Shown: in pieces, positions 1-64,000 of the stretch
Layout: the number at the start of each line of letters is the position of its first letter
Position numbering within the stretch: the first letter of the stretch is position 1
Source of the DNA: Macrostomum lignano
Lineage: Eukaryota
NCBI GenBank assembly: GCA_002269645.1
Contig: NIVC01002554.1
Span: 1 to 64,000 of the forward strand
DNA length: 64,000 bases
Reading direction: 5' to 3'
The notes under the pieces: generated by a model
What the model saw: the letters and a program-made list of their open reading frames with translations, nothing else
Told to the model about the DNA's origin: nothing
Database searches by the model: none
Made by a program: the position numbers and the translations under genes

Positions 1-3000
1 CTTTTCTTTGCCGCTATTCACCAGGTACTGACACACCTGCCTGGCCTCTGCGAAACCTGCGCAATAAAATACTTGCGAGTAATCATGGAACTTAAAAAAC
101 GATGGTTCGGACTACCTTGTAATTTCACAGAACTGAAAAATATACACCTATTTGTAGCAGTTTGCCACTGATCTACAGTTATATCGAAGCTCTTAAATAA
201 ATGTATGGACGCCCCTTATAAGTTTGCTGCATTGCAAAAAAATGCACTTTTCTCTCTTACCTGCAATGCGACCTCGCGCCGAGCCTGGCCAACAAACTCA
301 TCTCCAACAGTTGGTACAGGCCACGTTTTAATCCGCTGGACCTTCCGACCTGGCAGATCCAGGCAGAGTAGATAGTCCGACAGGTCAGGTGACTCGGTTG
401 ACCGTCCGTCAAGCACGTCAGAAAGGCGGGGTGCCTGCAAATTGCCGGGGCCTCGAACCAGAAGGTGCATTCGCGGTCCGTCTATTGCGGCGCTGACCGA
501 AGGCGGTGTGGCCGGTAGCCAAGGCTGGTCACAGCCGTGCATGAAGTAGCCGACAGGGAAGGGGCGACAGCAGGATGCGAGACAATGGCAAGGTGCAAGT
601 CAGGATTCCCTAACAGATCCCTCAGGGTGCGCATTGAGCGACTGCGATCCTTTTCAGGTGGCAACTGCAGCGACTCCGGCACCTCAAAGCTGACGGGCGC
701 CGTCGGTTGGGAAGCCAGGCGCATGACAAAAAGAAGATAGCGCGGAAGCAGTCGCAAAAACAGGCCGTGCTGCTGCAGATCCGGGAAGTTGCACAGCTGG
801 TTGAGCTTAGAGTTCCAGGCCTCCTTAAATCGCGACATTGCGGCTAAAACTTCGGCATCATATCCATCAACTTTGCCGTCCGGAAGAGGCTCGCGGAGCT
901 TGGCATCTCTAGCGCCTGTGCCACCAAGGTCGGTGCAGTACATAACGCCTCCTTGAAGCCGCTTGTCGAAGTAGCCACTCCACAATGCCTGCTCGCGTGG
1001 GTCGAAAACAAAATCTGCTCGCCTCTCCTCTTTCTTTGTCACGAAATTGCTTTCGAATTCGGACAGCTGGCCGGCCAGCTTGTTGAGGTTGAAAACCTTC
1101 AGCTGGACAGTAGACGCGTTGGCGCCGGCCTCTGGCATTGTGTTAATCACTAGATAGTCCGTGCCGTATGGCTGTCCCAGCATGATGTAGTCCGAAACGC
1201 CTCGCAAAGCCAGCAGAAAGCTGCCATCCTTGGCAGACCAGACGTTAAACGTAAAGTAGGCCTTGGCCTTCACCAGCAGCAGCGAGCCATCGTCGCTAAT
1301 GTGCACCGGGCAATTCAGCACCGTGTGAATCTCTGCGTTTGTATCCAGTTCGTAAGACTTGTCCAGCACGCGATGATAAGCGACTGGAACCGTCTGTGGA
1401 AAATTATAATTTTATATGTTTTCAAATTTGTAAATACGCTTCTCAGTTAGCAATTAAACTCACCCGCGCAGCCTCCGGATACCACAAGAATCCAACACAG
1501 TCACCGAGCGGCTCCGACAGCATGACAACAGCAACAGAAGCCGTCCTCGATAGGCTAGTCATGAACGGCTTGTTGACGGCCGCCTCCAACTCCAGCTCGT
1601 GTCGAGCTCGACGCTCAACCTTGGGATCCAGATCAAATAGGTAGAAAGTGAACAGCGCACCTCCTGGACTCAAGGTCACCAAGAAGAGGCACTCTCCATC
1701 GTCAAAGAAACTGGTGTTCTCGCTGGTCAGCTCGTGGGCCGCCAGACCTTGCCCGGAGCAATCTAGTTCGGTTTCTTCGAATGTGTCCAGGTCCACCACC
1801 CTTGGCGTCAGTGGTTCGTCCGAAGTTTCTTCGCCCTCCGAGATGCGGTGGCCTATGTAGAACAGGCACCGATCATTGATGAGGCTTTGCCCCAGCTGCA
1901 TCGGCCAGGAGCGGAACAGGAAGTGGCGAAGCGGCTCCGATTTTAGCAAGCAATACGTGATTGGCATGGTGGCGTAGAAAGTCTTTGCAAAGATCATGTG
2001 CCCCTCGGTGGCTTCCAAGCAGCCGCTGCCCGACTTGGCGAAGTACTGCAGCGGCAGCGAATCAGGCAGGCTAGGCATGAGAACCTTCCAGGCACCGGTG
2101 CGCATGTTTGCCCGCAACAGCTGGAACTGCCCGGGCGCTACCTCCTCGACTGTGCAGAAGCAGCCGCTTGTGGGCAGAACAGCCACGAATCGAATGTGCG
2201 ATGCTGCAGGCCGCTCGGAAATCACAGTCTTTAGCTCGGACCCCTCATGGTCGTACCAAGTGACGGTGTTGTTTTGCAGAGACACTGCGTATATCTTGCC
2301 ATCTTCACACAGGTTGCCAATGGACAGGCGTACCTTCAGAATGAATTAAGTTGACAAGTTACATAGCCAGCGAGGTTTTCCCTCAAATGATATCTACGTG
2401 CGCCTTAAGATAGTGACGGCCTGACTTACCTGCACAGTGCAGTGCGTGTATCCACTACCAGTGTCCAGGCAATTATTAACAGGCAGTAGCAGGGGACTGT
2501 CCTTCTTGCACGCCTCAAGCAGGTCGCTAATGCGTCTGGATCTGCAGCGAATGGCTGCAAGCGGCCGCAGAGGTCCACAGGCAAACTCAGCGGACTGTGG
2601 CTCAGGCTGTACGCTGAGATGCGCAACGCGTTGTAGATCCGAGTGAGGTCGAGCTCATTCTGTTCACTGCCGCGCTCCTTCTTCTTGAGGTCGAAAACAG
2701 ATGCAAGTCCATTAGCAGCTGATGGCGCCGGCTGGAGGCCAACTTGGACTGCAGATGATCCAGGTTAAAGGCAACGTGCTCGAGAAAGTCCACAACTCGG
2801 CCACTCTGATGAAGTGCCTCGGTAGCTGGTTGATGCGGCGCAGGTTGTAGTACGGCTTGTCACTCTCGACTCGAAGAACAAACGGCTGCGCTGGGACCTG
2901 CCTATCTGCGGCCATTGGCACGGGTAGGCCCTGTAGTAAAGAAATAGTTCGTCTTTACTAATTCTGTCTCACTATAAATAAACACAAAAATATTTTTGAG

Positions 3001-6000
3001 AATGTTTCCTACTCTGGTGATACTACGAGTAGTACTTTCGTACGGGGTATTCTAAGTTATTTCTAGTCTAGTTATAGCTAAAATAAAGCTTTTGCATTAC
3101 AAGTGAAACAAAGTTTAACATCGAAAAAGCTGAAAATTAACGAGGATTGACACAGCGCTCACATCTCGCTCCAATTTGGCCTTGACCCTTTCCGGACATT
3201 CAAACGGCTTCTCCCGACCGGCGGCCCACTCTCCAAAAAAGTAGTCGGCCATTCGCGAATGAATAATCCTGTTGTGCTCTGGATCGCTGAGGTAGAGCTT
3301 TTGAGCCACCTCCCAGAATTGTCTGTGGTACCAGAATAGCACAGTGACACCGTCGGCTTCGCGCTCAACCAGGTAGTCGTCGATCTGTTGTCGAATGCGG
3401 GTCCAAGCCAACGGTGGCACGCGAATGAACGGCGGCAAGTGGTGCGTGAACACCTCTCGCAGGACGTCGTCATCTAGCGACAGGAGGTCCTCAATCTCTG
3501 CCTCGCTCAGACCGGTTCGGGATGCTGTCACGTAGGATAGCGCGTTTCGTACAAGCACCTCGCCGTACGAGTGCCAAGTTGGCTAAGCAACAGCCGAATC
3601 GCTCCTTCAACAGTCGGTTCCAGCATGTTTTGTCTAGCGGGGTGTACGAACTCCATCGTCGCGCCTGACGGAACACCAGGCCAATGTAGATAGGCAAAGA
3701 GCAGCTTGCAAATGCCGTTCGAAGCGCGTCCCACTGAGGCTCCGTAAGACGGCGCTTTGACTTTTCCAGCCGCGCCCTGGTGATTTCCTCGCACAATGCT
3801 GGCTCCAGCGGTGGAACATCCATTACTCGGTCCGGTAGCAGCTGAAGAAAATTCTCCCTAATACCGTGCAGAGTTGGCAGGCAGCTTAGTATCATCTTGC
3901 AGCCTGGAGGCAGCTCGGACCTAAGCCAAGTGAGCTGGTAGGCGTAGTCGGAAGCATCAAGTTGATCGAGGGAGTCCAGCACAATGATAACACGGCGCGA
4001 TTTTCCCAGCTGTTGCAGAAAATCGTAAAACGTGCTGACCAGCTCTTGGAAGCTGTCCATTCCTGCAACTTGCTGTGCCTCTGTAGAGCCAAGGAACACT
4101 GCTAACTGCTGACACAATTGCTTCACAGTCTGACGAATGCTGCTTGTGGAGGGACTGGTTCCCAAGAAGCGCAGCAATAGTAGAGCCGACGGCTGGTTAT
4201 CCGGCGGTAGCCAAGAGCGAGCACTCTTGGCAGCCTTGGCCATGATGGAGGTCTTGCCGCAGCCGGAGCTGCCGCACAGCAGCAGCGGCTGCCTGGAGTC
4301 GCCCGTTGTGTAGTCGCGCAGCTGGTCAAGAAACTCCTTCCTGCCCTGAAAGTTGGTCACGTAGCGAACGCAGTGATGCGCGTGCTGCAAAACCTCGGCG
4401 TACAACGGGTCCGCTTGCAGCTCCGACCTGCGCTGTCTGAATGTGTCTACGAGACGCCGGACCTGCGGGTGGGTTTTGGTAGGTTTTCATTGTTTATGGG
4501 ATTAGAATGCCACAAGTTTATATTACTGGATAAGTAGATCAAACCCTCTTCTAACCGTTGAATCGTCAGCATATTTTCTCGGAATCCCCTATGGGAGCTA
4601 TAGAGATCGAGATAGAGATAGAGAAATAGAGATCGGTAGAGAAATTTGATTCAGCAACTAATCAAAGCCAAGTGTTTTACAGTCAGTACGATTTTGACTC
4701 ATAACCATACACAAGCAAGGAATCGACTCATACCTGCATCTCAAAGTCCTTAACTACGCTGTCCAGGTAATCAGCATGAACCTCGGGGCTGATACCTTTT
4801 GGAGGCTGCCATGTCAAAGAGTATTCCGTGACGCCTTTAGGCAGCAGGTCCCGCAGTCGCGATCGCAGTCCGTCCAACGCCTCGCTGCCTCGGGATCGGC
4901 GAATCTTTGCGCCGCTTTGTCGCCCTCGTCGAGACGCTGCTGAATGTCAGTTATGTCGCGGAAGATGGCAAAGGCAAATGGCTTCAGCTCAGGATGGGCG
5001 TCCAGCACGCCAATTTGAATCTCTTGATGCGTAATTGACGTACAGAACCGGATAGCCCCGGCCGACGTCATTGAGCCTTTTGCAACCGCCGCATTTGCAG
5101 CGACCTCCAGCGCCTTCTGCAGCGCGGGGCCATCGCGCGCCCACTCGGTCTGTTCGGCCTCGGACTCCAGTGGGCGCAGATTGTACACAGGCGGCCGGCC
5201 GTTCTCATCGCGCAGTACCATCGATGCAGCAGGGCCAAGTCGTCCGGCCGGTCGGACATGGCAGCCTCGAGTATGCCGGCCTCCTCCTCGGTGAGCCGGT
5301 TGGGCGCCTCTTTGCCGCCGTAGCGATGGCTCAGGATTGTCTATGGGGATCCCGGGGGTGTATTTTGCATCTGTTGCGCTAGTGCTAGCGCTAATCTAGA
5401 CCATAGCTATTCCTTAAATTGGTCGCTCGGCCATTAGAGGGCAAAAAATCGAAAATAAAAACTGTTGCGTTCGCAGTTAGGGAAATCATGAAATATCTGA
5501 GTGGACGGCAGGTACGAGCTATTAGACGTTTAAATTCGAACTCAACTTCGAGTACAAAGGCTGCATGGTTCGCACTTAGGAATTTCAGATGTATTGATAC
5601 AACCTCGAAAATATGGAGCTATGCTAATCCTCACCATAAAATGCGGCCCACTAGAGAGGCGCTGACAGTTGAGAATCTCGTTGAAGCACATCTCCGAGGC
5701 CTTGTGATCGGAGGACGCCGCGTCCTGGATGCCCCAGCGCATGTCCACGATCTGAAAGAATCCGTGGTCAAATTATTCTGCTTTGACTGTTTCAATAGGG
5801 AAAAAATAAATTCTTATGATTTCAATTACGCTTTTACCTGGAATTCTAGGCCATACTGATCACGGTAGAACTCCTTCATCTTGGAGTAAACAGTCTTCAT
5901 CAGCGCGTTCCGTTCAACCGCCATGTCTGAAGAAAAGTTAAGAATGCGCTTTGGTCTTGGGTGCTCAACAGCTTCTGAATTCTGCCTGTGTAGATACATG

Positions 6001-6170
6001 ATTACCCTCTCTACTCTGCCATTGTAGATTTAATCACCTGAGAAAGTAGAGCTAATGAAAATTCTAATCGATTTTGTGTCCTTCTTTGGCAGCTCATCCA
6101 AGTTGCCGCACAGCAAGCGCCGATAGAGATTCTCCCTGCTCTGCTCCTCGCTGATGAACATGGGCGCCAT
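1..6170 (-). CDS. NWD1/NWD2-like STAND protein (DUF4062-like N-terminus, NACHT NTPase, WD40/beta-propeller-like C-terminus); runs off the left edge and contains about 8 single-base frameshifts
   Basis: Exons reconstructed from GT-AG sites: 6170-6038, 5926-5838, 5751-5635, 5340-4734, 4462-3163, 2930-2430, 2333-1464, 1393-261, 56-<1. N-terminus reads [46 protein letters not shown], typical of NWD/TEP1-like DUF4062. Walker A is GSSGCGKT and Walker B is [10 protein letters not shown]. Post-NACHT motifs [27 protein letters not shown] and [10 protein letters not shown] are present. Frameshifts lie near 5215, 4876, 3629, 3575, 2801, 2695, 2533 and 562. Confidence 0.85.
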
Positions 6171-9100
6171 GACCGCCGCGGCTTTAAATCGGCGAGCCGG
6201 ATTGCCATTAGGAGAACGCAGTTGAGGCGCCTTGGGGTTCGTTTTTGGAGGTCTCGCTAACCGCTTCATAATAGGTTTGGCAGTAAATAATTGTTATAAT
6301 TATATCAACGATTAGGTGATGATTTCTCAGGCACGAATGTAACAAAATTATTGAAGAAAAAGAAAGTTTTCAAATAAGTTTCCACATGATTTGCGGAATT
6401 TGTCATCTTTTAAGTAAAAAAGTAGAACTTCTCTTGGCTGCAAATATTTCTACATTAAAGATAAATTTTCAACTTAATTCAATAAATATAAATAAAACCT
6501 AATGTACAGAAAAATGCTATTTAGAAAATAACCTAGGTCCAAAGTTAAGCAAAGTCTAGTAGGAGTAATACTGAGTCTTATCTTGTCTGAAATGATTTTT
6601 AATGTGCTATCTTGGTTAGGAAATATTTCAATAATTCATAAAAAATTACCTAAATGTATCGAAAAGAAAAAAACAGAAAAAAATTTGTAATTTTATAGTG
6701 ACAATGCAATTTTTAGTATCTATACAAAAATGCATTTATCGATTGTCTTTTAATTTCTTTCTTTTTCACTTACACAATTATTCAAAGCAGTGAAAAATTC
6801 TAATGTAAAGAAAATTGCAGACTAAATTCAATAAAATTATTTCTCTCTAAGCCATTAAACCTATTGTGGAGATGGGAATGGAAATGGAGATGCTTGATTC
6901 ATTTTAAAATACGGCATAAATGCATATCGCGTGATATAGGTCTCGAACTATCGAATTAAAAAACTCGAATAGAAGCGAAATCAAGTTTGCTTCTAAAGGT
7001 AGACGCTTAGTTTGTATTCAGAATAATTTTAGTGTAATCCTTAAATAGGTTTATATTTTTAACTTAATTTTACAACGAGCAGAACAATAATATTTTGCTG
7101 CCAGGTGCAAACTGTTAAGGTTATTTTTGCTTTAATTGATAGAAAGAATTTCCGACATACGAAATAAAAACTGTCTGAACTTAAATGTCCATATACTGAT
7201 TTCTATGGATATAGAATCACGTACTTTATTCAAATGCTTTTCTTACCAAATTAATTATATAATTCCTTACGATTTTTCAGGACTGTTGCTCACAGTGATG
7301 GGTTTCGACCTTCCGGCCCCCTTGTGGGGAAGCCTTCGCGGGCCTCAGGTCTCAGAAATAAATCAATTAGACACCATGCGCCCAAAACGGCACTTTCACG
7401 CATGTTTCACGCGACACGCATGGACATACATGCGCTACGCGTGTTCCTGCAATTCACGTCACGGGAACATGCCAGTTCACGTGTGCTTGTGGTAAAAGGT
7501 ATGCACGTGATTTCATGGACAAATCACGCGTTTTCACATTAGAGAATCAGAAATTTGTCAACTATGCTACTTCTTTTTATGCTACTTAAAGTAGCATAGA
7601 TAAGCAGCAGCAAGGGATCGCATCCTAAATCAAGTATAATGAATATCTTTCTTAAACTGTTAAACTTCTAATAGAAATAATGCATCTCTTACTATACCAT
7701 AAATATTTTGCAGCCAATCGTTTCTCTCGCCGCTCAATTAACATTGAATAAAAAATGAAGATATAAAAATCAAGTAAACTCATTTGAAGCCACATTGAAT
7801 CAAGAACTGTGTGCTTTCGAGAGAATACACTATAGAAGGAATGCGACTAAAATTTAGTCACAAGTAATTGTTTAACTACAATTTATGATTTAAAAAGCAA
7901 CAAAAACCATTTTTTTGAGATAAAGCGATGCAATCTGCATCCACATAAACTTCTGACGCAGCTTACTTCCATCTTTGTTAAAGTATTTATAAAGCAAAGC
8001 GGTGTAATCAAAACGCGGAAGATTTTTTAAATGTTTAGCGCCTGGACTCTTGTCGAACGTGCATTGCATGGGCTATAGTTGAAAAGACAGGCGACGAATA
8101 AAATAGTCAGTCATCGTGGTGCCACCCAATGATGTAAGCACTAATAGTCTATCACGTGGCGTATCAATATATATCGATTGCCTATCACCTTACTAACTGC
8201 GCTCCATAACTACTACTACCACTGTAATTTTGATTATTTTAATAACCAGATTATGTCTGCAGAAGAACCCAATAGAACAAAAGTTAGGCCTATATATTTT
8301 TTGTTCTTGGTATTTTCGTCACCCTTTGTATGCCAGTATGCTATTAAATTTACTTTTAATTGGGCTTATAGCTAGATATTATGAATGCAATCAGTTCCTG
8401 TTTTATGTATACATTAGCTAAGTGCATTTATTTTTTGCTATATAAAATGCAAAGGATTTGCTACTTAACTCCTAACTCTCAGATGAAAATTTACAAAAAC
8501 AAGACAGAGGACAATTATTAAGATTTCTTATTTGTTTTATTATTACAATATTGCATTCCTTTTATTTATATATTTGGCACTTAATTTATTATTAATATTA
8601 CCTTTATTACCAAAAAACTGTATATTATATTGAATTCCTAAAGAACTCCCTTTCGCTCTACACTTGTTCCTTTGTCTTATCCTACCTAACTACCTTTTAT
8701 GTTTTAATACTGTTTAAATTCCATATTCCAAAAACTCAAATTATAGCTATTTTGGATTCTACTTGACTTAATAGACTATATAGTAGGCCTAGCAATAGTT
8801 AAGTCAACAAGGTGTCTTTGGCCCAGAAAAATTCTGGCATGAAAATGGGTGAAGAAAAATTTTAGCATATAATTTCCATCTGTACACATAGGAAAAATAT
8901 ATATAAAAAATTGAGCATTCTGGTTTATTCTATTAGGTATTAGGTCATATAGCAAAATGTTTACACACACTTTGTCATAAGCATTTTTTGTATAGACATA
9001 AAGAATTAACACAAGCTTACTAATGCTGATGCCCAAAGTCAAGTCATTAGCAAACTGGCAGCAAAGTATTTAATGAATTTTAAAGAAGTTATTCACTGCT

Positions 9101-11589
9101 AAGCTTGGACACTAGCAAGAGGCAAAGGAAAATTGTTTTTTTAGTTATAAAATATAGCTATATATTTTTATATACTAACCATAGAGCCATAAACCCCCTG
9201 CTTCTTCCTTAATACTCTATAGTATAATAAAAAATCTCCTTAATAAAAATATAACCTTTATACCTATCTCTTTTCATATATTGGTATTATGACAAACAGG
9301 TCTATAAATTTACTGAAACATGGAATAGAGTCATAGACCAAAACAGGCCTAAGGGCTTATAGTGTGATTGACACCCATGAGGGGCAAGCCCCAAGGCACA
9401 GAGAATATATAGTGCTGACAATGAGAAAGTCAGAGCAGATGTATACCTCTGTGTGACCATTGCCTATGTATATATCCATGTGCCTGTGTATGCTCAGAAG
9501 TAAGTAGAATGGGCATAATTGCCTCCCCACTGGTTATAGGTTTATAAAAGCATTGCACCAGGGTGCCCATAGCCCTTCTACAGATAACTAAACTAATTAA
9601 TGGCATTTCATTGAACATGGTCAATATGTAAATATAGTAGCTAGTTGATCTATCTTTTTCTTTTGGAAAGATTTAGTCTTCTTTTTTAATTATTTTATTT
9701 TGTATTCTTCAACTTCTAGTGCTTGATAGCTTTGTCTAGGGTTCTCTTCTGAACCCTACAAACTTCTTAGGATATCTTTTTACTTTCAGTGTTAGTTTAT
9801 TTTGTCCATTTAGGTAAATGCATAGACCAATGACAAGCCTTTATTTGTCTGAATTTCTTACCTTGTTTAGCATTTTGTAGTCTAAGTAGAATCTATTCCA
9901 TAATAAGTTTATTAACCTACTCCCTCTCTAGCTATATCAATCAGAGCATTGCTATTGGCTGGCCTATTGCTACTTATGCTTTTCTTTTGTTAACAGTTTT
10001 GGCTAGTTGCGGCTGCTATGGAAGACAAACGCTGTTAGTTAAGTGTGATGGCACAACAACTGTGATGAACAATCATCTGAGACAGCATGTGACTTACTTT
10101 TTAAAAACCAAGCAGTACATAGAAAAGCTAGAACCATGAGTTTGTTAATTTCTTATATTTAAAAATATTTGGTTTCAAGTCAGCTATGTTAAATATTCAA
10201 ATCAAATCCATTTGAAATTTCATATTTGTACCATCCCTAGACTAACCACTAAGCTACAACCTACCACAAAGTGAGATCTTACTTATAAAACAGCTGACTG
10301 GATAATTTATATAATTTTAAATTAATTAAATTCCAATGTGAAACCAATGATATTAGTACCAATTCATTTTCTAAACTATTCCATTTTTGGAAATTATGTA
10401 TATTGTTATATTTCATTGACTTCAATTTGGCCTACCAAATTTATAATGCTATTTAAATATTTTATATTACTGCAATATAGAGCTTTGCTTTTCTTTTTTA
10501 AGAACTTTTGGTTAAATCTACCCACAATGATATTGTAGCTATAGTTAAAAGTCATTTTTATGTTTGGTGTTATGTTTAAGTAATGTTATGTTATGTTATG
10601 TTTAGTTATGTTTAGGTAAATATGTTTGCATTATAAAATAATGGCATTTATTAGCAAAGCCAAGGACATAATTGTATCTGTTGTATTTTACATTTGCTTG
10701 CACAAGGTTGTAGGCCTAATCAAAACTTAGTTATCCAGTTGCTATTTTTTGTATCAAAAATTCAAATGAAACCTAAGCTTGTTATTAAGGGCCAATGGCA
10801 CAGTGGTCATTACATTATTAAGTTTGTTCTATGGAGTCAAGTTTAATTCCACATTTTGACTTAATTAATTTAAGACAAAAGTATATGATCTGTGGTTCAG
10901 CAGTCATGGTTAATTGAGTTTAACTATAATTTTGTTTTAGTGGCATAATGACATTAGTTTCAGAATAGATTTAAGCTAAATGAACAAAATAACTTAAGCT
11001 TCCAAAGCTATTGATACCAGCTCTTTGCACCTTCATTTTTTCAAACCACCTTAGCTTGGTTCGCTAATCCTGTTGTATAGTAGTAACTTGTCATTCTCCA
11101 ATTTATTGTAATATTTTTAACTGGAAACACTCCACCAATTGGTATTCTGCATTTTTTTAATTTCAGCATAACTGGGCGACTTTTAATGGAATCTGATCAA
11201 GACTCAATTGATACTGTCCCGAGTCATGATGCCCTCTCTGTAAAGACTCCTGTCAGTACCCTTTCGCAAGCGCCGCAATTAAGCCTGAGTCAGCGAATTC
11301 TGACGCCGTCATTGGCTACTGTAGGGTTGCCAAACGATGCCACATGAGTTCAATGGGCACTCATCTCAGAACGCAGACTGGAGTGAAGATTTTATTACAT
11401 ACTCGACTCCTAAGCGAGATGTTGCCGCTCTTTACTATTATTAGCAGTTACGGTCTGGAACATCCGACAAAAAGTTAAATCAGCTGTTACGAATGGAATC
11501 ATTCTTCAATTTACGATCGTTCTTTAAAGTCGAACAGTATTCACAACTTCCGCGAACCATCAACGGCTATCATTAAAACTGCCAAGACT

Positions 11590-11835
11590 ATGCGCCCCAC
11601 CATTACACGACCAACATCACAATGTCCACATCTGGAGCGAATGTACATGCAGCTGTGTACTGTGACGAACAAATGCCCCACGTTTAAGTATCTCCTGGTC
11701 CATCCTACGGAGGCAAACTACAGGACTATTGATTTAAACGACATCACTTATCGATGCTCGTTTATGCCAGCTTCTTCTGCGACCCCGTATTTACTTCATG
11801 TGTGCCCTCTTATTGAGTTTGATGAAGTTAGTTAA
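11590..11835 (+). mobile_element. Possible decayed DNA-transposon (CMC/EnSpm-like) transposase C-terminal remnant
   Basis: ORF end YRTIDLNDITYRCSFMP...VCPLIEFD loosely resembles animal CMC/EnSpm transposase C-termini as recalled from memory; not verified by search. The surrounding frames are broken by stops. Confidence 0.2.
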
Positions 11836-12759
11836 CCATTTTATTTTTTGCTTGCACAGTTCATTGATAACCGTTTGCTTACGTAGTGCACATTCGTAGT
11901 CTCATTATGCACGTTATGATTATCAAAAATTTAAGTCGCGTTATTACTTATGTTCGAAATACTACTCTTTCTCTCTTACACACTTTAATGTTTCAGTTTT
12001 ATTAGATTTGCCTTTCTAATATTGTTTCTTTGGTTTCTCACATTTGCATTATGATCCATGTATCACGTGTATGTATAATCGAGCGTGTTGCATTATATAT
12101 ATTTTTATATATTGCATGTTTCTCGTGTGATACATTTTGCTTATGAGCAAAACACTGCTTATTTTAATACACAAAGATCGAGCTTTGTTTGTAAAAAAGA
12201 TTCCCTACAATATTTACAAATTAGGCATTTATTTACTAAGTTAGTATTTAAACCAGTACTACTGCTCCGTTTTTGTCAGTTTTGTTCATTTTAGTTCTAT
12301 TTCTTCTACCTTGACTTCCAGATTCCTGGTTTTCAATTGGGAGTTGTGGAATTCTAGTTTTAAGAAGTACTTTTATGCGAATAGGGAGTAAATTAAGAGG
12401 GCGTATGCATTGGAAGTACTGCATAGAAAAATTCGCAATGCATTTCAATCTCGGTATGTGAAGCTACGTATGAAAGTAACTAGAAGTAGCTGTTTTGTTC
12501 AAAGCCTGTGTGCACCTGTGTACATGCATTGAATACTCATGTAGATTCGTATATAAATTATATGGAACGCGAATAATGCACGCATGCATACAACATGTTC
12601 ACGCGAGAGAACTTCACGGGGAGACGCGTTTTCCCGTCGTGTGTGCACGCATGTCTTCCCATGCGACATGGAGGCACGCGGCGTGTGCCTGCATGTCGCA
12701 TGGGAAGACACTCGTGGCCATGCCGGGATTCCCGCGTGAATCATATGGGAAGGGTGCAT

Positions 12760-13540
12760 AGTGGAGTCCTGGCCCCCACTCCTGTCAGATGGTCAGCCCC
12801 ATGGTAGCTTGATCGTGAGGCGAGCAGTCTAGGTCCTATAGCTAAGAGAGGGACAGCGAGAGACGAGCAGGGAGAATTTTGAAGGTAGAAATTAGTTAAT
12901 CCGCAAATTAGCTAACTCGCTGCCACCAGCCCGTACGTCCTGGCTCACCACACCGGGACTTTCGAAATCGGGCTTCCGACTAGAGGGGGTTTTGCACTTA
13001 CCTGCCAACTAGTGTCTTTTTGCTGTCAATCTCGAAGTCATAGCCGATGTTAAGGGACACTGCTGGGACTCGATCGCATTGGCCATGCAGGTACAGAGGG
13101 GACTTGTGCAGAGGATTCTTGCAGTGGCGAGACTATGGGGTAGCTACATGTACTATTACATTGCTAAATACGAAGAATTGTACTTTTGGCCTTCAACGCG
13201 CCAACTAGCCTCTCATAGCGCTGATGATAGACTAACTCGAACTTCAGAGACCGCATGATTCATTACCCGAGCCGCTTGGCGAACCTAGAGTGCACAAAGT
13301 ACATCTCTGGCGCCGATTCTGCACTACTGGCAATTTTTCTCCCTGATTTGATAGATTGATCGACTGAGAACTGCCTTGCCATTGGTCCACTGTGACCGGC
13401 GCCTACTAGCTTAGCTACTCATCTGAGCCATCGGCAAACAAAGAAATAAAACCGATAAAAATAACTGTTCGATTTAACCTCCTTAGATCACTTCACACTT
13501 CAGATTGAATTGGAGTTTCAGACTACTTAACAGTATTATT
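12760..13540 (-). mobile_element. Possible highly decayed non-LTR retrotransposon (APE endonuclease region) remnant
   Basis: GC-balanced, coding-like sequence with many stops. Weak fragments such as DVLCALxVRQ and NVIVHVATP...DFEIDSK are only loosely APE-like. It lies downstream of a CCAAT/TATA module at 13960-14100. Confidence 0.15.
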
Positions 13541-13959
13541 GAATGATCTCTGCCTCAAAAACAGCACTACTGAACAAAAAGAGCAAAAGTGTGCGCCTAA
13601 TTCAACTACTGAAACAGGGGACAGATAAGGGATCACCCAATCAAGCAAGTCCAGGTAGCCTCTCACCCAACCAATCAGAAACTCAAAAGCCGGAGACCAG
13701 GAAATCCACAGTGACCGAATCGGCTTGATGTTTCGCAGCTGTAGACTCGGGATGATGCTGACACAATCTTCGCTGATAGCTAGCTTTGATAGCTATCTTA
13801 ACTTTGATGTTCGCTGCAGATGACCAGGGGACTCGTCCTTGATGATGAGGGGGGAAGTCGCAATCCGGGGATCAAGAAACGACGGTCGGGCTCCGGGAAC
13901 CAGAAATGTCGGGAAGGTTCCTCCGCGGGAGAGCCGGTTGAGGTTCAAGCGGGCCAAAA

Positions 13960-14100
13960 ACACCGGTTTAAATAGCCGCCAACTGGACCATAGTTTGTTA
14001 TAATGGAACACGTCGATTCTGATTGGCTGAGCCGTTTTGTTAAAATGAGCGCCAAATTTTCTGATTGGCTAAGCTTGTTGCTACCCAGAATCACGTGACC
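13960..14100 (-). promoter_or_regulatory. Pol II promoter-like module (E-box, two CCAAT boxes, TATA-like)
   Basis: On the minus strand, in order: CACGTG (~14093-14098), AGCCAATCAG twice (~14061-14070 and ~14018-14027), then TATTTAAA (~13966-13973). Confidence 0.35.
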
Positions 14101-15295
14101 AGGAGAGCCTATCAGTTCCCACAGGGTCGTAAAAAGATGACAGGTGCGGTCATAAATCAATCAAAATCGCAACAAAATGATTTATGACTTTTTGCGTAGG
14201 ATTGACAGAAATTAATGAAAAAATATACATTAGAAAGCTCTTATTAAATAGAAAGTGAAGATAATGAAGAGAAATCACTAATCGCTAATCCCAAGGCACT
14301 TTTAGGGGTAAAACGCATAGCTGTCAAAGCTGTCACACGCTTGAGTGAACACGAACAATAGGCTCTGACCTCATAAATCTTGATGGCCTGTCAAAATGAT
14401 GAGAAAAAAGCTCTCTCCTTCGCATCCTCTCAGACCATCTGGCGCCCGCCTCAACACTGTGTGAGGCGCAGGTGGCTGTCAGACCAGCTTCGAAAGCGAT
14501 GATTTATGACCCAAAAAGCTGCGCCTATGTTATTATGACTACTAGTATGACCAGACATTATAGATTCTATGAAAATTCGCAGAAAAAGAATAAAAATGCC
14601 CTTAGCCTGCTGTCAGTAGGCTAGTAAGTTTAGAGCTCATGTGCTAGCGCGGGATTTGGAAAAAAGTGCGTCCTCATCAACAGCAAAAAATTGTCCAGCA
14701 CTTTTACTGCATGCATACACTCATACATCTAAGGTACATCCTTGTTAATTACTTTAATACTGTTGCATGTCCAGGCAGTATGTTCATGCTTTTTCATGTT
14801 ATTACACGTACATGTGATTAAAAAGTTGTATACAATTGACCAAGCAATTCGCCAATTATTATTGTTTTACAGTTTACCTTTTGGTTAGCAAAAATTTCTT
14901 TAATGGACATGGAATAATAAGTTAATTACAGTGTGGAGAGAGGTAGTTTAGTTTTCCTTTATAAATGCACCTTGTCTATATTTAATATGAGTTACTTCAT
15001 TTGAAACTGTAATACATGTCTTGTCAAATTAATGTCAAACATTGTGAAGACATGTCAAACATGTCTTCACATGTAGATGAAGCTTTTTAGGCACGCATCC
15101 TGGCCCTTAGACCGATATATGTTAAGGGAAACAACAGAAAATTATCATTGCGTCTTCATCGAATTTATTAGAATGAATAGATAAGCGTATATGTACATTG
15201 TGCATGCCGTTTTGCAAAACAAATTATTGCATTTTACTAATGCGTGAAATCTAACATTAACCCGTCGACCCGCATGCACTAGCAGCTATCTTATA

Positions 15296-15623
15296 CCAAA
15301 CAACAGGTACGCGCGTATTACGCACATAAAACGCGCGTTTTCGTTCGCGTTTTACGCGCATTTTTTATTAATTCTGTACGCGCGTAAGCGAACGCACGAA
15401 ATACGTGCCTTTGGTAACACAGAAAATACGCAGTAATAACGCAATGCTGCAGACGGGTACAGGAACAGGACTAACACATGTATCTATAGGTTTCACGGAT
15501 TCGTTTATGCTTTGAGCAAAGTATCGCGTCTAAAACGCACTAAATATGCTCGTATAATAACGCGATATGTGTGTGACATTACGCTCTAAATATGCGCGTT
15601 TTACGCGCGTACCTGTTGCTTGG
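15296..15623. mobile_element. MITE-like element with ~32-bp terminal inverted repeats
   Basis: Left end ccaaacaacaggtacgcgcgtattacgcacata matches the reverse complement of the right end (ccaagcaacaggtacgcgcgtaaaacgcgcata) with 4 mismatches. The interior is non-coding and rich in ACGCG subrepeats. Confidence 0.65.
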
Positions 15624-16837
15624 GGAGGCTCAAGACCCATTGTGCTCTGTAGAAATGCTGCTGATAACTAACTGTGCATACGTGCGAGCTGCTGTAGAGG
15701 CCCCCCACCCGAACCTCACAATTAAATAGCTAGTAGATATCATAGTGCGAGGACAGCAGAGCTTTCTCTGCCTCTATATTTATACATACCTTCGAATTGT
15801 TCTTGTAAGACTTGTGCCAATCTATTTTGACTGGCTACGGGACAGCAATTAGCATTCACAATGTAACTGCTTAGTCTCTTTTGCATCACAGATAGATAGA
15901 GTTTATATAGCTAAGAAACTGTTTATTCCGCCCATCTTGCCCTAAAAACCAAGGCATACCCACAATAACGACCAAAAAAAGCTTGCACTGTAGCAGGTAA
16001 GTTTCGTTTTTGAGGCACACGTAATAATCGATAGAATGTATTGCGGCGACTTAATCTATCTACGCTCGCATTGTTGCTTTTTCTCTAATTTGAGTATTGT
16101 CTGCGATTTGCACTTTTATAGTACATAGTTTTGCGGTAGATTTGGAAATTAAGATGGATTATTATCTCCATTTCCCTTATTATCACACTGGTCGTTTGAG
16201 TAGAGAGAAAGAGGTTTTCGATGGCACCACAAGGGTTACCTGAAAAGTTTTTGGACTCCACCATTTTAAGTTTAATAAATCAAATATACTTTCATTCAAG
16301 AAAGTACATTCTTTCCTTTGTCATTTCGTAAGTTTTTAGCTTTTCGACTCAAATTTTATTGACTCTGAGAGCACCCTAAGTGCAGCATTACGTTCAGAGA
16401 TGGGAGTACTTTGAGAAGATGTGAAGTTTTGGTGCGCTGCTGCCTGTCCTACAGTGGGTTCCTACCCAGAAGCCGTCGCGCTATGGTTAGCTGCTTGTAC
16501 TTTTGGGATAAGTTTGCGACACCCTTTCTGGTTCCAAGGTCGATTAGCTATCATCCCCAGCTCCTCAGTTCGATGCAAGATCAGATTCTTCACATTTTCA
16601 CTCTAGAATCTTTACTGAGACTTTTTCGGGAATTTAAATGCCAAACACGGTCGAGTCCGCATTGAATCTGATGTTGGGTTTCCTGTTCATAGTCAGCCAG
16701 GGGATTTCCCCATGGGTGGCTCTGCCGTTGAATGAATCCTCCGCAATTACACTATAGCAACAGTATTACTCTCCCCAAACCTTGATTGAGCAGAAAAGCA
16801 GGTCTATCAAGTATCCAAGCCCATCAGGAGAGCACAG

Positions 16838-19800
16838 ATGACTGAGAAAGTGCGTATTCGTCAGGCAGTTAACAGAGGCGATATCGAGGCCGTTAGGGAT
16901 CACCTGCAGACGCTTCCGTCGTACCGCCACAAAGACGAATTTTGTCATGACAGCGCGCGAACAGCAGCGCATAGTCGGCAGTGGGAAATGGTGCAGTTTC
17001 TTGCGCAGAGCATTAATGACGGGAGAAAGAGAGATACGTGCTGCTTTGAGACAGCTCAAACTGCTACAATGTGCAAGCAGTGGCCTTGGCTGAATGTTTT
17101 CGTGCAGGCAATTTCTAACCGAGAGACAAGAGATCTCTGCTGCCAGAAGATCGCACCGGATGCCGCACGCAATGAGCAGTGGGATTTAGTGAGATTTCTA
17201 GTCCAGGAAGCTGCCAATCCAACTGTGAAGGATCAGCTAAGAGCTGCTGGATCGGAATCGGCTTCGAAATTCGCCCAGTGGGATGTAAGACGAGAAATCG
17301 CCAACCAGGATATTCGAGACGAATGTTGCAGCAAGGTGTTGAGAACCGCTGCAGCCAAGCATCAGTGGGATTTTGTAAGACTTGTTGCACAGTTATTTCA
17401 ATGCGAACAGAAGCGAGACCGAAGCTGCGTGGAAACAGCAAAATCTGCTGCAAAAGACGGTCAGCAGGAACTCGTTCGATTTCTGGTGCAACAAATCAAA
17501 GACCCGAGTTTGAGGGACAGGTGCTGCATGGAGGCATCGGAAGCTGCTTCAAATGCGAGACGTTGGCTATTAGTGAGACTTCTTGTTGAACTCTTCGTTG
17601 ACAGTGGCATGAGAGATCGGATCTGTGTGCATGCCGCTAAGGCCGCTTTGAAATTTGGCCAGTTGGAGGAACTGATGTTTTTCGTTGAGACAGTTGCTGA
17701 TCAAAGTTTAAAGGATCAATTCTGCATCGAGGCGGCGAAATCTGCTGCCAAAGAGCGCCTTTGGCGAGCGGTCGAATTTTTTGGTGATGACAGTGGTCGA
17801 TCAGCGTTCAAGAGACCAGTGCTGCAAGGATGCCGTGAAATCAGCTGCGAGTGAGTGCAAATGGGAACTTGTGAGGTCGCTCGTGGGTGCTATTTCCGAT
17901 CCGAATATAAGCGATCAGTGCTGCATAGAGGCAGCCAAGTGTTCCGCAAGTGTTGGAAAACAGGAGATCGTTGAATTCCTATTTAACGCTCTAAAAAATC
18001 CCGATTCGCAAATCGCCTTCCGCCGAGAATGCGCCGTGGCGGCTTGCTGTCGTTTGCGCGAAGAATTTGTGGCTTTTCTCGGCGTTGAGCCCGACTGGCT
18101 CTTCGAATTTAGCCACGTCCTCAGCTTCACGGCTTCGATGGCCATCGAGGGCCGAAATTCCGTTCTGAAGTCGACTCTGTCGAAGATGAATCCCGATCGA
18201 ATCACCCAGCTGCTCTGTCTCTCAATCTCACACTGCCATGTCTCACTGGCTCTAACGCTTATGGACGACGAGAGATTCAGCAAAGAGCATGTTGATGTGC
18301 CCGACAGCTCAGGAGCAACTGCGCTCATGCTAGCGGCTGATTCTGGTCACCACGAGCTCATAGATAAGCTGTTGGATCTGGGAGCGTCAGTGGGAGCTCA
18401 AGATCATCAGGGTAGAACGGCATTGACGCGAGCCTGCGAGGCGGGTCACATTAGAACTGCAAAGCTTCTGAAAGACAGGGGAGCGAATGCGGACCATCGA
18501 GACGGCCAAGGCCTGACGTGTACGCAGCTGGCAGAGAGGCTTGGACACTCGCAGCTGCTGCGGCTGCTGTGTCCCAAGAAAGTAAGGTCAGCCCATGCAC
18601 AAATATTTTCTAAGTTCGTTGCGCTCAACAGAAGTTTTATCATTCAAACTTAGAATTGACAGAAAATTTGCAAACCTTTCAGCAGTCCGCCCATCAAGAA
18701 GCCGGTCGCTCTTTCCAGAAAACCTTCAAGTTCTTTGCCTACGTAAGTTTTTTCCGCAAGCAGCTTTTCCATGTCTTTTACTTGCCGTCGGCATAGATGT
18801 CTACGAGCGTAGAACTTCGATAGCCTCAATGGCTATAGGCGTATAGATTTAAATGATTGCCTAATATATAAAAAAGAACTTTTTCCCCATTCCAGATTCA
18901 AAGACGATGTTCAGCAGGACGAGCAGCTCAGCGAAGAGCTGCATCAACTGCTCAGCAAAGCTGGCTTCACATCTGAGAGAGCGGAGTGCCAGCAGAGAAT
19001 GGCCTGCCTGCTGGAAGGAGTCGCCAAAATTCTGACTGAATATTCCCGAAAGATGACTGGCAGCTACGCGGAGGGTTGGGCTAACAGTCTGATGCAAGTC
19101 AACGGCAGGACAGCGGCTGACTCGGACATTGACTGGACTGTGCTTGTTCGCGGACAAACGTTTCATCTTGAAGGCGGATGCGGAAAATTTCGCGAATGCA
19201 ATAATGTCGAAAAACTGAAGGTTGCAGAGGGTCACGCACAGGTGACAGTAGGATCTGGTAAGAGGAACAGGGTAATGTGTAACTTTTTAGTTTTCGTGTC
19301 AAAAAGTATTGCTCCGGCCCACTTGATTCGCAGTTGAACTTTCGCATTAGTCGCAAGTTTACCCTATCTTATTCAATCCATAGGCAGCCAGCCTGCTGTG
19401 ACAGTTGGTGCATTCGGGGTGCGGCCTGCACTGGACACGTGCCACGCCATTGAGTGCTGCAGCTCGTTCTGCGAGGACAGAATTGAAAAATTAATTAAAA
19501 ACTACGGCTGGGTTCACCTCGTCAGGGCTACTCGACCGAGCTCAACCAACGAGCTCAGGGTAAGTTTCAGCTTCCAAGAGAGGGAGATCATGCGACAACT
19601 GAACACAATTCAGGGACAGCTGTTCACAATTATCAAGTTCATCTTCAAAAGGCACCTGCCGCTTAATCTCAGCACGCCCGGGCTCAAGAGCTATCACGCG
19701 AAAACCCTGCTATTTTTCATGCTGGAAAAGCACGGCATGGAGAATGAAGAAGCTTGGAAACCTCAGAAACTAATCTCGCTGATCAAGGAGTCACTCAGCA

Positions 19801-20783
19801 TGCTGCTGAGCTTCATCGATAAGAGCAATTCAGCCGATGTGTGCATGCCGCATTTCTTCATGCCCGGCGCTCCGCTCTACTTCAAAAATGCTGGAATCGG
19901 TGGCGACTTTGACAACACGAAGGCGAGAATTCGAAGCCGACTCAGCGAACTTAGGGGCGACATTAGCGGAGTGCTTAAGCAGCTTAAGGTGCTAGTGAGA
20001 CCTCTGGAATCGGAGAATTTCTACTTTCACCCCTTCACGCTGTTGCCTCTGACGGCTTCGCCGGCCGAAATCGAGATAAGAAGCGGAATGGCCTTGCAGG
20101 AGCAGCATTCAAGGCTTGCGCGAGTGTACCAGGTGCTTCACCAGTGCTTGGACGAGCTGCAGTCGGAATCGAGCGACAGGGACACTCTGACTGGGCAGCT
20201 CGGTCAGCTGGACCAGCTTCCGTCTTGCAAATACGCCGCCTTGTGCCTGGCCGCCATTGTCAGCTTGCGGTTTGGAGAGACAGCCGAGTCGGAGAGAATC
20301 TTGATGGAGCTTCAAAAGCGAAGAGTCAAAAGCGGACTTAGCCCGAGAGAGGTTCAGACGTTGGACACAGACTGGGCTTGGCGGTTCTGCCTCCCGTGTC
20401 ACAATCCGCCCCATTTCTCGTTCCTGCCCGGCTTCACGCAGTCTCTGTTCACAGCCAGACTGTCGCAGCCGAGCTCCTCTCACCTGTACGTGAACTTCCG
20501 CTGCCTGAGCTGGAGCCTCCAAGCCGAGCTGCTCCATGATCGCAGCCCAATAGTGTTCGGTGAGTGGCTGGAAGATCTGCAAGAAGACCCGGACTTGGAG
20601 GAGCTGCTCACCCTAGCCCACTACAGCGACTGCCGTGAGCATGCGACGTTCTGCCTAGAGCAAATGGAGATTATCAGAGACGAGAGACGCGTCGCCATGG
20701 ATAACCAGGACCACGAGAAGATTCGCTGCGTGACTGAGAAGCTTCAGCGGCTAAGCAAGTCTCCGCAGGCACGACGCTCTTAA
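16838..20783 (+). CDS. Ankyrin/helical-repeat - Mab-21 (cGAS-like receptor, cGLR) fusion protein, ~1160 aa, 3 exons, one +1 frameshift
   Basis: Exon 1 (16838-18581) has an extra T in the T6 run at 17777-17782; removing it gives EFLVMTVVDQ. It encodes eleven 33-aa repeats and 3 canonical ankyrins (GATALMLAADSGH, GRTALTRACEAGH, GLTCTQLAERLGH). Exon 2 (~18915-19257) has TGSYAEG...DSDIDW, the nucleotidyltransferase GS and DxD motifs. Intron 19258-19383 is GT-AG and phase 1. Exon 3 (19384-20783) has the Mab-21 motifs GWVHLV, ELRVSFSFQEREIM, LKSYHAKTLLFFMLEK and MPHFFMPG. The exon 1-2 junction is inferred (donor AAA|GTAAGG at 18582; phase-0 acceptors at 18914 or 18917). Confidence 0.8.
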
Positions 20784-21012
20784 ACATGGAATTGACCTCT
20801 CATAATTCTATGCTTCGGATAGACGGACCAGTGAGCATACATTTTTCTCTAAGCATAGTAGGCATATATTTTGTAGTGTAATGTAAATGCAGATGATAAT
20901 ACTTTGCTTGCAACTTTCTCACACAGTAGAGTAGCGTATTCTGTTTGTCCTGTTCTTGTGTAAGTTGCTTTTTTGTTTTAATGTCATTGACTTGAGTAAT
21001 ATCTACACCGCA

Positions 21013-21163
21013 CGAGGGTCACTCCAAAAGTTTTTATAATGTAACGGTTATAATTCTAATAACAAAACAAGACTCTAAACTTTTTTAAGTAACTCCTTCT
21101 AGCAGCAAAACAAAAAGTTCTATTCCTTCCCTTCCATTCTAAAGACTTTCGAGGTGACCCTCG
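21013..21163. mobile_element. Mariner-derived MITE (~150 bp)
   Basis: Left TIR cgagggtcactccaaaagt versus right TIR reverse complement cgagggtcacctcgaaagt. The right end is followed by TA and the left is preceded by CA. CGAGGG-starting TIRs with a TA target are typical of mariner elements. Confidence 0.55.
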
Positions 21164-21329
21164 TAAAGCCATTTTCCCTACAGAGCGAGGTAAAGCTTAC
21201 TTTTGGATTAGATACTTCTATTTGCTTTTCTGTTTAATCCTCTATATGTTCTGACAATTCCAAAGCTTTTTTTAATTTTGAACAAATGTACTTGCGTTCA
21301 CTTAAGAAAATGCTATACTAACAACTTTG

Positions 21330-21748
21330 CCACGGGCTTCTTTTAGCTAGAAGCAGAAAACTTGATAGAGAACCAGATGCGAACTTTAGAAGCAGCTCAT
21401 CAGCAGGCCACCCATCGAGGACACCCAACCACAGCGGTACGAAAAGTGCTTGCCGTTGCCTGGTGATCAAAGAAACGAAAGAAGACCGTCGAGATCTGCG
21501 CGCTGACGACATCGAAGCTTCGAGACGCTGACGGACGTGCAGACGGAGCTTCCTCGATTTCGGCAATCTGGTTTCCAAAGTTTGAGAGGATCTGCGACGT
21601 TCGTTCGTCCTGCCGCCAGAGGTCAAAACCTGCTTTCCCTAGATGCTGACCGACTCGCTTGAGCAGCAAGTTGACGAAGCGCACGCTAGCCAGCTGCGCG
21701 CCGCCTTTAAGGTCAGCAACGAGCGTCGAGTCACCGACGCCAGCTGAG
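21330..21748 (+). pseudogene. Coding-like fragment with three in-frame stops, unknown origin
   Basis: One frame reads ..KSACRCLVIKETKEDRRDLRADDIEASRR*RTCRRSFLDFGNLVSKV*EDLRRSFVLPPEVKTCFP*MLTDSLEQQVDEAHASQLRAAFKVSNERR... It is a GC-rich island in AT-rich DNA. Confidence 0.25.
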
Positions 21749-24700
21749 CAAAATTTCTTCCATATAATTTTTTACGATCCAGGAGTCCGTATGAACTACT
21801 CTAGCTAATAGAAGTTTTCTTAATTGAATTTGTTCTGTTCTGATCATGTAAACTTTTACTATAGATTACTTTTTCTCTGAGTTTGACATTATTTTTGCTA
21901 ATAAATTATCCAATTTCATGCTTTGTGTGTGCGTAGATTTGAAATAATCTAAGCAACTTTGTGTGCAAAAATTTGAATATTTTGTGGGATTAAACATACA
22001 AGTATACCTTTTACTCATTAGCTTTTGCTGAGAAACGACAGCTCTGCGAGGGATTAAAGATTATAGTTTAAGTAGCTTTGATTCTTCTATAGATTTACAT
22101 GTATAAGTCAGCTTGTTGAGCAAGAACGTCAAGAGTTGCTTTTATATATTTGTGCTCCAATTGCTGGGACACACATGCCCTGCCTCTGGTCGCCTACGCG
22201 TACGCTGGAACCCGCTGGACAAAATTCTAACATCCAACTGACCGAATTAGCCATGTAAGTTTAAGCCATTGAAAATAGCTATCAGTTTTTATATGGATTC
22301 TGCAGTTGGCTCATCTGGTCCCAGAATCGCGAGAACAGACAAAACTGCCCCCCCCTTTCCCGAATTGTGCGTACAACCATGCAGGATCCGGGAAAGGGAA
22401 AGGGGGGACAATTTTTTTTATCTCATCGAATCGATCGATCGCTTGGCAATTTAATTGCGATCGTCAGTTCCCTCTGTCCAGCCTCGTGAACAACAAGCCT
22501 ACAGCGGAGAGCGTACAGTAAATGTACATGTAAATCGGGGTTTTCAGGATGTTATAAAACAAGGAATCAACTCATAGATTTGAGCGATACTTCAAATAGG
22601 GAAGTTGCCAACTGCCCTAGCTCTGTAGTATATTTTTCTATCTATCAATTTCGCTACTGGATACTTTCGTATAAGCAATGAGCCTAAAAGTTTACTAAAT
22701 ACGCCAGTGTAACGTCTAATATCAATAATTATGGATGTCGAAATTCTAAGCGGCGAGTCTCGAAGATGGCGACTGTTTGTGGCAAAGAAACGGCACAACT
22801 TTCCCGAGGGGTGAGTTTTAAGTGCATGTACCAGCATTAGGATCATAATTGGTGAAAATTTTAAGCTTCAGCTTCTGCGCTAGCGGTTCTTGAAATAGCT
22901 GTCGATGCATGTATATAGAAAAACGATGTTAATTCTGTGATTTTACGAGTAATTAATGTAATGTCATATGGTAGTACCGTAATTTCACAACGTCCAATAC
23001 AACAACTGCCGATGATTTTAATAAAGCAACCTTACGCATGTTGCATCGTAAATGTACAATTGTTGTCCTGGATATGCTTTAAGCCCTACATTATTGTCAG
23101 GTTCCCCTGTCGAAATCTAAACACTGCAATGGACTCCCTTTGTGCATGAAAATAATTCGTTCTCAAATTTTAACAAATTATTGGTGTAGTGTCAATATTA
23201 ATGTATCAATGACAAATTTTAACAGTGAACTAACATTTTATACTGATCAACAAGCTATACATGTACATTTCCAGTAGAGCTAGTGTTATCGTTAACAAAT
23301 TTAGCTGTGCACCATTCCGACGATGCACCGTATACACGTATACACGTTCGTATACGTAAATATACTCTTCATTTCCGGCGTACAAACGCTAGCTTGAAGG
23401 ACGACTAGTGTACTACATAAAAGTACTTTAACATGTACCTTTAAATAAAAGTTTAAATAAAATTACATATTTCATTTGGGTAACAGTAATTAGCTTTTTA
23501 TATTTGGCCAGCTCACGTAGCTTAATGGAAAAAAGAGATAGTGACTTTTTTATGCGATGGCTTGCAGAAAATTTACAGTTTTTGGCTACACGAGGCTTAA
23601 AGACTTCAGGTTAAGTTATCACGAATAAAATTGACAATATCGCTACGTTTAAACAAAGATATATACCATTTATTAGTCCTGGCAAAATATTGCTTTGATA
23701 AAGTTGGTCTAAATTATAAAATGTTGTTAAACTCGAATATTAGCAACAGGGCCCATATTACGAATGCTGTGTTAGAAAGTGATAGAGTTTAAATGTAAAA
23801 TTTTCCTGGAAGTACTGTCGTTTGCCCACGTAAACAGTTTCGAACTGGTGGCACTGGTACTGGTAGCAGACTGCAGAGGCATATGTCTTAATCAACAACT
23901 ATTTAAGCGGGTTAAGTGTTACTTTAGAGCCCGAAAACTTATATACATTAAAATTTCTCGGCAGTACGCAAAGTTTTTAAAATTGAAACACTGGTAGAAA
24001 AATATCCGCGTTAGACACTTAACAATGTTTGCAAGGGAGATTGAGTCGTAAGTTTCTTTTTGAATTTAATGCTGGTTGTACATTATCTCTTTTATTTCAC
24101 ATGAATCTAAAACTTTCAGGTCTATTGGCGGGTCAAATTTCAGGTCAAATGGCAATTGTTTCTTAGATGTTGAACTTTTTGTGCAATCATTGTACAGTTT
24201 GAACTTCTGGTTGATCTTTGTCCTAAGACATGATTTACTTCTTACATATAACCAGCCTACCAGTATTAGTTTAACAGTTTGCTCAAGCACCTCATCCAAT
24301 AAAAAAATTATACTATATTTTTTAGGTTTTTTATGTGCCTGAATTCCTAATGCTTAAAAACCTTCAAATTTAATATCACATATATCTTCTTTTGAAAATT
24401 GATAATTCAAAAAATGTTTTATAGTATATAGTAACACTAGTATTAAATATAAATATAACAGATGCAGTTTAATTATTGTAAATCTTATTATTATGGAATA
24501 GCTGTTTAATTCTTTGGACTACTCTTGTTTTTAAATTAAATACCTTTATTATAATATATAATGTTAAGCTAATAATTCATATTTATTAGCATTTGATTTT
24601 AGTTTATTGCTTTTATTAAGAAATATTTATTTACCATTTATATTTCATAGCTATAAACCCAAAATCATATTGCTAAAATGAATGCTTAATTATTACTAGT

Positions 24701-25006
24701 TTACTTTTATCTGTTTTTATTTTATTTAAACAACTAGACTTATTTTTATTTAACTCTTTCTTTTATATCCATAAAAGCAGACTTCAGCTTTTATCATATC
24801 TATTTGAAGCATTTACAATATTTACAAGTTTATTTAAATTTCTCAGCAATTTTTTTATAAATAACATTGAAACAAATATTATATTAAAATAATTATACCA
24901 TAAAATACCAATGAAATGCAACCTGTTCATAAATAAACTGTAAATATTGTGTCTAGTCCAATAACCAGGCTCATTTCTACACTGTCTACCAACCAGGTCA
25001 GTGCAG

Positions 25007-28000
25007 ATGCGGCTGTACACACTTAGCAAGCGCAGCTTTGTATTGGTCTTCCTAGTCTTCTTTGCCTGCTTTGGCCTGGCAGTGTTTGTTGGCCTGCTGG
25101 GACCGCCAATCATCCAGCAGTCGGTGCAGAATGCCAGCAGCTTGAAGCCAGCGCCAACTCCATCTGTCATGCGGCGGGGTCCATTCAATCTGCTAAGCCC
25201 GCCGCTTAACCTGCTGCACCAGCAGCTCTGGCTGGTGGCCAAGTTCTTTGTTGATGAGTCGCAGTGTGAGTTGGTCGCAGTCTGATAATTATTGATTCAA
25301 TAATTTTATAGCATGTAACATAACAGCAGGTGTGGGGGTAACTGACTCGGCAATAAAACTCGCACACACAGACGACCGCAAGCTGGAGTACGGCCTGACC
25401 GTCAGCGTCAACTTGACAAGAGGCCGCGGCGCCAGGTGCGGCAGCTTCTTCAGCGGGCCGCACAGCCGGATGAGGCGGCTGCGGTGCGACCGCAGGGTGA
25501 GGAGTGGAGGCTGGGCTATGTGCTGTAGTTTATGCTGTAGGTGTGCTGTAGTTTATGCTGTAGTTTATGCTGTAGGTGTGGTGTAGAAAACTAAGCGATA
25601 GGCCTAGGACTGCAGCAATATTTCCCATATCTCCCGCGCAGGCCTGCTCCCAGATGACCCTGTTCCACCTGAGCTACATCAACTGCAGCCGATACTCGGT
25701 GCAGGTGGGCTTCTCAGGCCTGGAGAATGTGTCCGGCGAGATGCTGTCGGTGCGCGATGTGCAGTTCGGCTTTGTCACCTACAGTCCGGCCTTCACGCAG
25801 GCGGAGATCTGGCTGAGATTCCTCCTGCTGCTCGCCTCCTTCGTGGCCGTGGTGAGTTCAGTCTCACATCTGTTCTCTCATCCACCATCTGTCCTCTCAC
25901 CCCTCCGTCTCTTCTCTCACCCCACCATCTCTTCTCTCACCCTCCATCTGTTCTCTCACCCCACCATCTGTTCTCTCCCCCTCCGTCTCTTCTCTCACCC
26001 CACCATCTCTTCTCTCACCCCACCATCTCTTCTCTCCCCCCTCCATCTGTTCTCTCACCCCACTATCTCTTCTCTCACCCCAACATCTCTTCTCTCACCC
26101 CACCATCTCTTCTCTCTCCCCTCCATCTGTTCTCTCACCCCACCATCTCTTCTCTCACCCCAACATCTCTTCTCTCACCCCACCATTTCTTCTCTCACCC
26201 ACCATCTGTTCTCTCACCCCACCATCTCTTCTCTCACCTCACCATCTCTTCTCTCACCCCTCCATCTGTTCTCTCACCCCATCATCTCTTCTCTCACCCC
26301 ACCATCTCTTCTCTCACCCCACCATCTCTTCTCTCCCCCCTCCATCTGTTCTCTCACCCCACCATCTCTTCTCTCACCCCACCATCTCTTCTCTCACCCC
26401 ACCATCTCTTCTCTCACCCCACCATCTGTTCTCTCACCCCACCATCTGTTCTCCCACCCCACCATCTGTTCTCTCACCCCACCATCTGTTCTCTCACCCC
26501 ACCATCTCCTCTCACCCCACCATCTGTTCTCTCACCCCTCTACCTCTTCTTTCACCCCGCCATCTCTTCTCTCACCTCTTCATCTCTTCTCTCACCTCTC
26601 CATCTCTTCTCTCACCCCACCATCTCTTCTCTCACCCCAACATCTCTTCTCTCACCCCACCATCTCTTCTCTCCCCCCTCCATCTGTTCTCTCACCCCAC
26701 CATCTCTTCTCTCACCCCACCATCTCTTCTCTCACCCCACCATCTCTTCTCTTACCCCACCATCTGTTCTCTCACCCCACCATCTGTTCTCTCACCCCAC
26801 CATCTGTTCTCTCACCCCACCATCTCTTCTCTCACCCCACCATCTGTTCTCTCACCCCACCATCTCCTCTCTCACCCCACCATCTGTTCTCTCACCCCTC
26901 TACCTCTTCTTTCACCCCGCCATCTCTTCTCTCACCTCTTCATCTCTTCTCTCACCTCTCCATCTCTTCTCTCACCCCACCATCTCTTCTCTCACCCCAA
27001 CATCTCTTCTCTCACCCCACCATCTCTTCTCTCCCCCCTCCATCTGTTCTCTCACCCCACCATCTCTTCTCTCACCCCACCATCTCTTCTCTCACCCCAC
27101 CATCTCTTCTCTTACCCCACCATCTGTTCTCTCACCCCACCATCTGTTCTCTCACCCCACCATCTGTTCTCTCACCCCACCATCTCTTCTCTCACCCCAC
27201 CATCTGTTCTCTCACCCCACCATCTCTTCTCTCACCCCACCATCTCTTCTCTTACCCCACCATCTGTTCTCTCACCCCACCATCTGTTCTCTCACCCCAC
27301 CATCTGTTCTCTCACCCCACCATCTCTTCTCTCACCCCACCATCTGTTCTCTCACCCCACCATCTCTTCTCTTACCCCATCATCTGTTCTCTCACCCCAC
27401 CATCTGTTCTCTCATCCCACCATCTCTTCTCTTACCCCACCATCTGTTCTCTCACCCCACCATCTGTTCTCTCACCCCACCATCTGTTCTCTCACCCCTC
27501 TACCTCTTCTTTCACCCCGCCATCTCTTCTCTCACCTCTTCATCTCTTCTCTCACCTCTCCATCTCTTTTCTCACCCTTCCATCTCTTCTCTCACCCACT
27601 ATCTATCTCACCCCTGTCTTCCACCTCCCCTCTATCTTATCTTTCATCCCAACAAGCAAAAGCTCCCGCCCCCGCACCGCCACCAGTGCCTGTTCATGCA
27701 CTCGCTGAGGAGATTTCTGTTGCGCGACTGGAGCATCGAGCAGCGCTGGATGGCCCTCCTGCTGCCGCTGCTGCTGCTGTACAACGGTAAGCCGCCTTTA
27801 TTTTTTAAAGCCTTATTGCCTACTATAAGTAGCCTAGGCTGAATTGCTTGCGGTATTGCAGATCCGCTGCTGCCGCTAACGTTTTTGGTGAATCACTGGC
27901 TGCCGAGCATGCTGGACACCGTGTTCCAGGCCACCTTCCTGTGCACCCTGCTCATGTTCTGGCTGTGCATCTATCACAGCGTGCGCGAGGTGAGGGCGCT

Positions 28001-31000
28001 TGTGATCGGCTGTTTGTGGGGTCATGCTCTATATGTACACTTAGCAGGATCATTTTCAAGTATGTATGCTAGCTGAGTCATGTTCAATTATGTATGTACT
28101 ACCAGGATCATGTTCAAGTATGTACATGTGTGAGCAGGATCATGTTCAATAATGTACATGTGTTAGCAGGATCATGTTCAATTATGTACTAGCAGGATCA
28201 TGTTTAAGTATGTAAATGTGTTAGCAGGATCATGTTCAATTATGTACTAGCAGGATCATGTTTAAGTATGTAAATGTGTTAGCAGGATCATGTTCAATTA
28301 TGTACTAGCAGGATCATGTTTAAGTATGTAAATGTGTTAGCAGGATCATGTTCAATTATGTACTAGCAGGATCATGTTTAAGTATGTAAATGTGTTAGCA
28401 GGATCATGTTCAATTATGTACTAGCAGGATCATGTTTAAGTATGTAAATGTGTTAGCAGGATCATGTTCAATTATGTACTAGCAGGATCATGTTTAAGTA
28501 TGTAAATGTGTTAGCAGGATCATGTTCAATTATGTACTAGCAGGATCATGTTTAAGTATGTAAATGTGTTAGCAGGATCATGTTCAATAATGTACATGTG
28601 TTAGCAGGATCATGTTCAATTATGTACTAGCAGGATCATGTTTAAGTATGTAAATGTGTTAGCAGGATCATGTTCAATTATGTACTAGCAGGATCATGTT
28701 TAAGTATGTAAATGTGTTAGCAGGATCATGTTCAAGTATGTACATGTGTTAGCAGGATCATGTTCAATTATGTAAATGTGCTAGCAGGATCATGTTCAAG
28801 TATTGTAGGTACATCTGCAAGCAAAATCATACTCAGGCAGACATAACTAGCATATTAGCGGAATCCTCTTCAACCATGCACTATTAGTACCGTGTTCGAT
28901 TGCTCCAACTTACCTACGAGTACTTAAGTAGCATAATTGCAATGTTTAGAACGAGCGGCACTTCTGCCGGTTTTACCTGCCCAAGCTGGTTATTGTGGCC
29001 GCGATGTGGCTCTTTGCTCTGGTCATCTCGGGCTGGCAGACCGCTCACGAACTGCGGGATCCGACCTATTTTTATCGACTGGACACCGGCAATTTTATGG
29101 TGAGAACCGGGCAGGCATGGGTCTAGCAATCCTCGGATTTTGACGCTTCCATTTTGTCACCCTAAATTCGCAGGCGCTTAAAGTGACTTTTCTGACCATT
29201 TGCGGACTTTACGTGCTTTACCTGGTCTACTTGGTGGTTCGGGCGTTTGCCGAGCTGAGATCTATGCCCTACTTTGGTGAGCTTTCAACCTGCAGATTTT
29301 CATTTTTTTTCGATATATATCGGCTCCGAGGTTATTTTTGTATTTTCTCTGCATATCGGCTTCTAGCCTACTTTGTATTTTCGATACATATCGGCTCCGG
29401 TGCTATTTTTTTACTTTCTATACATATCGACTCCGAGGACATTTTGTATTTTCTATACATATCGACTCCGGTGCTATTTTTTACTTTCTATACATATCGA
29501 CTCCGAGGACATTTTGTATTTTCGATACATATCGGCTCCGGTGCTATTTTTTACTTTCTATACATATCGACTCCGAGGACATTTTGTATTTTCGATACAT
29601 ATCGGCTCCGGTGCTATTTTTTTACTTTCTATACATATCGACTCCGAGGACATTTTGTATTTTCTATACATATCGACTCCGGTGCTATTTTTTACTTTCT
29701 ATACATATCGACTCCGAGGACATTTTGTATTTTCGATACATATCGGCTCCGGTGCTATTTTTTACTTTCTATACATATGGACTCCGAGGACATTTTGTAT
29801 TTTCTATACATATCGGCTCCGGTGCTATTTTTTACTTTCTATACATATCGACTCCGAGGACATTTTGTATTTTCTATACATATCGGCTCCGAGGACATTT
29901 TGTATTTTCGATACATATCGGCTCCGGTGCTATTTTTTAATTTCTATACATATCGACTCCGAGGACATTTTGTATTTTCTATACATATCGGCTCCGAGGA
30001 CATTTTGTATTTTCGATACATATCGGCTCCGGTGCTATTTTTTACTTTCTATACATATCGACTCCGAGGACATTTTGTATTTTCTATACATATCGGCTCC
30101 GAGGACATTTTGTATTTTCGATACATATCGGCTCCGGTGCTATTTTTTAAATTTTCTATAGATATCCTCTCCTATGCTATTTTTTACTTTCTATACATAT
30201 CGACTCCGAGGACATTTTGTATTTTCGATACATATCGACTCCGAGGACATTTTGTATTTTCTATACATATCGACTCCGAGGACATTTTGTATTTTCGATA
30301 CATATCGGCTCCGGTGCTATTTTTTACTTTCTATACATATCGACTCCGAGGACATTTTGTATTTTCGATACATATCGACTCCGAGGACATTTTGTATTTT
30401 CGATACATATCGGCTCCGGTGCTATTTTTTACTTTCTATACATATCGACTCCGAGGACATTTTGTATTTTCTATACATATCGGCTCCGGTGCTATTTTTT
30501 ACTTTCTATACATATCGACTCCGAGGACATTTTGTATTTTCGATACATATCGGCTCCGGTGCTATTTTTTACTTTCTATACATATCGACTCCGAGGACAT
30601 TTTGTATTTTCTATACATATCGGCTCCGAGGACATTTTGTATTTTCTATACATATCGACTCCGAGGACATTTTGTATTTTCTATACATATCGACTCCGAG
30701 GACATTTTGTATTTTCGATACATATCGACTCCGAGGACATTTTGTATTTTCGATACATATCGACTCCGAGGACATTTTGTATTTTCGATACATATCGACT
30801 CCGAGGACATTTTGTATTTTCGATACATATCGGCTCCGAGGACATTTTGTATTTTCGATACATATCGACTCCGAGGACATTTTGTATTTTCGATACATAT
30901 CGGCTCCGAGGACATTTTGTATTTTCGATACATATCGGCTCCGAGGACATTTTGTATTTTCGATACATATCGGCTCCGAGGACATTTTGTATTTTCGATA

Positions 31001-32163
31001 CATATCGGCTGCCGTAATTTTATTTAAATCCTTTTGATGCATATCGGTTGAGATGCTACTGTTTTTGATACATATCACTTTCTCCTTCCTTCGAACGCTC
31101 AGATCTTCGCCTGAAGTTTAGCACCTTCCTGATGCTGATAGTCATCGGGGTGACCATTGCCATTGCCGCCATGCGCTGGGGCTCCGGCGTGTTGGATGAC
31201 AGCTTCGTCGCCGAGGTGTCCGCCCGCTACGACAATTCGGCTGAGTTCGTGTCATTCTACTGCCTGCTCAATTTCTACCTGTTCGCCATGGCCTTCGTGT
31301 ACAGCCCGAGTAGGAACGCTGCTCACGGTGAGGCATATGGCTGGCTACTTAAAATCAGAATTTTTTAATACTACTGATCAGTGTCAGTAGTCAGTAGTAT
31401 CATTGGCACATTCACCGAATTTCTTTACAGAAACTCAATTCAAAGACGATCCCGGGGTCAGCATGGTCACTGATAGCGATGAGGATGCGGTGTACGAGTG
31501 AGTCGCTTTTAATTCTGGCAATTTCTGCAGCCTCTTTGACCTGCTCTGTCATGCACAGCTTTTTTGGAAAATCTGTTTGAAACTGTACTATCGCTTCCAA
31601 TTAAATATGAGCATTCTCTTGCTCCCTGTCTTATTCAGTGTCTCACTCACTGCCTTCACCCACTGCTTCACTCACTCACTGCCTCACTCACTGCCTCACT
31701 CACTGCCTCACTCACTGCCTCACTCACTGTCTCACTCACTGCCTCACCCACTGCTTCACTCACTGCCTCACTCCCTGCCTCACCCACTGCTTCACTCACT
31801 CACTGCCTCACTCACTGCCTCACTCACTGCCTCACCCACTGCCTCACTCGCGCACCCCACAGTCTAAGCGTGGGCATCCTGCGCCCCAACCGGCAGAGGC
31901 GGTCCGCCTCAGCGCTGCTCATGTGGGTATCGCAGCTGCGGAGCTGCATTTACAAGAATAAAATCAATTTTCTATTAGCCTCACTTAATGTTCTCAACAC
32001 TTTTCCACAGTGATTTGGTTTTCGGATAATCTTAAAAAAGTTGCGAAAGAAAACTTAAATTTGCACTCTGTTCGTCACTTCATCAACCTGCAGGTCTGAC
32101 GTCACCGAGAATTCCTTCATGCTGAAGCCGGGAGGCAGAGCGGCTGGCCTGGGCGCGCGCTAA
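25007..32163 (+). CDS. TMEM181: Transmembrane protein 181 (MIG-14/Wnt-bd domain, Wntless-related), 10 exons, 478 aa
   Basis: Exons 25007-25265, 25372-25496, 25642-25851, 27687-27786, 27862-27989, 28950-29099, 29174-29276, 31103-31327, 31431-31497 and 32094-32163; all GT-AG with consistent phases, total 1437 nt. Hallmark peptides: MRLYTLSKRSFVLVF, DWSIEQRWMALLLPLLLLYNDP, FYLPKLVIV, DLRLKF, NSAEFVSFYCLLNFYLFAMAFVYSPS. An upstream exon cannot be excluded. Confidence 0.95.
25863..27600. repeat. 20-bp C/T-rich minisatellite (CTCACCCCACCATCTCTTCT) in TMEM181 intron 3
   Basis: Direct tandem units. A higher-order 360-bp block starting at 26521 recurs at 26881, and partially at 27481. Confidence 0.95.
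28040..28800. repeat. 58-bp dimeric minisatellite (26-bp + 32-bp AGCAGGATCATGTT units) in TMEM181 intron 5
   Basis: Alternating agcaggatcatgttcaattatgtact and agcaggatcatgtttaagtatgtaaatgtgtt units. Confidence 0.95.
29315..31010. repeat. 35-bp minisatellite with two unit types in TMEM181 intron 7
   Basis: Unit A is atacatatcggctccggtgctattttttactttct and unit B is atacatatcgactccgaggacattttgtattttcg. They alternate in the 5' part; only B occurs after about 30590. Confidence 0.95.
31640..31850. repeat. 12-bp repeat (CTCACTCACTGC)n in TMEM181 intron 9
   Basis: Direct tandem copies. Confidence 0.9.
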
Positions 32164-32199
32164 GGCGGGCAATGGATCTCCGGGTCTCTCAGTCACTGT

Positions 32200-33190
32200 C
32201 TCTAAGTCCCTCATCCACTGTCCCCAAGTCCCTCACCCACTGTCCCCAAGTCCCTCACCCACTGTCCCCAAGTCCCTCACCCACTGTCCCCAAGTCCCTC
32301 ACCCACTGTCCCCAAGTCCCTCACCCACTGTCCCCAAGTTCCTCACCCACTGTCCCCAAGTTCCTCACCCACTGTCCCCAAGTCCCTCACCCACTGTCCC
32401 CAAGTTCCTCACCCACTGTCTCCAAGTCCCTCACCCACTGTCCCTAAGTCCCTCACCCACTGTCCCCAAGTCCCTAACCCAGTGTCTCCAAGTCCCTCAC
32501 CCACTGTCCCCAAGTCCCTAACCCAGTGTCCCCAAGTCCCTCACCCACTGTCCCCAAGTTCCTCACCCACTGTCTCCAAGTCCCTCACCCACTGTCCCTA
32601 AGTCCCTCACCCACTGTCTCCAAGTCCCTCACCCACTGTCCCTAAGTCCCTCACCCACTGTCCCCAAGTCCCTAACCCAGTGTCCCCAAGTCCCTCACCC
32701 ACTGTCCCCAAGTCCCTCACCCACTGTCCCCAAGTCCCTCACTCACTGTCCCCAAGTCCCTCACCCACTGTCCCCAAGTCCCTCACCCACTGTCCCCAAG
32801 TCCCTCACCCACTGTCCCCAAGTCCCTAACCCAGTGTCTCTAAGTCCTTCACCCGCGGTACCTAAGTCCCTCACCCACTGTCCCCAAGTTCCTCACCCAC
32901 TGTCTCCAAGTCCCTCACCCACTGTCTCCAAGTCCCTAACCCAGTGTCTCCAAGTCCCTCACCTATTGTCCCCAAGTCCCTTACCCACTGTCCTTAAGTC
33001 CCTAACCCAGTGTCTCCAAGTCCCTTACCCACTGTCCTTAAGTCCCTCACCCACTGTCCTTAAGTCCCTCACCCACTGTCTCCAAGTCCCTCACCCACTG
33101 TCTCCAAGTCCCTCACCCACTGTCTCCAAATTCCTCATTCTGTCCCCAAGTCCCCACCCACTGTCCTTAAGTCCCTCACCCTGTCCCCAA
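32200..33190. repeat. 22-bp minisatellite (CCCTCACCCACTGTCCCCAAGT)n just 3' of the TMEM181 stop
   Basis: About 45 tandem copies with point variants. Confidence 0.95.
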
Positions 33191-33438
33191 TCAACCTACA
33201 TAAAAAGTCAATAACAACAGTTTTTAATTTAATTTTCATATTTTATGCATGCACAATATCGTTGTGCCCAAAACTGAGTATTTAAAAGGAAAAGTAAATT
33301 TTTTGAGTCACAGTCATTTGTGTCGTTTTTGACTTCCCGAGTTGCCCTTGTCAGTTTAAGCTTGTTGTCCATTTCCATGCGCAAATATTTGTATTAATAA
33401 GTGCTTCCCATTTTTATCTCGTTGGTCTCGGCTTCTCT

Positions 33439-33450
33439 GGTCACGTGACC
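33439..33450. promoter_or_regulatory. Palindromic E-box/CLEAR-like motif GGTCACGTGACC
   Basis: Perfect 12-bp palindrome upstream of the unresolved 34-39 kb locus; function is inferred only. Confidence 0.3.
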
Positions 33451-33825
33451 TGGTGATGGAGATATTTTTTCTAATCCGGGCTCCGAGTTCTGTTGTCTAC
33501 GCCAGCTCTGCCCAAGCCTTGTGTGATGCCGTTTGTTTGTACAGACTTCCCAAACATTTTTTCATTTTTTTGCCGTGTTCTTGAGGAGCCGGCTCTTCCC
33601 GTGCTCTGACAATATTTTTTTCCGCACGCGGTTTGTTGCTTCCAAACTTTACTTATAAGCAGTTTATTAAAGTGCACCTTTTGGTTGGTTTTTGACAATT
33701 TTTGTTTATTTTTATTCTGTGCAACCCGTTCACTGGGGCTTCCTGCATTCAGAGCTGTGTACGTCTGACCGCTGCTTTTGAGCTGCCTGCATCCGCCTCT
33801 GACTGCTCTTGTGATCTGCCGTCTC

Positions 33826-34010
33826 CCTCTCACTCTCCCCCTCTCCCTCTCACTCTCCCCCTCTCACTCTCACTCTCATCCTCTCCCTCCCCCTCTCACT
33901 CTCCCCCCTCCCTCTCACTCTCCCCCTCCCTCTCCCTCTCACTCTCCCCTCCCTCTCCCTCTCCCTTTCCATCTTCCTCTCTCCCTCTCCCTCTCTCCCT
34001 CAATCTCCTT
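33826..34010. repeat. (CTCTCC)-type polypyrimidine tract
   Basis: Almost pure C/T sequence. Confidence 0.85.
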
Positions 34011-34864
34011 CTCTAGAGAGCTCACGTATTTATTTCTCTCCGACTCTCCCTTCCTCAGTTTCTGCTCCCCTTCTCGTTTACTTCCCCTTACAAATGTCTG
34101 TTCGTGTCTCCATTCCTTCATCGCTGCAGCAGCCCAGATTAAACGGAATACTGACATGCCGCAGATCCGGCCATAAAATCTTCCAATGACCGTTTTTTCG
34201 CACTATCCTTATTCGGTAAAGTTTTGTGATCCCTTCGCATCCGTTCCCGTTGTTGTGTCCTGCTGTCCCCCACCCCGCCTCTATGCACTGCTGACGCTGA
34301 ACTTCTGGCTTGAGCACCTGCTCAAATATAATGAAATTCGGCCCAGGCTGTGGTGTAACAACAGCAGATCTGTTAAAATGTTCTTTTTTTGAAATGAGCA
34401 AAACTAACCCTTTGAATTTGTATTTACAAACGCATTCCTATTGTTTTAACTGTGTTTTAATCAGAATTTAAGCAAGATCCCAGACTAAGCCGCTGCCGTG
34501 ATGAGGGCTTCAGGCGCTTCAAGGACCCTGAGCTCGCGCACACGCTCAAATCTGATTAAATATCGCTCGATTTCTACAAAGTCAAGGAAGCGAAACTTTA
34601 AAGTTCACGTCAAGTTAAATTTCTACCACTTTAACTTGTCTTACTTTTAGAGCTATTAGATTTGAGAACTTGAAAAGGCGTCTCAAAGGAACAAGATGAG
34701 CGCGAAAGTGCAGCAGCAAGGAAGCAAGTATAGTTGAACATGGCAAACAATTGTCTGAAAGTTCACCACATTGACGGCATAAATGTAGCCTCTCTATCCA
34801 GCCCTCGGGTCCTTTGCAACTTTACAATAGCAATCCGATCCGCTCAAGGTTTGTCTATTCTCAA

Positions 34865-36065
34865 CTCTCCTCTCTCTAATCGCGTCTTCTCTTTTCTCTT
34901 CTCTCTCCTCTCCTCTCCTCTCCTCCCCTCTCCTTTCTCGCACTTATTTTTTCTCCTTTTTCCTCTCCTCTCCCCTCTCTCCTTTCCTCTCATCTCCTCT
35001 CCTTTCCTCTCCTCTCCTCTCTCCTCTCTTCTCCCCTCTCCTCTACTACTCTCCTCTCCTCTCCTTTCCTCTCCTCTCCTCTCCTCTACTCCCCTCTCTC
35101 CTTTCCTCTTCCTCTCCTCTCCTTTCCTCTCCTTTCCTCTCCTTTCCTCTCCTCTCCTCTCCTGTCCTCTCCTCTCCTCTCTCCTCTCTTCTCCCCTCTC
35201 CTCTACTACTCTCCTCTCCTCTCCTCTCCTCTCCTCTCCTTTCCTCTCCTCTCCTTTCCTCTCCTCTCCTTTCCTCTCCTCTCCTCTCCTCTCCTGTCCT
35301 CTCCTCTCCTCTCTCCTCTCTTCTCCCCTCTCCTCTACTACTCTCCTCTCCTCTCCTCTCCTCTCCTCTCCTCTCCTCTCCTCTCCTCTCCTCTCTTCTC
35401 CTCTCCTCTCCTCTCCTCTCCTCTCCTCTCCTCTCTCCTCTCTTCTCCCCTCTCCTCTACTACTCTCCTCTCCTCTCCTCTACTCCCCTCTCTCCTTTCC
35501 TCTTCCTCTCATCTCCTCTCCTTTCCTTTCCTCTCATCTCCTCTCCTTTCCTTTCCTCTCCTTTCCTCTCCTCTCCTTTCCTCTCCTTTCCTCTCCTTTC
35601 CTCTCCTCTCCTCTCCTCTCCTCCCCTTTCCTCTCCTCTCCTGTCCTCTCCTCTCCTCTCTCCTCTCTTCTCCCCTCTCCTCTACTACTCTCCTCTCCTC
35701 TCCTCTACTCCCCTCTCTCCTTTCCTCTTCCTCTCATCTCCTCTCCTTTCCTTTCCTCTCCTTTCCTCTCCTCTCCTTTCCTCTCCTCTCCTTTCCTCTC
35801 CTCTCCTCTCTCCTCTCTTCTCCCCTCTCCTCTACTACTCTCCTTTCCTCTCCTCTCCTCTCCTCTCCTTTCCTCTCCTTTCCTTTCCTCTCCTCTCCTC
35901 TCCTCTCCTTTCCTCTCCTCTTCTCTCCTTTCCTCTCCTCTCCTCCCCTCTCCTCTCCTCTCCTCTCCTCTCGTCTCCTCTCCTCTCCACTTCTCTCCTT
36001 TCATCTTCTATATTCTGTCCTCTCTCCTTTCTCCTCTCTTTTCTATTTGATTTCCCTCTCCCCTC
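34865..36065. repeat. (CTCTC/CTTTC)n pentanucleotide polypyrimidine microsatellite, ~1.2 kb
   Basis: Nearly purine-free plus strand; source of the LSSP and RGEE pseudo-ORFs. Confidence 0.95.
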
Positions 36066-36642
36066 CTCAGGCCCGCAGTCATGCTTTAGGTTCTCTATCT
36101 GGCCCTGGAGGCAAAAAGTTTGCTCACCCCTGATGTAGATGGTCACTCCTGTGGAATAATAACAATATTTTTCTCTTCATTCGCTACAATCTTTAGTGTA
36201 TCTTCTTGGATGGACTTGGATCGATTTGAGCGCAAGAAATGCTTTGGTTTCTCCTTGCAAAAGTAGTTCCGTTATTTGCTTAGTCACTTAGCGTATCAGG
36301 TTTTTATCAGATTAAATATCAAAGACAGTCAAACAGTCAAAGAATCGTGGACCATTTGCTAGACTGTTGGACTTTAGCTAGTTGGGCCAAATTAAATGCT
36401 GCTGTTGCCAACCTTGCTACCATAGACAAAATCTGCATTATTTTAATAAACATATTTTCGATTAAATTCCATTCGTGTAAGCACAATTGTTAGGAAATAT
36501 TTCTAAAAATAGAAATCCCTTTTGAGTACGTAAAATGGACTTCTATTGAACCATTCGATCACAGAAATTCTATTCGATTAAAACAATTGATTAGGTACCA
36601 TCATCGGTCGTTCCAAAACTATAGTCATTTTTTTTTCAAAAG

Positions 36643-37348
36643 ACATTCGACTGCCGGAATTTGCTGTGCGTCATGAACGATGACCAGCCAATGCGGGAGC
36701 CCCGAAGTATGCTGCGCGTCTGCTTGTGGGAGGAAGAGCTGCGGGAGCTCGGGGTCAGTGAGCAGTGCTCCAAACTGCTCGACTTCACCTGCAGGAGCCT
36801 CGTTGTGACGCCGTTCCACTTCTCTGAGTCCACCGTCAAGGTAGGGATGAGGTAGGGATGGAGTAGGGATGGGGTAGGGATGGAGTATAGGGATGTGGTA
36901 TAGGGATGGGGTATAGGGATGGGGTAGGGATGGGGTAGGGATGGAGTATAGGGATGTGGTATAGGGATGGGGTATAGGGATGGGGTATAGGGATGGGGTA
37001 GGGATGGGGTATAGGGATGGGGTAGGGATGGGGTATAGGGATGTGGTATAGGGATGGGGTATAGGGATGGGGTATAGGGATGGGGTATAGGGATGGGGTA
37101 GGGATGGGGTAGGGATGGGTTAGGGATTGAGTAGGGATGGGTTGGGGTAGGGATGGGTTGGGGTAGGGATGGGTTGGGGTAGGGATGGGTTGGGGTAGGG
37201 ATGGGTTGGGGTAGGGATGGGTTGGGGTAGGGATGGGCCCTGCGGGTTGCGGGTTCCACCATGGGGTTGACTGCTTGCCTTTGTATGCTTTTAGAAGCCA
37301 CGAGGCTTCGAAGGCAGCAGTGAGCGATTCCGTGAGCACGGTCGCTAG
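36643..37348 (+). CDS. Exons of an uncharacterised gene; upstream exons probably lie in 34.2-36.3 kb
   Basis: Exon 36643-36840 reads TFDCRNLLCVMNDDQPMREPRSMLRVCLWEEELRELGVSEQCSKLLDFTCRSLVVTPFHFSESTVK, with GC3-rich codons and donor AAG|GTAGGG. A phase-compatible exon at 37295-37348 reads KPRGFEGSSERFREHGR*. No family recognised. Confidence 0.5.
36841..37236. repeat. G-rich intronic minisatellite (GGGATGGGGTATA / GGGTTGGGGTAGGGAT)
   Basis: Starts exactly at the donor GTAGGGATG; contains many GGG runs. Confidence 0.9.
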
Positions 37349-37927
37349 GTAGTGATGGAGACTGGTATGCTAGTGCTCCAGTGGGTGTGGTAGCTAAGTG
37401 ACACTGGTAGCTAAGTGCTTCCCCTGAGCGTCCAGCTTTCCTGGATAAGGATGGTCCCCCTTAGGGTGTTCAGGACAATGTGCTGCAGGTTAGCCTTGCA
37501 AGACAGTCATGTTTGCTGTCTAGGGATCAGCTTCAGCTTCAGCTTCATTGAGCTGAATGAAGAGCAGCTCATTCTCAGCGTCATCGGTGAGGGTTGAGCT
37601 GTCTTCGTCCATTGGCTCAGGCTCAGCCGCTTTCCCAGCCGCAGAGGCGGACGCTGAGTCTGTGGCAGGTGGTGCACCTGACCGCTCTGCGCCGCCTTCC
37701 TCCTCGGCGACTGGTGTACGGCTGCTGGCCTCGCCTTGCGCCTCGCCGTCGGGAATCTGGACTCTGTCGGCAGCAGTCTCCTTGGTAGCAGCCCCACCTG
37801 TTGAACGATCGAGCTATATCTTCTTCCAGTTCCTTTGGCTGGTGGCATGCCAGCAGGAATACACCCTCATTGAGTGTCCGAGGATACGGTGGTTCCTGAC
37901 GGCCCAGCCGCGTCACCAGACTTATCC

Positions 37928-38160
37928 CATCGCCTCATCATCTCATTTCCTCATCATCTCATTTCCTCATCATCTCATCGCCTCATCATCTCATCGCCTC
38001 ATCATCTCATCGCCTCATCATCTCATCGCCTCATCATCTCATTTCCTCATCATCTCATTTCCTCATCATCTCATTTCCTCATCATCTCATTTCCTCATCA
38101 TCTCATTTCCTCATCATCTCATTTCCTCATCATCTCATTACCTCATTATCTCATCGCCTC
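37928..38160. repeat. 16-bp repeat (TCATCATCTCATTTCC)n
   Basis: Direct tandem copies. Confidence 0.9.
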
Positions 38161-38196
38161 GCTGCATTTCCAACTGCCATTTTTTAATCTTCCCAG

Positions 38197-39582
38197 ACAC
38201 CGGCGGCTCTGGTGCTTCTGATGCTGGCTCTGTCCGTGACCTTCTATCGCAGATTTGTCGGTGACCCCAATGTTGAAAACGACCATCCAGATGGAGCTAG
38301 TGAGAGACTCAGAGTTGCTCAAAGTTTTGCTTAAAATTAGTTTTTTTTATCTGGTTCTTCCTGTACGCTCGTATAGTCTATGAATCGCATACAGTAAACA
38401 GCAAACCTGTAGCCTGTAAATACAGAAAACAGCAAACCTGTAGCCTGTAGATACAGAAAACAGCAAATCTGTAGCCTGTAGATACAAAAATCAGCAAACC
38501 TGTAGCCTGTAGATACAGAAAACAGCAAAACCTGTAGCCTGTAGATACAGAAAACAGCAAATCCGTAGCCTGTAGATACAGAAAACAGCAAAACCTGTAG
38601 CCTTTAGAAAACAGCAAAACCTTGTTGCTAGGGAAGTTCCTGGTGCTGCACAAGGCCAGCCGGGAGTGCCTGGACAAGCAGGCAGTGGAGACGGTCTGCC
38701 GCACCCTGGAGGAGATGGTCAGCGACTCCATGAAGGGCCTGTCCAGCATGGAGATCTGGGCCTACGAGGTTGTGCATCTGCAGAAGCTGCGCGAACTCGG
38801 ATACAAGTGAGCCAATCTCCATCTGGATTATGAAGCTGCCTGATGCTGACTCTTGCATACCGTCCTCACCCTCCGTCACCCTCTCACCCTCCGTCACCCT
38901 CTCACCCTCCGTCACCCTCTCACCCTCCGTCACCCTCTCACCCTCCGTCACCCTCTCACCCTCCGTCACCCTCTCACCCTCCGTCACCCTCCGTCACCCT
39001 CCGTCACCCTCCGTCACCCTCTCACCCTCCGTCACCCTCTCACCCTCCGTCACCCTCTCACCCTCCGTCACCCTCTCACCCTCCGTCACCCTCTCACCCT
39101 CCGTCACCCTCTCACCCTTCGTCACCCTCTCACCCTTCGTCACCCTCTCACCCTCCGTCACCCTCTCACCCTCCGTCACCCTCTCACCCTTCGTCACCCT
39201 CTCACCCTCCGTCACCCTCTCACCCTCCGTCACCCTCTCACCCTCCGTCACCCTCTCACCCTTAGTCACCCTCTCACCCTCCGTCACTCTCTCATTCTCT
39301 GTCACCCTCCGTTACCTCCGTCGCCCCCGCAGGCTGCTGGAGTTCCTGGACGATTTGAAACGCGACACGCGCGACTCGCACAACCTGGCGCCCACGCAGG
39401 TGCTGACGGACGTCGCCATGACGCTGGTGCTGGAACGCGAGGTCCGCTGCCTCACCAACCGTGACAAGGAAGTGCCGGTGCACGCCTTCTCGGCATTCAG
39501 CCAGAGCGTCGCCGACCAGGTTGACAACAAAGCTATCGAGGGCATGCACGACCTGCTTGAGCACACCAGGATGGCCGCCTGA
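38197..39582 (+). CDS. 3' exons of an uncharacterised gene (unknown product; may be the same gene as 36643-37348)
   Basis: Phase-consistent exons 38197-38299 ([20 protein letters not shown]..), 38632-38806 ([36 protein letters not shown]) and 39332-39582 ([20 protein letters not shown]). Strong GC3 codon bias and GT-AG sites. The first of the three exons is less certain. Confidence 0.6.
38395..38620. repeat. 31-bp intronic minisatellite (AAACAGCAAACCTGTAGCCTGTAGATACAGA)
   Basis: About 7 copies ending at an acceptor. Confidence 0.9.
38862..39310. repeat. 18-bp intronic minisatellite (CCCTCCGTCACCCTCTCA)
   Basis: About 25 copies; source of the VTLSPS and TEGERV pseudo-ORFs. Confidence 0.95.
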
Positions 39583-39663
39583 GCAGCCCAAGCCGCCAAA
39601 ACATGAGTCAAACATTGACTGACAGTCTGATGGAGAGAATGAGGCTGGAGTGCTCATCGAATT

Positions 39664-40290
39664 AGACCCTCTACAGATGCTTACAGACCCTCTACAGATG
39701 CTTACAGACCCTCTACAGATGCTTACAGACCCTCTACAGATGCTTACAGACCCTCTACAGATGCTTACAGACCCTCTACAGATGCTTACAGACCCTCTAC
39801 AGATGCTTACATACCCTCTACAGATGCTTACAGACCCTCTACAGATGCTTACAGACCCTCTACAGATGCTTACAGACCCTCTACAGATGCTTACAGACCC
39901 TCTACAGATGCTTACAGACCCTCTACAGATGCTTACAGACCCTCTACAGATGCTTACAGACCCTCTACAGATGCTTACAGACCCTCTACAGATGCTTACA
40001 GACCCTCTACAGATGCTTACAGACCCTCTACAGATGCTTACAGACCCTCTACAGATGCTTACAGACCCTCTACAGATGCTTACAGACCCTCTACAGATGC
40101 TTACAGACCCTCTACAGATGCTTACAGACCCTCTACAGATGCTTACAGACCCTCTACAGATGCTTACAGACCCTCTACAGATGCTTACAGACCCTCTACA
40201 GATGCTTACAGACCCTCTACAGATGCTTACAGACCCTCTACAGATGCTTACAGACCCTCCCTCTACAGATGCTTACAGACCCTCTAGAGA
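39664..40290. repeat. 21-bp minisatellite (GACCCTCTACAGATGCTTACA) between convergent genes
   Basis: About 29 near-identical copies. Confidence 0.95.
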
Positions 40291-40609
40291 TGTTCTACAG
40301 ACCTCTACAGATACTTTTTACAGATATTTTATAGGTGCTCTACAGAAAATCTACAGATAGTCTACAGGACTTCTAACTTCCGATGGCCGCAAATCCTCAA
40401 TAAATTATCAGTCACCCTGAGCGTGGCTATTTTGAATATCCTCCCAAATTTCCAGATGTAGTGTTTTAATAATAAAATCACAAAGTTTGATTAAACATTT
40501 GCAAAACAACATTCTAACTGGCTTGTTATAATAGTTCTAAATTCATTTTCAATCTGCCTACTCGAAAGTAGTAAAAATTTATATTAGTTGCCGACAAATT
40601 CTGCCGCAG

Positions 40610-55763
<15,154 letters not shown>

Positions 55764-56037
55764 CCTGTGAGCAGTGCTTGGGGATTGAGACTCGGCAGCA
55801 ACGCAGAGTTGATGAGCTTCGGTAAGTTTCCCGCGCTTGGCTGGCCGGTCGGAGCAGATAAACTAACTGACTGTTGAAGTCAGAGATAAAGCTGCCACTC
55901 TGCCGTTCTTAGTAGCATTGGTTGACCTTCGCACCTGCTGAGCTGCTGATAACAGCGCTGTACAGTCAGCAACAGAGAGTGGATGAGTGAACGCGCCTTT
56001 CATGTGTTCTTCAAGGTGTGCTTTGCCTTGGTCTGAG

Positions 56038-56739
<702 letters not shown>

Positions 56740-57076
56740 GGGTGCAATCTTTGTCTTTGCATGCTTGACACCCCAGCAGGACTTTGGCACAAAGTTTTCA
56801 AGAGAAACGATGGTATGAAATCCATGGTATTCTCTAAATCTCAGTTTCAGACGAAAATGAAACTCTCTGAGTTGGACCGTTTATATATATAGTGGTCTAA
56901 ATTTAGCAACAGTTGTTTCGAAGCTCGCTTTACATCTAGGCACAATTTTACCTGAAGTTTTTTCTACAGTAGAAGACGCAAACAAATAAATGCTTGCTTA
57001 TAAACTTCAGGTGATTTATAAAATCGACAAGCATATAATTTTGTATTAAGTTCCTTTTCTTCATAATAATGTCGAC

Positions 57077-57418
57077 GGGTAAATATCGGCAGGTAAATGT
57101 CGGCAGGTAAATTTCGGCAGGTAAATTTCGGCGTGTCGGCGGGTAAATGTCGGTGGGTAAATGTCAGTGGGTAAATGTCGGTGGGTAAATGTCGGTGGGT
57201 AAATGTCGGTGGGTAAATGTCGGTGGGTAAATGTCGGTGAGTAAATGTCGGTGGGTAAATGTCGGTGAGTAAATGTCGGTGGGTAAATGTCGGTGGGTAA
57301 ATGTCGGTGGGTAAATGTCGGTGGGTAAATGTCGGTGAGTAAATGTCGGTGGGTAAATGTCGGTGGGTAAATGTCGGTGGGTAAATGTCGGTGGGTAAAT
57401 GTCGGTGGGTGAATGTCG
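57077..57418. repeat. 14-bp minisatellite (GTAAATGTCGGTGG)n
   Basis: About 24 copies. Confidence 0.95.
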
Positions 57419-57879
57419 ATGGGAAAACTGTTCCAGAAACATATAAGCATGAGTTTGGATTCCATCGGGTCGAGAGACTAAAAAGCTCACATTCTCATTA
57501 TTTACTGAATTTTCTTAGCACTCGTTCTGCTCTCTTTCTCAGTCTCAAGTTCCACTAGGGCGAAATTCGCCGCCTCAACGCTGGCTAAATTTGGCAACAA
57601 CAGAAAATTTTTCTTTCGCTTTGAGACCCCGTGCAGAGTGAGTGCAGTTTGACTAAAGCAACTACCCGATGAGTCACACAGCTGCCCAGTCTGCTGCATC
57701 CTGAGTGCTGCGAGGCTTAAGCAAAAATTTATTTAAATTGCGGATGTATAAATATATCTTTGCACATAAAGATGCTGCTTAAGTGCCACTAAGCTGACGA
57801 AAACAGGTGAGGGGAACCTCAGCTTTGGGGAACTTCAGCCTGGCCTGGTTGTACTGCTTTCCAATTCCTTCATTTGAAT

Positions 57880-58800
57880 TTGGGATTGTGAAGCTTGGGG
57901 ATTGTAAAGCTGGGATTGTGAAGATTGTGGATTGTGAAGATTGGGGATTGGGGATTGGTGAAGATTGGGGATTGTGAATAGAGGATTGTGAAGATTGAGG
58001 ATTGTGAAGCTGGGGATTGTGAAGATTGGGGATTGTGAAGATTGGGGATTGTGAAGATTGGGGATTGTGAAGATTGGGGATTGTGAAGATTGGGGATCGT
58101 GAAGATTGAGGATTGTGAAGATTGGGGATTGTAAAGCTAGGGATTGTGAAGCTGGGGATTGTGAAGATTGGGGATTGTGAAGATTGGGGATTGTGAAGAT
58201 TGGGGATTGTGAAGCTGGGGATTGTGAAGATTGGGATTGTGAAGATTTAGGATTGTGAAGATTGGGGATTGTGAAGTTTGGGGATTGTTAAGGTTGGGGA
58301 TTGTGAAGATTGGGATTGTGAAGATTTAGGATTGTGAAGGTTGGGGATTGTGAAGTTTGGGGATTGTGAAGGTTGGGGATTGTGAAGGTTGGGGATTGTG
58401 AAGTTTGGGGATTGTTAAGGTTGGGGATTGTGAAGATTGGGATTGTGAAGATTTAGGATTGTGAAGGTTGGGGATTGTGAAGTTTGGGGATTGTGAAGGT
58501 TGGGGATTGTGAAGTTTGGGGATTGTTAAGGTTGGGGATTGTGAAGTTTGGGGATTGTTAAGGTTGGCGATTGTGAAGTTTGGGGATTGTGAAGGTTGAT
58601 GATTGTGAAGGTTGGGGATTGTGAAGTTTGGGGATTGTGAAGGTTGGGGACTGTGAAGTTTGGGGATTGTGAAGGTTGGCGATTGTGAAGGTTGGGATTG
58701 TTAAGGTTGGGGATTGTTGAGGTTGGGGATTGTGAAGGTTGGGGATTGTGAAGGTTGGGGATTGTTAAGGTTGGGGATTGTGAAGATTGGGATTGTGAAG
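57880..58800. repeat. 16-bp G-rich minisatellite (GGGGATTGTGAAGATT)n
   Basis: About 57 copies with GATT/GGTT/GTTT variants. Confidence 0.95.
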
Positions 58801-59366
58801 ACTAGAGATTAGAAAAGATCAAAGATTAGATGAACCAATAAAATAGCCATCTTTGCTTTAGTTAGTTCGGTATCAGCTGCCAGAAGTTCCCCAAATAGGT
58901 GTCAATCGTTGCCGAACTTTGCTCCAAGAAAAGAACCGCTTTTCGAAAACGAAGTTCGAGTTTGCAATTTTCGTAATTAAGCAATTTCAGCAGCAATAAA
59001 TTATATTTCCGAGTCGCGAAGCAATTCTCTCCATTTATGGCCCCCAGCTGAGAATGATGGCTACGCTCGGTGCTGGAGGCGGCTGGCCTGGAGACCTCTG
59101 GAGGCTGTTTTTTCGGAGGGGTTTCGTCGGGGTGGGCGGTCGAAAATAAATAAAGCTGGCCAGAGAGAAGCGGCTGGCGTGAGCGAGCTGGGGCCGGCGG
59201 GCACCGGCGGGAACGGGGCTGTTGGCCCCCACCCCGCCGCCCTGCCACGTCAGCTTGCAGCCGAGGTCTCGACCAGTTGGCCTGGAGGGGTGGGGGGGGG
59301 TAAAAGACAGAACTTGAGCACAATAGTAAGACAACATCGGGCACAATGAGGCAAGCATCTCAATGC

Positions 59367-59421
59367 CCAAATTTGGCAATGGAAGCGAAGCCCATCAAAA
59401 TTGCGCCAAGTCCAAATATGG
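59367..59421 (+). promoter_or_regulatory. Two CArG boxes (SRF sites) in the actin promoter
   Basis: CCAAATTTGG at 59367-59376 and CCAAATATGG at 59412-59421 both match CC(A/T)6GG and lie 140-190 bp upstream of the actin ATG. Confidence 0.75.
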
Positions 59422-59540
59422 CAATGGACCGCCGGGCCGGCGCGGCCTACAAATAGGCGCTACTCGGAGCAGCCGAGCCACTCCTCACTGCCACAGCCAC
59501 CTGCGCTAAATCTATCAGTTTCTATAAGCCAACTCGCTAA

Positions 59541-60791
<1,251 letters not shown>

Positions 60792-61015
60792 ACTCCCCGC
60801 CTGCGCGTGACTTTAAATGAAATTAATTTACATTCATGTTGCATCTCGTCTTACTCGGAATCAGACGCACTTTTGCACTAAATCAATAAACAGACTTTGA
60901 CAGCCGTCAGCTGGCCAATTAGCTCGGTTTTTTTGTAATGCCACGCTTAAAAACAATTTTTGTATAATAAGCAACGCACTGACTTGGTTTCGTGGTTCCT
61001 ACTGTTTTTATAAAC

Positions 61016-61274
61016 TATACTCAGCGACATAAAAAAGTCGCCATCACAGAAGATTCCGTCTGTGGTCGCCACTTTTGAGAGTGCAGGTAAAGCCTATCAA
61101 TCTTTGCGAGTGACGCAACTTAGCTACGCCGCGATAGACTTGACGCCGCGTTGGACGGATTAATGCTACCTCGATCAGTTTTCTCATACTTCAGTTATCT
61201 TTTATTTCAGAATAGTCCAAGAGAAGTTGCTCGCTGGCGCATAGAGTGGCGATTTTTCGATGTTGCTGAGTATA
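61016..61274. mobile_element. MITE-like element with ~28-bp TIRs and TA ends
   Basis: Left end tatactcagcgacataaaaaagtcgcca versus right-end reverse complement tatactcagcaacatcgaaaaatcgcca (4 mismatches). TA termini are consistent with the Tc1/mariner superfamily. Confidence 0.6.
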
Positions 61275-61667
61275 TATCTGATATTACAACAATATGAGCT
61301 CAATTTTACAAATTGAGAGGGCAACTACTATAGGACGGCTAACGTATTTAGTAAGTTTAGCCCTCTAAGTCCTAAGTAGCAACCAGTTCAAGCAGATTAA
61401 TACAGAACTATCGCCGACATGCACACCTGCTATTCACGCCGAGTTCCTACAGCGCACGCTATATCTACAACCTGTACTGAGCTGAGCAGACTTAACCTCT
61501 AGCATAGTTGGGTCAAAACTGATACGGCGGGTTGAGTACACGCTTGTAGAGGCGCACGCAGCGCTCATTCGATCTTAAATATGCGTGCGTAAAGGTTAGA
61601 AGCCAACTCTGCACTGTGACTGGAATCTGCAGCCGCTGATCTAAACTTTTAGCTGCAGTTGGCAAAA

Positions 61668-62552
61668 ATGTCGCTTAACTGGAAAGACTGGATTACGCCC
61701 AGATATTCCGCCGATGCCATCGTGCAGAAGGTGGCCGAAGAATTTGAATACTTTGACGATGACATTGTGGTGTCCACCTACCATAAGTCTGGGACGACAC
61801 TAACGCAGGAGATGATCTCCTGTCTGATTCTGGGGCCGGAGAAGACTAAGAACACGGCACTCCTGCGCAGGTCGCCCTTCATCGATTTCTACAAGCACCT
61901 GCCCAGAGACCCCATGGAAGAGGCGCGAACGCTTCCCAGGCCGCGGGTGCTCAAAACCCACCTGCCGCCGGCCTTCCACATGCGTCATTTGAGCGACCGT
62001 TCTCCCGACGTGGGACCTAAGAACGTCATTGTCATTCGCAACCCCAAAGACGTTGTTGTGTCGGCCTTTCACCACTTCACCGGGACGAAACTGTTCGACG
62101 GCAAGCCGATTCCGGACAAGTTTTCCGAGTACTGGCGCAGCGCCATCTTCCAGCCGGGGAACGTCTCGCACCACGACATTTTCGACTTCAACCGGTCCTG
62201 GTGGTCGTTTAAGGACCACCCGAGGGTCTTCGTGCTGTTCTACGAAGACATCGTGCGGAACAAAGCAGATCAAGTCCGAAAACTGGCCAAGTTTTTGGGA
62301 GTCGAGCTCACCGACGAGCTGCTCGAGGCCACCCTGGACCTCACCAGTTTCCAGACTATGCGGGAGAACCCTAACGTGAACTACTCCATTGCCGAGAGGG
62401 CCAAGGATGATTGGAAGCCGGGCAGCAACTTCATTCGCAAGGGCGAGATCGGCGACTGGAAGAATCACTTTACAGTAGCCGAGAACGAGGAGTTCGACCG
62501 GTACATCGCGGAGCGGATGCGCGGCTGCGACTTGAAGTTCACGTTTGAATGA
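61668..62552 (+). CDS. Cytosolic sulfotransferase (SULT family), intronless, 294 aa
   Basis: PAPS-binding 5'-PSB loop STYHKSGTT; PRVLKTHLP; 3'-PB motif IRNPKDVVVSAFHH; LFYEDI; C-terminal FIRKGEIGDWKNHFT. Confidence 0.95.
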   Translation: MSLNWKDWITPRYSADAIVQKVAEEFEYFDDDIVVSTYHKSGTTLTQEMISCLILGPEKTKNTALLRRSPFIDFYKHLPRDPMEEARTLPRPRVLKTHLPPAFHMRHLSDRSPDVGPKNVIVIRNPKDVVVSAFHHFTGTKLFDGKPIPDKFSEYWRSAIFQPGNVSHHDIFDFNRSWWSFKDHPRVFVLFYEDIVRNKADQVRKLAKFLGVELTDELLEATLDLTSFQTMRENPNVNYSIAERAKDDWKPGSNFIRKGEIGDWKNHFTVAENEEFDRYIAERMRGCDLKFTFE

Positions 62553-63261
62553 GTTTACATGTATGTGGAGCAGCAGAAAACTTTTTATATTTCTGGGTGC
62601 CTGGCTATCATAGAGCATTGCTACATTTTGATATCTTGATTTGATTTGCTGACACTTATTGCAATTGACAGCATCGGACAGCATCCGATTCAAAAAAGAC
62701 TCAAACTGCACGAGTGATGAATGGAGTCTGAAGCTGTATGAAAATAAATGGAAAAATGAAAAAAACCGAAACTGCCGTGTTTATTAATTTGCGTTTCGAA
62801 TGGTTTGGAACTTTAATAGTTCTTTTTGGTTTTGACTACTAAGCATAAAACTGAATCCATCAAGCGTAGGCGATGAGTCCAATTTTACAATTGCGAATTA
62901 TAGACACCAAACTGATTCGCATTGAGCATTCAGCCATCATTGGAAGTCGCACGTATAGAGCCAACAAAACTTTATATGCTGAGTAGGATCTCAGCTTCCG
63001 TGCAGCAGTTGCAACATACAAAAAAGCCAGCAAGTGCAGTTAATCATCTACCATGTTTGCAATTGAGTGTTCTCCTTTCAGTGAATGTAGATGCTGCAGA
63101 CTGAGCTCTCTAGCATGGGAATCAGCTCACTCAGGCACCCACAATGCGAACATTCACTCACCAGAGATCTCTCGAAGAGGCTGAGACATCTCATCAGAAC
63201 TCAGTACAATTGTTATGGCAGCACTCCTTTGGCTAGTGATTGAAAGCGGCGGGCTCAGAGA

Positions 63262-64000
63262 CTCTATCTGACTCTCAGCCAATCTATCGGACTCTCACGC
63301 AATCTATCTGACTCTCACCTAATCTATCAGACTCTCACAGAATTTATCTGACTCTCACCCAATCTATCAGACTCTCACCCAATCTATCGGACTCTCACCC
63401 AAACTATCGGACTCTCACCCAATCTATCGAACTCTCAACCAATCTATCGGACTCTCACCCAATTTATCGGACTCTCACCCAATCTATCGGACTCTCATCC
63501 TCTCAAATCTATCTGACTCTCACCCAATCTATCGACTCTCACCAATCTATCGACTCTCACCCAATCTATCAGACTCTCACCCAATCTATCGACTCTCATC
63601 CAATCTATCGACTCTCACCAATCTATCGGACTCTCACGTAAACTATCAGACTCTCACCCAATCTATCAGAATCTCACCCAATCTATCTGACTCTCATCCA
63701 ATCTACCAGACTCTCATCCAATCTATCTGACTCTGACCCAATCTATCAGACACTCACACCAAACTATCGGACTCTAACCCAATCTATCGACTCTCAACCA
63801 AACTATCAGACTCTCACCCAATCTATCAGACTCTCACCCAATCTATCAGACTCTCACCCAATCTATCGACTCTCACCCAATCTACGACTCTCATCCAATC
63901 TGTCTGACTCTCACCCAATCTATCAGACTCTCACCCAAACTATCGGACTCTCACCCAATCTATCGGACTCTCACCCAATCTATCAGACACTCACCTAATC
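63262..64000. repeat. 20-bp minisatellite (ACTCTCACCCAATCTATCAG)n, runs off the right edge
   Basis: About 37 degenerate copies. Confidence 0.93.

What the first reader, a model, noticed from the sequence alone, without database searches (positions are those of the whole stretch)
16838..20783. Receptor-like cGLR: a long ankyrin/helical repeat array fused to a cGAS-like nucleotidyltransferase
Seen in sequence: about 580 aa of repeats (11 atypical 33-mers plus 3 true ankyrins), then a Mab-21 domain with intact GS (19059) and DxD (DSDID, 19119-19133) motifs, a candidate third Asp (ALD, 19434), and a further helical C-terminal extension. Established: Mab-21/cGAS-like receptors make cyclic dinucleotides for STING-type signalling, and canonical cGAS senses nucleic acid through its own core. 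Inference: here a large repeat solenoid may act as a protein or pathogen sensor, or an autoinhibitory lid, coupled to a second-messenger synthase. That is NLR-like receptor logic with a cGAS output. The join between repeats and enzyme depends on one inferred splice junction and one homopolymer correction.
Basis: partly seen in the sequence, partly recalled or inferred. Interest (0 to 1): 0.85.

Follow-up and report, generated by a model that had tools for sequence, protein, structure and literature searches.

The report
Ankyrin-repeat cGAS-like receptor gene, flatworm
This is a real flatworm (Macrostomum-type) gene that joins a long ankyrin-like repeat array to a cGAS-like nucleotidyltransferase with an intact catalytic motif, but this architecture and close Macrostomum relatives were already catalogued in 2023, so it is a new member of a known kind.

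Summary
On the + strand, 16838-20783 encodes about 1,170-1,190 aa. It has eleven degenerate 33-residue ankyrin-like repeats, a helical linker and three canonical ankyrin repeats. These are followed by a Mab-21/cGAS-like nucleotidyltransferase (MTGS, 20 residues, DIDW, 56 residues, LDT) and a roughly 280-aa helical extension.

The predicted folds match cGAS, MB21D2 and Cv-cGLR1 for the enzyme half, and ankyrin-B, ankyrin-1 and DARPins for the repeat half.

I corrected the gene model to four exons: 16838-18586, 18683-18742, 18896-19257 and 19384-20783. Intron positions and phases match those of a Macrostomum lignano paralogue. The extra T at 17777-17782 is the only lesion: it is either an assembly error or a very recent pseudogenisation.

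Every strong relative whose source I looked up is M. lignano, which has a large lineage-specific expansion (89 clusters at E<=1e-30). Li et al. 2023 already list ankyrin-fused cGLRs and screened five M. lignano members, two of them close paralogues. None appears in that paper's main text or among its 15 characterised actives. Ligand, product and receptor remain unknown, and STING could not be checked.

Side finding: some M. lignano paralogues carry a C-terminal caspase domain.

The parts
16838..18586 (+). Exon 1: start codon, eleven degenerate 33-aa ankyrin-like repeats, helical linker and three canonical ankyrin repeats. Contains a 1-nt frameshift.
   Evidence: ORFs and translation. The N-terminus aligns with M. 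lignano P0021 and P0036. The exon end is in phase 2, as in P0036.
16925..18014 (+). Array of eleven atypical 33-residue repeats, aa 30-392, consensus about RDxCCxxAAxxAAxxxxWxLVxFLVxxIxDxxx. Cys-Cys replaces the TPLH of canonical ankyrin repeats.
   Evidence: 33-aa register. The AF2 model has pLDDT 86.7 and shows a 17-residue plus a 9-10-residue helix per repeat. Foldseek matches AnkB 24-repeat, ankyrin-1 and DARPins at E 1e-9 to 1e-10. Only 32-43% identical to paralogues, against 70-78% for the enzyme.
17777..17782 (+). T6 homopolymer carrying one base too many. As assembled, the frame stops at 17852-17854 after 338 aa.
   Evidence: Frame analysis. Deleting one T restores 'AVEF-LVMTVVDQRSRDQCC' in perfect repeat register. 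A -1 ribosomal slip would not reach the right frame (inference from the codon positions).
18015..18311 (+). Helical linker of degenerate repeats, aa 393-491, conserved in paralogues ('EPDWLFEFS...AMAIEGRNSVL').
   Evidence: 58-68% identity to paralogues. Helical and pLDDT above 88 in the AF2 model.
18312..18581 (+). Three canonical ankyrin repeats, aa 492-581.
   Evidence: Pfam Ank_2 E 8e-24, Ank E 4e-20.
18587..18682 (+). Intron 1 (96 nt, GTCAGC...TTTCAG).
   Evidence: Splice sites and phase 2 match the M. lignano P0036 locus L001.
18683..18742 (+). Probable 60-nt mini-exon encoding a linker ((S)SPPIKKPVALSRKPSSSLP(T)). Skipping it also keeps the frame.
   Evidence: P0036 has a 54-nt mini-exon at the same place, in the same phase and also starting 'SP'. 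Translations with and without it are open.
18743..18895 (+). Intron 2 (153 nt, GTAAGT...CCATTCCAG).
Evidence: Strong donor and polypyrimidine acceptor.
18896..19257 (+). Exon 3: N-terminal helix of the NTase plus GS and DxD (first half of the catalytic core).
   Evidence: Alignment with paralogues. G49/S50 = 19059-19064, D71 = 19125-19127, D73 = 19131-19133.
19258..19383 (+). Intron 3 (126 nt, GTAAGA...CCATAG, phase 1).
   Evidence: Same position and phase as in P0036.
19384..20783 (+). Exon 4: third catalytic Asp (19434-19436), Mab-21_C helix bundle (19656-19874), roughly 280-aa helical C-terminal extension (19938-20780) and stop codon TAA (20781-20783).
   Evidence: Pfam PF20266 at 31 bits. 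Profile against the PDB: cGLR1 8gjy E 8e-8, cGAS about 3e-6. AF2 pLDDT 79, pTM 0.82. The extension is conserved in all full-length paralogues, with invariant DWAWRF and YVNF.

Best explanation
The locus is one four-exon gene of a Macrostomum-type flatworm. It encodes a 1,169-1,189-aa cGAS-like receptor of the ankyrin-fused class and belongs to a large lineage-specific expansion.

Shown:
- A continuous ankyrin-type alpha-solenoid: eleven fast-evolving Cys-rich 33-mers, a linker and three canonical ANK repeats.
- This is joined in frame to a Mab-21/cGLR nucleotidyltransferase with the complete GS...DxD...D motif, followed by a family-specific helical extension.

Inferred mechanism: the enzyme makes a nucleotide second messenger only when activated. 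The variable solenoid, perhaps together with the C-terminal extension, supplies ligand or partner recognition, or holds the enzyme inactive. This would replace the basic nucleic-acid-binding surface that cGAS uses. The product, the ligand and the downstream receptor are unknown.

The single extra T at 17777-17782 is most likely an assembly error or a very young lesion in an otherwise intact gene.
For: Gene and fusion:
- With one T removed, the open frames join through GT-AG introns with no stop over 3,570 nt.
- Intron positions and phases equal those of M. lignano P0036.
- 26 of the 30 best homologues have Ank plus the cGLR part in one model. P0036 (1,217 aa) has the same full architecture.

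Enzyme:
- MTGS-X20-DIDW-X56-LDT fits the published cGLR motif.
- G49, S50, D71, D73 and D132 are invariant in 13 diverse members.
- Pfam Mab-21_C scores above its cut-off.
- The family profile hits cGLR1 at 8e-8 and cGAS at about 3e-6, ahead of MAB21L1 at 6.5e-4.
- Foldseek's top hits are cGAS (E 2e-5, target TM 0.52-0.55), MB21D2 and Cv-cGLR1.

Solenoid:
- AF2 pLDDT is 86.7, with matches to long ankyrin arrays.
- It is the most divergent part (32-43% identity against 70-78%), and repeat number varies among paralogues.

Published precedent: ANK-fused cGLRs are described, and M. lignano PAA68676.1 (= P0009) and PAA93208.1 were chosen for screening.
Against: - As assembled, the gene is frameshifted and would stop after 338 aa.
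- There is no expression evidence.
- The NTase core is not recognised by sequence: PF03281 is not hit, and a core-only profile finds nothing in the PDB.
- The 20-residue GS-to-DxD spacer is at the upper limit of the motif and is modelled with low confidence. pLDDT is below 50 at residues 58-69 and 112-132, so the geometry of the triad is not established.
- Five M. lignano relatives were screened in vitro. None is mentioned in the main text or among the 15 characterised actives.
- STING and cGAS are reported absent from the planarian S. mediterranea, and STING in Macrostomum was not checked.
- The pI of the enzyme part is 8.35 and of the whole protein 6.67. This neither supports nor excludes nucleic-acid binding.
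Confidence: 0.6

Rival explanations
1. Recently dead copy. The extra T is real, and this locus is a young pseudogene in a gene family that turns over quickly by birth and death.
For: The frameshift stops the frame after 338 aa. The family is very large (89 clusters at E<=1e-30) and contains many truncated or partial models. At least one paralogue has lost the catalytic dyad (P0028, DSNVN).
Against: It is the only lesion in 3.5 kb. All three introns keep GT-AG and their phase, all catalytic residues are intact, and the downstream 850 or more codons remain open and conserved. The lesion sits in a homopolymer, the typical site of long-read assembly errors (general knowledge).
Confidence: 0.2
2. 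Non-enzymatic Mab-21 scaffold. The NTase fold serves as an adaptor or nucleotide-binding regulator, as in MiD51 or MAB21L1, and no second messenger is made.
For: MiD51 and MAB21L1 are also structural or sequence matches. None of the five screened M. lignano relatives appears in the main text or among the 15 characterised actives. The sequence of the NTase core is atypical.
Against: The full GS/DxD/D set is invariant across members as little as 30-38% identical, which is hard to explain without catalysis. cGAS and cGLRs outrank MiD51 and MAB21L1 in both the fold and the profile searches. The published screen used constructs without the repeats and only nucleic-acid ligands.
Confidence: 0.12
3. 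Two genes. The ankyrin protein and the Mab-21 protein are separate transcripts, for example through an internal promoter or spliced-leader trans-splicing onto the 18896 acceptor.
For: The join depends on predicted splicing. One M. lignano model (P0007) starts just upstream of the NTase and has no ankyrin repeats. Spliced-leader trans-splicing is known in Macrostomum (my own knowledge, not checked here).
Against: Exon 1 has no stop before its donor. Junction phases are conserved with M. lignano. 26 of 30 homologous models are fused. In paralogue locus L002 a cGLR and ankyrin repeats share one uninterrupted 680-codon ORF, so such fusions exist without splicing.
Confidence: 0.05

Closest known systems
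Ankyrin-fused cGLRs of Macrostomum lignano listed by Li et al. 2023 (PMC9980059): PAA68676.1 (= P0009) and PAA93208.1, screen numbers 93 and 92
   Same: Same family and same architecture. 66-70% identity over the enzyme and extension. Same motifs, same C-terminal extension, and the same three ANK repeats plus 33-mers.
   Different: The window protein is not in the searched protein collection (best identity 70%), so it is a further paralogue or an orthologue in another Macrostomum species. It has eleven 33-mers against three or four in PAA68676.1. It carries a frameshift in this assembly.
Human cGAS, MB21D2 and oyster Cv-cGLR1 (solved structures 4k9b, 7lt1, 8gjw)
   Same: Mab-21 NTase fold with a C-terminal helix bundle and the GS...[DE]x[DE]...[DE] catalytic motif. 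These are the best structural matches.
   Different: Only 12-17% identity. The GS-to-DxD spacer is 20 residues. The core carries an insertion with invariant His and Cys residues. The protein also has a 580-aa N-terminal solenoid and a 280-aa C-terminal extension. No ligand or product is known.
[quoted passage not shown] 2023)
   Same: The same design principle: a cGLR core joined to a protein-interaction module.
   Different: A different phylum, and probably an independent fusion. The coral also has seven STING genes, whereas the STING status of Macrostomum is unknown.
NLR/STAND receptors (repeat sensor plus signalling module)
   Same: A variable repeat array next to a conserved signalling domain, and a lineage-specific expansion.
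   Different: This gene has no NACHT or NB-ARC ATPase. The resemblance is one of logic only.

Membership tests
cGAS-like receptors (cGLR; criteria of Li et al. 2023) | Active-site motif h[QT]GS X8-20 [DE]h[DE]h X50-90 h[DE]h | tested here: met
   M-T-G-S, 20 residues, D-I-D-W, 56 residues, L-D-T. G49, S50, D71, D73 and D132 are invariant in 13 family members. The spacer is at the upper limit. The residue after the third Asp is T here, and L, F or I in more distant paralogues.
cGAS-like receptors (cGLR) | Sequence homology of the C-terminal helix bundle | tested here: met
   Pfam Mab-21_C scores 31 bits against a cut-off of 24.1, and all 9 members scanned match. The family profile against PDB sequences gives cGLR1 8gjy E 8e-8 and cGAS about 3e-6.
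cGAS-like receptors (cGLR) | Sequence homology of the N-terminal NTase core | tested here: inconclusive
   PF03281 is not hit at E<=1. A core-only profile finds no PDB relative. hhalign against one beetle cGLR sequence gave nothing. Only the motif and the predicted fold link the core to cGLRs. UniProt names some M. lignano relatives 'Mab-21 domain-containing'.
cGAS-like receptors (cGLR) | Predicted structural homology to known cGLR or CD-NTase enzymes | tested here: met
   AF2 model with pLDDT 79 and pTM 0.82. Foldseek finds cGAS at E 2e-5 with target TM 0.52-0.55 over 358-397 columns, then MB21D2, Cv-cGLR1 and MiD51. The active-site loops have low confidence.
cGAS-like receptors (cGLR) | Ligand-dependent synthesis of a nucleotide second messenger | not testable with these tools
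   This needs biochemistry. Published constructs of five relatives were screened, and none is mentioned in the main text or among the 15 characterised actives.
cGAS-STING pathway | A STING (PF15009) receptor in the same genome | not tested
   No STING gene turned up among the window ORFs I scanned. The genome is not available here. A planarian is reported to lack cGAS and STING. I found no paper on STING in Macrostomum.
Ankyrin repeat proteins | 33-residue helix-turn-helix repeats forming a stacked solenoid | tested here: met
   Three repeats match Pfam Ank and Ank_2. The eleven 33-mers do not match Pfam in this protein. The whole 581-aa model nevertheless aligns with AnkB, ankyrin-1 and DARPins at E about 1e-10. 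CDD calls Ank_2 over the 33-mers of PAA68676.1 in Li et al. Table S2.
NLR/STAND receptors | Central NACHT or NB-ARC ATPase | tested here: not met
   No P-loop NTPase domain in this protein. A separate NACHT gene lies about 11 kb upstream on the other strand.
2'-5'-oligoadenylate synthetases (OAS) | OAS1_C domain and OAS-type core | tested here: not met
   No OAS family appears in the Pfam scans, and no OAS structure is among the Foldseek or profile hits. The only resemblance is the 'GSxxxG...SDxD' wording of the motif.

The most novel reading that the evidence does not exclude
This Macrostomum family may be a STING-independent receptor system. In this reading the hypervariable Cys-rich ankyrin-like solenoid recognises pathogen or danger ligands directly. 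The cGLR domain would then signal to caspase-type effectors rather than to STING. The suggestion comes from M. lignano paralogues in which the same cGLR domain and extension is fused to ANK repeats and a Peptidase_C14 caspase domain. It would be an animal counterpart of NLR or inflammasome logic built on a nucleotidyltransferase.
Probability: 0.15. Interest if true: 0.75.

Novelty: new member of a known kind. Interest (0 to 1): 0.4.

Why it matters
Li et al. 2023 report that most flatworms have no cGLR other than Mab21-like proteins, and a planarian is reported to lack both cGAS and STING. Macrostomum instead has a very large expansion of repeat-fused cGLRs whose ligand, product and receptor are all unknown.

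The window adds one more, nearly intact, full-length member with a long repeat array and a checked exon structure. That is useful for annotation and for choosing constructs. Full-length protein with the solenoid may be what earlier screens of repeat-less constructs lacked.

It does not change what is known about the class. The caspase-fused paralogues are the more promising lead for finding the pathway's output.

Tried and rejected
1. It is in frame, but I rejected it in favour of 18586 to (18683-18742) to 18896. Homologues extend upstream of 18915, and the phase-2 junctions and a mini-exon are conserved in M. lignano P0036.
2. Programmed -1 frameshifting on the U-run. Rejected, because the required shift is +1/-2 (frame arithmetic).
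3. hhalign of the family profile against a beetle cGLR sequence copied from Li et al. Table S3. No meaningful alignment.
4. A core-only family profile against PDB sequences, meant to map the catalytic residues residue by residue. No hit.
5. PF03281 was not detected even at E<=1.
6. Literature searches for STING or Mab-21 in Macrostomum and for cGLR-caspase fusions. Nothing relevant.
7. A second copy of the gene, or a caspase domain, in the window. None.
8. I ran no further search on STING. A distant flatworm STING would not rank among the candidates returned for a vertebrate query.
9. Whether the neighbouring NACHT gene also carries assembly-type indels. Left unresolved, because the frame change near 3500-3580 is not in a homopolymer.
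Full report
**What is in the sequence.** The window is eukaryotic, with short GT-AG introns and many satellite arrays. On the + strand four open stretches line up: 16838-17854, 17781-18653, about 18896-19257 and 19384-20783.

The first two overlap and differ by one base. The switch must lie between the last stop of the second frame (17709) and the stop of the first frame (17852). The only homopolymer there is T6 at 17777-17782. Removing one T gives '...AAKERLWRAVEF-LVMTVVDQRSRDQCC...', which keeps the 33-residue repeat register exactly. As assembled, the protein would end after 338 aa. A -1 ribosomal slip would not reach the correct frame, because the required shift is +1.

**Gene model.** That join is in frame, but paralogues carry conserved sequence upstream of it: 'LSDDSKQDMRLSKWLH' in P0036 against window 'FKDDVQQDEQLSEELH'. 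This places the acceptor at 18895|18896, behind a good polypyrimidine tract.

I fetched the genomic locus of the full-length M. lignano paralogue P0036 (PAA62074.1, 1,217 aa; L001). Its annotated structure is a large repeat exon, a 54-nt mini-exon, an NTase exon and a last exon, with junction phases 2, 2, 1.

The window has the same layout and phases:
- exon 1, 16838-18586 (donor AG|GTCAGC)
- a 60-nt candidate mini-exon, 18683-18742 (TTTCAG|...|GTAAGT), which begins 'SP' like the M. lignano one
- exon 3, 18896-19257
- a phase-1 intron, 19258-19383, at the same codon as in P0036
- exon 4, 19384-20783, ending in TAA

With one T removed this gives 1,189 aa without a stop, or 1,169 aa if the mini-exon is skipped, which is also in frame.

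**The repeat half.** Residues 30-392 are eleven units in a 33-aa register (one about 3 aa short), with consensus roughly RDxCCxxAAxxAAxxxxWxLVxFLVxxIxDxxx. Residues 393-491 are a conserved helical linker, and 492-581 are three canonical ankyrin repeats.

Pfam recognises only the last three (Ank_2 E 8e-24). An AlphaFold model of the 581 residues (pLDDT 86.7) is entirely helical, with a 17-residue and a 9-10-residue helix per 33-mer. It aligns over 500-800 columns with the 24-repeat ankyrin-B domain, ankyrin-1 and DARPins at E about 1e-10. So the 33-mers are degenerate ankyrin repeats in which Cys-Cys replaces TPLH and the hairpin loop is shortened.

This array is the least conserved part of the protein. 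It is 32-43% identical to paralogues, against 58-78% for the linker, ANK3, NTase and Mab-21_C. Repeat number also differs widely among paralogues.

**The enzyme half.**
- Pfam finds Mab-21_C (PF20266, 31 bits, cut-off 24.1) but not the NTase-core model PF03281.
- A profile of nine family members hits the PDB sequences of a cGAS-like receptor 1 (8gjy, E 8e-8) and cGAS (about 3e-6) ahead of MAB21L1 (6.5e-4).
- The AlphaFold model of the C-terminal 580 aa has pLDDT 79 and pTM 0.82, but is weak at residues 58-69 and 112-132.
- Its best Foldseek matches are cGAS (E 2e-5, target TM 0.52-0.55), MB21D2, oyster Cv-cGLR1 and then MiD51. The last 280 residues give only weak TPR-like matches.

Li et al. 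2023 define the cGLR active site as h[QT]GS X8-20 [DE]h[DE]h X50-90 h[DE]h. The window protein reads MTGS-X20-DIDW-X56-LDT.

I aligned 13 diverse family members, including three more distant M. lignano proteins taken from that paper's Table S3. G49, S50, D71, D73 and D132 are invariant while D69 is not. More distant members read 'DLVPAF' there, the classical wording. One paralogue (P0028) has DSNVN and has presumably lost activity.

The enzyme part has pI 8.35 and the whole protein 6.67. This is not informative about nucleic-acid binding.

**Relatives and origin.**
- A word-indexed search returned 35 proteins, 34 named as Macrostomum lignano and one unnamed JGI record. The best identity was 70%, and 26 of the first 30 combine Ank families with the cGLR part.
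- An exhaustive profile search found 1,338 representatives at E<=1e-3 and 89 at E<=1e-30.
- All 18 strong representatives (E<=1e-59) I looked up were M. lignano. Weaker hits include a bivalve.

The window protein itself is not in the collection. The source is therefore a Macrostomum-type flatworm, probably not the annotated M. lignano gene set. I did not settle the species.

**What is already known.** Li et al. 2023 state that 87% of cGLRs are single-domain but that some carry TPR or ankyrin modules. They also state that 'most platyhelminthes' have no cGLR other than Mab21-like proteins.

Their screen (Table S3) includes five M. lignano proteins. Two are close paralogues of the window protein: PAA93208.1 and PAA68676.1, the latter identical to my P0009. 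The constructs start after the ankyrin repeats. Their domain table lists Ank_2 in PAA68676.1. Macrostomum is not mentioned in the main text, and the 15 characterised actives are described without it. So the architecture and this very subfamily are catalogued, while activity, ligand and product remain unreported.

A 2026 planarian study found neither cGAS nor STING in Schmidtea. I found nothing on STING in Macrostomum and could not search its genome.

**Interpretation.**
- Shown: one gene, an ankyrin-type solenoid fused to a cGLR with a complete and conserved catalytic motif, and membership of a lineage-specific expansion.
- Inferred: the enzyme is active and regulated, and the variable solenoid and/or the conserved extension provides recognition or autoinhibition.
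- Main rival: this copy is a young pseudogene. The frameshift is the only lesion in 3.5 kb and sits in a homopolymer, so I rate an assembly error or a very recent event as more likely.
- Second rival: a catalytically silent scaffold such as MiD51. This is made less likely by the invariance of all five catalytic positions at 30-38% overall identity.
- Third rival: separate transcripts. This is unlikely given the conserved junction phases and the many fused models, but only cDNA can exclude it.

**Side finding.** Three M. lignano models continue after the family's cGLR domain and extension into canonical ankyrin repeats and a caspase domain (PF00656, E about 1e-25 to 1e-27). They are P0041 (PAA59752.1), P0190 (PAA80948.1) and P0043 (PAA93319.1, 2,111 aa, with about 25 N-terminal 33-mers).

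In locus L002 a single 680-codon ORF runs from the last NTase exon through the extension into the downstream ankyrin repeats, so that join does not depend on splicing. The window gene stops right after the extension, and the window holds no caspase. I found no paper describing cGLR-caspase fusions. This hints at a caspase-type output for the family and is the most interesting lead that came out of the work.

**Verdict.** The finding is real and correctly read at the level of architecture, with a corrected exon structure. It is a new member of a known kind. Interest is moderate, because the biology of this flatworm expansion is unexplored, but the window adds no new principle.

Noticed in passing
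M. lignano loci L002 (3388-6648) and L003 (3001-11307); proteins P0041, P0190, P0043: Paralogues of this cGLR family continue into canonical ankyrin repeats and a Peptidase_C14 caspase domain. In L002 the cGLR, the extension and the ankyrin repeats share one uninterrupted 680-codon ORF. No such fusion was found in the literature searched.
   Followed up: partly
window about 485-5300, minus strand: A STAND/NACHT ATPase gene with an NWD1-like winged-helix domain (AAA_16 E 1e-11, NACHT 2e-8, HTH_NWD1 3e-9), split over three frames. The frame change near 3500-3580 is not in a homopolymer, so it may be an intron or a real lesion. This is a second innate-immunity-type gene about 11 kb from the cGLR.
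   Followed up: partly
window 25867-58801: About 33 kb made up almost wholly of unrelated tandem arrays with strong strand skew. They include a 46-bp unit in 248 copies at 99% identity (41917-53342), a 20-bp unit in 87 copies (25867-27597), a 35-bp unit in 48 copies, and several tetranucleotide arrays.
   Followed up: no
window 59712-60791 (+) and 61659-62552 (+): An actin ORF (Pfam Actin E 5e-131, lacking its N-terminal 40 or so residues, so probably one exon) and a cytosolic sulfotransferase ORF (E 7e-56).
   Followed up: no
window 19164-19235 and 19458-19460 (H84, C89, C95, H107, C140 of the enzyme part): His and Cys residues that are invariant or nearly so in 13 family members lie in the insertion between the DxD strand and the third Asp. 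They may form a metal site, at a different position from the zinc thumb of vertebrate cGAS. This is speculative, and the model confidence there is only 67-74.
   Followed up: no
window 16925-18014: Nearly every 33-mer carries a Cys-Cys (or Cys plus one other residue) where canonical ankyrin repeats have TPLH. The repeat region is 5.1% Cys.
   Followed up: no
protein P0028 (M. lignano PAA, 845 aa): A family member in which the catalytic D-x-D is N-x-N (DSNVN) and the region around the third Asp is rearranged. It is probably a catalytically dead paralogue.
   Followed up: no
protein P0023 (JGI record, 3,238-bp contig): A 467-aa fragment of this flatworm cGLR family (48% identity) sits in a JGI contig without an organism name. 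It may be flatworm DNA in an environmental sample.
   Followed up: no
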